Part shown: positions 1 to 64,000 of the stretch, piece by piece
How positions within the stretch are numbered: position 1 is the first letter of the stretch
Layout: each line of letters opens with the position of its first letter
Source: Planctomycetota bacterium
GTDB lineage: Bacteria > Planctomycetota > PLA2 > JAEUHO01
Assembly (NCBI GenBank): GCA_965222115.1
Contig: CBDCTJ010000007.1
Span: 2,496,001-2,560,000, forward strand
Direction of reading: 5' to 3'
DNA: 64,000 nt
Made by a program: the position numbers and the translations under genes
Notes under the pieces: model-generated
Databases searched by the model: none
What the model saw: only the letters and a program-made list of their open reading frames with translations
Told to the model about the DNA's origin: nothing

Positions 1-33
1 CGCCAGAAAAACCAGGTATTTTTGGCGCACGGA

Positions 34-1443
34 TTAGGGGTTGAGAATGTGGATGGCTTTGCCGTGAACGGCTTCGGCGGCTTCCATGAGGGATTCGGGC
101 CAGGTGGGGTGGGCGTGGACCGTGAGGGCAATGTCTTCGCTAGTGGCGCCCATTTCGATGGCGAGCGCGGCTTCGGCGATGAGGTCGGAAGCTTGGTAGC
201 CAACGCCGGACACGCCCAGTACTTCATCGGTTTCGGGATCCGCAATGATCTTTACGAATCCGTCGGTGGCACTCACGGAGAGCGCGCGACCCAAGGCTGT
301 GAACGGGAACTTGCCCACCTTTACGTTACGCCCCGCTTCTTTGGCCTCGTGTTCCTGTAGTCCTACGGTTGCGACTTCGGGATGGGTGAACGTTGCGGCG
401 GGCATGGCACGCACGTCGTAGACGCTACTCGTGTTCCCGGCCGCGTGCTCGGCTGCCACAATGCCTTCCTTGCTTGCCTTGTGGGCCAGCCACGGCAATC
501 CGGCGACGTCACCAATCGCGTAGATGTGTGGCACATTGGTCTGTCGGCTTTCGTTTACGGCGAAGTGACCCGTGTCGTCGATTTGTAAGCCGGCCGCATC
601 GCGACCCACGCGATCGGAATTGGGTTTGAAGCCAATCGCACACAGGACGACTTCGGAGGGTATCGACAGTTCTTTCCCCTTCTTATCCTTTGCTTTCACG
701 ATGAGGTTTTTGCCGGTGCCTTCGATGGCTGTGGCACCGGTTTCCTTATGAATCTTCCCCTTGAGTTTCTTGATCGACTTCTCGACCACCTTTACGAGGT
801 CGGGATCCGTACCGGGAAGGAGCGACTTGGTCAGCTCAATCACGGTCAACTTGGAACCCAAGCGCTGGAAGACAGTCCCTAGCTCTAGGCCAATCACGCC
901 GCCGCCAATTACCGTGAACGAATCCGGCACCCAATCGATGTCGAGCGCCTCGCGATAGGTCATGACATTGCCGCCGATGGGCAGAAACGGCAGGGTGGCC
1001 GCACGTGCTCCGGTAGCCACAATGCACTTGTCAAATGATACCGCCTGCGTCTTGCCGTCGCTGTCCTTCACAGCGAGAGCCTTCGGCGACGTGAACTCGG
1101 CATGTCCGTGAATCGTGGTCACGCCGTTCTTACTAAGCAAGAAACCAACACCTGTTGTGAGGCGATTGACGATGCCCGACTTCCACTCCTGGAGCTTCTT
1201 CCCGTCTACCTCGACATCACCAACGACAACGCCCATGGCATCGGCCTTGCGAATCTTGTCCACCAAGCCACTTGCGTAGATCAAGCTCTTTGAGGGAATG
1301 CAACCCACATTGAGACACACGCCACCAATCTTGTCCTCTTCGATGACGGCAGTCTTGAGTCCGAGTTGACCTGCACGAATGGCGGCCACATAGCCGCCCG
1401 GCCCAGATCCAATCACGACAAGATCAAAGTGTTGATCAGCCAT
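34..1443 (-). CDS. lpdA: dihydrolipoyl dehydrogenase (E3)
   Basis: GSGPGG FAD motif, GGVCLNVGCIPSK redox disulfide, GGGVIG NAD motif, C-terminal HAHPT; start placed at MADQHF. Confidence 0.96.
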   Translation of the reverse strand: MADQHFDLVVIGSGPGGYVAAIRAGQLGLKTAVIEEDKIGGVCLNVGCIPSKSLIYASGLVDKIRKADAMGVVVGDVEVDGKKLQEWKSGIVNRLTTGVGFLLSKNGVTTIHGHAEFTSPKALAVKDSDGKTQAVSFDKCIVATGARAATLPFLPIGGNVMTYREALDIDWVPDSFTVIGGGVIGLELGTVFQRLGSKLTVIELTKSLLPGTDPDLVKVVEKSIKKLKGKIHKETGATAIEGTGKNLIVKAKDKKGKELSIPSEVVLCAIGFKPNSDRVGRDAAGLQIDDTGHFAVNESRQTNVPHIYAIGDVAGLPWLAHKASKEGIVAAEHAAGNTSSVYDVRAMPAATFTHPEVATVGLQEHEAKEAGRNVKVGKFPFTALGRALSVSATDGFVKIIADPETDEVLGVSGVGYQASDLIAEAALAIEMGATSEDIALTVHAHPTWPESLMEAAEAVHGKAIHILNP

Positions 1444-1497
1444 TGAGAACTCCTCACGCGACGCGCGTAGCGCCTCGTGCATGAAAGAACAGATTCG

Positions 1498-2700
1498 TTA
1501 GACCGGAAGATCGCCCGCCAAACGCTCTTCTTGATCGCGAAGTTGCGCCGGTTTTTCGTGCCATACATCGGTGAAGAGTGTGGCGGGAGAAACGGCACTC
1601 GCGGCCTCCACCTGGGCAATGGTCTCACTGATGGTCTTGCCCGACGCGGCGAGAAAGTCTTCTTCGCGCCCTGCGTCCCACTCACCCTTGCTCTCGAGCC
1701 ATGTGCGAAGACGCAGTAGGGGATCACGTTTGATCCACATCGCGGCTTCACGTTCATCGCGATACTTGGTGGGGTCATCGGAAGAACTGTGACCGCCCAA
1801 TCGGTAGGTCAAACACTCAATAAATGTTGGGCCTTCACCATTTCGCGCGCGATCGACGGCCGCCTTGGTGGCGATGTAGCACGCGAGTGCATCGTTGCCG
1901 TCCACACGAATGCCAGGCATCCCGTAGGCGCGTGCCTTGATGGCCAGTGTTTCGCTCGCCGTTTGCATCGAAAGCGGAACTGAGATGGCCCACTGGTTGT
2001 TTTGGCACACAAACACAACCGGCGCCTTCCACACGCCGGCGAAATTGAGCCCGGCATGGAAGTCGTTCTCGGATGTGGCCCCGTCACCCAGATAACCGCC
2101 AACAACGCGATCGGTTTCGCCTCGAACTTGCATGGCACGCGCAGCACCGACGGCCTGCGAAACCTGCGTAGCAATGGGCGAGCTGAGCGTGACGAAGTGA
2201 TTGGCCGGATCTGAGTAGTGACATGGCATTTGCCGGCCTTTGGTGGGATCGGCATCGTTGGCAAAGCACTGGGCGATGTAGTCGGCCAAGGGCATGCCGC
2301 GCCAAAGCGCTATCGCGCCTTCGCGAAGGGCGGGGAAGAGCCAGTCGTCGGCTTCAAACGCTGCACCCGAACCAAGTGCTGCGCCCTCTTGTCCCTTGGC
2401 GGTTCCGTAGAAACCGATTCGACCCTGCCGCTGCAGGTTCAGCATGCGCTGATCGAGCGCTCGTTGAAACAACATGGCCTCAAGCAAGCGTGCGGCGAGT
2501 CCCTTTGGCAAGGACGGGAGCGTGCCTACTTCCTTGCCGTTTTCATCCACAAGCTGATAGAGCCCGAGCGGTCCGACCTCGTAAGGATCGAGCGCGCCAC
2601 GCGGCGCCTTCTTGCTTGCGCGTTTTTTTGCAGGGGTTCGCTTCTTGGCGGCCATAGCATCCGACTTCTTGGTGGTGGATCCGGTGGACTCTGGCGTCAC
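1498..2700 (-). CDS. 2-oxoacid (pyruvate/branched-chain) dehydrogenase E1 alpha subunit, copy 2
   Basis: LQRQGRIGFY, GRQMPCH, GDGATSENDFH...NN ThDP motif, YRLGGHSSSDDP. Confidence 0.93.
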   Translation of the reverse strand: MTPESTGSTTKKSDAMAAKKRTPAKKRASKKAPRGALDPYEVGPLGLYQLVDENGKEVGTLPSLPKGLAARLLEAMLFQRALDQRMLNLQRQGRIGFYGTAKGQEGAALGSGAAFEADDWLFPALREGAIALWRGMPLADYIAQCFANDADPTKGRQMPCHYSDPANHFVTLSSPIATQVSQAVGAARAMQVRGETDRVVGGYLGDGATSENDFHAGLNFAGVWKAPVVFVCQNNQWAISVPLSMQTASETLAIKARAYGMPGIRVDGNDALACYIATKAAVDRARNGEGPTFIECLTYRLGGHSSSDDPTKYRDEREAAMWIKRDPLLRLRTWLESKGEWDAGREEDFLAASGKTISETIAQVEAASAVSPATLFTDVWHEKPAQLRDQEERLAGDLPV

Positions 2701-2703
2701 GAG

Positions 2704-4011
2704 CTACACGCCTTCTATCAGCATCAAACCGGGTTGCTCAAGCAAACGAATGAGCTCATTCATGAACCGAGCGGCTGTAGCGCCGTCCACGATTCGGTGA
2801 TCAAGTGTGATGGAAAGATTGCACATCTTCCGAATCACAATCTCACCGTCGCGCACGACCGGTGTGTCGGCAATCTTATACACACCAAGAATACCTACTT
2901 CGGGGTAGTTGAGAATTGGCGTGGCCAAGATGCCACCGATGCTTCCCGCACTTGTAATCGTAAACGTGCTACCTTTGAGATCTTCGACCGCAATCTTCTT
3001 GTTACGTGCAGCCTCGGTCACGCGCTGAAGCTCGGAAGCAATCTGCAAGATGCTGAGGCGATCGACTTCCTTGATGACGGGTACCGTGAGGCCCAAGGGG
3101 GTATCCGTGGCAATGCCTATGTTGTAGTCGCCCTTCACGATGTAGCTGTTGTTGTTGTCGTCTACCAATGCATTGACGGTGGGGAACTTACGGAAGCACG
3201 AAACCAATGCCTTGATGATGAACGGCAGGTAGGTGAGCTTGACGCCTTCCGCAGCTGCGGCGGCCTTGGCTTCCTTGCGGAGCTTAGCCAAGTTGGTCAT
3301 GTCGCATTCGTCGGCGAACGTGAAGTGCGGCGAGAACTGTTTCGAGCGCACCATTTGTTCGGCAATCTTTCCGCGCAAACCTCGCAGTGGAACCACCTGG
3401 TCTTCGCGACGCGCGGCGACAGGCGGAAGTTCGACCCGTGCGCGAGGTGCACTCGCCGCAACGGGCGCGGGCACAACCCCTGGTGCACCGCCGCCGCGAT
3501 AGTTTTCCACGTCCTTGCGTGTCACCCGGCCACGTTCGCCGGTTGCGGGAATCGCGTTCAGATCATAGCCACGCTCGCGGGCGAGTTTGCGTACGGCGGG
3601 CGCCGCCAGAGTGCGTTCGCGAAGCACCGAAGTCGTGGATCCGTTCGAGGAAGAGATCGGCGCGGCCGCAACGGGAGTTGGTGCCGCCTTGGGTACGCTC
3701 GCGGTAGGTGTCTGCGTTGATGCTGGAGCCGGCGCTTCGGCTTTCGTGTCGCCGCCGCCTGCAGTTCCGCCACCCTTCCCGTTGTCGATCACAACCATGA
3801 TCGATCCTACAGGAATGGTCTCGCCTTCCTGCGCCTTGATGCTCTTGATGGTGCCCGCGCACGGTGAGGTGATCTCAACCGTCGCTTTGTCCGTCATGAC
3901 TTCAACCATCGGCTGATCGTCTTTGACGACGTCACCTTCTTTGACGAGCCACGTAACGACTTCGCCTTCAGTCAGTCCTTCGCCAATGTCGGGGAGCTTG
4001 AATTCGTACAT
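2704..4011 (-). CDS. dihydrolipoamide acyltransferase (E2)
   Basis: Lipoyl domain EVMTDKATVE, Ala/Pro linker, E3-binding APAVRKLARE, catalytic DHRIVDG. Confidence 0.95.
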   Translation of the reverse strand: MYEFKLPDIGEGLTEGEVVTWLVKEGDVVKDDQPMVEVMTDKATVEITSPCAGTIKSIKAQEGETIPVGSIMVVIDNGKGGGTAGGGDTKAEAPAPASTQTPTASVPKAAPTPVAAAPISSSNGSTTSVLRERTLAAPAVRKLARERGYDLNAIPATGERGRVTRKDVENYRGGGAPGVVPAPVAASAPRARVELPPVAARREDQVVPLRGLRGKIAEQMVRSKQFSPHFTFADECDMTNLAKLRKEAKAAAAAEGVKLTYLPFIIKALVSCFRKFPTVNALVDDNNNSYIVKGDYNIGIATDTPLGLTVPVIKEVDRLSILQIASELQRVTEAARNKKIAVEDLKGSTFTITSAGSIGGILATPILNYPEVGILGVYKIADTPVVRDGEIVIRKMCNLSITLDHRIVDGATAARFMNELIRLLEQPGLMLIEGV

Positions 4012-4070
4012 AGAGTCTCTCGTGTCGATTCGAATGGTGTGTTTGCAGGATGGGGGCGCCTCGTGATTGG

Positions 4071-5048
4071 CTATTCCCAGCGCGCCGTGTACTCAATGGC
4101 ATTGAGTACACGTGCCTTGTCGGGCTTGTACACATGCTCAAGCGCATAGGGGAAGGGCGTGTCGAATCCTGCAACACGAGCGATGGGCGCTTCGAGATAC
4201 TCGATGGCTTTCTCGGCAACTGTTGCAGACACTTCGGAAGCGAAACCACACGTGCGTGGTGCTTCCTGAACGGCCACACAACGCCCGGTCTTCTTTACGC
4301 TTTCAACTACTGACGCAGCGTCCCACGGAAGCAAGCTGCGAAGATCAATGATCTCAGCGTCGATGCCCTTTTCTGCGGCCTCCGCCGCCGCAGCCTCAAC
4401 GATGGGCACCATAGCGCCCCACGTGACAACCGTGATGTCGTTGCCGCTGCGCACCGTGCGTGCCTTGTCGAGCTCAACGGTGAAGTAGCCCTCGTCCACG
4501 TCTTGTTTGCCATGGCGATAAAGTGCTTTGGGCTCTAAGAACAGCACCGGGTCATCGCAAAAGATGGATGAGAGCAACATGCCCTTCGCGTCAGACGGTG
4601 TGCTTGGCATGACCACGCGCAAGCCGGGTGTGTGGGCAAAGTAGGCCTCACTTGACTGCGAGTGATAGTGACCGCCGCGAATGCCTCCACCGGACGGCGA
4701 ACGAATCACCATGGGGCAGGTGAAGTGACCGCCGGAGCGATAGCGCATTTTCGCGGCCTCGGAAACGATTTGGTCAAAGCCGGGATAGATAAAATCTAAG
4801 AATTGAATCTCTGGCACCGGTCGCAACCCGTAGAGCGCCATGCCAATGGCTGTGCCCATGATGCCGCACTCTGAAAGCGGCGTATCCATCACGCGCAGGT
4901 CGCCGTACTTGTTGTGAAGTCCGTCGGTGGCGCCAAATACGCCACCTTTCTTGCCGATATCTTCACCCAACATCACAACGTCGCCATCGCGATCCATCGC
5001 GAGATGCAGGGCGTCGTTGATGGCTTGCAGCATGGTCATCTGAGGCAT
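4071..5048 (-). CDS. 2-oxoacid dehydrogenase E1 beta subunit
   Basis: GEDIG..GGVF, DTPLSE, EIQF, GGHYHSQS, IDLRSL motifs. Confidence 0.95.
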   Translation of the reverse strand: MPQMTMLQAINDALHLAMDRDGDVVMLGEDIGKKGGVFGATDGLHNKYGDLRVMDTPLSECGIMGTAIGMALYGLRPVPEIQFLDFIYPGFDQIVSEAAKMRYRSGGHFTCPMVIRSPSGGGIRGGHYHSQSSEAYFAHTPGLRVVMPSTPSDAKGMLLSSIFCDDPVLFLEPKALYRHGKQDVDEGYFTVELDKARTVRSGNDITVVTWGAMVPIVEAAAAEAAEKGIDAEIIDLRSLLPWDAASVVESVKKTGRCVAVQEAPRTCGFASEVSATVAEKAIEYLEAPIARVAGFDTPFPYALEHVYKPDKARVLNAIEYTARWE

Positions 5049-5120
5049 GAGCTGATTCCTGAATGCGTGTCGAATGGGATTCGACGAAATACGGGTATTG
5101 AAACGAAGGCGAGCGAACGT

Positions 5121-6245
5121 TTAGAGCGGGAACGCGCCGCCCGTGTCTTCAATGTCGCCGCTGCGCTTGATCTGATCCATCAACGCGTCGCGCTGCTCAC
5201 GGAGCTGGGCGGGCATCTCGTGCCACACGTCATCAAAGAGCGTCTCTACCGCCGGCTGGGGCGTGCTCTCAGCGGCTTCGACCGCCGCGGCGATGTCGGC
5301 CTGGATCGTTTCGGTAAGCTCCTTCTCCCAAGCCTCTGTCCAGAGCTTCTTCGTCTTGAGCCACGCACGGAAACGATCAATTGGGTCCTTCTTCTGCCAG
5401 GATTCGAATAGTTCTTTGGCTTGATAGCGGGACGGATCGTCACTTGACGAGTGGGGACCCATGCGGAAGGTCACCGTTTCGATCAGCGTGGGACCTTCTC
5501 CCTTTACTGCGCGTTCGCGAGCTTCCTTCGCGGCTTCGTACACTGCGAGCACGTCATTGCCATCGACACGCACGCCGCGCATGCCGTAGGCGATGGCCTT
5601 GTCGGCAAACGTTGTGGACGCGGTCTGTTGTTCCTGGGGAACTGAGATCGCCCAGTGGTTGTTCTCACACATGAACACGCACGGCGATTTCCATACACCC
5701 GCGAAATTGAGCCCCGCATGGAAGTCGTTGGATGACGTTCCACCATCGCCAAACCATGCCCACACGACTTTCTTGTCGCCGCGAATCTGTGCCGCACGCG
5801 CTGCACCTGCGGCCTGGCTAATCTGCGTGCCGATGGGCGAACTGATGCTTACCCAGTTGATATCGGGTATCGCAAAGTGGTTGGGCATCTGGCGACCCTT
5901 GACGAGGTCGGTGGCATTGCCCCAAAGTTGGTCGTAGAGCACCTTAAGTGGCACGTTCTTGAGCAGTGCGATCGAATGCGTGCGATACGACGGGAAGAGT
6001 ACGTCCTCATCGCCAAATGCATAGGCGGCACCAATCTGGCTCGCTTCCTGGCCTTTCGAGGGCACGAAAAATCCGATTCTGCCCTGACGCTGAAGGTTCA
6101 TGCCCCGCTGATCAAAGAGGCGCGTCATCAGCATGGCGCGAAAGAGGGACTTGAAATCCTCGTCCTTGAGGCCCGCAGGCGCGCGGCCCTTGGCCTTTCC
6201 CTTCGCTTCCATGACCGAGTGCATAGGTGGGGGTGCCGTGGTCAT
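5121..6245 (-). CDS. 2-oxoacid dehydrogenase E1 alpha subunit, copy 1
   Basis: LQRQGRIGFF, GRQMPNH, GDGGTSSNDFH, FRMGPHSSSDDP; GAGGAG RBS before ATG at 6245. Confidence 0.93.
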   Translation of the reverse strand: MTTAPPPMHSVMEAKGKAKGRAPAGLKDEDFKSLFRAMLMTRLFDQRGMNLQRQGRIGFFVPSKGQEASQIGAAYAFGDEDVLFPSYRTHSIALLKNVPLKVLYDQLWGNATDLVKGRQMPNHFAIPDINWVSISSPIGTQISQAAGAARAAQIRGDKKVVWAWFGDGGTSSNDFHAGLNFAGVWKSPCVFMCENNHWAISVPQEQQTASTTFADKAIAYGMRGVRVDGNDVLAVYEAAKEARERAVKGEGPTLIETVTFRMGPHSSSDDPSRYQAKELFESWQKKDPIDRFRAWLKTKKLWTEAWEKELTETIQADIAAAVEAAESTPQPAVETLFDDVWHEMPAQLREQRDALMDQIKRSGDIEDTGGAFPL

Positions 6246-6531
6246 GAAAACTCCTCTTTCGTGTGTCTCCGTCGCAACGAACAACCCGAGAGACGCCAAG
6301 CGAACGCGAAGGATACGCCGTCTCGAACTCGCCTCCAAGCGGCGTAGGTAGACCTACTCGCATTTGATTGCTATATGCAAATAAATCGATCAAAGTGTAC
6401 TTGTCTGTTGCCCAGCAAGGCACCACGCGCCGTACAGACAGCCCAAAAAATGGGGAGATGCGTGCATTCGATGGCGCTTTGAGGGTCGTCCGTGCGTACT
6501 ACGATGCCGACGTCTTTTTGGAGTCTACACC

Positions 6532-7050
6532 TTGCCGTCACCATACTTACAGCGGTTCGTGCACGCTCAACGCACCCGCCTGGCAATGAGCTGCTTCCTG
6601 GCCCTATTGCTTGTGGCTTGCGGCGGGAATGACACGTCCCTTTCCCGCGAAACAAGCAAATCGATGTCGGGCACCAAGACACCCGCACAGGTGCTAACGC
6701 GCCTCCGCACGGTCCTGAAGGACGGCCAAGGGCTGGCCAACGCGAATTGGCAGGAAGACATCGAAGCGGTAGTCAATGCCCTATGGCCCGATGCGCCCAC
6801 CTCCGAGCCCGCCATGCTGCACCGTCGATTGAGCATGATTACGGCCGACACAGCGCGCTGGCTTGCCCGCGGCAATGACGCGCGCATTGAATGGGAATTG
6901 AGATACCCGCTCGACGTCGCCATTCACGATGGATATCTGAAAGCGACCGGCATGGGCCCGGATGCGTACAAGGCGTGGTGCACCAGTGAAGGTGCCATGC
7001 TGCTCGACAAGAAGATTCGCGAGCAGATGCGCGAAGCCAAGAATCGATAG
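6532..7050 (+). CDS. hypothetical lipoprotein
   Basis: Lipobox LLLVA-CGG; start uncertain (possibly ATG 6586). Confidence 0.65.
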   Translation: MPSPYLQRFVHAQRTRLAMSCFLALLLVACGGNDTSLSRETSKSMSGTKTPAQVLTRLRTVLKDGQGLANANWQEDIEAVVNALWPDAPTSEPAMLHRRLSMITADTARWLARGNDARIEWELRYPLDVAIHDGYLKATGMGPDAYKAWCTSEGAMLLDKKIREQMREAKNR

Positions 7051-7091
7051 ACTCGGTTTGCCAATCTTAGTCATGTCTGGCGGGGGCAATC

Positions 7092-7637
7092 ATGTTTGAA
7101 GCATTTCGAGAAGACGAATGGGCGAACGCGCTTTCGTGGTACGACTATCTGAAGACGGTTAAGACGAAAGAAGACATTTGGGCGAGCTATGAGAAGCGCG
7201 CACGTGTGTCAGAACTAGCAGCATCACGATTGAAGGCACTGCCCGGGAGACGTAGGGCGCTGGTGTTGACCGAAGATTGGTGCGGCGACGCAGCGCGTTC
7301 CGTGCCACAGCTTCAAGCCATCTTTGATGCGACGGATCTCGTTGAGGCGCGGTACTTGTTGTCGGACGATCATCCAGATGTACTTTCGCGCTACACGTCG
7401 CACGGCGGTCGTGCTATTCCGATGTGCATCATTCAAGACGAGAAGAACAACGTGTTGGGTGTGTGGGGGCCACGACCGGCAGCGTTGCAGACAGTCATGC
7501 GGGCACGCAAAGTTGAGTTGGGGCCTTCGACGAAGGAGAATTTGGCCGAGTGGTACTCGCCTATTCTGGCGTGGTATGCGAAAGACAAGGGCGAGGCGGT
7601 GACGGATGAGATTCTGTTGGTTTTGGAGCGGGGGTAA
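7092..7637 (+). CDS. thioredoxin family protein (Thioredoxin_9-like)
   Basis: LTEDWCGDA, GGRAIP cis-Pro loop, WGPRP. Confidence 0.85.
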   Translation: MFEAFREDEWANALSWYDYLKTVKTKEDIWASYEKRARVSELAASRLKALPGRRRALVLTEDWCGDAARSVPQLQAIFDATDLVEARYLLSDDHPDVLSRYTSHGGRAIPMCIIQDEKNNVLGVWGPRPAALQTVMRARKVELGPSTKENLAEWYSPILAWYAKDKGEAVTDEILLVLERG

Positions 7638-7727
7638 TGGTTGATTGATGATCCCGCAAGTTCTATCGTCGAGACGGACTCCTACTCGTGCTACTGGTTC
7701 GAGCGAACAAGTGCCGAGCATCAATCT

Positions 7728-9227
7728 CTAGTCGATAATCTCAAGTCGGACAAGAGCCTCTGCTTCGCCGCCCGCTCTATTCAGAATGAGATCTGCACGA
7801 CCCACTGGCACACCTGGCATCGGAGGAATAGTGAATGTGGCTCGCGTGGGCGAATGGACCGTGAGCACATAGTCGCGAGCCTCCCCACTGTCTGGGTGGC
7901 TACTGTCGAATGGGAATAGCACTGCGACATTGACGGTTGTGTCGAACTTGAAACCCTCGAGGCTTACAACCGCTCCCGCTGCGCGGCTCACGGCACGTGG
8001 CGAGATGCTGGTAATCGACACTCCACGTGGTTTGACATCGATCCTGTCCTGGATGTCCTTGGAGCCAGAAATGCAAAGGGCGAGAGTCTGGCCGAACTGG
8101 AATGGCGTGCTCGACTTCAAAGTGGATTCAGTCTGTCCAGCTACGTGAGAGTCCGATGCAAGGTTCGTTATTTTGTCACCTTGTGCGTTCATGCTCCAGA
8201 GTTCGAACGATGTCGAAGGTGGGCCGACGATTCTGATCGTGGTCTCGCCCACAAGGGCAGGCCATATGAAATAAGGAGACGCCTCATCGGACTCGAGCAC
8301 ATCATTCCTCACTGTCTGTTGCTCATCCGCACGCCCATCGCCATCCGTGTCGCGAACACGCAAGTCTTCGAAGACTGTACCTACCATCGCGGGGTCATCA
8401 CGATAGAGGCAAAGGCACTTGTCCGCCGTGTTGAACTCGATGACTCTGGTCTCCTTAAGCTCGTGCGTCTTTGTTGAGTCGAGAAAAACTGTCGCTGACA
8501 GGGCGTCGGGAACCCTGTCACCATTCCTGTCTGTCACGCGGCGAATTTCGTAGTTGCGCGTGTCGAACACGTAGCACTCCCCTGAGATAGTAGGAGCCAC
8601 GCTTGTCCAGCGTGCTCCTCCTGCAGGCGGGCTCGGATCCTCAATCGTAGCAACCAACTCATTTGCGGTGAAATGTCCGTCGTCGTTGGCGTCCCTGTAG
8701 TATTCAAGTCGGCCCTGGATGACTCCCACGATCTCAACATCGCCAACGATGCCGAGCAACAATCGGTCATCCGTCGATCGGTTGTACACGACGAATTCGT
8801 GAATCAGCGTGTAGTCAGTGGCAAGGGACGTTGGATTCTGTGGAGGCAACGAATGGGGTGCGCATTCGATCGTTGATGCACCTACTAGAAAATAATCCGC
8901 CTCAACTGCGGCACCGTGTGGATCTAGGATGCCAAACTGCATACCAAGGAGCGGAATTACGACTTCTGATGAGGTTGGCGGCAATGCTGCCTGGGCATTG
9001 AACGGCACCCACGGCGTATACACATCTGTTTCGTCTAGATGCGGATCATCGGCTGAGGATCCGCAGGAGACGAGCATGATCGCGCATACCAGGCCGACAG
9101 CCAGTCGGTACGCGTACGAGATTAGGGACTTAGACATACCGCGCTTCATCGTATCAATCGGAGAGGCGATGTACGGATCGATTGTGAATCTCGCGGGCGA
9201 CAAATTGGCGGACTGATGTTCGACCAT
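7728..9227 (-). CDS. hypothetical lipoprotein with DxDxDG-type loops and C-terminal IPT/TIG-like domain
   Basis: Lipobox MLVS-CG; DANDDG, DRNGDR, DTDGDG motifs; ITSISPRAV...VSLEG TIG-like pattern; start uncertain. Confidence 0.65.
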   Translation of the reverse strand: MVEHQSANLSPARFTIDPYIASPIDTMKRGMSKSLISYAYRLAVGLVCAIMLVSCGSSADDPHLDETDVYTPWVPFNAQAALPPTSSEVVIPLLGMQFGILDPHGAAVEADYFLVGASTIECAPHSLPPQNPTSLATDYTLIHEFVVYNRSTDDRLLLGIVGDVEIVGVIQGRLEYYRDANDDGHFTANELVATIEDPSPPAGGARWTSVAPTISGECYVFDTRNYEIRRVTDRNGDRVPDALSATVFLDSTKTHELKETRVIEFNTADKCLCLYRDDPAMVGTVFEDLRVRDTDGDGRADEQQTVRNDVLESDEASPYFIWPALVGETTIRIVGPPSTSFELWSMNAQGDKITNLASDSHVAGQTESTLKSSTPFQFGQTLALCISGSKDIQDRIDVKPRGVSITSISPRAVSRAAGAVVSLEGFKFDTTVNVAVLFPFDSSHPDSGEARDYVLTVHSPTRATFTIPPMPGVPVGRADLILNRAGGEAEALVRLEIID

Positions 9228-9386
9228 GAACGAATAGGGTCAGGCAACAGATTAGGATTCGGATTCAGACGCGGAAAGAGTTTGTGGTCACATTGTCTCC
9301 TTCCTGCACAATCTCCTTCGAAGTGATTCAGCACGCAATCATTCGCGTCGAGTTACGGTGTAGATGACTCATCGTAGGAGCAGGGT

Positions 9387-10349
9387 ATGCACCGACTCAT
9401 AACCTTCGTCCGCGCGAGCCTAGATCTCTTCGTCAAGACCCTCGCGATCTTCGCATTGGCGAACGTGTTGATCGCGGCCGTAGCGCCGTCCTACGCCTGC
9501 AACTGGTTGTGGATTCAGGGATCGCCGGTGCCGTCGGGTCTGGTGACGCTCATTCTGATTGGCTTCGGCCTGAGTACTTTGTTGAGAACAAAGGCCGCGC
9601 GAGGGTTTACGTTCGCAGTTGCGGGGATCTGCTTGCTGGATGCAATCTCGTATTGGTCATTGCTTGACCGCGGCGAGATCCAATCGTCCGTCGGCGTGCC
9701 CATGAGTGCTGGTATTGCGGCGCTCCTGCTGGGAGGTGTCGTCTTTCCGCGCATGGTCATACGAGGGCGTGCGCGTCGGTGGCTGGGGCGGGTTGCGGTT
9801 GTCGCCGCGGTGTCGATGATGCTGGTCAGTTGCGTGTGGGTGCATTTGACCTGCTTTGGTGAAAGTAACTACCGACGCGAGGCCGACGCCGCGGTGGTGT
9901 TTGGGTGCAAGGTGAATGTCGATGGACGGCCAAGCGGCGCGCTGCTCGATCGCACGCGCACTGCCTGCGATCTATACAACCGAGGACTTGTTTCGCAGTT
10001 GGTGTTTTCCGGTGGACACACGCCCGGCACGGCGTTGAGTGAACCCGAGTGCATGAAACGCATCGCGGTGCGTGCCGGCGTACCGGAGCATGCAATTGTG
10101 CTCGACCTCAAAGGCGCAACCACGAGGGATACGCTGGATGAAGTCGCGCGCCTGTCCAAGCACAACGATTGGACGCGCGTTCTCATGGTGAGCCACGACT
10201 ATCACTTGGCGCGCATCAAGCTCGCTTGCAAACGACGTGGGATCGCTGGCTATACCGTTCCCGCAGTCGAAACGGTTCCGTGGCCCGGTAAGCCCTTGGC
10301 CGTCATGCGTGAGATTACCGCGTTCGGGTGGTACGTAATTAAGGCGTAG
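9387..10349 (+). CDS. YdcF/DUF218 family membrane protein
   Basis: N-terminal TM helices, then AVVFG, FSGG, SE..CM, VSHDYHLARI, RE motifs. Confidence 0.85.
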   Translation: MHRLITFVRASLDLFVKTLAIFALANVLIAAVAPSYACNWLWIQGSPVPSGLVTLILIGFGLSTLLRTKAARGFTFAVAGICLLDAISYWSLLDRGEIQSSVGVPMSAGIAALLLGGVVFPRMVIRGRARRWLGRVAVVAAVSMMLVSCVWVHLTCFGESNYRREADAAVVFGCKVNVDGRPSGALLDRTRTACDLYNRGLVSQLVFSGGHTPGTALSEPECMKRIAVRAGVPEHAIVLDLKGATTRDTLDEVARLSKHNDWTRVLMVSHDYHLARIKLACKRRGIAGYTVPAVETVPWPGKPLAVMREITAFGWYVIKA

Positions 10350-11466
10350 TCTCAAGTCTGCGCGACACGTGTGCACGCATGGCTTTGTGGGCATCGGCGA
10401 GCGAAAACTGTTCTACCAGTCGATCGAATAGCGCTTGTCCCAACGCCGCATGGGCTCCAGGGGCTTGACTGAGCACTAGCATGAGACGATTTCGAAGTGC
10501 TTGCATGTCGCCCGCTGGAACGGTGTTGCCTAGATCACCCAAGACTTCGGGTATTCCGCCGGCATTCGAGGCGACGATTGGTCGCTTTGCGGCCATGGCC
10601 TCCAAGAGCACCATGCCAAAACCCTCCTCGTGGCTGGGATGCACAAACACGTCAAAGGCGCGCATGAACTTGTGCGCCTCGGGGATGTGTCCCATCCACG
10701 TTACGCGGTTGGCAATGCCGAGCCGCCCTGCTTGGGCCTCAAGCGCTTCGCGTTCTGGGCCGTCTCCCAGGATGACCAACTGCGACTCTCGAAATTCGTC
10801 GCTGCTCAAGGCGTCGAGCAACGTGTGGATGCCCTTGCCGGGAACGAGGCGTGACACTACGCCCAGTATGCGCCCATCAAACTCGTCAATTCCCAGTGCC
10901 GCGCGAGCTTCTTCGCGATCGAGCTGCGCGTTTCGAATGGCTTCTACATCCAACGCGTTGGGAATGATCTCGATTCGATCCTTGTCGATGCCGTGTTCGA
11001 TGAGATCGGTTTGCACGGCGTTGGAAATGGCCACGAATGACCAGCGATCATCGAGAAACTTGCGAACGCGTGTCTTTCTACGACGTTTGCGCATGGTCCC
11101 ACGACCATGCACGACGACGATGCCGGTCTTGTACTCACTAGCCAGCGCGCGACTCGCGAGAATGGCGCCACGCATGCGATGGGCAATTATGCAATCGAAC
11201 GGTTGCTTATTCGTATGTACCTCAAGGGCCTCGCGCATGGCGCGTTCGAGCACAGTCCGCCGCGATCCCTTGAGGTTCGCTTTCTGCGCATTCAGGCAGA
11301 TGCCTTCCCTTTGCGCACCTTTGCCTTCCTGATGGGGGGCGAGCAAGTAAAGCGGGAGCGAGGCGTATTCTGGCGGCGCGAACGCATCGAGCAGTCGATA
11401 CGCCAAGTTGTTTACATCGGGATCGTACCGAAACGAAATGTGCAGGATGTGGGGTGGCTTAGACAC
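10339..11466 (-). CDS. glycosyltransferase family 4
   Basis: RLVPGKG, GDGP, EEGFGMVLLEAMAA (EX7E), GGIPEV; start uncertain. Confidence 0.9.
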   Translation of the reverse strand: MSKPPHILHISFRYDPDVNNLAYRLLDAFAPPEYASLPLYLLAPHQEGKGAQREGICLNAQKANLKGSRRTVLERAMREALEVHTNKQPFDCIIAHRMRGAILASRALASEYKTGIVVVHGRGTMRKRRRKTRVRKFLDDRWSFVAISNAVQTDLIEHGIDKDRIEIIPNALDVEAIRNAQLDREEARAALGIDEFDGRILGVVSRLVPGKGIHTLLDALSSDEFRESQLVILGDGPEREALEAQAGRLGIANRVTWMGHIPEAHKFMRAFDVFVHPSHEEGFGMVLLEAMAAKRPIVASNAGGIPEVLGDLGNTVPAGDMQALRNRLMLVLSQAPGAHAALGQALFDRLVEQFSLADAHKAMRAHVSRRLETTP

Positions 11467-12349
11467 GGTGCAGCAATCGGTGGAGTGCTCTGTGAACGCG
11501 CAAGGCACTCAGGTTGAACTTCCATTGCTTCACACCCATGCGTGTGGGCAGTGAAAAGCGCGGCGCCACGACTTCACCCGGTGCAAAGGCGGGTCGCCAA
11601 TAGCACGCACTGCTCTGTTTTCGGAAGATCGAGAGCGTGGGGGTCCCCAGCGCGGAGGCAAGGTGACCCACGCCTGAGTCGACGGCGACGAGTGCGCGAA
11701 CTGACGCGAGAACGCGTGCGAGATCCATGAGCGTAGGCGTGGGTGCGACGTTGATGTCGGCTCCGAGCGCAGATTTCAATGCGTCAACCTGTTCGTGCGC
11801 CGCGATCCACTCGACATCGAAGCCATCGTCGGCTAGTCGATTACTCAATCGACGATAGCCGGTCATGCGCCAGTCCTTTACCTTGTGGGCGCTCATGGGA
11901 TGGATCGCAATCACATTTGCGCGTCGCGTATCCCAATTGGGTGGTGCATTGATGCCGGACGTGTAGGGCTCTTCGAGCCCAAACCCCCAAGCCTGGATCA
12001 TGCGCGCGCTGAGGCTTGCCAAGTGATGCACGGTTCGATTGCCGTAGCGCTTGCGATAAAGAATGCGCTGATCGTTCGGTGGTAGATCCGCCTCCGCAGA
12101 AACGTAGCTCTTGCTGCCCACGAATACGCGTCCAGATGAATGGACGATGGCTTGCAGGGATTCGCCGAGGGGCGTGGGCTCAATCGTGTGGTTCGGGTAG
12201 AGTGCCGCGGTAGGCAGGAGTGCGTTTGAGTAGACCACCGACGCATGGCCGAGGTCGCGCGCACGTTCGGCCATCGCCATGGTGAGCACTGCGTCGCCCA
12301 GCCCCTGCGCGCAGAGAAATTGAATCGGAGGCGACGATTCGTTCGTCAT
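11459..12349 (-). CDS. glycosyltransferase family 9 (heptosyltransferase-like)
   Basis: GLGDAV, IHP....K.W, DSGVGHLASALGTPT. Confidence 0.85.
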   Translation of the reverse strand: MTNESSPPIQFLCAQGLGDAVLTMAMAERARDLGHASVVYSNALLPTAALYPNHTIEPTPLGESLQAIVHSSGRVFVGSKSYVSAEADLPPNDQRILYRKRYGNRTVHHLASLSARMIQAWGFGLEEPYTSGINAPPNWDTRRANVIAIHPMSAHKVKDWRMTGYRRLSNRLADDGFDVEWIAAHEQVDALKSALGADINVAPTPTLMDLARVLASVRALVAVDSGVGHLASALGTPTLSIFRKQSSACYWRPAFAPGEVVAPRFSLPTRMGVKQWKFNLSALRVHRALHRLLHRV

Positions 12350-12449
12350 GGCACACGCCGATGAGCACGCGACGCCTCAAAGGCGGGCGTCGCGAAACTC
12401 AAGATCAAGCGCTGAGCGGCAGTGTTGAGGTGCGGGTTGAGGTGCTGAG

Positions 12450-12677
12450 TTAGCGACCGCGCGGGCGACACACGCGGCGCTCGGTCTCGTTGCAACCGGG
12501 CCAGTTGGTCGTGTAGGTGCCGTCGAGAATGTCGCACTCTTTGTAGTAGCCCCAGCCGTCTTCACAGCGCGCGCAACATCCGGTCATCGCACCGCCGAGC
12601 AGCGCGAGAACGAGAACGCAGACTGTCTTGCCAATGAATGCTCTGCCTAGGAATGCTTGGTTGAACATGGACCGCAT
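12450..12677 (-). CDS. small cysteine-rich lipoprotein
   Basis: GGAGG RBS, hydrophobic signal, MTG-C lipobox, 6 Cys in the ~42-aa mature part. Confidence 0.6.
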   Translation of the reverse strand: MRSMFNQAFLGRAFIGKTVCVLVLALLGGAMTGCCARCEDGWGYYKECDILDGTYTTNWPGCNETERRVCRPRGR

Positions 12678-12815
12678 CGGTGCCTCCTCCGAAGTAGGCC
12701 TGCAGCAATGAAACCGCCGCCTATCTATGCCCTTCGGCTGGATTTGGTCCCGACCAAAGCCCGTTTGCCCATTGCCAGCGTCCATTTCCCCATTATTGGG
12801 GTGTCTTGAGGCTAC

Positions 12816-13124
12816 CTACGCCTTTTCCATGGACGCCACGAGTGGAAATCCACGGGGTCGGGCCAGCGAGCGAACTTGCTCCACATAGAGCTCGGCGCGC
12901 TCAAAATTCGTAACCACGATCAGCGCCGACCCGGTGTGATGAATCTCATAGGTGAGCCGCACGGCCTCGGCCTGGGCTTTGTGGAAGATCTTCTTGAGCA
13001 AGGAAATGACGAACTCGATCGTGGTCACGTCGTCGTCGTGGAGCAAGACCTTCCACTGTGGCGCAAGAGCGGTTTTCTCTTCCGTTTCCGACTCGGGGAC
13101 CAGGACCGGGGCTTCAGTACTCAC
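12816..13124 (-). CDS. clpS: ATP-dependent Clp protease adaptor ClpS
   Basis: WKVLLHDDD.TT.EFV..L..IF, IH..G, AE, FPL motifs. Confidence 0.9.
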   Translation of the reverse strand: MSTEAPVLVPESETEEKTALAPQWKVLLHDDDVTTIEFVISLLKKIFHKAQAEAVRLTYEIHHTGSALIVVTNFERAELYVEQVRSLARPRGFPLVASMEKA

Positions 13125-13163
13125 GCCACCGACTATAGCGGATTGGGGGCCCTGGTGGGGAAA

Positions 13164-15560
13164 TCACATGTCAATCTCTACGCCCACCACGATGTTGCGG
13201 CCGGGTTCGTTCTGGCCCGAGCCGTGAACGCGGTAGTACTCGTCGAGGATGTTCTCGACGCCCGCCGTGATGTAGAGGTTGTCCTGTACGCGATAGCCAG
13301 CGCGCAAATTGAGGATATTCCAGCTCGGCGTGCCGCCGGGAGGGATGCGGCGTGTGTCGGCTCTGTCGCGAAGCGACAGGCGGTCTTCCTTCGCAGAGGC
13401 AAACCACTCTAGCTGCGCGAAGAGGTCGCCGTTCTTGTAGGGGTCGTAGCGCAACGCCACCATGCCGCTGAGCGGTTTCATACGGCTGAGGGGACTGTCT
13501 ACGAGATCCCCGGAGGCGGCGTCAAACTCCTGCACCTCAGCATCCATGTACGAGACGTGACCGAAGAGCGTGAATGCGGGATGAAAGCGCCACGCGGCCT
13601 CGACATCGATGCCATACGCCCATCCGTCTCCGATGTTGTCCTTGCGGACTTCCGGGACGCCGTCAATGAGTGCACCGGTGGGGGAGCGGATGATCGTGTT
13701 GTCCAAACCGGTATACCAAAGCGCCGTTCGTAGACGCGCATTGTCCGTCGTTACTCGATGCCCCAACTCAACTGACCACATATCCTCTGCGTCAAGATCC
13801 GGAGCGGGCGTCTCTACCACGCTGCTGCTTTCTAACGACGTCAAGTCGTGCAGGGAAGGTGGGCGAAAGCCCGTGGATGCGCGCGCATAGAATTCACGGC
13901 CACAGCCGAGGTTGTAGTCCACACCCAGCGAGCCGGTCAGCTGCGACCATGACCCATCGACGGAAATGATGTTGCCCGGTGTAAGCGGATCGGCTCCGGC
14001 CACGGCCGGATTATCTACGCGATCGGCGTTGGCGGAGGCATACGTAAAGCGAAGTCCGCCAATGAACGTCCAGCGACCGTAGGGAATCTTTTGCTCGACA
14101 AACGCGGCAAGTAGGTCGTAACTTGCGTCGTCACCCATCGGACCCTGAACATTGCGAGCGGGGGCGCTGCCCGGCCGGAAGTCGGTACGAAACGTGTCGG
14201 CATCATCGTGGTAATACGACAAGCCATACGTCAGCGGGCCGATGCCGGTACGCTGTGTGACGTAGGTTTCCAATCCAATCTGTTGCAGTGTAAAACTCGA
14301 GAGATCACGTCGTCCGCCCGTACGAAGTCGATCTCGTTCTTCCTCGTGGTGGTGAAAACTCAGGCGAATGTCGGCCTCTTGAATGAACCCTCGTGTTGAT
14401 GGTGCTTCGTAGTGAGCCGACGTATACGCCAGGATGCGCCGTTGGTCGTGATCGCGCTTGAGTTCGGATCCGACCGATGTGCCTTTGAACGAAATCGCAT
14501 CGACTGTGCGTTCCGTGCGCGGCGCGTCGGTTTGATTGAGGTACTGAAAGCCTGCCGCGACATGCCATCCGCCGCCAATGAGCCCGTCAACTCGAAAGTC
14601 GGCGGCGTGTTCATCGGCCCCACCGGTACCCGGCAATCGAGTGTCATCGCCTGCGACGATATCCCCATACACCTTGCGTGTGTAGCCAGCAAACCAACCG
14701 AAGTTGCCACAGTTGCCCTCGCGCTCCATGCGGTCATAGAACGCGCGTTCCGCGGACGCGTATCGCATGATATTTCGCGTGTTCGTGTGGCGACCGGGTT
14801 CGAAACTACGGCGCTGTTTGGGCGTGACGCGAATCGTGCCGCCCCAGGCGTCACTTCCGTAACGCACGGAATGGGGTCCGCGGTCGATGTCGATGCGCTC
14901 AATGCTGTAGGGATCGATGGTGCTCCAGTACTGCACGGGGCCGGCTCGAAATGCGCTGTTGTTTAGACGCAGGCCGTCTATCAACATCACGTTCTTGTAG
15001 CCTGTGAAGCCACGAACGAAAGGCGAGGCCTGGAGGGGTGCTGTTTTTTGAATCAACACGCCTGGTACGCGGGAAAGAGCGTCGGGGACCGAGCGCACCA
15101 TGACCTCGCGCGTGAGCACTTGTTCCGACATCGCGTCAACAAGTGCCGGTGATGGAGTACTCGTGGCAGGAGCCGGTTGGGGCGCGGGTGTAGTGGGCGC
15201 TGCGAGAGGCGTGGGCTGTGCAGGTGCCGGAGACGCTTGGGGTTCCACATAGGGCCCTGGTGGCAAGGCGTAGGGTGTGGTCGGCGACGGCCCGATGGTG
15301 GTGGGCGGTATGCGCGGCGCCTCGATTTCGATGGGATCCAACTCTTGAGGGGCGAAATCTTGAGAAGCCAAATCTTGAGAATGCTGTGTCGGCGCAGATT
15401 CCGACGTCGTCTCGTCGCCATATCCGGTCGACCCAAAGGAACCAAGCACCAGAATCGCGAAGCATGCGCACCGGAGGCGAAATCCACATCTCGGGTACGA
15501 TTGCTCGCCGTAGTCTCGCAGCACCTGCTGTCCCTCCCGGACGGTTGCTTGTGTACGCAA
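13164..15560 (-). CDS. TonB-dependent receptor
   Basis: Plug motifs PGV, IDG, IERIDIDRGP.SV.YG.DA.GG; C-terminal ENILDE.Y...PGRN; Pro-rich N-terminal linker. Confidence 0.9.
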   Translation of the reverse strand: MRTQATVREGQQVLRDYGEQSYPRCGFRLRCACFAILVLGSFGSTGYGDETTSESAPTQHSQDLASQDFAPQELDPIEIEAPRIPPTTIGPSPTTPYALPPGPYVEPQASPAPAQPTPLAAPTTPAPQPAPATSTPSPALVDAMSEQVLTREVMVRSVPDALSRVPGVLIQKTAPLQASPFVRGFTGYKNVMLIDGLRLNNSAFRAGPVQYWSTIDPYSIERIDIDRGPHSVRYGSDAWGGTIRVTPKQRRSFEPGRHTNTRNIMRYASAERAFYDRMEREGNCGNFGWFAGYTRKVYGDIVAGDDTRLPGTGGADEHAADFRVDGLIGGGWHVAAGFQYLNQTDAPRTERTVDAISFKGTSVGSELKRDHDQRRILAYTSAHYEAPSTRGFIQEADIRLSFHHHEEERDRLRTGGRRDLSSFTLQQIGLETYVTQRTGIGPLTYGLSYYHDDADTFRTDFRPGSAPARNVQGPMGDDASYDLLAAFVEQKIPYGRWTFIGGLRFTYASANADRVDNPAVAGADPLTPGNIISVDGSWSQLTGSLGVDYNLGCGREFYARASTGFRPPSLHDLTSLESSSVVETPAPDLDAEDMWSVELGHRVTTDNARLRTALWYTGLDNTIIRSPTGALIDGVPEVRKDNIGDGWAYGIDVEAAWRFHPAFTLFGHVSYMDAEVQEFDAASGDLVDSPLSRMKPLSGMVALRYDPYKNGDLFAQLEWFASAKEDRLSLRDRADTRRIPPGGTPSWNILNLRAGYRVQDNLYITAGVENILDEYYRVHGSGQNEPGRNIVVGVEIDM

Positions 15561-15611
15561 TTATTGCGCATACGCGCAACGTAACGAAGATCCTAATTGG
15601 GGGTTCGCAAC

Positions 15612-15962
15612 GTGACTCACCCCGACACGATTCTTGAGCCCATCCGTGTCCACCGCGATGGCGTGGATACAGGCGCATTGGCAGCCGGCACACCCGGCAT
15701 GCCGAGGCGCTTTCATTGGCGAAATCAAACGTACGACGTTGTTGAAGTGGGTCAGGCGGGCAAGACCACGGGTCCCTGTCGGAATGGAAGCGCTGAGCGT
15801 TACGTGCGACGACATTGGGCAGTTGTTCGTGTGAACTCGGGTGACGTCATGCGATTGACTGCCGAGCGCGGTGGGCGTCGCGGGTCGTCTCGCTGGTGGA
15901 TTACGCATCGGTGGCCTGCGGGTACCAACGAATCCCTGCGTGGCCTCGAGGCTACGAGGTAG
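15612..15962 (+). CDS. DUF6504-like small protein
   Basis: P..F.WR...Y.V.EV, ERYVRRHW..V, RWW pattern. Confidence 0.6.
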   Translation: MTHPDTILEPIRVHRDGVDTGALAAGTPGMPRRFHWRNQTYDVVEVGQAGKTTGPCRNGSAERYVRRHWAVVRVNSGDVMRLTAERGGRRGSSRWWITHRWPAGTNESLRGLEATR

Positions 15963-16048
15963 TAGCCGCCTGTTAATTGCTGGTTTCGTTCGGTCGATAG
16001 GGGGCGCGAACCTCTGCGGAAGAACCGCGATTTCGTGCGGAGTCCCCC

Positions 16049-16969
16049 ATGTCGATTGTGTTTCGTGTAACTACGGGTCTCGCGGCGGTCCTGTTTTTCG
16101 GAACGTCGGTGTATGCCAAGTCATTTGACGTCGACGACGCGGGCGTCAAATTCAATCTACCTCTTGGATACTCATTCGCACAGTGCACAACGGGTGGCGG
16201 TACCTGAGGACGCTCCTCCACCCGTTCGTTGAACGGATTGAAGGTAGAGGGCCAGCCTTCCGTATACATCTACACCGGACCGAATGATTCGGGGTTTGTC
16301 TTGATCAAGGCCGATCTTGACTCGGGTGACGATGGTCCGAGTCGCGACCAGTTTCGAACCAAGCTGGAACAGGGTGCGAAGAAGGCAGAAGATAGCGGTC
16401 AACTTGCGGATGTGCGGGTCGTATCTCGCACGATCAAGGGTGCCGGTGGCCCCGCATTTGAAGTTGTTGGGACCGGCGAGCAACTCGGCGAAACGATGAC
16501 ACTTCGGACGTTGGCCGTGCTCTCAAACGACCGGGCCTACGTGTTCATTGCGACGGGCGACTCCGACACGAGCCTGGTTGCTGAACACGAATGGAGTTCG
16601 TTTCTCGCGAGTCTTGAAGTGAACACCGACAGCGGCATCCTTCCCCCGTGGGCACTCTACGGATTGGGCGGACTCGCCCTGCTTGGATTGTTGCTCTTGC
16701 TGCAAGGCAAAGGCTCGCCCTCGACGCGTCCCTACGTCGCTTCTCGGGCTTCATCGGCGGTTTCCAATGGGGGCGCCCGATCGCGCGCGACGGATGGATT
16801 GCCGAGGTACGACGGAGGCCCCTTGCAACGTCCCCATCTAGATTCACATCCGAGTGCGTTGCCTACACAGCGTCCGCTTGGGGTTGCGCGCACGTTACCG
16901 CCCCTCAAGCCATCGCGTCCGACGCCCCCTGGACTCTCGCGCACCATTCCCAGCCAAGACGGTCCATAG
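16049..16969 (+). CDS. exported membrane-anchored protein with in-frame TGA (candidate selenoprotein; otherwise nonsense-interrupted gene)
   Basis: GGAG RBS 16039-16042; ATG 16049 encodes signal peptide MSIVFRVTTGLAAVLFFGTSVYA; TGA 16205-16207 is in frame with downstream ORF 16229-16969; C-terminal TM helix and Pro-rich tail. Confidence 0.65.
16208..16252 (+). promoter_or_regulatory. putative bacterial SECIS element
   Basis: Stem CCGTTC(16222-27)/GAACGG(16231-36), GTT loop starting with G, 20 nt after TGA; lower stem CCTCCA/TGAAGG. Confidence 0.5.
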
Positions 16970-17043
16970 TTCCCAACGAAGCAACACCATCGAGGATCCC
17001 CAAGACCGCGGTACCATGTCGTTATCGAACTGGAGGTGTCCTC

Positions 17044-17520
17044 ATGGCCCGTCATCCGTGGATCTTGTTACTCGTCGCCTGTTTCTTCGTGCCTCAACTT
17101 GCGGGTTGCGGTAGTGACGAGGCGAGTGCCTACACCGAAGCCGAGCAACAGGCGATTCGTGAGGCCGATGCGAAGCGCGATATCGGATTGCCCGTGTGGT
17201 GCAAGGTTCGTAAGAAGGGTTGGGTCGATGGCGAGCCTGCCCAGTGCCCAGCGTGTGTTCAACAGGCGCTCAAGGAACTCTCCGACAAGAAAGACGCCGC
17301 GAAGATTGCCTCCAAGGCTGCGGAAGAAGCGCGTGGCCCGAAGTGCAGTTGCGAGAGTTGCGAATCGGGTAAGACGAATCCGGAAACGCATGCGAAACAA
17401 GAGTTCTACGATGGGTTCAGGATCCCCACGACTGAGGATGCCAAGACCGACACGCAAGCGGAACCCAAGAACAAGGCCGAATCCAAGAACAAGGACGATG
17501 CGTCCTCGGTTGACGAGTAG
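17044..17520 (+). CDS. hypothetical lipoprotein with Cys motifs
   Basis: GGAGGT RBS; lipobox LAG-C; WC, CPAC, CSCESC; charged tail. Confidence 0.7.
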   Translation: MARHPWILLLVACFFVPQLAGCGSDEASAYTEAEQQAIREADAKRDIGLPVWCKVRKKGWVDGEPAQCPACVQQALKELSDKKDAAKIASKAAEEARGPKCSCESCESGKTNPETHAKQEFYDGFRIPTTEDAKTDTQAEPKNKAESKNKDDASSVDE

Positions 17521-17549
17521 GGCGTGACGAGACTGCACGCATTTCATCG

Positions 17550-18497
17550 ATGAGCGGCGGCCCGCCCGAACCTTCGTGGTTTCGCACCCAGTTCGCCGAT
17601 GTCATAAAAGCGGCGGAAGCAGCCGGGTGGACGATTCAAGAGAATCGATCAATCGCCTACGGTCGCCTTACGCGCTGGATTGACCCCGGTGGAGGCAAGG
17701 CCACCCTCGCGTGCTACTTCGGCAAGAAGGGGTTTCGCGCGGTTCCGGGCGGCGCCCAGGGGAACACGCTCGCTGCCGTTCTTGAACTCGACGGAGCTAA
17801 GCCCAAGAGTGCGTCAACCAAGCGCAGGGTTGAATCTGAGACCGATCCCTTCGACGCGGGCTTCCCGCGTATCGGTGCCGATGAATCGGGCAAAGGCGAC
17901 TACTTCGGTCCGTTGGTTGTGGCGTCCTTCTATTTGGAAGCACACGTTGTTCCCGAACTTGCCAAACTTGGGGTGACCGACAGCAAGGCGCTCTCGGATC
18001 GACGAATACAAAGCATCGCAGGCGTGCTGGAACGCATAGGGGCTTGTGAAGTTCGCGTGCTGCAACCGGTGGAGTACAACCCGGCCTATGACGACATTCG
18101 AAACATCAATACGCTGCTGAGTCAGGAGCACGGCGCGTGCATCTCTGCGCTTGCAAAGCAAGCAAACGTGCGTCCTGCGTCGATCGTGGTGGACCGCTAC
18201 AGTGTGAAAACGAAGCCCCTGGAGTCCGCGATCCAACTTCCCGGCGCGACGTCATGGCCTCGCCTCATCACAGAACCTAAGGGCGAGCGGGATCCAGCCG
18301 TTGCGGCGGCGAGCATCTTGGCCCGCGCAGCATTCTTAGATGGCCTGAGCGACCTCAACAACGAGTACGGCGTCACGTTTCCTCCCGGCGCCGGCGCTCC
18401 CGTCCTCAAAGCGGGGAAGGCTTTCGTGCGCGACTTCGGACGCGAGCGATTGCATGGTGTGGCGAAAGTTCATTTCAAAACGACGCAGCAATTGTAG
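17550..18497 (+). CDS. rnhC: ribonuclease HIII
   Basis: IGADESGKGDYFGPLVV, DSK, VAAASILAR, AKVHFKT; N-terminal extension as in RNase HIII. Confidence 0.88.
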   Translation: MSGGPPEPSWFRTQFADVIKAAEAAGWTIQENRSIAYGRLTRWIDPGGGKATLACYFGKKGFRAVPGGAQGNTLAAVLELDGAKPKSASTKRRVESETDPFDAGFPRIGADESGKGDYFGPLVVASFYLEAHVVPELAKLGVTDSKALSDRRIQSIAGVLERIGACEVRVLQPVEYNPAYDDIRNINTLLSQEHGACISALAKQANVRPASIVVDRYSVKTKPLESAIQLPGATSWPRLITEPKGERDPAVAAASILARAAFLDGLSDLNNEYGVTFPPGAGAPVLKAGKAFVRDFGRERLHGVAKVHFKTTQQL

Positions 18498-18511
18498 GTA
18501 TCCGTTCAACG

Positions 18512-19141
18512 CTACGTATTCGTTGCGCGTTCAATCAACTTTGCGAGGCGGTGCTCCTTGGTGTGGGCGTAGAGATCGAACGCGATCTTGATCAGTACGA
18601 GTATGACCAAAACGCCTGACGCGCCGCCGACGGTCATCACAAAGAATCCACCGAAAATGAGCGCGACGTGCATGGCAACTACGCGCAGGTAGGCCCTCGT
18701 CATCACATCGAACGTGGACAGGTTTTGAGCTTCCTTGCCTCGTAAGAAATTGAGCACGAACGATATGCCATGACTGGCAAACATGGCGCCGAGTACGAAG
18801 GACCAATGCGGTTTGAGGGCGCCCAATTGCTTTGGTATGACATCCCATGGCGCGAAGGTCATGCCCTCCTCTGAGGTAAACTGCCCCAGAAAGGCGGCGT
18901 GGACGAACATGAACAGGCCAAAGTGCACGCAGAAGAATGGTATGAGCGCGATGGACGACCAGCCCGCGACGAATGGCAGTTTGAGTATGGCGTAAAACCC
19001 AATGATGACGGTTTCTGCCCAGTACAGATGCAGCACCATTCCGATGTCCCACCCTTGAAACAGCACGCCGTAGATCGGTATGAGATTGACTAGAATGAGC
19101 GAGAGAATGGCGAACGGGTGAGAGCCACGCGCATTGGGCAT
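18512..19141 (-). CDS. DUF6498-like membrane protein
   Basis: NLIP..GVLF.GW, LYWAE, FF.VHFG.F..VH, Y.RVV.MH, K..FD. Confidence 0.8.
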   Translation of the reverse strand: MPNARGSHPFAILSLILVNLIPIYGVLFQGWDIGMVLHLYWAETVIIGFYAILKLPFVAGWSSIALIPFFCVHFGLFMFVHAAFLGQFTSEEGMTFAPWDVIPKQLGALKPHWSFVLGAMFASHGISFVLNFLRGKEAQNLSTFDVMTRAYLRVVAMHVALIFGGFFVMTVGGASGVLVILVLIKIAFDLYAHTKEHRLAKLIERATNT

Positions 19142-19160
19142 GAGGAGTTCCAGAAATTCG

Positions 19161-20939
19161 CTAAGCGGCGTACTCGCTATACAGGCGGCAGTATACACCT
19201 TGTTTCGCCAACAATTCGCTGTGTGTGCCGCGTTCCACAATGCGACCGGATTCCATGACCAGAATCTGATCCGCCTCTTTGATGGTAGAGAGCCGGTGGG
19301 CAATGACCACGGTCGTTTGCTGCGCCGCGAGCTTCTTCATGGCTTCGAGTATGGTGGCCTCCGTTCGCGTATCGACCGCACTGGTAGCTTCGTCAAAGAT
19401 GAGCAGCGAGGGTCGCGCAAGCAGTGCGCGCACGAAACACACGATCTGTCGCTCACCCTCGGAGAGATTCGCGCCGCGTTCTCCAACATCGGTCGCCAGT
19501 CCCTTCACAAAGCGGTCGAGCACATGGCGGCATCCGAGTTGTTCGAATCCTTCAAGCGCCTCAGCCTCTGATAGGTCCGGCGCGACGAAGCGCAGGTTTT
19601 CGAGCACCGTGCCCGCGAACAGGAAGTTGGACTGCAACACGATACCGGTTTGGCGATGCAACGCTTCCAAGGTGATGTCCTGAATGTCGCTGCCGTCGAG
19701 CAAGACCTGCCCTTTGGATGTTTCGTAAAAGCGTGCCAACAGGTTGATCACGGACGTCTTGCCCGCGCCGGTATGGCCCACCAACGCAACGGTCTTGCCG
19801 GGCTCCACGACGAAGTTGACGTCTTCCAACTGCCAGCCGTCCTTTCCTTCCGGGTCGTAGCTGAAGAAGACGTCGCGGAATTCAATATGCCCGCGCAGGC
19901 GTCCGGGATCAGTAGCCGTGTCGCGATCGGCGACTTCCGGGTCGGTATCCAACAGTAAGAAAATGCGCTCCGCGGCCGCACCGGCCACCAGACACTCGTT
20001 GTAGAGACCGCCCAGTCCCTCAATGGGGCCAAGCACAAAGCCCAACAAGAGTATGAACTCAAGGAGTCCGCCAATGCTGAGGGCCCCGGAAGCAACTTCT
20101 CCGCTGCCGACCCAAAGAACAATGACCAGCACCATGTGATAGGCGATGCCGAGACTCGGCCAGTACATGCCCGACACGCGCGCGCCACGCATGACTTCCT
20201 TGCGATAGCTCTGTTGGAGTCCCCCGAGTTTCTCTCGCTCGCGATCCTCTGCGCGGAATGCCTGGATCACGCGTACCCCGGTAATGGACTCCGCCACATG
20301 GGCGGTGATCGCCGACTGCGCCTCGCGGATGCGACGGTACGCCGGAAACGCGAGATGATGAAATACACGCGTGATCACGAAGACAAGTGGCAGCGCGGCC
20401 ACCAACCAAAGCGCAAGGCCAGCATTGAGCGAGATCAATCGGGCGATTGCCACCGTCAAACTCACAATCGCCATGGACACGATGATTGGACCCCAGAACA
20501 AAAGTTGTTCTAGGGAATCCACATCGCGGTCGGCGCGCGCAATGATGCGCCCTTGTTTGGTGCGATCGAAGTAACGCATGCTAAGGCGTTGCACATGATC
20601 GAATACATCGCGTCGGACGTCGTGGAGCACGTTTACGCCGAGGGCGGTGGACGCGCGCAACTCAATGCGTGTATTGAATGAGCGGAAGCCCAAGTTGAGG
20701 AGAATAGCGCCCACGTAGAGCGCCACGCCACCAAAGTTGCCCTCACGAATCGGGCCATCCACCGCATGGTGCACAAGCACCGCGTCGAGCACCATGCTCA
20801 GGACCCATACGACTTCCAGCAGTACTGCCTTAGCAACAAGACCCTTGTAGGGTTTGATGTAGCTCATGATCCGACCGAACGTGGCCCGTTTTAGACTCGT
20901 CTTGGCGAATTCTTCTTCGAGGTCGATGGCATGTGTCAT
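19161..20939 (-). CDS. ABC exporter, fused permease/ATPase (heterodimer half)
   Basis: TM domain, GHTGAGKT, LSEGERQ signature, IFDEATS, IAHR. Confidence 0.93.
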   Translation of the reverse strand: MTHAIDLEEEFAKTSLKRATFGRIMSYIKPYKGLVAKAVLLEVVWVLSMVLDAVLVHHAVDGPIREGNFGGVALYVGAILLNLGFRSFNTRIELRASTALGVNVLHDVRRDVFDHVQRLSMRYFDRTKQGRIIARADRDVDSLEQLLFWGPIIVSMAIVSLTVAIARLISLNAGLALWLVAALPLVFVITRVFHHLAFPAYRRIREAQSAITAHVAESITGVRVIQAFRAEDREREKLGGLQQSYRKEVMRGARVSGMYWPSLGIAYHMVLVIVLWVGSGEVASGALSIGGLLEFILLLGFVLGPIEGLGGLYNECLVAGAAAERIFLLLDTDPEVADRDTATDPGRLRGHIEFRDVFFSYDPEGKDGWQLEDVNFVVEPGKTVALVGHTGAGKTSVINLLARFYETSKGQVLLDGSDIQDITLEALHRQTGIVLQSNFLFAGTVLENLRFVAPDLSEAEALEGFEQLGCRHVLDRFVKGLATDVGERGANLSEGERQIVCFVRALLARPSLLIFDEATSAVDTRTEATILEAMKKLAAQQTTVVIAHRLSTIKEADQILVMESGRIVERGTHSELLAKQGVYCRLYSEYAA

Positions 20940-22738
20940 GAGCCCACCTCCCCGAGTTGCTGATGGCGAGCGATCTCTGCGTACAGCGGAGACGACTGCA
21001 TCAATGTGTCATGCGTGCCTTGGGCGACGAGCACGCCGTCGTCCAGGACGACAATGCGATCGCACCAACGCACAGACGGTACGCGCTGACTGATCACAAG
21101 CGTGGTGCGGCCCTCAGACGCCTTGCGAATTCCATCAAAGAGTTGCTTCTCGGTCGCCGCATCGACACTTGCCGTGGCGTCGTCGAAAATGAGCACGCGC
21201 GGGTTCATGACCAACGCGCGGGCAATCGTCAATCGTTGGCGTTGGCCGCCCGATAGACTCACGCCGCGCTCGCCAACCATGGTCTCGTACCCGTCTGGTA
21301 GCGCTTCGACAAAGTTCTTGGCCGCCGACAGTTCAATGCAGTTGGAAACATCCTCTTGGGTGGCCGCGGGGCGTCCGTAAGCAACGTTGCCTTTGACCGT
21401 ATCGGAGAAGAGAAACGCTTCTTGGAACACGAGACCTACCGCCGCACGCAATTCGTCGATCGCAAGTTCCGGTAACGGATGGCCGTCGATTCGAATCTCA
21501 CCCTTTGTCGGTTCGTAGTAGCGCGGAACGAGCCCTACGAGCGTGCTCTTGCCTGCTCCGGTGGTACCTATGATGCCGACGGACTCGCCGGGAGTGATGT
21601 CGAGCGATACGCCGCGAAGCACGGGCGGTCCTTCGGGATACGCGAAATGCACGTTGTCAAACGTCAAGCGTCCGCCCTGTTTCGGAAGGGTGGCAGGCGT
21701 GATTGGATCTTCGATGTGATCGTTGACATCAAGTACGTCAAAAACGCGCGCCGCACTCGCAACGGCCTTTTGTCCCACGATAACCATGCGCGTGAGTGGG
21801 CGCATCTGATGATGGAGAATGCGGACGTAGAGCAATGCGGCGACCAACTCGCCCACGCTTGCGTGGCCCGCCGAAATGCGCCAACCGGCCAACAGCAAGA
21901 CGAAGGGTACGCACAGCGAAAAGCACAGCCCATTGATGAGCGGCATGACGCCCGTCCAATAGCGCTCCAGTTTGCGCCATGTCGACGTAAACGAGGTCAT
22001 CTCACCGCCGAACTTCGATGACTCGCTGCGTTCACGACCAAAGGCGCGAACCACGCGTGCGCCCGCGACATTCTCCTGAAGCACGGTAGTGACATCGTCG
22101 TAGACATCGCACACGTCTTTGTCGAGCCGTGCGATTTTTCGACCGGTGCGAATGCAGGCGAAGATGCCAACCGCATAGACGGCCAGCGTCACCAGCCCGT
22201 ACGACCAGTGCACGATGAACAGCATGACTTGGATCACGAGAAACAAGGCCGCGATCTGCGCGTAGCCGAACCACACCTCGCGAAAGAAGCGTTTGACTTG
22301 ATCCATGTCGCGTAGGGAGCGGGCGATGGTCTTGCCACTTCGATTCTTGTCGTGGTACCGAAACCGCAAGTGCATCACATGATCAAACAACCGCGTGCGC
22401 ATGTTGTTCTCGAGGTCTTGCCCCACACTCGCAGCGGCCACCGTAGAGAAATAGAACGCGAGATGCTTGCCCAGCAAAACGCCCGCCAACGCCAACAACA
22501 CGCCGTAAACCGGACCAAAGTCAAATCCGCGGGCATGTTCTGGCGTGGGCAGCATCTCCACAACGCGGCTCACGAGCAGCGGGTACACGGAGTCGAATGC
22601 GGTGCGCAAGAGAATGAGGGCAATGACACCGAGCGCGGCGCCTAGCACGGGGCGAAAGCACGCGATCAATCGACGCAGTGTCTCTACGGACGCGGTCGAA
22701 TCCGGTTCGGTTGAGGGTGTAGGTAACGTGGAGTTCAT
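20936..22738 (-). CDS. ABC exporter, fused permease/ATPase (heterodimer half with degenerate site)
   Basis: GTTGAGKS, LSGGQRQ, IFDDAT (E to D), ISQR (H to Q); ATGA overlap with partner. Confidence 0.93.
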   Translation of the reverse strand: MNSTLPTPSTEPDSTASVETLRRLIACFRPVLGAALGVIALILLRTAFDSVYPLLVSRVVEMLPTPEHARGFDFGPVYGVLLALAGVLLGKHLAFYFSTVAAASVGQDLENNMRTRLFDHVMHLRFRYHDKNRSGKTIARSLRDMDQVKRFFREVWFGYAQIAALFLVIQVMLFIVHWSYGLVTLAVYAVGIFACIRTGRKIARLDKDVCDVYDDVTTVLQENVAGARVVRAFGRERSESSKFGGEMTSFTSTWRKLERYWTGVMPLINGLCFSLCVPFVLLLAGWRISAGHASVGELVAALLYVRILHHQMRPLTRMVIVGQKAVASAARVFDVLDVNDHIEDPITPATLPKQGGRLTFDNVHFAYPEGPPVLRGVSLDITPGESVGIIGTTGAGKSTLVGLVPRYYEPTKGEIRIDGHPLPELAIDELRAAVGLVFQEAFLFSDTVKGNVAYGRPAATQEDVSNCIELSAAKNFVEALPDGYETMVGERGVSLSGGQRQRLTIARALVMNPRVLIFDDATASVDAATEKQLFDGIRKASEGRTTLVISQRVPSVRWCDRIVVLDDGVLVAQGTHDTLMQSSPLYAEIARHQQLGEVGS

Positions 22739-23355
22739 AATGATCGTGGGGGTTCAAAATTAGGAAGCTGAAGAAGGACTTAGCGAAAGCGCGTGTGATG
22801 GGGGACATCACGCGAGATGCTGGACGACCGCAACGGGACTGACGTCCACGAGATGGGCCAACACAAGGGGGCGCTCGCTCAGGCGGCGCGCCAGGCCAGA
22901 AAGGCCGGATGGTCGTACGTTGATGCTTTCGCCGACCGGCGAAAGAGTCACGCAATCGCGTGGGTAGGCATCTGTGGCGAAGGGGCCACGACTGAACACG
23001 CGGCTCGTGATGCATAGCGAATTACGAAATCGCAATACTCGTATTCGCCGGAGGCACCATTGCCTTTCGTTCGCTCCGAGACACCGACCGAGACACCGAA
23101 GCAAGGCCTGATGCCAAACACATCACCGGCGACGATCTGTGCGACGTTTTTGCTGGTGGTGATGGTTGTATGGGTCATAGCACACCTCGGATTTCGGCGT
23201 TTGGCGGCTATCGCACGCACCCAAATGCAGGTCGTTGAAGCGCGGCGATGAACCGTAGGTTCGTTTCGTGGCCCAAGAACGTAGGCTGAGGCCGCCCCAT
23301 TCGCAAGGTTCGTTTCTTGGTGTGGGGCTTTGGACCTTGCGAGGCGCCACTCCCA

Positions 23356-24027
23356 ATGACCACATCGTTTTCCCGTAGCACGTTTCCATGGCGTAATACC
23401 CCACAGGTGATCGCGGACCTCCTTCAGGAGGGCATTGCAATTTCGCCCAGCAAGAGCGGACGCGCCTTTGTCGGCGATACGGGCGAGGGCATCATTCGCT
23501 TGGAGCCCCCCGCACTCATTCCACTCGATGGACCGGATGAACAGGTCGAGGCCTACCTATCCCGTTTTCCGATCGAGCTCGGACTTCAGTATGTGCTACT
23601 GATGCAAGCCGGCGCCGCTGCGATGGGACTCTGGCGCGAGAACGAGCTCATCCGCCACAAGTGCATCACGAAATACGTCGTTCGGGGTAAGGGACGCGCG
23701 CAGCCGCTGTATTCAAAGACGAAGGGAAAGTCGCGCTACGGTTCGCGGCTGCGACTTCAGAACGCCAAAGCGCTACTTGTTGAAACAAATGAAAAGATGC
23801 TCCAGTGGTGGGAGGAGGAAGGAGCTTTTGATTCCATCTATTTCAATTGCCCGCAGCGTCTATGGCCCGAGCTCTTTTTGGTCAAACCCGCGCCGCCCTA
23901 TCCTCAGCGCGACGTGCCCAAGCGCTTGCCCTATGACGTACACGAGCCGCGTTTTGACGAACTCAAGCGCATTCGCCGCAAGATGCTGCGGGGCGCGTTA
24001 CTTCGCCCCATTTCGACGAAGCAATAA
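23356..24027 (+). CDS. VLRF1-clade (Vms1/ANKZF1-like) release factor homolog, bVLRF1-like
   Basis: LLMQAG.AA.G, HKCITKYVVRGKGRAQ...KTKGKSRYGSRLR, V..PRFDEL match the recalled bVLRF1 pattern. Confidence 0.7.
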   Translation: MTTSFSRSTFPWRNTPQVIADLLQEGIAISPSKSGRAFVGDTGEGIIRLEPPALIPLDGPDEQVEAYLSRFPIELGLQYVLLMQAGAAAMGLWRENELIRHKCITKYVVRGKGRAQPLYSKTKGKSRYGSRLRLQNAKALLVETNEKMLQWWEEEGAFDSIYFNCPQRLWPELFLVKPAPPYPQRDVPKRLPYDVHEPRFDELKRIRRKMLRGALLRPISTKQ

Positions 24028-24040
24028 CAGGCACATCAAT

Positions 24041-26947
24041 CTACGCGTCATACGCCTCAAGGGGTGGACATGAGCAAATAAGATTGCGATCCCCGTAGAC
24101 GTTGTCGGCGCGCTTGACAGGAGGCCAGAACTTATGGCTTCGTGACCACGCGCTTGGAAATACGGCTTCCTCGCGGGTGTAGGGATGGGGCCAGGCATCC
24201 ACGGCGATTTCCTCTGCCGTGTGGGGCGCATTCTTTAGCGGATTGTCGTCGCGAGGCCACGCGCCGTCGGCGACTTCTTTGGCCTCATCGTGAATGGCAA
24301 TCAGGGCATCGCAGAGACGATCGCACTCTTCTTTGCTCTCACTCTCGGTGGGTTCGATCATCATCGTGCCCGCGACGGGCCAACTGATGGTGGGGGCGTG
24401 GAAGCCGTAGTCCATGAGGCGCTTGGCAACGTCTTCAACTTCCACGTCGGCGGATTGTTTAAGTGGGCGCATATCCAAAATGAACTCGTGGGCGACGAGT
24501 CCATCCGGGCCGCGATAGAGAATGTCATAGTGTGACTCAAGTCGTTTGGCCATGTAGTTGGCGTTGAGGATGGCAACCTGCGATGCCCGCTTGATGCCCT
24601 CTGCGCCCAACATCGCGATAAATGCGTAACTGATTGGCAAGATACTTGGGCTACCCCAAGGTGCTGCGGCGACCGGCCCCATTGCTTGTTCTCCACCGCA
24701 AGCGACCAGAGGGTGGCCCGGGAGAAACGGTGCTAAGTGCTCTGCCACGCCAATGGGACCCATACCGGGTCCACCACCGCCATGCGGAATGCAAAACGTC
24801 TTGTGCAAGTTGAGATGGCAGACATCGGCCCCGTAGTCGCCCGGTCGCGCTAGACCCATCTGTGCATTGAGGTTGGCGCCATCGAGGTAGACCTGCCCGC
24901 CGTGATCGTGCACAATCTTGCAGACTTCGCGAATCGTTGACTCAAACACGCCGTGCGTGGACGGATAGGTAACCATGATGGCCGCGAGGTTGTCGGCGTG
25001 CTTTTCGGCCTTTGCGGCCAGATCGGCAAGATCAATATTGCCCTGGTCATCGCACTTGGTGACCACGACCTTCATGCCGGCCATGACGGCGCTGGCAGGA
25101 TTTGTACCGTGCGCCGAACTGGGAATGAGGCACACGTGGCGATGCCCTTCGCCGCGTGACGCGTGATAGGCGCGAATCACCAGCATACCGGAGTACTCAC
25201 CCTGCGAACCGGCATTGGGTTGCAACGAGTAGGCATGAAAACCGGTGATCTCCGCCAGCTGCGCTTCGAGTGCTTCGAAGAGGGCCTGGTAGCCCTGGGC
25301 TTGATCAAGCGGCGCAAAGGGATGCATTCGTCCAAACTCGGGCCACGTCACGGGAATCATCTCGGTGGTGGCGTTGAGCTTCATCGTGCAACTGCCGAGC
25401 GGAATCATGCTCGTGGTGAGGCTCAAATCCTTGGCCTGGAGTCGATGGATGTAGCGCAGCATTTCGGTTTCGGAGTGGTAGCTATGAAAGACGGGATTTG
25501 TGAGGTACTCGCTAGTGCGCGCAAGTTCCGCAGGCAGAGCCTCGTTCACATCCGCAATCAGATCGTTGGCAGAAAAGTCTTTGAGTTTGCCTTCTGCAAA
25601 CACCGTTAGCAGCAGTTCGACATCGTCAATCGCTGTCGTCTCGTCAATCGCGACGCCCAACGAATCTTCGAGGTCGCGACGCAAATTGATGCCCGCCCGA
25701 TCAGCCGCCGCAAGAACATCATCTCGCGACGACCCTTCGGTGGGCACTCGCACGGTGTCAAAGAACACGGCGTCGCCCAGGTCATAGCCCAAGCGTCGAA
25801 GTCCGTCGGCCAGCAGTAGCGCGTGAAAGCGTATGCGGCGGGCGATCTTCTTTAGCCCATCGGGACCGTGATAAACGGCATACATCGAGGCCATGATGGC
25901 CAGGAGCACCTGCGCGGTGCAGATATTGCTCGTGGCCTTCTCGCGGCGGATGTGCTGTTCGCGCGTCTGAAGCGCGAGGCGTAGGGCGCGCTTGCCATCA
26001 ACGGTCTTCGTGATGCCTACAATGCGACCCGGAAGCTGGCGTTTGTAGGTGTCGCGGGTGGCAATAAACGCGGCATGGGGACCGCCGTACCCCATCGGAA
26101 CCCCGAGGCGCTGTGCGCTACCAATCACAACATCGGCACCGGCATCACCCGGAGGCGTCAGAAGCGTAAGTGCCATCAAGTCGGAAGCCACAACCACGAG
26201 TGCACCCGCTGTGTGGGCGCGTTCGATAAACGATTTGGGATCCCATACGCGACCATGGGTATCGGGAATCTGCACCAGGGCACCGCACACCGGTTGCTTG
26301 AAGTCAAACCCGGCCTCGTCGCCGACGACGAGTTCAATACCAACGGCCTCGGCGCGCGTCTTCATGACCGCCAACGTTTGCGGATGGCAGCGCGCCGACA
26401 CAAAGAAGCGGGCGTCTTTGACTTTGCGGTTGACTGCATGGCACAGCGTCATGGCCTCTGCGGCGGCTGTGCCCTCATCGAGCAGGCTTGAGTTGGCCAT
26501 GTCAAGGCCCGTAAGATCGCAAATGAGCGTCTGAAAGTTGAGCAGCGCCTCCAGGCGACCCTGTGCGATCTCCGCTTGGTACGGCGTGTATTGGGTATAC
26601 CAGCCGGGATTCTCCAGCACATTGCGAAGGATGACCGGGGGCGTAATCGTGTCGTAGTAGCCCATGCCAATGTAGCTCTTGCGAATTACATTTTTGTCTG
26701 CAAGTTCGCGGAGCGTGGACAGCATGTCGTACTCAGACATGGGCTCACCGAGGGCCAACGCCTTCTTCATGCGAATACTCGGCGGCACCGCCGCGTCGGC
26801 CAGTGCATCCAGGTCGGCGTAGCCCAGGCTCTTAAGCATGGCCTCAAGCTCGTCGTGACTCGGCCCTAGATGGCGGTAAGCAAACCCATCGGGGTGTTCT
26901 AGGCACTCGTGTTGGCTTTGGCCCAGGATAGAAGGCGTGGTCGGCAT
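24041..26947 (-). CDS. gcvP: glycine dehydrogenase (decarboxylating), P protein
   Basis: [54 protein letters not shown] lysine, DNVYGDRNL. Confidence 0.97.
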
Positions 26948-27245
26948 CGTGCTCTCCGCGGCGTGCGTCCGTGGCGGTACGCAATCGCATGCGTATTGAA
27001 CCGGAGGGCACCGAAAAGACACGAATTCGGCCCGCCCGGCAGGGCAATTTGAAGCCAATCGACCGGAAGGATTCGATGTGCGATCGGCGGGGATTCGGGG
27101 ATGAAGCCGAATGCTCCTGCGTATTCTCCTACGCTGCCCACGGGTGGGGGCGGTTGCGCCCAAGTACGACGGATCGGCCTAGCCCGGATTATTCATGAGT
27201 AGTTCGGGCTAGATAGCAAGTCACACCTTCCAAGGAACACGAACT

Positions 27246-28472
27246 GTGAGATCGATCTCATTTACCGGCAGTTTGACGGAACGCGTCACTGCCCTGTTTG
27301 CTGTGATGTGCCTCGCACTCGGCGCGTCAGGGTGTGGGGGAGGCGGGCCCACGGAGTTGACCGTTGCCCCGCACCGCACATTTACCAAGGGATACGACAA
27401 GTCTGTATGGACCGGGCCCCCGCCTACGAGTGACCAGCGCTACCCGAAGACGGCTGACGTGAAGATCACCAACCCGCTTGATCTCTTTCGTTACGAACTA
27501 CCCGAGGGCTGGACGGCCAAGCCCGGCACGTCGCGAATCGTCTCGGCGATGTTCATTCCACCTCAAGCGAAATCGCCGGACGCAACGGACATGTCCGCGA
27601 CAAAACTACGAGCCACGTTATCGATGGCCGGTGGGAGTCCACTTGAGAACCTCAATCGGTGGCGCAAACAGCTCGGGCTGAAGGACGTCGACAAATCGGG
27701 ACTGTCAAAACTCCCGAAGGTCAAGTTCTTAAGCGACGACGCCTTCTTCGTTGATCTCGAAGGCGAGACGTTTCGAGGCATGGGCCATGCAGGTGAAATC
27801 AAGGACGCGCGGATGCTCGCGTTGATGCGGCCGGCCCAAACCGGGCGCATGATTTTTCTCAAAATGGTCGGCACGCAGAGCGCGATGGCCCCACTCAAGG
27901 ACGACTTTCTCGCACTGGCAAAGTCAATCGATGTAAAGCCCCACGCGGGTGGGCCCCATGGGGGCGGTCACGGTCATCCACCAACGAAGCGTAGCGATGC
28001 GCCGGCCGACGGCAAGCCCAATGCGCCGATGGAGCCCCCCTACCGTTGGTCGGCGCCGGCGTCATGGAAGAAACTCAAACCCGCTGCATTTTCGCTCGCG
28101 ACGTATGCACCTACGGGCAAGTCCATGGATGCCATGTGCAGCATCTCTCACTTTGGGAATGACGTGGGTGGGCTGAAGGCCAACATTGCACGCTGGTGCA
28201 GGCAAGTAGGTGTGGAGCCCCTCGATGCCAAGGCGATCGCGGCGCTTCCCACATTGCCGGTCTTGGGTCGCGCCGCGCCTTACCTCACACTCAAAGGCAC
28301 CTACAAAGCGGACGGCAGCGGTGGAGAGGCGAAGGGTGCTATGATGCTCGTCGTGTATTGCGATCTCGGCGGCCCTACATTGGTCGTGAAATTGGTTGGC
28401 CAAGAGAAACACGTTCAAGTCCACGTCGATGCGTTTGAAGAACTTGTTACCTCCATTGAGGAAAACAAATGA
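27246..28472 (+). CDS. lipoprotein with two repeated domains, coupled to cytochrome c biogenesis genes
   Basis: Lipobox ASG-C; two copies of GG...N..RW..Q.G; His/Gly-rich linker; ATGA overlap with resB-like gene. Confidence 0.75.
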   Translation: MRSISFTGSLTERVTALFAVMCLALGASGCGGGGPTELTVAPHRTFTKGYDKSVWTGPPPTSDQRYPKTADVKITNPLDLFRYELPEGWTAKPGTSRIVSAMFIPPQAKSPDATDMSATKLRATLSMAGGSPLENLNRWRKQLGLKDVDKSGLSKLPKVKFLSDDAFFVDLEGETFRGMGHAGEIKDARMLALMRPAQTGRMIFLKMVGTQSAMAPLKDDFLALAKSIDVKPHAGGPHGGGHGHPPTKRSDAPADGKPNAPMEPPYRWSAPASWKKLKPAAFSLATYAPTGKSMDAMCSISHFGNDVGGLKANIARWCRQVGVEPLDAKAIAALPTLPVLGRAAPYLTLKGTYKADGSGGEAKGAMMLVVYCDLGGPTLVVKLVGQEKHVQVHVDAFEELVTSIEENK

Positions 28473-29755
28473 CGGACGGCGACAACCAACAGGGCGTGTT
28501 CGCCTGGGGCGCCAAGGCGCTTCGATTTCTGGGCTCGTACGGTTTGGCATGCGTGATCTTACTTCTGCTAACACTGCTCACATTCATGGGCACGCTGGAG
28601 CAAGCCGACACGGCGCTGTTCGATGTCCAGCGCGACTACTTTGAGTCCGTCTTCCTTGTGAGCGACGTGCTTGATTTTCCGGTCCCCATGCCAGGTGCCT
28701 ATTTGCTCCTCGCACTACTGTTTGTGAACCTTATTGTGGGCGGCATGCTTCGCTTAAAGCGCACATGGAGCCGCGCAGGTATTTTTGTTATTCACCTTGG
28801 CGTAGCGCTGTTGCTCATCGGTGGCTTTGTTGAGTTCACCACTTCCATCAAGGGCTATTTGCCGGTGTATGAAGGCGAACCCTTTACCGATCGCGATAAC
28901 AACGGCGTGTATGACGAGGGCGAACCATTCGCCGATGTGGATCGCAACGGCGTGCGCATGGAGCCACGCGCAGGCAAACGCTTTCTCAGTCATGAAAGCC
29001 GCGATTTGGTCGTGCGCATGAGGCCGGACGGCACGACCGTTCGCGAGTGGCGTATTCCAACCGATCGCCTCAAGGCAGCAACAAGTCAGCGAGTGACCAT
29101 CTCACTTGACGGCGGCCCCACGTTTGAAGTGTACGGATACCGTCGCAATGCCGCGATTCGCAAGGGTAGGGGCGAGGGCAGCATTGACGGGCGCGTGCTG
29201 ATGGCTTTGGATGATGATCCGAAGCAAGCCGAGAGAAACATGCCCGCATGTTTCGTTTCCATCCAGCGTGGCAGTGACGAACCCATGGTTGGACTGGTTT
29301 CTGCCGAGCAAGAGGCGCCGTTTGTGGTGGGGGATGGCAAGGAGCGTATTGCGTTTGACTTGCTCAAGCGCGGATGGGAGCTTCCGTTCTCCGTCGTGCT
29401 TCGCCGTGGCGTGGAAAAGAAGTACCCCGGCACCAATATGCCCAGTGAATACTCAAGCTACATCACCATGATCGAAGATGGTGTGCGCGAGCCCATGCAC
29501 ATCACCATGAACGAGCCGCTGCGCCATAAGGGGTATACGCTCTATCAATCGGGCATGAACGTGATTACGAAGACGCGACATGGGCCATTGATGCAGTCCG
29601 TATTCTCGGTGGTCAAGAACCCGGCCGACTCGATTCCGCTCGTTGCGTGCGTCATTATTCTGATTGGCATGTTGATTCAGTTCGGAATGAAACTGATTCG
29701 CTACATTCAACGTGAACTCCGGCGCGACGAGCGACCGAAGGAGGCCGCCGCATGA
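28469..29755 (+). CDS. cytochrome c biogenesis protein, ResB-like
   Basis: TM helices with GT..Q, IHLG..LL, large periplasmic part, MNEPLRHKGYTLYQSG, final TM. Confidence 0.85.
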   Translation: MTDGDNQQGVFAWGAKALRFLGSYGLACVILLLLTLLTFMGTLEQADTALFDVQRDYFESVFLVSDVLDFPVPMPGAYLLLALLFVNLIVGGMLRLKRTWSRAGIFVIHLGVALLLIGGFVEFTTSIKGYLPVYEGEPFTDRDNNGVYDEGEPFADVDRNGVRMEPRAGKRFLSHESRDLVVRMRPDGTTVREWRIPTDRLKAATSQRVTISLDGGPTFEVYGYRRNAAIRKGRGEGSIDGRVLMALDDDPKQAERNMPACFVSIQRGSDEPMVGLVSAEQEAPFVVGDGKERIAFDLLKRGWELPFSVVLRRGVEKKYPGTNMPSEYSSYITMIEDGVREPMHITMNEPLRHKGYTLYQSGMNVITKTRHGPLMQSVFSVVKNPADSIPLVACVIILIGMLIQFGMKLIRYIQRELRRDERPKEAAA

Positions 29756-31809
29756 ATCGCCTTCTGCAATGCTCAAGCTGTGTGACACGTGGTTGCGCAT
29801 GGTTCGCCGTCGCTGCGTTCATTGTGCTGCTGGCCGCGCCCTGCTCCTTCGCGACCGACCAGGAGCCGCCCCGACCCACGCAATGGAATGAGGACGATGT
29901 TGAGCGGTTTGCTCGCATACCCATTCAGCACGATGGTCGCATCAAGCCCATGCTTACGTTTGCGCGGTTCACGCTCCTGACCATGAGCGGTCGCAGCAGT
30001 GTGCGCTATGACGTGGACGGAGAAACCATCAAACGCGGGCCCGTCGAATGGTTGATGGACACGCTCTTCACCGAGGATGTGGCCAAAACGCAGCCCATCT
30101 TTTTGGTGGAAGACTGGCAAGTGCTCGAAGCGATTGGCATCAAGGGCAAGATCGAAAAGAAGCGCGATCGATACTCGTGGCTCGACCTGCGACCCGCGCG
30201 CAGTGAGCTTATGCGGCAGGGCCAGGCGCTCAGCAAGGCGGAGCGCGATGGGAAGAAGCTCTCGCGTATTCCGCGCCAAGTGCTAAATCTCGCCGAAAGC
30301 GTAAACAAATTTGAGCGCTTGCTGGATGCGATGGCGTTCGCTACTGCGTCCATCGACGTTCGAAATCTTGCCAAACACTTTGACGCCTTCAAGGAAAAGA
30401 CGTCAATCGATGCCATGGCGTTTCTTCCGCATGTGGCGAAACTTGCTTCCGTGGTTGCTAAGGCGGACCCCAAAGCGCTTGAGGCCATTGCACGTGGTAC
30501 GTCGCTGCCCGACGGCTTGAGTGCAGAGGCGACGGCGGCCGCCGAGGCGCTTCGAAGCTACGACCGGGCCCTGTTAGGCGCCGATATGTTGGCGGTTGTT
30601 CCACCACCCACGAATCCGGAAGTCCACGATGAGTGGCTGACGCTGGATGAAGGCGCTCAGTACGCGGTCTCCACGTTTCTATCAAGCGCCGACGCAGCAA
30701 CGCAAGCGATTAGCAAGACAGATGCCGTTGACTTGGTGCGCGCCTGGAGTGCCATGGGCCAAGCCGCAGGTACACCGGAAACAATCGGCAGCCATATCGA
30801 GAAGGCCCACACGCTTGCCAGTCGTTTGGCAGGCGCCCGGGGTGAGATCGACAACGTTGAGCTTGAGGCGCGCTACTATCGTCTCGATCCGCTCTTCAAA
30901 TCCCATATGCTCTATATCGTTGCATTCGTGCTCTTTGCCTTGACGTGGTTCGCGCCACGTTCCAAGTGGCTCTTCCGCATTGCGGTTGCCTGCGTGAGCG
31001 CCGCGCTGATTCTGCACATCTTCGGCATTGTGATTCGCTCTATCATTCGCGGTCGGCCCCCGGTGAGCACGCTTTACGAAACGGTCCTCTTTGTTTCGGC
31101 CGGCGCCGCCCTTACGCTGCTGGTCATTGAGTTTCTCAACCGCAAGCGCATTGCGGTGGTTTTGGCGTCGTTACTCGGCGCTGCCGGACTCTGGCTGGCC
31201 AGTGGTTATGAGGAACTCGTCAAGACCGACACCATGCCGCAACTCGTGGCGGTACTCAACACCAACTTTTGGCTCGCCGTTCATGTGACTACCGTCACGT
31301 TTGGGTATGCGGCTGGTTTGATGGCGGCATGCGTGGCTCACGTGCATGTGCTGGGCCGCATATTCGGCTTTAAAAAGCACGATCCCGGGTTTTACCGCGA
31401 TCTCAACCGCATGACGTATGGCCTGATCTGCTTCGGTTTGCTCTTTAGTATCTTCGGCACTATGACCGGCGGCATTTGGGCCAACGATTCGTGGGGTCGC
31501 TTCTGGGGTTGGGATCCCAAGGAAAACGGCGCATTGATGATCTGCCTTGTCGAACTCGCCATTCTTCACGGTCGCATGGGGGGCTATATCAAGCAGTTTG
31601 GCATTGCCATGAGTTCCATCGTATTGGGCGTGATCGTGGCCTTTAGCTGGTGGCACGTCAACCAACTCGACTACGGCTTGCATAGCTACGGACGCACCGA
31701 GGGCATCATGAGCGCGCTCAAAATCTTCTACATCGTGGAGACGGCAATCTTGAGTGGCGGCGTCGTTTGGTGGCTTCAGCAGCGCGGCGCAAAAGCACTT
31801 GAGGCATAA
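29752..31809 (+). CDS. ccsA: cytochrome c biogenesis protein CcsA/ResC (system II)
   Basis: WWD domain GGIWANDSWGRFWGWDPKEN, WLAVHV, GLHSY, PVSTLYE. Confidence 0.92.
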   Translation: MNRLLQCSSCVTRGCAWFAVAAFIVLLAAPCSFATDQEPPRPTQWNEDDVERFARIPIQHDGRIKPMLTFARFTLLTMSGRSSVRYDVDGETIKRGPVEWLMDTLFTEDVAKTQPIFLVEDWQVLEAIGIKGKIEKKRDRYSWLDLRPARSELMRQGQALSKAERDGKKLSRIPRQVLNLAESVNKFERLLDAMAFATASIDVRNLAKHFDAFKEKTSIDAMAFLPHVAKLASVVAKADPKALEAIARGTSLPDGLSAEATAAAEALRSYDRALLGADMLAVVPPPTNPEVHDEWLTLDEGAQYAVSTFLSSADAATQAISKTDAVDLVRAWSAMGQAAGTPETIGSHIEKAHTLASRLAGARGEIDNVELEARYYRLDPLFKSHMLYIVAFVLFALTWFAPRSKWLFRIAVACVSAALILHIFGIVIRSIIRGRPPVSTLYETVLFVSAGAALTLLVIEFLNRKRIAVVLASLLGAAGLWLASGYEELVKTDTMPQLVAVLNTNFWLAVHVTTVTFGYAAGLMAACVAHVHVLGRIFGFKKHDPGFYRDLNRMTYGLICFGLLFSIFGTMTGGIWANDSWGRFWGWDPKENGALMICLVELAILHGRMGGYIKQFGIAMSSIVLGVIVAFSWWHVNQLDYGLHSYGRTEGIMSALKIFYIVETAILSGGVVWWLQQRGAKALEA

Positions 31810-31833
31810 CCGGTTCGTTAGCTTTGGCCCGGG

Positions 31834-32012
31834 CTAGGCTCTGTCTGAAAACTCCTCTACTACGCAATCCGATCCTCTCGCTGCGAGTCGCGTCCCTTCG
31901 AAATTGCCGTCCTCGACGTGAACAGACCACGCCTGCGGGCCAATTTCTTGGTCCATCGACTCTCGCATCGGTCTCGAATCGCTCGTCACGAGGCTTTTCA
32001 GACAGAGCCTAG
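31834..32012. mobile_element. MITE-like palindromic element (~180 bp)
   Basis: Perfect terminal inverted repeats CTAGGCTCTGTCTGAAAA ... TTTTCAGACAGAGCCTAG, nested internal palindromes, no transposase. Confidence 0.8.
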
Positions 32013-33646
32013 AAATCGAACGATAGCCCTACAAAGAACGTGTGCGTCAAGATGCTCTCATCCTTCAAAGTGGCGGGCACAGCACCGCTCGCGGTATTGC
32101 TCCAGTCGAGCGCGCTGTTGACATCCACAATGCCGTCTAGATAGAGCAAGCTGTAACCTACGCTCACGCCCACGCTGTCTGAGATGGGCGCACGTATGCC
32201 CATTTCGATCTCACCTCCCCACGCAAAGATTGAGTCGTCGTCATCAGACTTTGTGGTTCCGCTTGCCACGATCGCGCGCTGCTCACTTTCAAGGTCGCGC
32301 CACGCGATGCCGCCAAACGCCTTTGCAGAGATTTCCAGATTTACGTCATCGGTAAGTTTGAATTCGGCGCCGATTCCACCCTGGGCGCCGATAAATGTCG
32401 TGGACGCCTCGACATCTAATCTCGGTGCCCCTACAAAGGCAGGGTTGATGGGGGCCGCAAAGTCGATGACCGACCCATCTTCATTGACCACGATGCCCCG
32501 AACCCCGATGATGCCGTCAACATCCGCTGTTCGAGACGACGAAAGCTGAGGGCGATAGCTTATCTCGCCATGAAACACGTCGAGGTCGCGAGCCACGCGC
32601 GCGGCGTTGAGCGGTGTTGTGGTGACCACACCGCCGGGTGTGTCCGAGTAGGTAAATGTGGCTCGCTGCCGGGTGATATCGTCAAACCCGCCAAGGTAGG
32701 TGAACTGTGCGTGCAGACGCGAATCGGCACCGGTGCGCAGCATGAGTCCAGCGCGCCCCCCAAAGCGACCGTCGTAGTTCAGTTCATCCCAGTGAAAGCC
32801 CGCCAGCGGCCCCGGAAGGGCGATGATGTCCTCGGGATCGTCCGCTGGAAGCGTATAGGCGCCTTGAATCGTCAGTCGTGACGTGTTGCGTCGAACCACG
32901 GAAATAGAGCGCCCAACGGGCCCCAGCGGTGGCGGCAAGCTCTCGGGCAAAGGTGGCACGGGCGTGTTGATCGGACGTCCAAACTCATCCACAAGTTGTT
33001 CTTGTGATTGGGGTGGTGGGGTGCGCGGTGGCATTCGTGGGGCGTAGGTAATCGGTGGTGAAACTACCGTGTTGGGTCGCGTCTCACGGAAACCTTGTGA
33101 ACTCGTTCCTCGCGGTACCGGCACGATGGGCGGCGACACAACAACGGGGGGTTGGTTGTAGGGCGGTGCCGTCGTTGTTTCGGGCGGAAAGGTTCCCGGT
33201 GGATAGCGCCGTGTTGTCGATGGATGCCCGCGATAGGGATTCACATTTGGGTCTACCGGTGCGAAACGCGGCGGCGCCGTATAGATGTCGGCATCTGTGT
33301 TTGGAACCTGCGGAGGCAACGCGCGAGGCGGCGCTAATGGATCGGGCATGGTTCCCGGAAGTGCAGGGAGTCCTTCGTCAAGTCCTCGCTCGGGAGGTAT
33401 CTGCGGGAGGGGGCGTGTGTGTCGAGGCGTTCCGGCCGGTGCTGTGGGAAACGTTGAAAAGCCCGTAAATGGTTTACCTGGCGTGGCGGGGCGGGGACGC
33501 GTAGGTGGCGTATAGGGCGTGGGCGCTGCGCCGGGTCGAGCACGCGTATCGTACTCATCGTCCGTGCCCGGGCTGAAGTCATCAGCGAGCGCGTTCGGCG
33601 TAACGCACGGCAGAGCGACACACGCGATGGAAAGCGCGGCGGGCAT
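32009..33646 (-). CDS. BBP7-like outer-membrane beta-barrel protein with Pro-rich N-terminus
   Basis: Signal peptide ending ALA, ~200-aa Pro-rich region, amphipathic strands, GYSLLYLDGI, terminal GLSFDF; start uncertain. Confidence 0.7.
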   Translation of the reverse strand: MPAALSIACVALPCVTPNALADDFSPGTDDEYDTRARPGAAPTPYTPPTRPRPATPGKPFTGFSTFPTAPAGTPRHTRPLPQIPPERGLDEGLPALPGTMPDPLAPPRALPPQVPNTDADIYTAPPRFAPVDPNVNPYRGHPSTTRRYPPGTFPPETTTAPPYNQPPVVVSPPIVPVPRGTSSQGFRETRPNTVVSPPITYAPRMPPRTPPPQSQEQLVDEFGRPINTPVPPLPESLPPPLGPVGRSISVVRRNTSRLTIQGAYTLPADDPEDIIALPGPLAGFHWDELNYDGRFGGRAGLMLRTGADSRLHAQFTYLGGFDDITRQRATFTYSDTPGGVVTTTPLNAARVARDLDVFHGEISYRPQLSSSRTADVDGIIGVRGIVVNEDGSVIDFAAPINPAFVGAPRLDVEASTTFIGAQGGIGAEFKLTDDVNLEISAKAFGGIAWRDLESEQRAIVASGTTKSDDDDSIFAWGGEIEMGIRAPISDSVGVSVGYSLLYLDGIVDVNSALDWSNTASGAVPATLKDESILTHTFFVGLSFDF

Positions 33647-33969
33647 GAGTGCTCGCCAAAGCGAGCGACCGACCGTTTGCCGAACGGCGAACGGCTCAGA
33701 ACATGGGTCGGTGCTTAACACGCTCCCTCCCAAGTGGCGTGAGTCCATTCCAAACAGATCGGTTGCTTCGCCCACAAACTCTGGACGGACAACCACAATT
33801 GGGCACGCATCTTAGCCGTTCTGCGCAGCGTGCAGCCTTGAGATGTCGCCGCGCGTTGCCGCAAAACAATCAAGACCCTAACGCGGTCGTCATCGCTTCG
33901 TATCACGTTTGATTGGCGGGTCCACGGCTCATGTCCGATGAATGAAGTGTACGGCACGGAGGCTCGCGC

Positions 33970-34425
33970 ATTTCCGTCACGCTCTCGCTTGCTGTTCTCG
34001 TGGTATCGCTTTGCTTCGTAGTGGGCGCATTGCTTGTTGTGCGCCGTACGCGCGTTCAGCGAACGCGAAGCACGAAACGCACTCGTCGTTTGGGGCGACG
34101 AGGCGAAGAACGCGCATGGCGCATACTTCAGAATGCGGGGTACCGCATTGTGGAACGCGAATGCGTCGCTGAAGGCGTGCTCGCCGTGGACGGGGTCGAG
34201 GTGCGCTACGCCGTCCGCGCCGACGCCATCGTTGCGCGCAAAGGGAAGATGTACGTTGCCGAGGCAAAGGGCGGCGATGTGTCGGCGAAGATTTCAACAC
34301 GCGCGACACGACGGCAACTCATGGAGTACGCCTGGATCTTCCCGGTCGATGGGGTGCTGCTGGTGGACAGTCACAATCGACGTATTCACACCATTCACTT
34401 TGTCCGCCGTGCGCGAGCCAATTGA
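33970..34425 (+). CDS. membrane-anchored PD-(D/E)XK nuclease-like protein (YraN-like)
   Basis: TM helix, GRRGEERA..L...GY.I, RAD, VAEAK, RRQL.EY; start at ATT 33970 (GGAGG upstream) or GTG 34000. Confidence 0.7.
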   Translation: MSVTLSLAVLVVSLCFVVGALLVVRRTRVQRTRSTKRTRRLGRRGEERAWRILQNAGYRIVERECVAEGVLAVDGVEVRYAVRADAIVARKGKMYVAEAKGGDVSAKISTRATRRQLMEYAWIFPVDGVLLVDSHNRRIHTIHFVRRARAN

Positions 34426-34563
34426 TAATGAATCGGTTGCGCAGTCGCCTGTCTTTAGTCGCTAATAATTCACGTTTGGAGATGAGTGGTGCCCTGGACA
34501 AGCGCACGAACGGGATACAATCGAGGTCCACGTCCGCCGTGGTATTGCGTGAAGGAGCAAGTC

Positions 34564-35364
34564 GTGGTTCGCCCTGTCGCATTGCGTGCCGTGTTCGCCT
34601 TCGTCATCTTGATGGCGTTTGGCACATTCGTTTCGACGTCTGCGTACGCCAGCGATGCATGGGCCGTGGGCGACGACGAGCGTGACGAGTGGCGACCGCG
34701 CTCACCCCATCGCGTTGAAATTGATTGCAGTGTTGTTGCGGAGCAATTAGTTCGTCAGATTCGCGTTCGCGATCGGGACACATTCGGGCATATCGCCAAG
34801 CGGGAACTCGGTTCGGTTCGTCAAGTGCACCGCATCCGTGAACTCAATCCGGGCATTATGCCCACGCGTATTCGTCCCGGACAGGCCCTTTGGCTACCGC
34901 CTCGAAACGGCGGCTATGCCCTCTTCCTTTGGCATACGGATGGCGACAACATAGAGCTCAGCTCCTATGCGCCCGGTCAAGAGGTCCCCGACAGCGCCGA
35001 CGAGTTTTCGATTGTGGCTGTACCCACCGGCAAGCTCGAATCGTTTCGCAAGTGGCAGCGTTCTGCCAGCACACCCGTCGACCCTGCGCACATTGCTCAC
35101 GCCATGCATTCGCCGGTCATGCGCCGCCCCACATCGTCAAGCGTCGCCTCCGGTACAGATACCACGTTGACCACGTGCCGGCTCACGGCCATTGGCGACG
35201 ACGGTGTGTCCGTGGAGCGTTCCACGCGATCGTACGACCGTCAAGGGCGCCCGCTTGTTGCGCGCTCGCGCGGACAGGGGCTGGGCCTCCTGATTTCGGC
35301 CTTTGTGGTCGTGCTTTTGGCAGGTGTGGTGATTGTCCTGGCCTATCGACTTGAGCGGACGTGA
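34564..35364 (+). CDS. LysM-domain protein with C-terminal membrane anchor
   Basis: Signal peptide (AYA), VRDRDTFGHIAKRELG...IRELNP...IRPGQALWLP, C-terminal TM. Confidence 0.75.
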   Translation: MVRPVALRAVFAFVILMAFGTFVSTSAYASDAWAVGDDERDEWRPRSPHRVEIDCSVVAEQLVRQIRVRDRDTFGHIAKRELGSVRQVHRIRELNPGIMPTRIRPGQALWLPPRNGGYALFLWHTDGDNIELSSYAPGQEVPDSADEFSIVAVPTGKLESFRKWQRSASTPVDPAHIAHAMHSPVMRRPTSSSVASGTDTTLTTCRLTAIGDDGVSVERSTRSYDRQGRPLVARSRGQGLGLLISAFVVVLLAGVVIVLAYRLERT

Positions 35365-35524
35365 CGCACTCAAAACCGACGCAGTTCATACCCACCCTCG
35401 CAAACCCGTCCTCGTAAACCCTGGGAACGCACGCTCAGGATTGGGGGACGTATGTCGTACGATGTACGTTGCCTTCCGCCGTTCGGGGCACCCAAACGTC
35501 TCTTATTATGGAGTGAATTGACTC

Positions 35525-36373
35525 GTGCGATCGTATCTGGATCTACTTCGAGAGGTACTGGAGGAAGGCAGCGGTCGCGACGATCGCACCGGTACGGGAA
35601 CGCGCAGTCTCTTTGGACGGCAGCTTCGTTTCAACCTACGCGATCACTTCCCATTGCTCACGACCAAGAAAGTGCATGTGCACTCGGTGATCGTGGAATT
35701 GCTCTGGTTCTTGCGTGGCGACACGCACGTCAAGTGGCTTCAAGATCGCAAGGTACGGATCTGGAATGAATGGGCCACAGAAGAACAGTGCGCGCGGTTT
35801 GGACGCCAAGCGGGTGACTTGGGCCCCGTGTATGGGCATCAGTGGCGCAATTTTGGTGCCACGCGCGGCGCCGACGGCTCGTACAACCGCGATGGCGTCG
35901 ATCAGATCAAGCGGGTTGTTGCTTCCATTCGCGACAACCCCACGAGTCGGCGACATTTGGTAAGCGGTTGGAACCCTGCGGAGGCCGACCAGGTTGCCCT
36001 GCCACCGTGTCATACGCTGTTTCAATTCTACGTAGACAACGAAAAGCGCGAACTTTCGTGTCAGCTCTACCAACGCAGTGCCGACATTTTTTTGGGTGTG
36101 CCCTTCAATATCGCAAGCTACAGCTTGCTCACCGCGATGATTGCGCACGTGTGTGAACTTTTGCCGGGGGACTTCGTCCACACATTTGGTGATGTGCATC
36201 TCTACAACAATCACGTCGAACAAGCAAAGACCCAGTTGGCTCGCACGCCGACGAAGCCACCCACACTCAAGCTGAACGAGTCCGTGAAGGATCTGTTTTC
36301 GTTTACGCCCGACGACATTCAGATCGTTGACTACAACCCCGCGCCCGCCATTCGCGCGCCCGTGTCGGTGTAG
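35525..36373 (+). CDS. thyA: thymidylate synthase
   Basis: DRTGTGT, ELLWFL, LPPCH, YQRSAD..LGVPFN, HLY.NH. Confidence 0.97.
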
Positions 36374-36375
36374 GC

Positions 36376-36858
36376 ATGAGTCCCCTTTCGTTGGTGGTGG
36401 CCTGGGCCGAAAACCAAGTCATTGGCAAAGACGGCAAGATGCCGTGGCATTTCACCGAGGACATGAAACATTTCAAGCGTGTGACGACGGGTCACGCGGT
36501 CATCATGGGGCGTAAGACGCACGAATCGATCGGTATGGTGTTGCCCGGGCGACGAAACATTGTGTTGTCACGCAACAAGGCCTACGAATCCGAAGGTTGC
36601 GACGTCGCACACAGTTGGGCGTTGGCGCTCAACCTCGCGCGCGAAAAAGACTCGGATCCACGCGTGATTGGCGGGGCCGAAATCTATCGCATGGCGCTGC
36701 CCCACGTGACCACCTTTCATGTGACGCGAGTTGGCCTTGCCGTGGAAGGTGATACACACTTTCCCTACCTCGACTTCACGCGATTGGCACTCCGCGAACA
36801 TCGTAAGGGCGAGACGCCCGAGCTAACGTTTCAGCGCTACGAGCGACGCCACACGTGA
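36376..36858 (+). CDS. folA: dihydrofolate reductase
   Basis: VIG..G.MPW...D..HFK, MGRKT, LPGR.NIVLS, IGG, GDT.FP; follows thyA. Confidence 0.95.
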   Translation: MSPLSLVVAWAENQVIGKDGKMPWHFTEDMKHFKRVTTGHAVIMGRKTHESIGMVLPGRRNIVLSRNKAYESEGCDVAHSWALALNLAREKDSDPRVIGGAEIYRMALPHVTTFHVTRVGLAVEGDTHFPYLDFTRLALREHRKGETPELTFQRYERRHT

Positions 36859-36871
36859 GCATTCACTCACG

Positions 36872-37969
36872 CTATGACCAAAGCCATGCGCTCAGCGTCT
36901 TGTAGGCGTCATGGACCGCTTCACGAGGACACCACTCGCCAACTTGGTGGGCTTGTGCGCCGGCGCCCGGTCCGTAGTTGATGGCGTCCAGTCCGTGAAC
37001 CGAAAGGCGACCCACGTCTGTCCAGGCTTGTTTCGCCGACGTCGTCATGGGTGGGGACGTTGAGTTTTGCAACGCCAGCATGAGTTCGTTGTCTCCGCAG
37101 ACGCGTCCCGAGGGGCAAACGTCCCGGAGTTCGATCTCGAGCGCGCGTTCGTCTTCCACGGCCGCATGTTTGCGAATCCACGCTTGAATCCAGGCCACGG
37201 CGTCTTCGGGGGTGCGATCTGGCCCGTAACGGAAGTTGATGTTCACTGAACAGGCACCGGGAACAACATTTCGGGCGCCTACATAGTCGATCATGGTGGC
37301 GGAGCACACTTCAACGAAGCGGTGGCCGTGTTGCATGACTTCGCGTGGGGGCAGCGATCGCAGTGCATTCAAAAGGGGCGCGGCGAGGTGAATGGCGTTT
37401 TGACCCTGCCAAGGACGCGCCGAATGTGCACGTTTGCCTTTGAAGTGGGCGCAGGCGTGCAATGTGCCGAGACAGCCAAGTTCGATGCCGTTGTCGGTGG
37501 GTTCCATCGCAATTGCGAGGTCAATCTGTTCGAATGCTTCCGGCGCCGCGTCCATCACTTCGGGAAGCCCAGATGCGTGAAACGGGCCTTCTTCCCGAGC
37601 ATAGAGCACGCCAATCACATCGACGTCGGCTGACTGGGTAGCGGCGCGAGCCAAGAGCGCGAGGAGCACCGCGTCGGCGCATTTCATGTCCGAGGCACCC
37701 AACCCGTAGATTCGATTCCCCTCGATACGTGGGGGATTCTCATCGGAGCGCGGAACCGTATCCAAATGGCCCAACAACAAGACGCGCTGCTTATCCTTGC
37801 GCGGTGCGTGTGGGACGAGCAGCACATTGTCACCAATGCGCTCGACCCGATGAAACCCGCACGATTTCCCATAGTCCACCACAAACGACGCAAGTTCTGC
37901 CTCGTTGCCAATCTGGCTATCGATCGTTAGCAGGTTGAGGCAGAGACGCTCAAGATCGTCTCGCGACAT
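36872..37969 (-). CDS. dapE: succinyl-diaminopimelate desuccinylase (M20)
   Basis: GHLDTVP, G.GASDMK, REE, EPT, HSARPW.G.NA, WTD, AH; next to dapD. Confidence 0.85.
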   Translation of the reverse strand: MSRDDLERLCLNLLTIDSQIGNEAELASFVVDYGKSCGFHRVERIGDNVLLVPHAPRKDKQRVLLLGHLDTVPRSDENPPRIEGNRIYGLGASDMKCADAVLLALLARAATQSADVDVIGVLYAREEGPFHASGLPEVMDAAPEAFEQIDLAIAMEPTDNGIELGCLGTLHACAHFKGKRAHSARPWQGQNAIHLAAPLLNALRSLPPREVMQHGHRFVEVCSATMIDYVGARNVVPGACSVNINFRYGPDRTPEDAVAWIQAWIRKHAAVEDERALEIELRDVCPSGRVCGDNELMLALQNSTSPPMTTSAKQAWTDVGRLSVHGLDAINYGPGAGAQAHQVGEWCPREAVHDAYKTLSAWLWS

Positions 37970-37983
37970 GATGGCTGGCGACG

Positions 37984-38799
37984 TCACAGGGCAAAGGTCC
38001 GCAGCGTGTCGTTGAGTGAGGTCTTCTTGTCGGTACTCGCACTTCGCTCGCCAATGATCAATGCGCACGGGAGTTCGTACGTGCCACCGGGAAATTGGCG
38101 CGGGCGCGTACCCGGGATGACGACGGCGCCCGGGGGAACGGTTTGTTTCAACGTGACGGGGGTTTCAGTACGTACGTCGATAATGTGTGTGGATGCGGTG
38201 AGCACCACGTTGGCGCCAAGCACAGCGCCCTTACCGATGTGAACGCCCTCCACCACAATGCAGCGCGACCCAATGAAGCAATCGTCTTCGATAATGACGG
38301 GCCTTGCACCGGGCGGTTCCAGCACCCCACCAATACCAACACCACCACTCAGATGAACGCCGCGCCCAATCTGTGCACAGGAACCCACGGTGGCCCACGT
38401 ATCCACCATGGTGCCGGAGCCGACCCACGCTCCGATGTTCACGAAACCAGGCATCACGACGACGCCGCGTTCCAGAAACGATCCGTAGCGCACGACGCCA
38501 CCCGGAACCACGCGAATGCCCGCCTCCGCCAAGCCCGATTTAAGTGGCACCTTGTCGTGATACGCCGCAGGCCCCGCGTTCCACGCCTCCATCGGCGCAA
38601 CGGCGAAGTAGAGTGAGACGGCTTGCTGAATCCACGCGTGCACGGTCCACGAACCGTCGTCCTCCTGAGTGGCCACGCGCAATCGGCCTGCATCCAAGTC
38701 TGCAACTACCGAAAGCACCGCATCCTTGGCGTCTTGTTCGCGGAGCCGGTCGCGGTTTTCAAAGATCTCGGGAATCAATTCCGCGCGAACGTCTCTCAT
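37984..38799 (-). CDS. dapD: 2,3,4,5-tetrahydropyridine-2,6-dicarboxylate N-succinyltransferase
   Basis: DKVPLK, RVVP, VNIGA, MVDTWATVGSCAQIG, GGVLEP. Confidence 0.96.
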   Translation of the reverse strand: MRDVRAELIPEIFENRDRLREQDAKDAVLSVVADLDAGRLRVATQEDDGSWTVHAWIQQAVSLYFAVAPMEAWNAGPAAYHDKVPLKSGLAEAGIRVVPGGVVRYGSFLERGVVVMPGFVNIGAWVGSGTMVDTWATVGSCAQIGRGVHLSGGVGIGGVLEPPGARPVIIEDDCFIGSRCIVVEGVHIGKGAVLGANVVLTASTHIIDVRTETPVTLKQTVPPGAVVIPGTRPRQFPGGTYELPCALIIGERSASTDKKTSLNDTLRTFAL

Positions 38800-38883
38800 G
38801 GCACGACTCCTTGGGATGGGAGGGAGCTTGCCCGAAGTGGGGCGCGCGTCCAAGCAAGGCACCAACGAATTACCGTTGTGCCG

Positions 38884-40002
38884 TTATAGGGTGAGGGGCG
38901 CGACATCGTTGGGCAGGACGCGTTCAAGCCACGCGATGCTCTCGCCGCTCTCGGTGTCGCGTACGAGGCAGGTCGTCGTCGCATCATTGGATGTGCGCGC
39001 GCCGAAGCCAAGGCGCACGATGTGTGGACCGGGTCCCCACAGCGCCTCGGCCACGCGTTCGCGCCACGCATGGGCCACGATGCCCATCGTCATGCGCGCG
39101 TTGACTTCACTTATGGGCACGAGCTGTGGGTCCCCCTGATCGCGCCCGTGGACGTAGCCATCCACGCCGTAGGGTCCGAGTAGATCTAATTGGGAGACGA
39201 CCTGCTCCGCACACACTCGCATGGCCGATTGAATTTCGGTTCCCACGAGCATCGAAGGATCGTCGCTAGTGATGATGCTCTCTATCCCTCCCGCGCTGCT
39301 TGATGCGTGGCGATGAATCCAGGTGGGATGCATGCCGTTGCGATGTGTCGTCATACCCACGAGCGCCACGTCTTGAATCTGGTTTCGCCATGGCTCCACA
39401 ACCGCACCGCCGTGGCGTTGCACGAGCTTCTCGATTCGCTGGTGGAGCCGCGACGCGTCGCGACGATCCGCGCCGCGCAGCCGATCGCGCCCGGCCACAG
39501 AGAGGTCGCCTTTGACGACCCACGGTGCGTGCCACACGTCGTGATCGAGATCGACGTCTCCGATGGTTCGTAACGCCATAGATTCATTGAGGCCCAGTTC
39601 GCTAAGTGTCGTCCGTCGATTCGCATGGATGCGTTCATCGGTCGTCATTGCTGTCGGCTGCCAAATCGCTTCCGCGATGGCATCTGGCTTGCTATGAATC
39701 GTGGGGGCGACACCGATCGCGCCACACGACCAATCGAGCGTTGCGTCGTCGTGCCGTGGCGGCTCGCCCGCTTTCGTATGAATCCGTGCAATGCCCGGGA
39801 GATCCGGCATCGAGTTCACGTCAACCGGTTCTAGCGACCACAGGGTGTCTCCGTCTTGCGCAAACACGCGCAGGAGAGTTCCGAGCAAACTCAGTCGGCG
39901 TCGTAAGGGGTGAGGCAAGGCATTGCTAGGTTGATTTGACCGTGTGGGTCCGCGTAACCATCGCGACTCAACGTCAAGCGACGCCACAATGTGACGCGTC
40001 AT
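38884..40002 (-). CDS. ATP-grasp-like hypothetical protein
   Basis: PWVVKG..S.AGR, VVEPW, GPYGVD, SEVNARMTMG. Confidence 0.65.
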   Translation of the reverse strand: MTRHIVASLDVESRWLRGPTRSNQPSNALPHPLRRRLSLLGTLLRVFAQDGDTLWSLEPVDVNSMPDLPGIARIHTKAGEPPRHDDATLDWSCGAIGVAPTIHSKPDAIAEAIWQPTAMTTDERIHANRRTTLSELGLNESMALRTIGDVDLDHDVWHAPWVVKGDLSVAGRDRLRGADRRDASRLHQRIEKLVQRHGGAVVEPWRNQIQDVALVGMTTHRNGMHPTWIHRHASSSAGGIESIITSDDPSMLVGTEIQSAMRVCAEQVVSQLDLLGPYGVDGYVHGRDQGDPQLVPISEVNARMTMGIVAHAWRERVAEALWGPGPHIVRLGFGARTSNDATTTCLVRDTESGESIAWLERVLPNDVAPLTL

Positions 40003-40820
40003 CGTGGCGCTCCACCCGGTCGCGTGGGCGCGGTTGCTTCAAGGCGAGCCACGAACTCCGGTGAAAATCCCGCAGCGCCTCGGCTGGGGCCATCAAAGTC
40101 TTTACCGCGAGCGCGTTCCGGACCGTTAGGTGGGACCACGTGTTCGATGTAGGCGTCCCACATGGTCTGTTCAGTCCGTTTCCACTTTTTGAGCCACGCC
40201 CAGGCGAAGGCAACGTGACGAATCTCATCTTCATGTACGGTTCGAAGAATCTTCGCTGTCTTCTTGTCATTCGCATCGTCCGCCGCACGGGCCAGTTCGA
40301 GTGCAAAGTCAAGATTCGCGCTCTCATAGGTCATTCCCATTGCGCAAATGAAGCGAAGCGGCGTCGTATAGGTGTCTACGCGCCGCCAAAAGTGTGCGGT
40401 AACGGGCAGCGCGCCAAATGTGCTCCCAAGTTCACTCAGCCGTTCCATGTAGAGCCGCAAATGACGTTGCTCATCGGCAATAATCTGAACGCACCCAGCG
40501 CGAAAGGCATCGGGCGTATCGGGGAAGGCCAACAGCGCATAGGCAAACAACTCGATGGCTTGCAACTCGTGATTCGCGTGGGCGTGAAGAATGCGAATCC
40601 GTTGCGCGGGATCCTTCAATCCGGACGGCGGCGGCACACGAACGCGGCGGGTGTAGTCGATGGCAAGCGCGCCGGGGCGACCCGGCAAGTGTTCTGTGTT
40701 TGTGGGCAGCGGAAGTCGCGCCTCGACGGCATCGCGCAATTCACGGGGCGGCGGGCGGAGCTTTTCATCCAACTCGTCTGTCGCCACCAAATGCAGCGCA
40801 TAGGCCGACACCGAATCCAT
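39999..40820 (-). CDS. ferritin-like DUF455 family protein
   Basis: LH..ANHELQAIE, DEQRH, E..NLD, DEIRHV diiron motifs. Confidence 0.85.
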   Translation of the reverse strand: MDSVSAYALHLVATDELDEKLRPPPRELRDAVEARLPLPTNTEHLPGRPGALAIDYTRRVRVPPPSGLKDPAQRIRILHAHANHELQAIELFAYALLAFPDTPDAFRAGCVQIIADEQRHLRLYMERLSELGSTFGALPVTAHFWRRVDTYTTPLRFICAMGMTYESANLDFALELARAADDANDKKTAKILRTVHEDEIRHVAFAWAWLKKWKRTEQTMWDAYIEHVVPPNGPERARGKDFDGPSRGAAGFSPEFVARLEATAPTRPGGAPR

Positions 40821-40822
40821 TT

Positions 40823-41341
40823 TCAGTTCGTGTCCTCGTGAGGGGAACTTACTTTCGGTACGCCGTGCAGCGCAAGATGCAAGTTGGTAAAGCGGATATC
40901 CGTACTCACGTCGGTCCACAGCCAGCCGATGGGTGGATGGGGTGCGGGCTCACCCTCATCCACTTCCCGCTCCACAAGGATGAGTCCGGTCAACGCGCTC
41001 CCAAAGACGTCGACCTCGAGGCCCTCGTACAGATAGCGCGTCTTCTTGATGCAGGCGAGTGACTGGTTCATCAGCGTGGAAGCGTCTGGCAGTGGGATTT
41101 CATACTCCAGTTCACCGGACACGCGAGGCCCCGCGTCATTTGACGTGGATCGCGTTTCGTCGTTCGCGGGCCATTTGATGGTTAGCGACCCCTTGCCTGC
41201 GCGTACACGCACCCGGACTACGGGCGCTGCCGAAGAGAGGTAGCCCTGCGAGATTTCAGTGGACGGGGCGGCGATCAGTCGAGCTCTCGCGGCATCCGAA
41301 ATCGACGTCACATGAAATTTCCATTCGCGTTCAATAGCCAT
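40823..41341 (-). CDS. CYTH domain protein
   Basis: ERExKF, I.QGYL, RVR, LTIK, E.EYEIP, K.RY, EVDVF. Confidence 0.88.
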   Translation of the reverse strand: MAIEREWKFHVTSISDAARARLIAAPSTEISQGYLSSAAPVVRVRVRAGKGSLTIKWPANDETRSTSNDAGPRVSGELEYEIPLPDASTLMNQSLACIKKTRYLYEGLEVDVFGSALTGLILVEREVDEGEPAPHPPIGWLWTDVSTDIRFTNLHLALHGVPKVSSPHEDTN

Positions 41342-41348
41342 TGCCGCC

Positions 41349-43613
41349 TCACGAACGCGGTAGCGGCGGTGGGCGCGCCGCGAGGTATTGCCTAGGCCAC
41401 GGTTGCCGCTGATCGCGATATGCCGCACCGGCGGCAAGCGTCAGGTGTGGATTTAGGAGGTGAGGACGAGCTAGCGCACATAGATCCGCACGGCCCGCTC
41501 CTATCACCGTGTTGGCGTGGTCCCAGCCTTGAATACCACCCACCGCCATCACGGAAATGCCCACTTCGTGTCGAATGCGATCTGCAAAGGGAACTTGATA
41601 CATACGACCGTAGACCGGTTTCGAGCGTGGTGAGTTGCCCGCGCTGGAGACATCGATCAAGTCACAGCCTCGCGACTTGAGCGCGTGGGCAAGCGCAACG
41701 GATTCATCGACGGTCCACCCCTTGTTGCCAAGCCAATCAGTTGCCGAGATGCGGACCGCCAGCGGTCTGTCATCGGGCCAGACGTCGCGCACGGCATCAA
41801 AGACCTCTAGGGGATAGCGCATGCGGTTTTCGGTGGTGCCGCCGTATTCATCGTCGCGCCTGTTGGAAAGCGGCGAGAGAAAACTCGACAGGAGGTAGCC
41901 GTGGGCCATGTGTAGTTCAACGAGATCGAAACCCAGTCTCAGTGCACGTTGCGTGGATGCGACGAATTCATCCTTGACCGCGTCCCTATGCGCTCGTGTC
42001 ATGGCCGTGGGGACGTGCCAGCCTTCGTCAAAGGGAGTGGCCGATGGACCAATCGTCTCCCAGGCGTCGTCACCGCGAAGGGGCGCGTCACCGTCCCAAG
42101 GTAGCGCGCACGAACCTTTGCGACCCGCATGCGCGAGCTGGATGCCCATGGCTGTTGTGCTGTTTTCACGAATGAACCCGAGTACGCGTGCCCACGCGGC
42201 TTCTTGCTCGTCGGTATAGAGTCCCGCACACCCTTTCGTGATGCGTCCCTGTTCCGATACGTCGGTCATCTCGGTAATGACAAGGCCGGCGCCGCCGAGC
42301 GCTAGGCTTCCGAGGTGCACCAAGTGCCAGTCCGTTGGGCATCCGTTCACGGCCGAGTATTGGCACATGGGGGAAACAACGATGCGATTGGGCAGCGTTA
42401 GCTCTCGCAGTGCGTAGGGCGTAAGCGCCGGAACAGGCGCGTCTTCCTGATCCTTGTCAAACGAGACGCCCGCCTGATCGGCAAACCACGCCGTAGCCTG
42501 CTCAACCAGTTCTGGATCGCGCAAGGCAAGGTTGTCATACGTAATGCGCTTGGAGCGCGTCATGAGATTGAACATGAACTGCAGTGGATTTTGCTGCATG
42601 TATCGTTCACTGTTTTCAAACCACTCCAGGCTGGTTTGTGCAGCATGTTGAATGCGCTCGACTTGGTCCTTGCGTATGGATTCGTAGCGCGCCAAAGCAC
42701 CCGGTATGTCGTCGAGGCCACCGTCTTTGAGGGCATCCACGAGCACAATCGCGTCTTCCATCGCCAATTTTGTACCCGAGCCGATCGAGAAGTGTGCCGT
42801 GTGGGCCGCGTCACCCAAAATGACGACATGGTCGCGGTGCCACGTCTTACAGCGAATCGTAGGAAACGTCCGCCACATGCTCTTGTTGCACAGCACGGGG
42901 TGGCCGTCCAAGTCATCTCGAAACAACGCTTCGACGTAGGCAACCGTGTCCTCGTCCGTGGCGGTGTCGAGCCCGGCACGTTTCCAGGTCGTCTCCGTAC
43001 ACTCCACGATGAACGTGCTGAGATTTGGCTCAAACGGGTAGGCGTGAACCTGAAACAGCCCATGTTCGTTTGCTCGGAACAGGAACGTAAACGCGCTGAG
43101 GGGTTTGGTTGTGCCCAACCAACTAAACTTGCATTTGCGCCAATCGAGATCGGGTTGAAAGTGCTCGGGATAGGCGTCCCGCACAACGCTGTGAATGCCA
43201 TCGCCGGCTACGACAAGGTCGGCGGTGGGAAGTGCTTCGAGTGATTCGACGCGTGTCTCGTAGTCAATCGTGGCGCCCAATGCCTCGGCACGCGTGCGCA
43301 GAATGTCCAGGAGCGTGCGACGCGCCAAGCCGCAGAAGCCATGTCCCGTGGAGCGAATACAGCGCTCCCCGATATAGGTCTCGATGTCGGTCCAATACGC
43401 AAAGGCGTTTTCAATGCTGGCGAACGACTCGGGATCCGCTTCGCGCAGGCCATCCAAGGTCTCGTCCGAGAACACGACGCCCCAACCAAAGGTGTCGCCG
43501 CGCGGGTTCTGCTCGCGAAGATGAACGCGAACATCGGGAAACGCCTTGCGCATGAGAATCGCGAAATAGAGCGAGGCGGGTCCGGCGCCGATGCACTCAA
43601 CAGATTTCGCCAT
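41349..43613 (-). CDS. bifunctional salicylyl-CoA 5-hydroxylase / flavin oxidoreductase family protein
   Basis: GAGPA, TFGWGVVFSD, GDAAHTAHFSIGSGTKLA; OYE-like half with PMCQYSA, QLAHAGRK, HMAHGYLL. Confidence 0.9.
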   Translation of the reverse strand: MAKSVECIGAGPASLYFAILMRKAFPDVRVHLREQNPRGDTFGWGVVFSDETLDGLREADPESFASIENAFAYWTDIETYIGERCIRSTGHGFCGLARRTLLDILRTRAEALGATIDYETRVESLEALPTADLVVAGDGIHSVVRDAYPEHFQPDLDWRKCKFSWLGTTKPLSAFTFLFRANEHGLFQVHAYPFEPNLSTFIVECTETTWKRAGLDTATDEDTVAYVEALFRDDLDGHPVLCNKSMWRTFPTIRCKTWHRDHVVILGDAAHTAHFSIGSGTKLAMEDAIVLVDALKDGGLDDIPGALARYESIRKDQVERIQHAAQTSLEWFENSERYMQQNPLQFMFNLMTRSKRITYDNLALRDPELVEQATAWFADQAGVSFDKDQEDAPVPALTPYALRELTLPNRIVVSPMCQYSAVNGCPTDWHLVHLGSLALGGAGLVITEMTDVSEQGRITKGCAGLYTDEQEAAWARVLGFIRENSTTAMGIQLAHAGRKGSCALPWDGDAPLRGDDAWETIGPSATPFDEGWHVPTAMTRAHRDAVKDEFVASTQRALRLGFDLVELHMAHGYLLSSFLSPLSNRRDDEYGGTTENRMRYPLEVFDAVRDVWPDDRPLAVRISATDWLGNKGWTVDESVALAHALKSRGCDLIDVSSAGNSPRSKPVYGRMYQVPFADRIRHEVGISVMAVGGIQGWDHANTVIGAGRADLCALARPHLLNPHLTLAAGAAYRDQRQPWPRQYLAARPPPLPRS

Positions 43614-43807
43614 CGGGGTTCCTTTCGGGGTGGGGTGCAGGCGGCCAATCAAAACGTGCCGGAAGTCCTGCAGCGCGGCAAGCCCTGCCGGAGGTCAATT
43701 TGTTGTTTCCAGCCCGAACTTTGCGCCAACCCTCGCTACGGGTTCCCGGCCACCCAGGCGCCCGCGTAGCATGGCGCGACCATTAGATTCGTGTCGGAGG
43801 ACTGCCC

Positions 43808-45415
43808 GTGTTCGGACTTCACAAGCGTTCAAATTTTGGCGTTCGGTATGCGCTCGGTGCCGTCTTGGTGCTCGCCATTGCCACGACGTCGTGGGCAAAG
43901 AGTGCCCAGTCCACCGATGATACGCCCGCCAAATCGGTTGCAGCAACTACGCAATCCATCGCCGACACCACCACGGCAACGGGTTGGCTTGTTCCAAAGG
44001 ATCCCGAAAAGGTCAAGGTCGAACTCAAGCAGTATTCCGGCAAGCTTGAAGTCATCGAAGCGCACCCCGAGGGTCCCGTCAAAGCGGGCGATGTATTGGT
44101 TCGCTTCGACACCGAGGACATTGACAAGGCGATTGAGAAGGCCGAACGAGCCACCGCCCTCTCCAAGATCAAGATGCAAGAGGCCGAGATCAACTTGGCC
44201 CACGCGCGTGCCACGGCCGAACGAGCGTTCAAGTGGGCGGAGCGCAACCACCGCATTTATAAGGACAACTACGATCGCTACCTCGAAGTCGAACGCGCGA
44301 TTCGCGAGGAGTCCGAAGATTTGAGCTTCCAGTGGGACATCGATTCGCTTAATGATCAGCGCGAAGAATTCGAGCAGCTTGAAAAGATGTACAAGGATGA
44401 CGACCTCACGGAAGAGACGGAGGAGATCGTGCTGCGCCGTACGGCACGGCGTTTGGCGCGGAGTGAGCGTTATTTCGAGTTCTCGAAGATCCGACATGAG
44501 CACTGGAAAAAGACGTATATGGACCGCGAGCTGGAGCGCCGGCGTTACAACTTGGAAAATGCCGAAGCAACGATGGAGAAGAAGCGCAAAACGTGGCGCT
44601 TTGCAGTTGAGCGCCAGGAGATTGGCATTGTCGATGTGCGCGAAGGGCACGAAGAAACGCTGAAGAAGTTGACGGAACTTCGTAAGGATCTCGACCTGCT
44701 GGTGGTCAAGGCGCCGGTATCAGGATTCGCCGTACCTGCCGCATTTTCGGGAACCAAATGGAGCGGCCGCGCCGATCGAGCGGATCGCTACCGTCCCGAG
44801 GACAAGCTCAAGGCGGGCAGCGTGATCTATACGATTTTGCCCACATGGACCGTACGTGTGCGCTGCACGGTAAAAGACGAAGATATCGATGGCATCGAGG
44901 TTGGGTCGCCGGCCTATGTTGAACGCACGAGCACGTGCAAGGGCGAGGGCATGATTGAGGGCAAGATTACCTATGTCTCGCCCCTGCCGTCCGATGGCAA
45001 GTACGTGGTGTGGGTCAAGTTGCCGCAGGAGATTGATGGACTGCGTCCCGGTCAGAAGACCAAGGTCGAACTACCCACATCGGAGATGCGGGAGGCTATC
45101 TGCGTCCCCAAGGACTGCCTCCGTGAGAAAAAGAAGAAGCACTTCGTGTATCCCATCGGCAATGACAAGGGCGTGGAAGTCGAGGTAGGAGCCCGCATGA
45201 ACGGGCTGGTGGAGATCGAGAGCGGGCTTGAGGAAGGGCAAGAACTGCAGGCGAAGCCGCCCAAGGAGGCCAAGAAAGAAAAGAAGAAGAAGGACGACAC
45301 CAAAGAAGAGAAAGACGAGAAGAAAGAAGAAAAGCAGGACAGCGAAAAGAAGGACGACAAGAAAAAGGACGACGCGGGCGATGAGTCCGCTGACGACAAG
45401 AAAAAGAGCAAGTAG
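43808..45415 (+). CDS. HlyD-family periplasmic adaptor-like protein
   Basis: Signal peptide, VKAGDVLVRFD, long coiled coil, KAPVSG, LRPG, VEIESGL; K/D/E-rich tail. Confidence 0.8.
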   Translation: MFGLHKRSNFGVRYALGAVLVLAIATTSWAKSAQSTDDTPAKSVAATTQSIADTTTATGWLVPKDPEKVKVELKQYSGKLEVIEAHPEGPVKAGDVLVRFDTEDIDKAIEKAERATALSKIKMQEAEINLAHARATAERAFKWAERNHRIYKDNYDRYLEVERAIREESEDLSFQWDIDSLNDQREEFEQLEKMYKDDDLTEETEEIVLRRTARRLARSERYFEFSKIRHEHWKKTYMDRELERRRYNLENAEATMEKKRKTWRFAVERQEIGIVDVREGHEETLKKLTELRKDLDLLVVKAPVSGFAVPAAFSGTKWSGRADRADRYRPEDKLKAGSVIYTILPTWTVRVRCTVKDEDIDGIEVGSPAYVERTSTCKGEGMIEGKITYVSPLPSDGKYVVWVKLPQEIDGLRPGQKTKVELPTSEMREAICVPKDCLREKKKKHFVYPIGNDKGVEVEVGARMNGLVEIESGLEEGQELQAKPPKEAKKEKKKKDDTKEEKDEKKEEKQDSEKKDDKKKDDAGDESADDKKKSK

Positions 45416-45419
45416 CGTC

Positions 45420-46712
45420 GTGTCCTTGCGACAGCTCACCCTGGCTGCAGCGCTGGTTATCGTCTTCGCCGCACCGGCGGGCGCTCAGGAACCCTCCGAG
45501 GGCGCGAATGCGAAGCGTGCGACACCTGAAAAGGGTGTCGATACGAAATCGAAGGAAGCGCCCAAGCCCTTGAAGGCGCCACCTCCGCTCGAGGCAGATG
45601 CGATTCGCGCAAGCATTAAGCGCGGCGTTGCGTTTCTCGTGAAGAATCAAAAGAAGCACGGTGGATGGGGATCACCGGCCACGAACCTTTGGGACATTTA
45701 CTCGCCAGCACCCGGCTCACAACGCTCCTATATGGTGGCGTCGTCTGCGTTGGCACTCTCGGCGCTCCTCAAGTACGGCGGAGATTCAAAGGACGTGCGC
45801 GCCGCCATCGATCGAGGAACCGCATATCTGCTCAAGCGCTATGCCGTGCGCCGCATCCGTGCCGACACGCTCTACAACACGTGGGCACTTGCCTATGCCT
45901 TGGAGGCGTTCGCGAGATTGCTCGACGAGGATCTTGAGCCCGAGCGAAGGATAGCCGTTCGCAAGGCTGCGAAGGGTTGCGTGGCCATGCTTCGTCGCTT
46001 CAAGTTTGTGGAGGGCGGCTGGGGCTATTACAACTTCGAAGAGATGACCAAGGACCCCGGGCCGGGATCCGTGTGTTTCACAACGGCCACGGTGTTGATT
46101 GCCATGCATATGGCGTCCAAGCACAAGATTCGGATCGATCCCAAGCTTGTCAAAGGGGCCATGAAGGTCATTACGCTTAGCAAGCGACCTGACAACGCCT
46201 TCGTCTACGGTCTCTATCTACTCTACGCCCAAACGATGGGCATCAACAAGGTGAAGGGGAGCCTTGCGCGCACGCCACCTTGTTTGCTGGCTATGGAGCT
46301 GTGGGGCGAAGACGTACCGCAGAAGAATATGCAAAAGGCGCTCGACGATCTAGAGCGCCACGGCCACTTCCTTCGCATTGCACGCAAGTATCCGTATCCC
46401 CACGAGAGTTGGTACGCGAACTCAGGCTATTTCTGTCTCTACGGCTATTACTACGCCGCCATGTGTTTGCCTTACTTGCCTGTCAAAGAACGCAGAGCTC
46501 ACGCAGCGCGGATCGCTAAGCACATGCGCAAAATGCAAGAGCGCGACGGGTCCACATGGGACTATCAGTTGCAAAACTGTCACAAGTATTACGGCACCGG
46601 CTACGCGATCCTCACGCTTGGCATGTGCTTGGACCATGGCCTCGGCAAGGCAAGCGGCAGCCGAGGTGACGAGGCCTCAGATAAGGCAAAGGCCGTCGCT
46701 CCCGGAAAGTGA
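45420..46712 (+). CDS. prenyltransferase/squalene oxidase repeat protein (exported)
   Basis: Signal peptide; RGVAFL...Q..HGGW, GGWGY, QERDGSTW repeats; Y..YGYYY. Confidence 0.78.
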   Translation: MSLRQLTLAAALVIVFAAPAGAQEPSEGANAKRATPEKGVDTKSKEAPKPLKAPPPLEADAIRASIKRGVAFLVKNQKKHGGWGSPATNLWDIYSPAPGSQRSYMVASSALALSALLKYGGDSKDVRAAIDRGTAYLLKRYAVRRIRADTLYNTWALAYALEAFARLLDEDLEPERRIAVRKAAKGCVAMLRRFKFVEGGWGYYNFEEMTKDPGPGSVCFTTATVLIAMHMASKHKIRIDPKLVKGAMKVITLSKRPDNAFVYGLYLLYAQTMGINKVKGSLARTPPCLLAMELWGEDVPQKNMQKALDDLERHGHFLRIARKYPYPHESWYANSGYFCLYGYYYAAMCLPYLPVKERRAHAARIAKHMRKMQERDGSTWDYQLQNCHKYYGTGYAILTLGMCLDHGLGKASGSRGDEASDKAKAVAPGK

Positions 46713-47536
46713 ATTTGATTCGCGAGGAACGCATCGACGAGGCCACGGATGAGCGCGTAGCAATCTACCGCATTGTTCGAGACCCCGAACTTGTGCGAAC
46801 AAGCGATGCGTTTCTTGCCGAGGGACGTCTCGTTGTACGCGCACTAATTGCGAATCGCCCGGAACTGATGCAAAGCCTCTTGGTGACACCCGCCGGTAAG
46901 AAGGCGCTGGGCGGTCTCGAATCGACGCTGCCTCCGCACGTGCCGGTCTACCTCGTCGAGCCTGAGGTGATGACGGCGATCGGCGGTATTCGTTTTCATC
47001 AGGGCTGCATTGCTGCCGCGCGTCGTCCCGCGCTGCCCACGCCCATGTCGTTCTTCGCATCTCAGCCAGTCACGAGGCGCTTGGTCTACTTGGATGGAGT
47101 CGGCAATCCGGACAATGTAGGGACCGTGATCCGTAGTGCCCTCGCTCTCGGCGCCACCGGTTTGATCATGGGACCCAAGTGCGCGAGCCCGCTCTATCGC
47201 AAAGCGCTGCGCGCATCGATGGGTGCGGCGTTGCGCTTACCGTGGACCGTCGCGGCGTCCCATGAACACGCGATCGCAGCGCTTCATAGCGCCAACATTC
47301 GCCTATTGGCCCTAACGACGTCAGACGATGCGGTACCGCTCGACTCGTTCGCGGCAACGCTAGCCACGGAAGAAAAATGGTGTTTGGCGGTGGGCTCCGA
47401 GCACGACGGCCTGTCGCCCGCCATTGAATCGGCTGCAGATGCCAAGATTGTGATCCCCATGCACGCCGAAACGGACTCCATCAACTTGGCGGCTGCTGCT
47501 GCGATCGCGTTGTATCGGCTAACTCAAAAACGATGA
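46709..47536 (+). CDS. TrmH/SpoU family RNA methyltransferase
   Basis: LD.V.NPDNVGT.IRS, RASMG, GSE.DG, IPM...DSIN.A.A. Confidence 0.92.
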   Translation: MNLIREERIDEATDERVAIYRIVRDPELVRTSDAFLAEGRLVVRALIANRPELMQSLLVTPAGKKALGGLESTLPPHVPVYLVEPEVMTAIGGIRFHQGCIAAARRPALPTPMSFFASQPVTRRLVYLDGVGNPDNVGTVIRSALALGATGLIMGPKCASPLYRKALRASMGAALRLPWTVAASHEHAIAALHSANIRLLALTTSDDAVPLDSFAATLATEEKWCLAVGSEHDGLSPAIESAADAKIVIPMHAETDSINLAAAAAIALYRLTQKR

Positions 47537-48148
47537 TGGATATGAACCAGCACTGTGTACTCGATGCACTTTCTTGTTCGTCGGACGTGGGTCCATCTCA
47601 CGCAGAGACGCTGAGTTGCAGAGACGCAGAGAGAATACGTGCCGTTCACTGGTTCGATTGAACTTGAATGTGTGCTGCTCGTCGCCGCGACTGACAGTAA
47701 ACCGCGCACGTTTGTCGTCCACATCCACTCGTACCAACTTCACGTCTCGATCAGGGTTGTCGGTGCCAATGCAATAGGCGATGTCGTGGGCTGGATCTTT
47801 ACAGCGAAGAGTCAGCGTAGTTCCGGATGCGCCATGTATCCACATGGAGATGCTAAAGACGCGTAGTGGGGGGATAGTTGGCGTGATTAGTTGCTGGTTT
47901 CTCGACGTAGCCGCTCGCGCTGAATACGGGTGCTTCCGTTCAACGAGATGGAGCAACGTATTGTCGGTTGATTTTGTTGCCAATGCTGGCGCCTCCACGT
48001 GAGGTCGAATCCATGTAAATGGCTCTTGCAACGCGCGCTGCTTGTTGCTTACGAACTCAATAGACATGATGATCGCTGCAACTGCTGCGGGAATACAAGC
48101 CGTCCAAATTAGTCGACGCAGGCGGTGCGGTAGTGGGCGGCCGGGCAT
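47519..48148 (-). CDS. hypothetical protein with N-terminal TM helix
   Basis: 209-aa ORF with a hydrophobic segment; the 3' end runs through a repeat and overlaps the trmH-like gene end. Confidence 0.45.
   Translation of the reverse strand: MPGRPLPHRLRRLIWTACIPAAVAAIIMSIEFVSNKQRALQEPFTWIRPHVEAPALATKSTDNTLLHLVERKHPYSARAATSRNQQLITPTIPPLRVFSISMWIHGASGTTLTLRCKDPAHDIAYCIGTDNPDRDVKLVRVDVDDKRARFTVSRGDEQHTFKFNRTSERHVFSLRLCNSASLREMDPRPTNKKVHRVHSAGSYPSSFLS
47595..47633 (+). repeat. 39-bp REP-like repeat, left copy
   Basis: ATCTCACGCAGAGACGCTGAGTTGCAGAGACGCAGAGAG; near reverse complement of 63216-63254 and 63585-63623. Confidence 0.75.
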
Positions 48149-48310
48149 TTCTTTACTTGTAAGTGTTTCGCCAAACCCGCCTTGTGCTTGCGCTAGTTCT
48201 TGCTTTACTTTACATTGACGAGGCGATACGCGCAGGCGTCATTGAGTTGCTGAGAATGTGGATCTGGTCCCGACGCCGTATCCCCGAGCGCTATAAAAGA
48301 GTGTGAATTC

Positions 48311-48349
48311 GTTCCTGGCACCGTATTCCCCGTATCTCCACCGTATCTC
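48311..48349. repeat. short tandem (A/C)CCGTAT(C/T) repeats next to a TTCCTGGCACC motif
   Basis: caccgtattc-cccgtatctc-caccgtatctc; CACCGTATCTC recurs at 51677-51687. Confidence 0.55.
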
Positions 48350-49652
48350 ACCACCGCCATCCGGCAGGGACGGGCTCCACCCACTTTGCTATGTGTCTTC
48401 GCCTCTCTTTATCGTCCATGCTCCAGGTACCAGACGGCGCTGAAACTAAAATCCCCCGTTCCGCCAATGCAGTCACGGTCGCGTTCCCCTCTGATATCTG
48501 TGCACGACTCAGATCCAGAACTCGGAGGCTAGGGCTCTGGGCAAGTGCACCCAACCCATCAATTGGCACACTTGAGCGGACTAACACCGCTCGTAGTCGC
48601 GGCATTTCTGCGACGCACCTCCAAAACGACGACGGGGCCAACTGGCACCGATTGAGGGCCAGGTAGCGTAGATCGACAAAGCGCCGCAGAGCATCGCCGA
48701 CACTTTGGTCCGCCTGAACCAGTCCGTCCAAACAAATCGCTTGAAGGGGCGATCCATCAGCGGAGGATGAGATGGCGCGCGTGTCGCTCGGACCCATGCG
48801 GGGGGACCGCAATGCAAGTGCGCGGATCGCTCCATTGGAGATTGCCGCCTTCAGCGTCTCGCGGCCCATGCGCCCCTGGATCCAAAGGTCCAGCCACACT
48901 GCCTGTCCGGAGTCGATCAGGCCGGGATCTGCCTCGTAGCCTCGTAGCTCCAACCCACGAAGAGTCATAGCACGATCATGACGCCCTTCAATGCGCGGCC
49001 ACCTCTTACCACTCAATCCTGACAGGCCATCGACACGAAGTGACTCAAGACGGTCAGAGTATAGAAGTTCATCGATCCAGACGCTGCGAGTGCGCGCTCC
49101 CCCAATCACCCGGAGGTGCCGCAGCCGCGGCAACCGTACGACGCTTCTGAGGAAGGTCGGGTTGGGTTGCACTGCCTCGATGGTCATCCAGACAAGCGAG
49201 GGCAATGGCGGCAGGGTGGCAGCGCTTTCCTCTCGAAAGTTCTCGCAGTTTTCGGATGAGAATATCTCCAATTGGTCAAGTCCATCTAGCCAACCCAGAT
49301 TTCGGACTACGTCACCTCCCGCGCCTCGAAGATGCAGGATACGAAGGTCCTCGAACTGCGAGACGATTCGGAGATCATCGGCACTTCGAATCGAGAATGC
49401 ACTCACTGACAAGCTGCGTACGCCAGGGAACGAAGAACTTGGCAGGCTACTTAGGCGCACTACTGCTGCCGAGTCCATAGTCAGGTGTACGGGCCCGCTC
49501 ATCTCTCTCAGGGCCGCCGAGAGGTGTTGGTCTGCGGGAATCACGGTCTCCATGCCGTCCTGATCACCCATCTCGAGATCGCTTGGATCTCTAGTGGCTA
49601 CTACAGCTACGGAGTGTTCCGGTATGTCGGTGTAGCGGAACTCAGGAAGCAT
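48348..49652 (-). CDS. leucine-rich repeat protein (immunity-position gene of orphan Rhs)
   Basis: LxxLxxLxL repeats (FEDLRILHL, LPRLRHLRV, FVDLRYLAL, SLRVLDLS); starts 14 bp after orphan Rhs stop. Confidence 0.75.
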   Translation of the reverse strand: MLPEFRYTDIPEHSVAVVATRDPSDLEMGDQDGMETVIPADQHLSAALREMSGPVHLTMDSAAVVRLSSLPSSSFPGVRSLSVSAFSIRSADDLRIVSQFEDLRILHLRGAGGDVVRNLGWLDGLDQLEIFSSENCENFREESAATLPPLPSLVWMTIEAVQPNPTFLRSVVRLPRLRHLRVIGGARTRSVWIDELLYSDRLESLRVDGLSGLSGKRWPRIEGRHDRAMTLRGLELRGYEADPGLIDSGQAVWLDLWIQGRMGRETLKAAISNGAIRALALRSPRMGPSDTRAISSSADGSPLQAICLDGLVQADQSVGDALRRFVDLRYLALNRCQLAPSSFWRCVAEMPRLRAVLVRSSVPIDGLGALAQSPSLRVLDLSRAQISEGNATVTALAERGILVSAPSGTWSMDDKERRRHIAKWVEPVPAGWRW

Positions 49653-49666
49653 TCTATTGCCCCACC

Positions 49667-51454
49667 CTATGGGAAGCGCACTGGATCGCTTGAGGTCGCG
49701 CCCTTATGTGCCTTCTTGCGCTTGGCAAGCGATGCGCCTTCTTTGTCCTTGTTCCTTGGCGCTCCCTCGTATTCCGGGCGTTTCGGCTTCCCATTCTTGT
49801 GCCGCTCCTCTTTACCTTCATTGTCTCTCTTCCGGTCCTTCTTGGGATTGTACGGGTCTCTGTCCTGATCGCTGGATTCGTGAGCGCCCCCGTATCGTTC
49901 CTCGATCTCCTCCTCGACCTTGGGCTTGGGCTTGGGCTTGTCTTGCTCTCCTCCCTCGCTCTCCGGCGCCGGAGTGGTGTAGACCACTTTAACCTTGCCC
50001 ATGTTTACGCTATACTTCGTCGTAGACCCGTCCGAGTGAATCACTCGGACATAGATTCGCCGACTCCAGCCGCATTTCTTCGCATCTTTGTCCTTAACTC
50101 GATCCTCTCCGACCTGCACCCAGTCCTCGTTCGGCCCCAATAACCCCATCGCTTTTAGAGCCTCCGTGATTGAATCGTGGCCGTTCTCCACACCGTTATC
50201 GATCTCATCCTGATGAGGCTGGCTGTCGTCAGCCTCATCATCCTCGCCCTCTTCCCCGCTAGGATCGCGGTATCGTCCAGGAGAACTCGATACGTATTCG
50301 TACGCCGAGAGCCCATCCACATACCCCAACGGATCCCTTTGCAAGAATCGTCCCGCCTCGGGGTCATACGCCCTGGCGCGATAGTGGTACATGCCCGATG
50401 CTGCGTCGAACTCCCGCCCTGTAAACAGGAACGGATTTCCCACGTAACTCGACCCCTGCGTCGTTCCCGCCGAGTTCCGAACGGTCGCCTTCCCATAGAC
50501 GTCATACGTCACCCACTCAACCACGCCGCCACCGGGCGCTGAGATTTCGCTCACATTCCCAAGCGCGTTCTGGTGATAGGTGAACCTCAGAATCTCCGAC
50601 GTATTGCTGTCCCCATCCACATCCGAGATGTCCGCCCGGTCCATCGCCCGCGGGTGGTCAATACGGTCTTCATGGAAGTAACGCGCAAGCCAGGTGTTGT
50701 TCCCGTCAAACTCCTCAACAATGTCCTGGCCATCGAGAATGTAGCGCGTCGTGACCGCACCGGACACTACGTGCTTCTCAACTCGCCGGCCCAAGGCGTC
50801 GTATTTGTACTTCGCTACAACCGTGCTCGATCCACTGACGCGCACCTCGACCAAGCGATTCTTGTAATCGTAATGATACGTCTGCGTGCCGTCGTCGGTG
50901 AGATTGCCGTTGCTATCGTGCGTGCGGGAGGTGCCGCCGATCGCCGTATACTCATTCATTGCGTTGAACGAGTAGCTAACCGTTGTGGCCGAGCCGCCCC
51001 ATGGAGTCTGCTGCGTTTGGCTGCGGTTACCCAGGCCATCAAGCGTGTAAATCTGCTTGGTGACGTAGGTCTGCGAACCGGGCGTGGCCACCTCCGTCGT
51101 GGGATTGGTTACGTCGTAGCGCGTGTCCACCATGCGGTAAGCCATGTCGTACGCATAGACATCGCCCTTGCCGTTTCGAGCGTTTAAGAATGGCTGGATC
51201 CCGGTCGGCAACGAATTGATCCACGTGGAGTTGAACGAATTCTTCTCCATCCGACGGTTGTGGACTTTGTCATACAGATAGTCAAACGTGTGAAAGCTCT
51301 GCGACGAGCTGTTCTTGTGATCGAGCTGCGAGAGACGCGCAAAGCCGTCGTACCCGTGGTCCGTTGTGGTCGCGTTCTGGTTGGTCGTCTTGGCGAGGCG
51401 GCCGGCGCCCTGGAAGGTGAAACTCGCGATGTTGGTGGACGCAGCCGCATTCAC
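49667..51454 (-). CDS. orphan Rhs core + alternative C-terminal tip (probably a silent cassette)
   Basis: About 375 aa nearly identical to the end of the main Rhs core; RAYDPEAGRFLQRDPLG, DPSG, then a unique ~195-aa tip; no clear RBS. Confidence 0.85.
   Translation of the reverse strand: MNAAASTNIASFTFQGAGRLAKTTNQNATTTDHGYDGFARLSQLDHKNSSSQSFHTFDYLYDKVHNRRMEKNSFNSTWINSLPTGIQPFLNARNGKGDVYAYDMAYRMVDTRYDVTNPTTEVATPGSQTYVTKQIYTLDGLGNRSQTQQTPWGGSATTVSYSFNAMNEYTAIGGTSRTHDSNGNLTDDGTQTYHYDYKNRLVEVRVSGSSTVVAKYKYDALGRRVEKHVVSGAVTTRYILDGQDIVEEFDGNNTWLARYFHEDRIDHPRAMDRADISDVDGDSNTSEILRFTYHQNALGNVSEISAPGGGVVEWVTYDVYGKATVRNSAGTTQGSSYVGNPFLFTGREFDAASGMYHYRARAYDPEAGRFLQRDPLGYVDGLSAYEYVSSSPGRYRDPSGEEGEDDEADDSQPHQDEIDNGVENGHDSITEALKAMGLLGPNEDWVQVGEDRVKDKDAKKCGWSRRIYVRVIHSDGSTTKYSVNMGKVKVVYTTPAPESEGGEQDKPKPKPKVEEEIEERYGGAHESSDQDRDPYNPKKDRKRDNEGKEERHKNGKPKRPEYEGAPRNKDKEGASLAKRKKAHKGATSSDPVRFP
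50316..51448 (-). repeat. ~1.13-kb direct repeat of the Rhs core (partner at 54148-55280)
   Basis: Constant offset of 3832 bp at both ends; differences mostly synonymous. Confidence 0.9.
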
Positions 51455-51542
51455 CCGGTTGGAAGATGCAAGAACGCATGTTTGCAGGCGAGACTTAAGT
51501 CACGAACTTGGTGGGAAAAAACGCGGCACGGTATTCGCAAGT

Positions 51543-51655
51543 TTGTGACAGCCCAATCTCACCAACATCATTTCTTTTCCTGCCGTCCGCGCCCTCTTAG
51601 GGGCGGCAGGACAAGAAATCACCAAATCACGACCCACACAAAGAGCAGTAGAGCC
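51543..51655 (-). mobile_element. ISL3 left-end remnant
   Basis: Reverse complement of 61138-61250 with a few differences, including IRL GGCTCTACTGCTCTTTGTGTGGG and the internal hairpin; no transposase follows. Confidence 0.85.
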
Positions 51656-51706
51656 AAAATTTCTGACACTTCCGTACACCGTATCTCGGTATCCTGCGCA
51701 TCGAAT

Positions 51707-53383
51707 CTACCTAAGCCTTTCATTCCATTCACGACGTAGCCTTGCGGCGGCCTTTGAATGACGAGACTCCAGGGGGCGAATGTGCGTTTCAAAATCCTTC
51801 AAGTCGCCTCGCTCAATCGCAAGACGACAGAGAACGATTCTCGCTATGCCAGATTCGTCTCCTAATCTTAGTGCTTCTAGCGCATCGCTTGACGCACGCT
51901 CAGATTTCATGAGGGTTAAGTTGGCCAATGCCCTGATTGCAAGAAGTTCGACCAAATCCGTCAATGAAGCGGAATCGGATTCATCCCTATCTTGAAGCAG
52001 TCCTCTAACATATCGAGCGACTCGAACCGATGATTCTAGTTGCCCCGTTTTCTGATAGGACTGAGCGAGTAAGAGTCTTGAGCTAGGGCTTGTGTCAGCC
52101 GCAGCTGTCAACACTACACGTTCCAGCTCATTTATAGCATCTTCGTATCTCCCCGTGAGATATAGCGCGCTAGCGTAAGCCTCGATGAATTTCTTGGGCA
52201 CACCTCGAGTTTCCGAAATCGGACGAAGCAATTTTGCCGCATCCTCATACCTCCCGTACCGGAGAAGTTCAAGCCCCAACTCCGCCCCGGCTATGGGAGA
52301 GGAGATTTTGCGTGGTAGAGGGTAAACACCGACAGGAATGTTAAGTATTCCTCCGACAGTGTCATTGGCTCTAAGTAGTCCTGCCCTCGCTCTCCACTCA
52401 AGGCCAGTGGCCCCCAGCAGCGACTTCATAATCTCGGCGGATTCGCGCTTTCTGCCTATTCTCTCGTATGCCAATGCTTCGACAAAGTTGATAAGATTCC
52501 TCGCCGCGCCCTCATTGCGTATCTGTGGGATCAGCCCAAGCGCGTATTCAGCTCCCTTAAGATCACCAGCTATCTCGACAATACGAAGTAGAATTTCAAA
52601 TGACCAACCATGGCCGTCGACGGTAATTGGCAGCGCCTTCAAGTAGTGGGCGAGTACTTGTCTCGGTTCACGAGCACAGAATCCTCGCGCTGCGGAGACA
52701 TCAAACAACTTCTTGCTATCCTCCGACGTGAGAAGTTCCTGCGCGCCCACCAGCAAGTCTCTTACGCCATGCCTGATCACAGAACAAACTTCGCCGCCTA
52801 GGCTCACACAGAGCCCAACCCCAGCGATTTCACCATTCTCCGTGAGCAAAATGGCAGGGACTGACTCCACACCCCCGGTTACGAGAAGACTTTCGTAGAA
52901 CCGTCCTCCGACCCACCCGCCACCAACGGAAATCGCTCGTTGGACGCGCAACTGTCCATCTGCATTCACAGGCTGAACTACCCAGGACACGTCCTTGGAC
53001 TCATCACGAGCTAGCTCAGAAAGGGCATTTGAGGAACTAGACGGCGTTTTGGTGGCGAACCGGAAACCCAGGAGCTTCCTTGCTCGCCGAGCATCAGACC
53101 CCGCTTGCTCATGTTTACTTGACGAGATCTCGTCAACGCTCCAGCCACGGACAATGAGACTTGAACTCAATGATAACCACGCATCGATCATACGTCCGTT
53201 TTCATCAGTAATAGGCGAGAAGAGGCCCATGATGGGACGAACGGCGTGCTGGATCGCTTTCGGCAACGGAACAACTTCCGACGGCATCCCCGTGTCCGAC
53301 ATGCCGCAAGAGAGTATCGCCGCCATTGTCAGTATCCGCCAATGACGCTTCCTTTCGTGGGTACACCTGCAACGGGCGATCAT
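51707..53383 (-). CDS. tetratricopeptide-repeat protein (immunity-position gene of main Rhs)
   Basis: Helical repeats G..L..YGRYEDA..L, A.ALY..GRYEDA, LA..Y...GQ; directly downstream of Rhs. Confidence 0.7.
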   Translation of the reverse strand: MIARCRCTHERKRHWRILTMAAILSCGMSDTGMPSEVVPLPKAIQHAVRPIMGLFSPITDENGRMIDAWLSLSSSLIVRGWSVDEISSSKHEQAGSDARRARKLLGFRFATKTPSSSSNALSELARDESKDVSWVVQPVNADGQLRVQRAISVGGGWVGGRFYESLLVTGGVESVPAILLTENGEIAGVGLCVSLGGEVCSVIRHGVRDLLVGAQELLTSEDSKKLFDVSAARGFCAREPRQVLAHYLKALPITVDGHGWSFEILLRIVEIAGDLKGAEYALGLIPQIRNEGAARNLINFVEALAYERIGRKRESAEIMKSLLGATGLEWRARAGLLRANDTVGGILNIPVGVYPLPRKISSPIAGAELGLELLRYGRYEDAAKLLRPISETRGVPKKFIEAYASALYLTGRYEDAINELERVVLTAAADTSPSSRLLLAQSYQKTGQLESSVRVARYVRGLLQDRDESDSASLTDLVELLAIRALANLTLMKSERASSDALEALRLGDESGIARIVLCRLAIERGDLKDFETHIRPLESRHSKAAARLRREWNERLR

Positions 53384-53426
53384 CGTATGTCTCCAAGCTG
53401 CTCGCGAGTGGATACGAACATTGAGC

Positions 53427-56400
53427 CTATCGCTCGAACACTAGCTTAATCCATAATTTCCACTCCTCCTCATCATCATCGTTGCCACAGAAGGGGATTC
53501 CCCACTTAATGCCTCCGCTTACCTTCCCTGGGACTCCGCCGACGGATACCGGATGCTCGATCTCGCCCGCAACGTCTAGCACTCCTCCATCTAGTCCGCC
53601 TTCATCAAACTCAACCTCCACCCTCGCACTTACCCCCACTCGGCCTCTACCGAGGGGCCACTCCTTTTTCACCTCTGGAAATCGGACTCCTCCTCCGCCA
53701 TTCTCAATCCAGATCGCAATCGCCGCTCCGAACAACATTCCCCCGCCAGCATATGGTTCCCAAGGCAAGTCAAGTAGCCAAGGACCGACGAGCTCTTCCC
53801 CTATCTTCGATCCGAGCTTTCCAAGACCCTTCTCAGCGTCCTTAGCATCCTTCTTCTCTTTGGCCTCCTTCTCCTCATCTGATCGAAAGTCTGGACCGAA
53901 ATCGGTGGGAGAAGATCCCAGGGGCTTACGCCGTACTAGTGGATCACTCGCTTCCGGCGGACCATAATTGACCCCGGGCACATCGGCCGTCTGGTAAGGA
54001 GTTCCTTTCTTTCTTTCCTTCTCCTCCACTCTATCAAGCAACTTTTTAAGGGCTGCGCGCGCCTCTTCTGGAGATGGCGGAGAGAGACCTAATGGGTCGG
54101 CCAGTGTAGCGGGTGAACTGAGAACAAATTCATAGAGTCCTAATCCGTCCACATACCCCAACGGATCCCTTTGCAAGAATCGTCCCGCCTCGGGGTCATA
54201 CGCCCTGGCGCGATAGTGGTACATGCCCGATGCTGCGTCGAACTCCCGCCCTGTAAACAGGAACGGATTTCCCACGTAACTCGACCCCTGCGTCGTTCCC
54301 GCCGAGTTCCGAACGGTCGCCTTTCCATAGACGTCGTACGTCACCCACTCAACCACGCCGCCACTGGGCGCGGAAATCTCGCTCACGTTTCCAAGCGCAT
54401 TCTGGTGATACGTGAACCGAAGAATCTCCGACGTATTGCTGTCGCCATCCACATCCGAGATGTCTGCGCGATCCATCGCCCGCGGATGGTCAATGCGGTC
54501 CTCGTGAAAGTAACGCGCAAGCCAGGTATTGTTGCCGTCAAACTCCTCGACGATGTCCTGGCCATCGAGAATGTAGCGCGTCGTGACCGCGCCGGAGACG
54601 ACGTGCTTTTCAACCCGCCGGCCAAGTGCGTCGTATTTGTACTTGGCAATAACTGTGCTCGATCCACTGACCCTCACCTCGACCAAACGATTCTTATAAT
54701 CGTAGTGGTACGTCTGCGTGCCGTCGTCGGTTAGATTGCCGTTGCTATCGTGCGTGCGCGAGGTGCCGCCGATCGCCGTATACTCATTCATGGCGTTGAA
54801 CGAGTAACTAACCGTCGTGGCCGAGCCGCCCCATGGAGTCTGCTGCGTCTGGCTCCGATTGCCCAAGCCATCGAGCGTGTAGACCTGCTTGGTAACGTAG
54901 GTCTGCGAACCCGGCGTCGCCACTTCCGTTGCGGGATTGGTCACATCGTAACGCGTGTCCACCATGCGGTAGGCCATATCGTAGGCATAGACATCGCCCT
55001 TGCCGTTTCGAGCGTTTAAGAATGGCTGGATCCCGGTCGGCAACGAATTGATCCACGTGGAGTTGAACGAATTCTTCTCCATCCGACGGTTGTGGACTTT
55101 GTCATACAGATAGTCAAACGTGTGAAAGCTCTGCGACGAGCTGTTCTTGTGATCGAGCTGCGAGAGACGCGCAAAGCCGTCGTACCCGTGATCCGTCGTA
55201 GTCGCGTTTTGGTTGGTCGTCTTGGCCAGGCGGCCAGCGCCCTGAAATGTGAAGCTTGCGATGTTCGTGGAGGCTGCGGAATCCACCATCGCCGTCATGC
55301 GGTAGATCGCGTCACGCTGGTGAAGCACACTGAAGGCACTGGGATACTGAATCGCGCTGCGAGAGCCCGCGTCGGTATACGTCGAAGTGACGGTGCGCCA
55401 CTTCTCCTGGCCTGTCACCGTGTAGCCCTGCGTTTCCTTCAACTCGTTACCCACGCTGTCATACGTGAACTGCACCTCATAGTCATTGTCTTTTGCGGTG
55501 AGCATGCGGTTTAGCGCATCGTAAGAATAGGTCTCTGACGTCGTTCCCAAGACACCGGTGGCGCGATTGACTGCGCGCGAGGTCAAGCGACTGAGCACAT
55601 CATAAGTATTGGTAACCACCGTGCCGTTCTGATCCGTCAAGGTCTTGACGCGATCGTTCTTATCGAAAGTTCGGGTCACGAACTTCGCGTCGGCAAAGGT
55701 CGTCTTGAATACGCGCGAAAGGGCGTCATAAGAATAGGACGTCGTGTTTAGATTGTCGTCCGTGACTGACGTCATGCGGCCTGACGCATCGAAGCTCGCC
55801 GTCTCGAGAATGCTATTGGTGAAATCGTCAATCGACGTACCAATGGCAAGCGCACGCTCATAACTTGTTTGGCGGTTCGCAAGGTCGTAACCCCAGCGAA
55901 CAGGACTCCCCTCGGCATCAACGCGGAAGGTCAAATTTCCGCGACTGTCATACGAAAAACTCGTTGTCAAAATGTTCGAAGCGTTGAGCCGGTCGATCTC
56001 GCGCCTGGACGTGAGACGGCCCAGAGCATCATAGACAAACTCGGTTTCAAAAGTCTCGGATCCACCTGCCGTAGGAATGTCCTTGCGCTTGATCTTGGTG
56101 GCGAGCCCGCGCGCATCGAGGATCCACTCGGTTTCATTTCCAACGGCGTCTTGGACCTTAATCTGGCGCCCCGCATTGTCATAGAGATAGGTCGTCTTAT
56201 TGTTGAGCGGATCTTTGATCTCCGTGACGCGGCCCGTTTTGTCGTGCTGGATAGTGACCGTCGGGTAGCTCGGCGTGAGCCCAGATCCGAAACGATCCTT
56301 GACGCGCTTCCAGAGCCGATTCACCTCATCAAAGTGGTTCGTCGTCTTGGCCTGAAGCACGTTCGAGGCATTGTAGGCCGCAGCCGTTAGGACGTTTCCG

Positions 56401-59400
56401 TTCTTATCATAGGTCCAAGAAACATAATGACTCAGCGCGTTTGTCCGTTTCGTCGCACGGTCAAAGAGATCGTACGTGAAATTCGTCGCGTCGCCTTCTC
56501 CATTAATCGTCTTGCTGCGATTGCCGTTGGCATCGTAATCCACTTGAATCGTCGATGCCTCGGTCGCGCCATAACCGCGCGTGAGCTTGAAGAGCAACGC
56601 CCGCTCGTCGTACTCGATCTTCGTCTCGTCGCCCGTCGGGCTTTGAATTTTGGTGACCTTGCCCTCGCCGTCGTATTCATACGTCGTTACCGCTTGGCTT
56701 GAGGACGTCAGATCTTGGGTGGCAGTCAAGCGCCAGCCCATTTCGTTGTACGTATAACTTGTCTCAATCCAGGGCGTAGTGGCATCAAGCGTGCCGTTCT
56801 TGTCGCGGTTCTCCGTTTCAAGCAGCGTGAGATTTCGATTGGCATCGTAGGTGAACTTGCGTTTGTAGTTAAGCGGCGTAGGCGCTTGTATCTGGGTAAC
56901 AAAATTTTCGGCGTCCACCGTAATCGTTGTGGTGGCGCCATTCGGGCCTGTTACAGAGGTTACGTTTCCATACTGATCATATTGAAATGTCGTGGTGATC
57001 GCCAGCCCGCCAGGATCACGAATGACTTTGTGCAAGTATCCGTTCTGGGAACCCGTCGTGTAGTAAACGAAATTTGTCACGCGGCTCTCGGCGTCTGTCG
57101 CCGACGTGATGCGCCCGTATGAATCGTAAGCATAGGTCTCTGCGATGGACTGGTTCGTCGGCTGGGTGACCGTGGGTCGCGATACGGCCGTCGTGTTGCC
57201 AGAAGAGTCCACCGTCATGGTGGTGACGTTTCCCTTGGGGTCGGTCACTTGGCTCACTTGGTTGTATTGGCCCGTGTACTGGTAAGAGGTTACGAGGTCC
57301 GTGCCACTGTTGGTGCTGGTGTCCGTCGTCCGGTGCCGGACCTCCGTTAGATTGAGCGAACTGTCATACGTATAGTCGGTCCGGTTTCCGCGCGGATATA
57401 CCACAGCCGTGGTCATGCCGGTGGTTGCGTTCACCGTATACGTCGTGGTGAAGTCAGTCGGCTCGCCGGTACGCAGACCCTTGGTATAGACCTTCTTTTC
57501 CGTGGGCACCGCGAAGGAACCAAAAGTCCAGCGCGTTGTATTTCCCGCGCGGTCAACTACGGTCGTCCGCTTGTTGGGAACGTCATACGAAATTGTGTAT
57601 TCGCCCGGACCAAGCGCCTCCTTTACCACCATGTCGTTCTCGTCGTACTCAAGCGTCTGAACGACTTCGCCCTTGGCGTTTTCCACGTGAATCAGGTTCG
57701 ACTTGAAGCGCGTCTGTGCGTGGTTGGCGCTGTAGGAATAGCGCACCGTGCGCCCCGAGGAAAACTGTGCGGAAACCGGACTCGTGATCGTCCGGAGGTC
57801 CCCCATGTAGTTATAGGAAAATGTCCACGTGCGGCCGCCGAAGTCAACCACACTTGAAAGCCGCCCCATCGCGTCGTAGTTGAGTGAAATGTTGCGATTC
57901 AGCGAATCCGTGATCTGAGTCAGCTTGTCGCCCGTGTAGGTATAAGTGTGTGTATTGCCATAGCGATCGGCCAGACTTATCCGCTGCCCGTTTGCATTAA
58001 ACGTGCTCACGCGGCCCAATCGATCGGTAACGGTGTGGTTAGATCCCGACGGCGCAAGCGTGGTGTCGTAGTGCGTGGGCGGAATGAACGTGCTCCCGGA
58101 TTTGACATACGTATCCACACGCCCATAGGGGCTTTGATACGTCATATCCCCGTTCGTCTCGGTCTTCATCCGCACGTCTTGATTGAGGAACCAACTGTTG
58201 CCGTAGCGCCCCGCAAAATCTCGCCGCGATCGGTACGTAAGCGTGAGGTCTAGATCCATGCCGCGACCGGGAATCGAAACCAGTCGGTGAATCAGCACTT
58301 CTTCGCCCGTGCTGAGCTGAACACTATGAGGCGTGGATGCGGTGTGGGCTGGTGGCGTGGGGCCGGCAACAGGGCCTTGTGAATCGGGTCCAAATGGAGG
58401 ACACGGCCAGACGCAAGTGAGCGCTTCCATGCCGTAGGCACCCGATGCCGCCGCCGTGATCGTGGGAAACACGCCGCCCGGAGGGACGCTGCTCGCAGAC
58501 CCAAATGTCCACTCGCCTTCAACATCACGACCCGTCGTAACGCTCATGTCCTGAGTGAGATTGGCCCACATGAACTCCAGATCTTCAAGGGTCCCGCCCT
58601 CGCCGAGCTGTGTGGTCAACCCGCCGTAGGCCTGGTAGCCCAACGACAAGTCCACGCTGCCCACGTAAAGCGGCGAACTTGGAACACCCACATCAAACAC
58701 ACGCGCGGTCGTCTCGTTGTTCGCGCTATCCGACATGAGCACGGTGACCCACGGACCGGCAACAGAAATGTCCACCGCACTCACGTTTGAGTACGTCCCC
58801 ATAACGGGCGTCACAAATCCGAACGTCGATGCCCGCAAGTCAACCTGCAGTACCTTTGCCGTCGAGCCGTCATTGATCGAGACGTAACAATAGTCGGCAT
58901 CGGCCACAGCAAGCCCGGTCGGCTCGACATTGGCACCGGCAAATGTGTCGTCGTAGTCAACTAAGAGCGTCACATCGAGGCGATATATCTCGGCCGAACC
59001 GTCGCCTAGTGCCACGACGTTATTGTTGCCAGGCTTGGGACCGGCAAGTTCAGTCGGTCCCTGACCAAACGAGGGATTGCCGAGTACCGACGGACCACTG
59101 GATTTGAACTCATAAAGCGAGTTGGTATTCGCGTCGATCGCCCAGGCATCCACACTTGAGGAGTTGTTGTCGGCCGCGGCTACGGTGAAATCTGCACCCG
59201 AAACCGTTCCGACAGTGGTTGACGTGTTGGTCGTCATGTCAACGCGAACAATCTCACCGTTGCTCGCACCGTAGATGACATCCCCGGAAGTCTTATCCAA
59301 GTCAATCTGCTGAACCGCGTTGTTGGAGTGGGCGGGCTTTAGTGACGTGAACGAAACCGCATGGCGATTCTCGTTATCGACCTGGTAGATGCCGCCAGCC

Positions 59401-59660
59401 TGCCCGGCCAAGTTGTACGACTCCTTCGGATTTCCTGTGGTGCTCGTGTCCTTCATACCGAAGTCGGTGATGACGATCGGACTTGGAGGCGCCGCCTCAG
59501 CAAGAATGCGACGACCACCGGTTAGCACGAGGAATGCCAGCGCATAGGTTGCAAGCCCTACGGCAACCAGCCCCAGAGGCGTATGCACCCAAGGGCGAGG
59601 CGTTTCCGTGCGGCTGTCCTTCTTTGAACGCTTTCGACTGTTTCTGTTCTTGCTAGCCAT
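53427..59660 (-). CDS. Rhs/YD-repeat protein with N-terminal membrane anchor and variable C-terminal tip
   Basis: Basic N-terminus + TM helix, ~400-aa beta-rich region, DUF6531-like V.LSTGE...IPGRG..L.L.LTY.S...G..W, many YD repeats, core FTGRE.D...G.YHYRAR.YDP..GRF...DP.G, DPLGL cleavage motif. Confidence 0.93.
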   Translation of the reverse strand: MASKNRNSRKRSKKDSRTETPRPWVHTPLGLVAVGLATYALAFLVLTGGRRILAEAAPPSPIVITDFGMKDTSTTGNPKESYNLAGQAGGIYQVDNENRHAVSFTSLKPAHSNNAVQQIDLDKTSGDVIYGASNGEIVRVDMTTNTSTTVGTVSGADFTVAAADNNSSSVDAWAIDANTNSLYEFKSSGPSVLGNPSFGQGPTELAGPKPGNNNVVALGDGSAEIYRLDVTLLVDYDDTFAGANVEPTGLAVADADYCYVSINDGSTAKVLQVDLRASTFGFVTPVMGTYSNVSAVDISVAGPWVTVLMSDSANNETTARVFDVGVPSSPLYVGSVDLSLGYQAYGGLTTQLGEGGTLEDLEFMWANLTQDMSVTTGRDVEGEWTFGSASSVPPGGVFPTITAAASGAYGMEALTCVWPCPPFGPDSQGPVAGPTPPAHTASTPHSVQLSTGEEVLIHRLVSIPGRGMDLDLTLTYRSRRDFAGRYGNSWFLNQDVRMKTETNGDMTYQSPYGRVDTYVKSGSTFIPPTHYDTTLAPSGSNHTVTDRLGRVSTFNANGQRISLADRYGNTHTYTYTGDKLTQITDSLNRNISLNYDAMGRLSSVVDFGGRTWTFSYNYMGDLRTITSPVSAQFSSGRTVRYSYSANHAQTRFKSNLIHVENAKGEVVQTLEYDENDMVVKEALGPGEYTISYDVPNKRTTVVDRAGNTTRWTFGSFAVPTEKKVYTKGLRTGEPTDFTTTYTVNATTGMTTAVVYPRGNRTDYTYDSSLNLTEVRHRTTDTSTNSGTDLVTSYQYTGQYNQVSQVTDPKGNVTTMTVDSSGNTTAVSRPTVTQPTNQSIAETYAYDSYGRITSATDAESRVTNFVYYTTGSQNGYLHKVIRDPGGLAITTTFQYDQYGNVTSVTGPNGATTTITVDAENFVTQIQAPTPLNYKRKFTYDANRNLTLLETENRDKNGTLDATTPWIETSYTYNEMGWRLTATQDLTSSSQAVTTYEYDGEGKVTKIQSPTGDETKIEYDERALLFKLTRGYGATEASTIQVDYDANGNRSKTINGEGDATNFTYDLFDRATKRTNALSHYVSWTYDKNGNVLTAAAYNASNVLQAKTTNHFDEVNRLWKRVKDRFGSGLTPSYPTVTIQHDKTGRVTEIKDPLNNKTTYLYDNAGRQIKVQDAVGNETEWILDARGLATKIKRKDIPTAGGSETFETEFVYDALGRLTSRREIDRLNASNILTTSFSYDSRGNLTFRVDAEGSPVRWGYDLANRQTSYERALAIGTSIDDFTNSILETASFDASGRMTSVTDDNLNTTSYSYDALSRVFKTTFADAKFVTRTFDKNDRVKTLTDQNGTVVTNTYDVLSRLTSRAVNRATGVLGTTSETYSYDALNRMLTAKDNDYEVQFTYDSVGNELKETQGYTVTGQEKWRTVTSTYTDAGSRSAIQYPSAFSVLHQRDAIYRMTAMVDSAASTNIASFTFQGAGRLAKTTNQNATTTDHGYDGFARLSQLDHKNSSSQSFHTFDYLYDKVHNRRMEKNSFNSTWINSLPTGIQPFLNARNGKGDVYAYDMAYRMVDTRYDVTNPATEVATPGSQTYVTKQVYTLDGLGNRSQTQQTPWGGSATTVSYSFNAMNEYTAIGGTSRTHDSNGNLTDDGTQTYHYDYKNRLVEVRVSGSSTVIAKYKYDALGRRVEKHVVSGAVTTRYILDGQDIVEEFDGNNTWLARYFHEDRIDHPRAMDRADISDVDGDSNTSEILRFTYHQNALGNVSEISAPSGGVVEWVTYDVYGKATVRNSAGTTQGSSYVGNPFLFTGREFDAASGMYHYRARAYDPEAGRFLQRDPLGYVDGLGLYEFVLSSPATLADPLGLSPPSPEEARAALKKLLDRVEEKERKKGTPYQTADVPGVNYGPPEASDPLVRRKPLGSSPTDFGPDFRSDEEKEAKEKKDAKDAEKGLGKLGSKIGEELVGPWLLDLPWEPYAGGGMLFGAAIAIWIENGGGGVRFPEVKKEWPLGRGRVGVSARVEVEFDEGGLDGGVLDVAGEIEHPVSVGGVPGKVSGGIKWGIPFCGNDDDEEEWKLWIKLVFER

Positions 59661-59728
59661 GTCTACCCCAATCTCGCTCAAGCCTTGCTTGATGGTTTTA
59701 GGTGATGCGTTGCGCCTATTTGTCGCGC

Positions 59729-60964
59729 CTATTCGTCGATTTTGTCAATGAGGTCGTACGCGGCCTTGGCTTGGGCCGCGACGGATTTGGTGGATGAATC
59801 TTTGTCGGTCTTCATGGTTTGAAGCCCGCCCTTGTCGCCATACGCGGCAAGCGCTAAGGCAGCACCGAGACGGATCTTGAAGTTCTTGGAACCAAGCTCG
59901 GAAACGAATGTGCTCTTGACGTCGGACAGATCCCACGGCTTCTCAGCGGCCGCGAGACGAAGCGCAAGCTCTTGCACGCGAACATCCGAATCGGATAGCA
60001 ACGTCTTGACCGTAGACTTCTCGCTTGAGACGGCCTTCGCCTTCTCAATCGCACGCAGTGCTTCAAGGCGAACGCGCGCGTCTTTGTCTTTCGCAAGCGT
60101 GACGAAAGTCGAGGTGTTTCCAGACTCACTTCGAGCGCTAAGAGCCGCTGTAGCATGCTCGCGCACGAACCCCGACGTGCTCTTGACAAGCGTCTTGAGT
60201 TCTGAAGAGGCCGAACTTGCATTGCTGTCCGTGACTTCGCCAAGACAGCGCATCGCGAGAACTCGATCTCGATCTTCGCGCTTAGTGTCCACGGCGATCG
60301 CTGCGAGCTTGCCGGGACCCGACGTAGGAATGAAACCGAGCGTGCGAATGGCGGCAAGTTTCGTGAGCCCGGAACTTGCCGCTGCGGCCTCCAGGGCCTT
60401 TGCGCCCGCGCCCGTGGTTCCCTTGAGCGCACGCGCTGCACGCGCCTTGACGCCATCGGCTACGCGATCATCGGCAAGAACGCTCGCAAGCTCAGGAACA
60501 AGCTTGTCACGCGCCTTAGGCGCCTTCTGAAGAATCAGCGCTGCGCTGGCTGCAATGTTGACATTGTCACTCGCCAAGAGATCGCGAAGTGCGCTCACGT
60601 GATCACCACCCACAGGTAGCTTTGAAAGGGAGCGCACAAGACCGGCGCGTGTGACGGCGGAGTGTTTGCCTGCAAGTTCGTCCAAGAGCTTTGTGGCCTG
60701 CTTGCTACCTCCCTTTCCCAGACGATCGCTCGCGTCTTGGCGCTTCTGAGCATCGACGTTCGACAAAAGCGCCAAGTCAGCTTCGTACGGCGTTGGCGCT
60801 GCGGTGATCACCGCTGCTACAAGTGCCACAAGCATCACACCTGCGACAGGTGCAGCGCGCCTCACCTTCTGCGCGCGATCAACGCGACCCGAGGAACCAA
60901 CTTCACGCTCGTGGTCTCGCTTTGGCTCGCGATTCCCCTTCTTATCCAATGTGTCGTTGGTCAT
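59729..60964 (-). CDS. HEAT-repeat protein with signal/TM segment
   Basis: Hydrophobic N-terminal segment; repeats such as VREHATAAL, DARVRLEALRAI, DVRVQELAL, IRLGAALALA. Confidence 0.85.
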   Translation of the reverse strand: MTNDTLDKKGNREPKRDHEREVGSSGRVDRAQKVRRAAPVAGVMLVALVAAVITAAPTPYEADLALLSNVDAQKRQDASDRLGKGGSKQATKLLDELAGKHSAVTRAGLVRSLSKLPVGGDHVSALRDLLASDNVNIAASAALILQKAPKARDKLVPELASVLADDRVADGVKARAARALKGTTGAGAKALEAAAASSGLTKLAAIRTLGFIPTSGPGKLAAIAVDTKREDRDRVLAMRCLGEVTDSNASSASSELKTLVKSTSGFVREHATAALSARSESGNTSTFVTLAKDKDARVRLEALRAIEKAKAVSSEKSTVKTLLSDSDVRVQELALRLAAAEKPWDLSDVKSTFVSELGSKNFKIRLGAALALAAYGDKGGLQTMKTDKDSSTKSVAAQAKAAYDLIDKIDE

Positions 60965-61137
60965 CTGTGCCCCCTAAATGGGGAAGCTATCCACTCCGCG
61001 AGTGGCGCGGATACGTACCCCAATATGTGTGACTGTCGCTCGTTGCGGAGAAAACGAGGAACACGGCGACTCGCGCGTGCTTCTCGACAGCGCGAAATCG
61101 ACACTAGAGACATGCGCGGCCGGTGGCGCGGAAATTC

Positions 61138-62560
61138 GGCTCTACTGCTCTTTGTGTGGGTCGTACATTTGCGATTTCTTGTCCTGCCGCCCCTAAGAGG
61201 GCGCGGACGGCAGGAAAAGAAATGATGTTTGTTTGAACAGGCTGTCACAACCTAGAGGTGCCCACGGGACTCATGTTTCTTTGTTGGTTACGAAATCGAC
61301 AAATCAACAGAGGAGCCCCATGCGCGCCACCACGTTATTGCATCGGATGATCGATGTCCCGGGGATGTACGTCCGATCGGTAGATTTTTCGCTGCGTGGC
61401 GTGATCGCCACGGTGTCTCCGCGCCATCGCCTGCCTCGTTGCAGTGGGTGTGGGGAAAGGGCCCCGGGCTACGATCGGCTGAGATCTAGGTTTTGGCGCC
61501 ACCTGGGGATCGGTTCTACGCGAGTGTGGTTCAGATACTCACCGCGTCGCGTGAACTGCTCCCGTTGCGGCGTGCGAGCCGAGCAAGTGCCGTGGGCTGA
61601 GGCTCAGAGCCGATTCACAAAGGATTTCGAGGAAATGGTGGCGTACTTAGTTCGAACGACGGACAAGACGCAGGTCTCAGTCCAAATGGGCGTGACGTGG
61701 CGAACGGTTGGTTCCATCGTCACGCGTGTCGTCGCGAAACGCCAGGATCCCGACCGACTCTCGAATCTGCGCTGGATTGGCATGGATGAGTTCAGCCATC
61801 TTCGCGGACACAACTTCATTACGTTGGTTGTCGATCACGATCGTCGCCGCGTGGTGTGGGCAGCCGAAGGGAAGGATTCAGCGACGCTACGCAAGTTTTT
61901 CGAAGAGATATCGCCGGAGGACGCTGCCAAGATCGAAGGTGTAACGACGGATCTGGCGGGATGGAACCGCAAAGCCATTGCGACACACATCCCTCAAGCC
62001 CAAGTTGTATTCGATCGCTTTCACATCCAGAAGCTAGCAGGCGTGGCACTCGATGAAGTACGCCGCGAACAGCTACGAGAACTTCGAGGCACTGATCAAG
62101 GTCGGTTCATTTTCTACTCGCGTTACGCAATCCTAAAGAACTACTGTGACCTCGATTCGAAGCAGCGGACCAAGCTCAGCGAGATCGAGCGGACGAACAA
62201 GAAGCTGTATCGCGCTTATCTCCTAAAGGAGTCGCTTGGTGCGGCACTGGATTACCTTCAACCGAAGCGAGCTCGGCGCGCCCTTCGTGAGTGGCTGGCT
62301 TGGGCGTCGCGATCCAAACTCAAACAGTTCGTGCGATTGGCCAAAACGCTTCGGGAGCACTTCGATGGCATCATCGCCTACATCAGTTGCCGCATGACCA
62401 ACGGCATCGTGGAAGGCATCAACAATCGGCTCCGCATGGTGGCTCGACGAGCATACGGATTTCACAGCGCCAAGGCGCTGATCTCTATGTTGTTCCTGTG
62501 CAACGGCGGCATCGAACTCCATCCGAAGTTGCCATGACCCACATGAAGAGCAGGAGACTC
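61138..62560 (+). mobile_element. complete ISL3-family insertion sequence (1,423 bp)
   Basis: IRL GGCTCTACTGCTCTTTGTGTGGG; IRR reverse complement GAGTCTCCTGCTCTTCATGTGGG; 8-bp target duplication GGAAATTC at 61130-61137 and 62561-62568. Confidence 0.93.
61320..62537 (+). CDS. ISL3 family transposase
   Basis: Zn finger CSGC..CSRC, IGMDE, VTTD, DRFH, TNGIVEGINN; AGGAG RBS. Confidence 0.95.
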   Translation: MRATTLLHRMIDVPGMYVRSVDFSLRGVIATVSPRHRLPRCSGCGERAPGYDRLRSRFWRHLGIGSTRVWFRYSPRRVNCSRCGVRAEQVPWAEAQSRFTKDFEEMVAYLVRTTDKTQVSVQMGVTWRTVGSIVTRVVAKRQDPDRLSNLRWIGMDEFSHLRGHNFITLVVDHDRRRVVWAAEGKDSATLRKFFEEISPEDAAKIEGVTTDLAGWNRKAIATHIPQAQVVFDRFHIQKLAGVALDEVRREQLRELRGTDQGRFIFYSRYAILKNYCDLDSKQRTKLSEIERTNKKLYRAYLLKESLGAALDYLQPKRARRALREWLAWASRSKLKQFVRLAKTLREHFDGIIAYISCRMTNGIVEGINNRLRMVARRAYGFHSAKALISMLFLCNGGIELHPKLP

Positions 62561-62820
62561 GGAAATTCTCAACGTTTTTTACATAGAAAACAACCGTGTT
62601 CTTACCAGTACACCGCGTTTGAACGACGCGTCAATCACGATCAAAGATAGCTTGCTTGCGGCTTTGCGAGTTTGGAACACCGTTTGTTGTGAACGCTTGT
62701 TGCATAAATTCGTGTGTGACACAACCGACACGCGTGCGTTACACAAGCAGTCTCGTATGCGCGTGCGGTAGCGCGGACGCATGACGACATGTGAATGCAA
62801 CCGAGGGCACTAAAATTCCG

Positions 62821-62927
62821 CCGCCCATTCAGGGCGGGATGATTGGGTGTGGGTGCAAACCCAGGGTTTCGCGCCGCTTCGCTTGCGCTACACCCTGGGC
62901 TATTGACCCGTGGCCCCTGCGGGGCCG
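62821..62927. repeat. REP-like palindromic cluster
   Basis: CCGCCC-attca-GGGCGG, CCCAGGGT...ACCCTGGG, GGCCCC-tgc-GGGGCC hairpins. Confidence 0.65.
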
Positions 62928-63215
62928 TTGACTGTTTCGTGTAACGCAACCGGCGAGGACATTGATTCTCTTTGTTAGATCCGTCCAGAGTCAAACCGAT
63001 TGCGAACCGTTCTACGTATCAATGATTCGCGTTCACCGTCGCTTGCGCCCTCTGCGGTCCCCGCTTCTCTGCGCGCGGGTACAAACGACTTCACCGGAGA
63101 CGCGCCGTGTCTCGGTGGCGCTTTCGTTCCTTTGCTTCTAAGTGTGACATCTAAGAAAGCTATCTGCTTGCAACCCATTCCACAGTTCCGCGATTCGCGC
63201 CAATCAACGCTTGCG

Positions 63216-63254
63216 CTCTCTGCGTCTCTGCAATTTGGCGTCTCCGCGTGAGAT
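63216..63254 (-). repeat. 39-bp REP-like repeat, right copy A
   Basis: CTCTCTGCGTCTCTGCAATTTGGCGTCTCCGCGTGAGAT, inverted relative to 47595-47633. Confidence 0.75.
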
Positions 63255-63584
63255 GAATCACGTGCGACCGCACAGGACCCGCTCACACTCCACATAAAGT
63301 GTGAATTCGGCCCTGACACAGTATCGCGGAGTCTTTCCAGCCAGGTACGTGTATGAAAATCAGACACCATGTCGTTGTTGCCCAGTTCACGCGCCTCTTG
63401 ATTCGGCCCCTCGATGCGCACCGCGCGAATCAGAGATTCACTTGTGCTTACTCGGGATCTCCGATTCGCCGGGTCTTCGACCGGACAAATCTCCGACACG
63501 ATTCTTGACGTGTTTACACATCCTGTCGCGGAGTCTACAGGAGCTCGACTCCGCCCATGCCAAGACGCGCTCCCCACGCTTGCG

Positions 63585-63623
63585 CCCTCCGCGCCTCGGC
63601 AACTTGGCGTCCCTGCGTGAGAT
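63585..63623 (-). repeat. 39-bp REP-like repeat, right copy B
   Basis: CCCTCCGCGCCTCGGCAACTTGGCGTCCCTGCGTGAGAT; shares the ACGCTTGCG flank with copy A. Confidence 0.7.
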
Positions 63624-63650
63624 AAATCGCCTACGACGACAAGCGTGCCG

Positions 63651-64000
63651 CTACTTCTGCAGGTTCGACGGCACCCCGTTGGGGAAGATCTCCTTGATGC
63701 GCTGCTCGATTACGGCGATTCGCTTCTCGGATGGGGGGTGCGTGCTGAGCATGGCGGGGGGCTTGCGACCGCCACTTGCTTCCGCAAGGATCTTCATTAC
63801 GCCGATCAGCGCGCGCGGGTCATAGCCGGCTTTCACCAACAGGTCCACGCCTATGCGATCGCTCTCGAGTTCGTCTTCACGACCATACTTCATATTGATC
63901 ATGTTACCGATCATCTGAATTACGCCCTTGCTGCGTCGGCTCGCCGGGTTGCGTGGATCGTAGGTGGCGATGACGGCCGCGCCGCTCAACCCTTGGGTCA
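63651..64000 (-). CDS. M48 family metallopeptidase, C-terminal part (gene starts beyond window)
   Basis: YGREDELESD..G, AGYDPRA, LSTHP....RI. Confidence 0.85.
   Translation of the reverse strand, partial: TQGLSGAAVIATYDPRNPASRRSKGVIQMIGNMINMKYGREDELESDRIGVDLLVKAGYDPRALIGVMKILAEASGGRKPPAMLSTHPPSEKRIAVIEQRIKEIFPNGVPSNLQK

Follow-up and report, generated by a model that had tools for sequence, protein, structure and literature searches.

The window analysed here, a stretch of 64,000 nucleotides from a Planctomycetota genome, contains two consecutive open reading frames that gene callers report separately, a 52-aa N-terminal ORF (P0004) and a 246-aa ORF (P0002). Both lie in the same frame on the forward strand, and the first ends in a TGA codon just ahead of the second. 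The question raised by this locus is whether that codon terminates a gene or is read as selenocysteine (Sec) in the middle of one. Annotation routinely splits bacterial selenoproteins wrongly into two ORFs, and the evidence presented below argues that UGA codon 53 is probably decoded as Sec, the product being one exported, membrane-anchored protein and a genuine new selenoprotein family. Actual Sec insertion, the membrane topology and the Sec chemistry are what we infer from sequence and structure predictions.

Gene layout and neighbourhood

Translated with TGA as U, the whole gene (16049–16969, + strand) comprises 306 codons plus the stop. It starts at the ATG at 16049, with a Shine-Dalgarno-like GGAG (16039–16042) read from the sequence 6 nt 5' of it, and the frame is open as far as the TGA of codon 53 (16205–16207, in the context Q-C-T-T-G-G-G-T-[TGA]-G) and then again to the TAG stop at 16967–16969. 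An earlier note on this DNA had described this start with its ribosome-binding site, its frame shared with the called ORF and the TGA at codon 53, and all of them are present in the sequence. Seven residues ahead of the proposed Sec codon the TGC codon of Cys46 (16184–16186) gives the translation a C-x6-U motif. The codon-usage score is coding-like both upstream (0.17) and downstream (0.17) of the TGA, and the translation of 16049–16969 contains no other lesion. The start chosen by the gene callers for the 246-aa ORF is a TTG (Leu61, 16229–16231) that falls within the hairpin described below, 21 nt beyond the UGA.

TGA ends 522 of the 1834 ORFs of at least 350 codons and is therefore an ordinary stop in this genome, which rules out genome-wide recoding, as the earlier note had also maintained. 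For the flanking genes (TonB-dependent receptor, RNase HII and DUF6498), a search of 11 homologue loci with flanks of up to ~1.5 kb turned up no counterparts, so the neighbourhood gives no functional lead; the downstream ORF at 17044–17520 has no Pfam match.

Selenocysteine machinery and other Sec genes of the genome

A genome search returned SelA (416 bits, above the curated cut-off), SelB (347 bits), a tRNA-Sec with the anticodon tca (71.6 bits) and selD (150.6 bits), the last three likewise above cut-off. The selD gene carries TGA at its active-site position (G-G-U-A-A-K), lies at a contig end and reads as multiply frameshifted, with five TGA and one TAA within the match, which could be due to assembly error or to decay. 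With this caveat on selD, the Sec machinery on which the earlier note's reading depended was found.

At least five genes of the genome show a Pfam domain running across a single in-frame TGA at a known catalytic Cys position, namely a Thioredoxin_2 gene, two AhpC-TSA/Redoxin genes, a peroxiredoxin and a T4_deiodinase. In selD and these five Pfam-verified genes the hairpin loop starts 17–24 nt past the UGA, with a G as first or second loop nucleotide, and three of the six (the peroxiredoxin, deiodinase-like and AhpC-like genes) have the loop start at 20 nt, as in the gene studied here. Folding energies of −5 kcal/mol or lower were obtained for five of these six comparator hairpins, against 5.7% of 24135 control positions. 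The ab initio TGA scan (469 candidates) suffers from noise, since frames on the antisense strand are scored as coding too, and it was used solely to find comparators and not to count selenoproteins. Judged by these genes, the organism makes wide use of Sec.

The SECIS-like hairpin

Downstream of the UGA, RNAfold predicts a SECIS-like element (16215–16244, + strand) formed by an upper stem, an apical loop and an interrupted lower stem. The upper stem pairs CCGTTC (16222–16227) with GAACGG (16231–16236) over 6 bp and is closed by the apical loop GUU (16228–16230), which begins 20 nt after the UGA; this is the perfect stem with a G-first loop that the earlier note had pointed out. In the lower stem, positions 16215–16220 pair with 16239–16244. 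The hairpin in context has a predicted energy of −7.3 kcal/mol, and the extended structure (16215–16244) one of −9.8 kcal/mol. According to PMC13188914, which summarises the bSECIS model of Zhang and Gladyshev, such elements have a loop of 3–9 nt, an upper stem of 4–16 bp, a G in the first two loop positions, a spacing of 16–37 nt and a minimum free energy of −7.5 kcal/mol or lower; the loop GUU, the 6-bp stem, the 20-nt spacing and the −9.8 kcal/mol found here lie within all of these limits.

The statistics of the hairpin are nevertheless modest and its specificity is low. A comparable structure (at least 6 perfect bp, a loop of 3–14 nt with G among its first two positions, 16–37 nt downstream) was counted after 4.1% of the in-frame positions in long ORFs (1314 of 31901). 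When the geometry is restricted to what is usual in this genome (a loop of 3–8 nt beginning 17–24 nt after the UGA), the value for this hairpin is −5.8 kcal/mol, which is reached at 4.0% of 24135 positions. With the broad bSECIS window, an equal or better hairpin follows the aligned codon in 3 of 17 uninterrupted homologues. The 61-nt stretch as a whole folds no better than its shuffles (z = −0.73). Because of this result and the ~4% background, the hairpin taken alone is suggestive only as evidence of a SECIS. Rfam returned no match in the region 16000–17100 at E up to 10.

Homologues and the residue at the site

Uninterrupted homologues from the same GTDB family were found in four genomes (G020, G009, G008 and G001). 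They share 25–31% identity with the read-through protein and cover residues 4–301, so that both the signal peptide and the motif ahead of the TGA are included. Since they run without interruption across the site, the two ORFs are parts of one gene, which agrees with the single 306-aa protein of the earlier note. Every one of the 20 full-length homologues in the alignment has the signal peptide, together with the first conserved strand and its motif, fused to the rest of the protein. The exhaustive search of representative proteins gave 9 proteins in total; with the 52-aa N-terminal ORF as query nothing except itself was matched, and when the query was limited to residues 24–205 the sole match was the ORF of the window.

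P0012 (G001:C98), a homologue from another genus with 24% identity, contains a single in-frame stop, which is likewise a TGA and occupies codon 52 (codon 53 in the gene of the window). In ungapped numbering both proteins have P38, an aromatic residue at position 41, Y75 and G77, and in both the TGA is preceded by G-T, the motif being C-G-T-U in P0012. The second TGA is one residue off, in the same loop; with random placement among 330 codons, the chance of a TGA within one residue would be ~3 in 330. It is followed by an 8-bp hairpin with the loop GUG, whose loop starts 28 nt after the UGA, compared with 20–21 nt in the peroxiredoxin and deiodinase-like genes of G001. These two genes keep their TGA, and G001, which has tRNA-Sec and SelA, is Sec-competent. 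Pfam gave no matches to P0012.

At the same ungapped position, the sister clade of P0012 has Cys (TGC in G017) or Ser (AGC, AGC and AGT in G044, G022 and G042, respectively), and the TGA, Cys and Ser codons of the G001 subfamily lie one step from each other along the series TGA-TGC-AGC. His occupies the site in one close relative of P0012. In the half of the tree to which the gene belongs, the aligned residue of 8 uninterrupted relatives is Leu, Phe or another, never Cys; the G017 protein, in the G001 subfamily, is the only Cys homologue, and the subfamily of the gene itself has none. The alignment of homologues called for in the earlier note supports the proposal through the TGA of G001 and the Cys and Ser of its sister clade, but not through the nearest relatives, with Leu or Phe. 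According to PMC13188914 and PMC12013277, numerous Cys homologues are known for almost every accepted selenoprotein.

The only close relative of the gene, P0003 (55% identity), comes from another source, and its called start is the codon that corresponds by homology to TTG 16229. Such an internal start is expected if P0003 too has a stop just upstream, which the called start suggests indirectly. Both genes keep 246–250 intact, conserved codons downstream. The relative-locus search returned no relative from metagenome or genome contigs, and genome searches at family, order and phylum level gave no close relative; the degenerate pattern G-V-A-R-T-L-P-P-L-K matched 7 metagenome contigs, none of which encodes a relative by tblastn. 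Two candidate homologues with stops were rejected as low-complexity matches to the tail: G069:C45 (30 bits, residues 190–300 only), whose open frame reads as an unrelated Pro-rich membrane protein, and G017:C82 (19.9 bits, residues 208–296, one TGA and one TAG).

Predicted protein architecture

Inspection of the translation places a signal peptide at residues 1–23 (16049–16117), ending V-Y-A before K24. The AlphaFold2 model has a helix at residues 2–19 in this segment, and all full-length homologues have a hydrophobic N-terminus ending A-x-A or G. The alpha/beta domain that follows (residues ~24–195, 16118–16633) contains, ahead of the UGA, the family motif D-A-G-V-K-F-N-L-P-L-G-Y, and is predicted to be extracytoplasmic, as in DcrB, LpqN and PsbP. 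The mean pLDDT of the model is 63, with a core of 78–86 at residues 101–170. In Foldseek searches the predicted fold of residues ~30–195 matched the DcrB/LpqN/MTC28, PsbP/CyanoP, Mog1 and EagT6/DUF1795 proteins, with PDB E-values of 1.3e-5 for LpqN, 5.4e-5 for EagT6, 6.1e-5 for MTC28, 1.1e-4 for DcrB, 3.5e-4 for cyanobacterial PsbP and 6.8e-3 for Mog1; the 17 PDB chains found at E up to 0.001 all belong to the Mog1/PsbP-like fold class.

A transmembrane helix is predicted at residues 200–219 (16646–16705), where the model shows a helix and all homologues conserve a hydrophobic stretch. It is followed by a Pro-rich tail, predicted to be cytoplasmic (16706–16966, pLDDT <55), whose alignments show the conserved motifs R-A-x-D-G-L-P-x-Y and, at the C-terminus, P-P-G-L-S-R-T-I-P. 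The PsbP/DcrB-like domain, the helix and the tail had all been anticipated in the earlier note, and its statement that this is not a described selenoprotein family is consistent with the searches of the read-through protein, which matched no family in Pfam (E up to 1) or NCBIfam (E up to 0.01).

The proposed Sec lies in a variable loop, at residues 47–60, where the pLDDT is <50. We know of no redox chemistry in the Mog1/PsbP-like fold. The low model confidence at this loop was counted against the Sec reading, along with the variability of the loop and a fold without known redox chemistry.

Alternative explanations for the TGA codon

A recent nonsense mutation of a sense codon such as GGA to TGA would leave a dead gene and a hairpin present by coincidence. 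A single change suffices for this in the G-G-G-T-x-G context, Cys is absent from the site in the closest uninterrupted relatives, and hairpins of like quality occur at the background rates given above (~4% of in-frame positions, 3 of 17 homologues). A pseudogene is quite improbable, however, when set against the lack of any further lesion, the conserved codons kept intact in both the gene and its 55% orthologue P0003, called from the same internal codon, and the position of the only stop of the other-genus homologue, also a TGA and one residue off. Two separate products could also be made, a 52-residue exported peptide ending at the UGA and, after restart at TTG 16229, a protein of 246 residues. 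The callers yield precisely these two ORFs, P0003 is called likewise, and the TTG is just 21 nt beyond the stop; yet inspection found no Shine-Dalgarno-like sequence ahead of it, and the downstream product would be deprived of the signal peptide, the first conserved strand and the motif that are fused to it in 20 of 20 full-length homologues. In both genes that are interrupted, moreover, the stop is a TGA, and each of the two genomes is Sec-competent. A split gene is, on these grounds, very unlikely.

Stimulated by the hairpin, a near-cognate tRNA (Trp or Cys) might instead read through the UGA and give a full-length protein devoid of selenium, in which case the inserted residue would be indistinguishable in sequence data; the frameshifted selD of the assembly also speaks for this. 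We consider it highly improbable in a genome that has a system dedicated to Sec along with numerous Sec genes of like hairpin geometry, and the presence of Cys and Ser as alternatives in the G001 clade is in keeping with a Sec site. That the TGA itself was created by a sequencing or assembly error is extremely unlikely. At the end of the contig with selD the assembly does show errors of the indel type or decay, but Logan contigs of four runs from two samples, assembled separately, cover 16205–16207 with no differing letter, although their k-mer depth is low (2–5) and they come from one study that may include the source sample of the assembly. Since the TGA is present in these contigs it is not a read error, and the read support sought by the earlier note is thereby provided.

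Proposed mechanism and comparison with known selenoproteins

If UGA codon 53 is decoded as Sec, SelB carrying Sec-tRNA(Sec) would bind the hairpin (16222–16236) through the GUU loop 20 nt past the UGA, by analogy with the established bacterial pathway, and would deliver Sec to the ribosome, so that translation would go on rather than stop. The signal peptide would then export the protein, with cleavage after V-Y-A23, leaving the PsbP/DcrB/LpqN-like domain outside the cytoplasmic membrane, a single transmembrane helix (200–219) and the Pro-rich tail inside. In this arrangement Sec53 and Cys46 would both be located in the flexible loop that joins the first strands of the domain. Sec53 may act as a reactive nucleophile, either forming a reversible selenenylsulfide with Cys46 or capturing a thiol or a metal ligand in the envelope, and its state might be relayed via the transmembrane helix to the conserved cytoplasmic tail. 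A role as redox sensor is purely conjectural, and in the closest relatives without an interruption the site is occupied by Leu or Phe rather than Cys.

Like the bacterial selenoproteins with a SECIS within the ORF, the gene has a UGA in a Sec-competent genome, a hairpin directly after it and a TGA-bearing homologue in another Sec-using genus. The majority of those families consist of thiol oxidoreductases, whose Sec belongs to a conserved active site and which are rich in Cys homologues. Here, by contrast, Sec would be carried by a loop that is variable, in a fold of the binding type, and the single Cys homologue found belongs to the other subfamily. Relative to the Mog1/PsbP-fold proteins, sequence-level family membership is lacking (the Pfam result above), and the predicted anchor is the C-terminal helix with its cytoplasmic tail instead of a lipid anchor. 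No report of Sec in proteins of the DcrB/LpqN/PsbP/Mog1 fold was found in the parts of the literature that our search covered.

We put forward, tentatively, a possible history in which Sec was recruited, perhaps twice independently, to one flexible loop of the PsbP/DcrB-like domain in a lineage-restricted family, with the site cycling between Sec, Cys and Ser. Were this true, these proteins would form a new, non-thioredoxin class of envelope selenoproteins in which the selenol serves as a sensor or covalent-capture residue and not as an enzyme active site. According to PMC12013277, most selenoprotein discovery pipelines demand Cys homologues, and a family of this kind would be missed by them for that reason. 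Confirmation of Sec at codon 53 would add a cell-envelope selenoprotein family with a binding-type (PsbP/DcrB-like) fold and with Sec in a variable loop, not in a conserved catalytic centre. It would also indicate that the selenoproteome of this lineage is large and mostly exported, and would provide a test case for the origin of new Sec sites and SECIS hairpins within coding sequence.

The exported thioredoxin-fold selenoproteins of the same genome (the UxxC Thioredoxin_2, AhpC/TSA and deiodinase-like proteins) likewise have a signal peptide and only one UGA, and the geometry of their SECIS is the same as in the gene. They differ in the motif and the fold, since those proteins have UxxC or T-U-x-P and the gene has C-x6-U in a non-thioredoxin fold. 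Neither CxxU nor UxxC in a thioredoxin fold is found in the gene, while P0012 has C-x-x-U within the same non-thioredoxin fold family.

Gene structure and family range

The gene at 16049–16969 (plus strand) opens with an ATG at 16049, separated by a 6-nt gap from a GGAG motif (16039–16042) seen on inspection of the sequence. Fifty-two codons are open before a TGA (16205–16207) in the context Q-C-T-T-G-G-G-T-[TGA]-G, and the frame then continues to a TAG at 16967–16969, giving 306 residues if the TGA is read as an amino acid. Gene callers instead report two ORFs of 52 and 246 residues, the second starting from a TTG at 16229. The start, ribosome-binding site, TGA at codon 53, its context and the hairpin described in the earlier note were all confirmed in the sequence, and both flanks of the TGA are coding-like in codon usage. 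Among 1834 ORFs of this genome that reach 350 codons, 522 are terminated by TGA, which is therefore a normal stop, in agreement with the earlier statement that no genome-wide recoding occurs.

Six-frame searches were carried out on 28 other genomes of the GTDB family and, for the order, on 40 genomes (the host genome included). Uninterrupted homologues from both searches, 24–31% identical, cover residues 4–301 of the read-through protein and retain both the signal peptide and G-D-G-Y-R-F-R-L-P-x-G-F, a motif whose counterpart in the window gene (D-A-G-V-K-F-N-L-P-L-G-Y) lies upstream of the TGA. By these alignments the two ORFs are one gene, as had been proposed. HMMER, run exhaustively against 1.84 billion representatives, returned 9 proteins only, and genuine matches among 401 genomes sampled across the phylum were confined to the GTDB family, in a stricter first look that possibly missed weak matches. 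As judged from these searches, the family is small and lineage-restricted.

The read-through protein has no match in Pfam or in NCBIfam, which is believed to include curated selenoprotein family models. Among the papers listed by a full-text literature search for selenoproteins with PsbP, DcrB, Mog1 or LpqN, the abstracts describe no such selenoprotein. The term Planctomycet is not mentioned in the searched text of a review (PMC13188914), of deep-Sep (PMC12013277) or of BSepDB (PMC13326102, 111 families); selenoproteins have been reported in Planctomycetes (PMC4807772, listed in its S9 Table). Within this coverage the gene probably represents a new family of bacterial selenoprotein, in line with the earlier remark that it was not recognised as a described selenoprotein family.

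Selenocysteine use in the host genome

The selenocysteine machinery that the earlier note had asked for is present: SelA, SelB and a tRNA-Sec with anticodon tca all exceed curated cut-offs, and selD was found with a TGA at its active-site position (A-A-G-G-U-A-A-K), but it reads frameshifted. This locus (G000:C1:654443–655201, minus strand; G000 is the host genome and C1 its contig), near a contig end, switches frame several times, with five TGA and one TAA codons within the HMM match, owing either to contig-end assembly error or to decay. An in-house scan for TGAs in frame and flanked on either side by coding signal yielded five genes whose Pfam domain spans a TGA in place of the catalytic Cys codon, namely a Thioredoxin_2 protein (G-U-P-P-C), two AhpC-TSA/Redoxin proteins (G-U-K-P-C and T-U-G-P-C), a peroxiredoxin (F-T-F-V-U-A-T-E) and a T4_deiodinase-like protein (S-Y-T-U-G-P-F), most of them with signal peptides. 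On this genomic evidence, selenocysteine is heavily used by the organism.

Several further genes carry an in-frame TGA. L040 (G000:C7:2599827–2601242, minus strand) encodes an exported 471-residue FG-GAP repeat protein (FG-GAP_3, 7.9e-15) with one in-frame TGA (P-G-V-W-U-C-A-S-S) and a 5-bp hairpin with loop GUU 20 nt downstream, and may be another unusual, non-thioredoxin selenoprotein candidate. L042 (G000:C3:502670–503758, minus strand) and L043 (G000:C1:329469–331493, minus strand), both exported, share C-x6/7-W-U-P-G around the TGA and have good hairpins (−7.3 and −7.7 kcal/mol); neither has a Pfam domain at the TGA site, and HEAT/TPR repeats occur further on in L043. The exported L038 (G000:C7:1528367–1529557) and L039 (G000:C7:2008637–2009953) contain A-C-T-U motifs and match neither Pfam nor NCBIfam; a 10-bp hairpin (loop AGUU, 23 nt) accompanies L039, and none was found for L038 in the narrow window. 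Likely selenocysteine genes also include G000:C1:499761–500747 (plus strand; exported product, G-G-G-C-U-G close to its N-terminus), the lipoprotein genes G000:C7:385120–386511 (plus strand; E-F-C-U-A-N-G) and G000:C3:149085–149609 (minus strand; 174 residues, E-A-U-G-K-C), and G000:C7:221125–221718 (minus strand; C-R-F-U, AhpD-like by eye only). Together these genes suggest a selenoproteome of at least 15 genes, mostly exported.

The hairpin downstream of the UGA

The hairpin CCGUUC-GUU-GAACGG occupies 16222–16236, with the loop starting 20 nt past the UGA. The apical loops of the hairpins in selD and the five Pfam-confirmed genes start 17–24 nt after the UGA (exactly 20 nt in three of the six) and comprise 3–8 nt with G at position 1 or 2 (GGU, GGC, AGUUC, CGUGC, CGUGU and GAACUUGA). 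The window element, with its 6-bp stem and G-first loop, fits this pattern and is of nearly the same design as the hairpins of the peroxiredoxin (7 bp, GGC, 20 nt) and of the T-U-G-P-C gene (6 bp, GGU, 17 nt). It likewise conforms to the published bSECIS model, as set out in the Fig. 2 legend of PMC13188914.

The SECIS-like element of the earlier note is thus present, but its specificity is low. The extended structure (16215–16244) has −9.8 kcal/mol. The hairpin itself is equalled or exceeded in stability, in the narrow window, at 4.0% of 24135 in-frame control positions of long ORFs, and in the broad published window an equal or better hairpin follows the aligned codon in 3 of 17 uninterrupted homologues. 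Values of −5 kcal/mol or below are reached by five of the six comparators versus 5.7% of controls. The 61-nt stretch as a whole showed no stability gain over shuffles. The hairpin is consistent with a SECIS and matches the local design; the statistics are moderate, and the hairpin alone would be insufficient for the selenocysteine reading.

Recurrence of the TGA in a distant homologue

L031, a 24% identical homologue in G001 (G001:C98), a genome of another genus, has a GTG start behind AGGAGG and 330 codons, and its sole in-frame stop is a TGA at codon 52. In ungapped numbering it shares P38, an aromatic residue at 41, Y75 and G77 with the window protein, placing the two TGAs (codons 52 and 53) side by side in the same loop. 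Gly-Thr precedes both, and a Cys lies upstream in each (C-G-T-U in L031, C-x6-U in the window gene). Downstream of the L031 TGA lies an 8-bp hairpin (loop GUG) whose loop starts at 28 nt, a longer spacing than in the peroxiredoxin and deiodinase-like selenocysteine genes of G001 itself (20–21 nt); tRNA-Sec and SelA are present in G001. As sequence evidence, this recurrence is regarded as the decisive comparative argument for selenocysteine.

In ungapped alignments of the five nearest uninterrupted relatives of L031, the TGA position is occupied by Cys (TGC) in G017, Ser in G044 and G022 (both AGC) and in G042 (AGT), and His (CAC) in G043, all five genomes encoding SelA. TGA, TGC and AGC are neighbours one step apart, as would be expected if the site varied among Sec, Cys and Ser. 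The earlier note had asked whether Cys or a conserved TGA occupies codon 53 in homologues; in this clade one gene has Cys and one a TGA, the latter one residue off, and in the window gene's own subfamily (its half of the tree) no Cys was found at the site in the alignments. In the G042 gene (L075, G042:C492) a 6-bp hairpin, CCACGG-GCUGU-CCGUGG (−9.1 kcal/mol), lies some 29 nt beyond the AGT (Ser) codon, in the position corresponding to the G001 hairpin; it may be either a SECIS remnant or simply coding sequence that is conserved.

A maximum-likelihood tree of 23 rows (two G043 homologues, G001:C76, G006:C15 and two low-complexity rows left out) grouped the window gene with P0003 (support 100/100) and L031 with its Cys/Ser sisters (100/99). 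The two groups fall in opposite halves (97/94), so that no fewer than two changes are required to explain the TGA on this tree. P0003, a 55% identical orthologue on a 37.6-kb contig from another source, is annotated from the codon homologous to TTG 16229 (M-G-G-L-K-V-D-G-Q-P against L-N-G-L-K-V-E-G-Q-P), and no break occurs in the 250 conserved codons that follow. Such a start is what gene callers choose if a stop precedes it by a few codons, and the annotation would be indirect evidence of such a stop.

Alternative explanations

The best-supported reading, rated with good confidence, is that a single exported and membrane-anchored protein receives selenocysteine at codon 53 by SelB/SECIS-dependent insertion. 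Against it stand the lack of Cys in its own subfamily, the low-specificity hairpin and the frameshifted selD. A recent nonsense mutation, leaving a pseudogene, is improbable; by chance such a stop in L031 would land within one residue of the window TGA in only about 3 of 330 cases. Slightly less probable still is a truly split gene with re-initiation, the arrangement that the gene callers report and across which the uninterrupted homologues run. Selenium-free read-through of the UGA is rated lower again.

An error in the sequence is the least credible explanation. The read support called for earlier was found in separately assembled contigs from four public runs (two samples of one study, possibly the assembly's own source), in which the TGA letters are identical; this agreement makes a base-calling error unlikely.

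Protein architecture and neighbouring genes

An AlphaFold2 model from a 9-sequence alignment has a mean pLDDT of 63, with 78–86 in the core (residues 101–170) and below 50 in the loop 47–60. Foldseek against the PDB matched 17 chains with E no higher than 0.001, every one with the Mog1/PsbP-like fold (LpqN, EagT6, MTC28, DcrB, PA94, cyanobacterial PsbP, SciW and Apa), with Mog1 next (6.8e-3). The predicted architecture comprises a signal peptide, this domain, one transmembrane helix (200–219) and a Pro-rich tail with two motifs conserved in the alignments, much as the earlier note had anticipated in naming a PsbP/DcrB-like domain, a helix and such a tail. Judging from PDB titles and the general background on this fold, proteins that adopt it serve in binding or assembly, in the envelope or in photosystem II, and are not known to be redox enzymes. 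Sec53 and Cys46 might form a selenenylsulfide, or capture a thiol or a metal, and the state of Sec53 might be signalled to the cytoplasmic tail.

Most family members (e.g. L031, L062 and L070) end in G-L-x-(S/R)-T-(L/I/R)-P-x-S-G-x-W, and the window protein in P-P-G-L-S-R-T-I-P-S (16928–16966); in its own subfamily F-S-R-A-x-D-G-L-P-T-Y follows the transmembrane helix. These motifs suggest a conserved cytoplasmic partner.

The neighbouring genes, a divergent TonB-dependent receptor, a Cys-rich lipoprotein-like ORF and RNase HII, offer neither conservation nor a functional lead. The lipoprotein-like ORF (17044–17520, plus strand), 75 nt downstream of the gene and without a Pfam match, contains an L-A-G-C lipobox, C-P-A-C and C-S-C-E-S-C. 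It may be co-transcribed with the 16049–16969 gene, and its product could conceivably be a thiol or metal partner.
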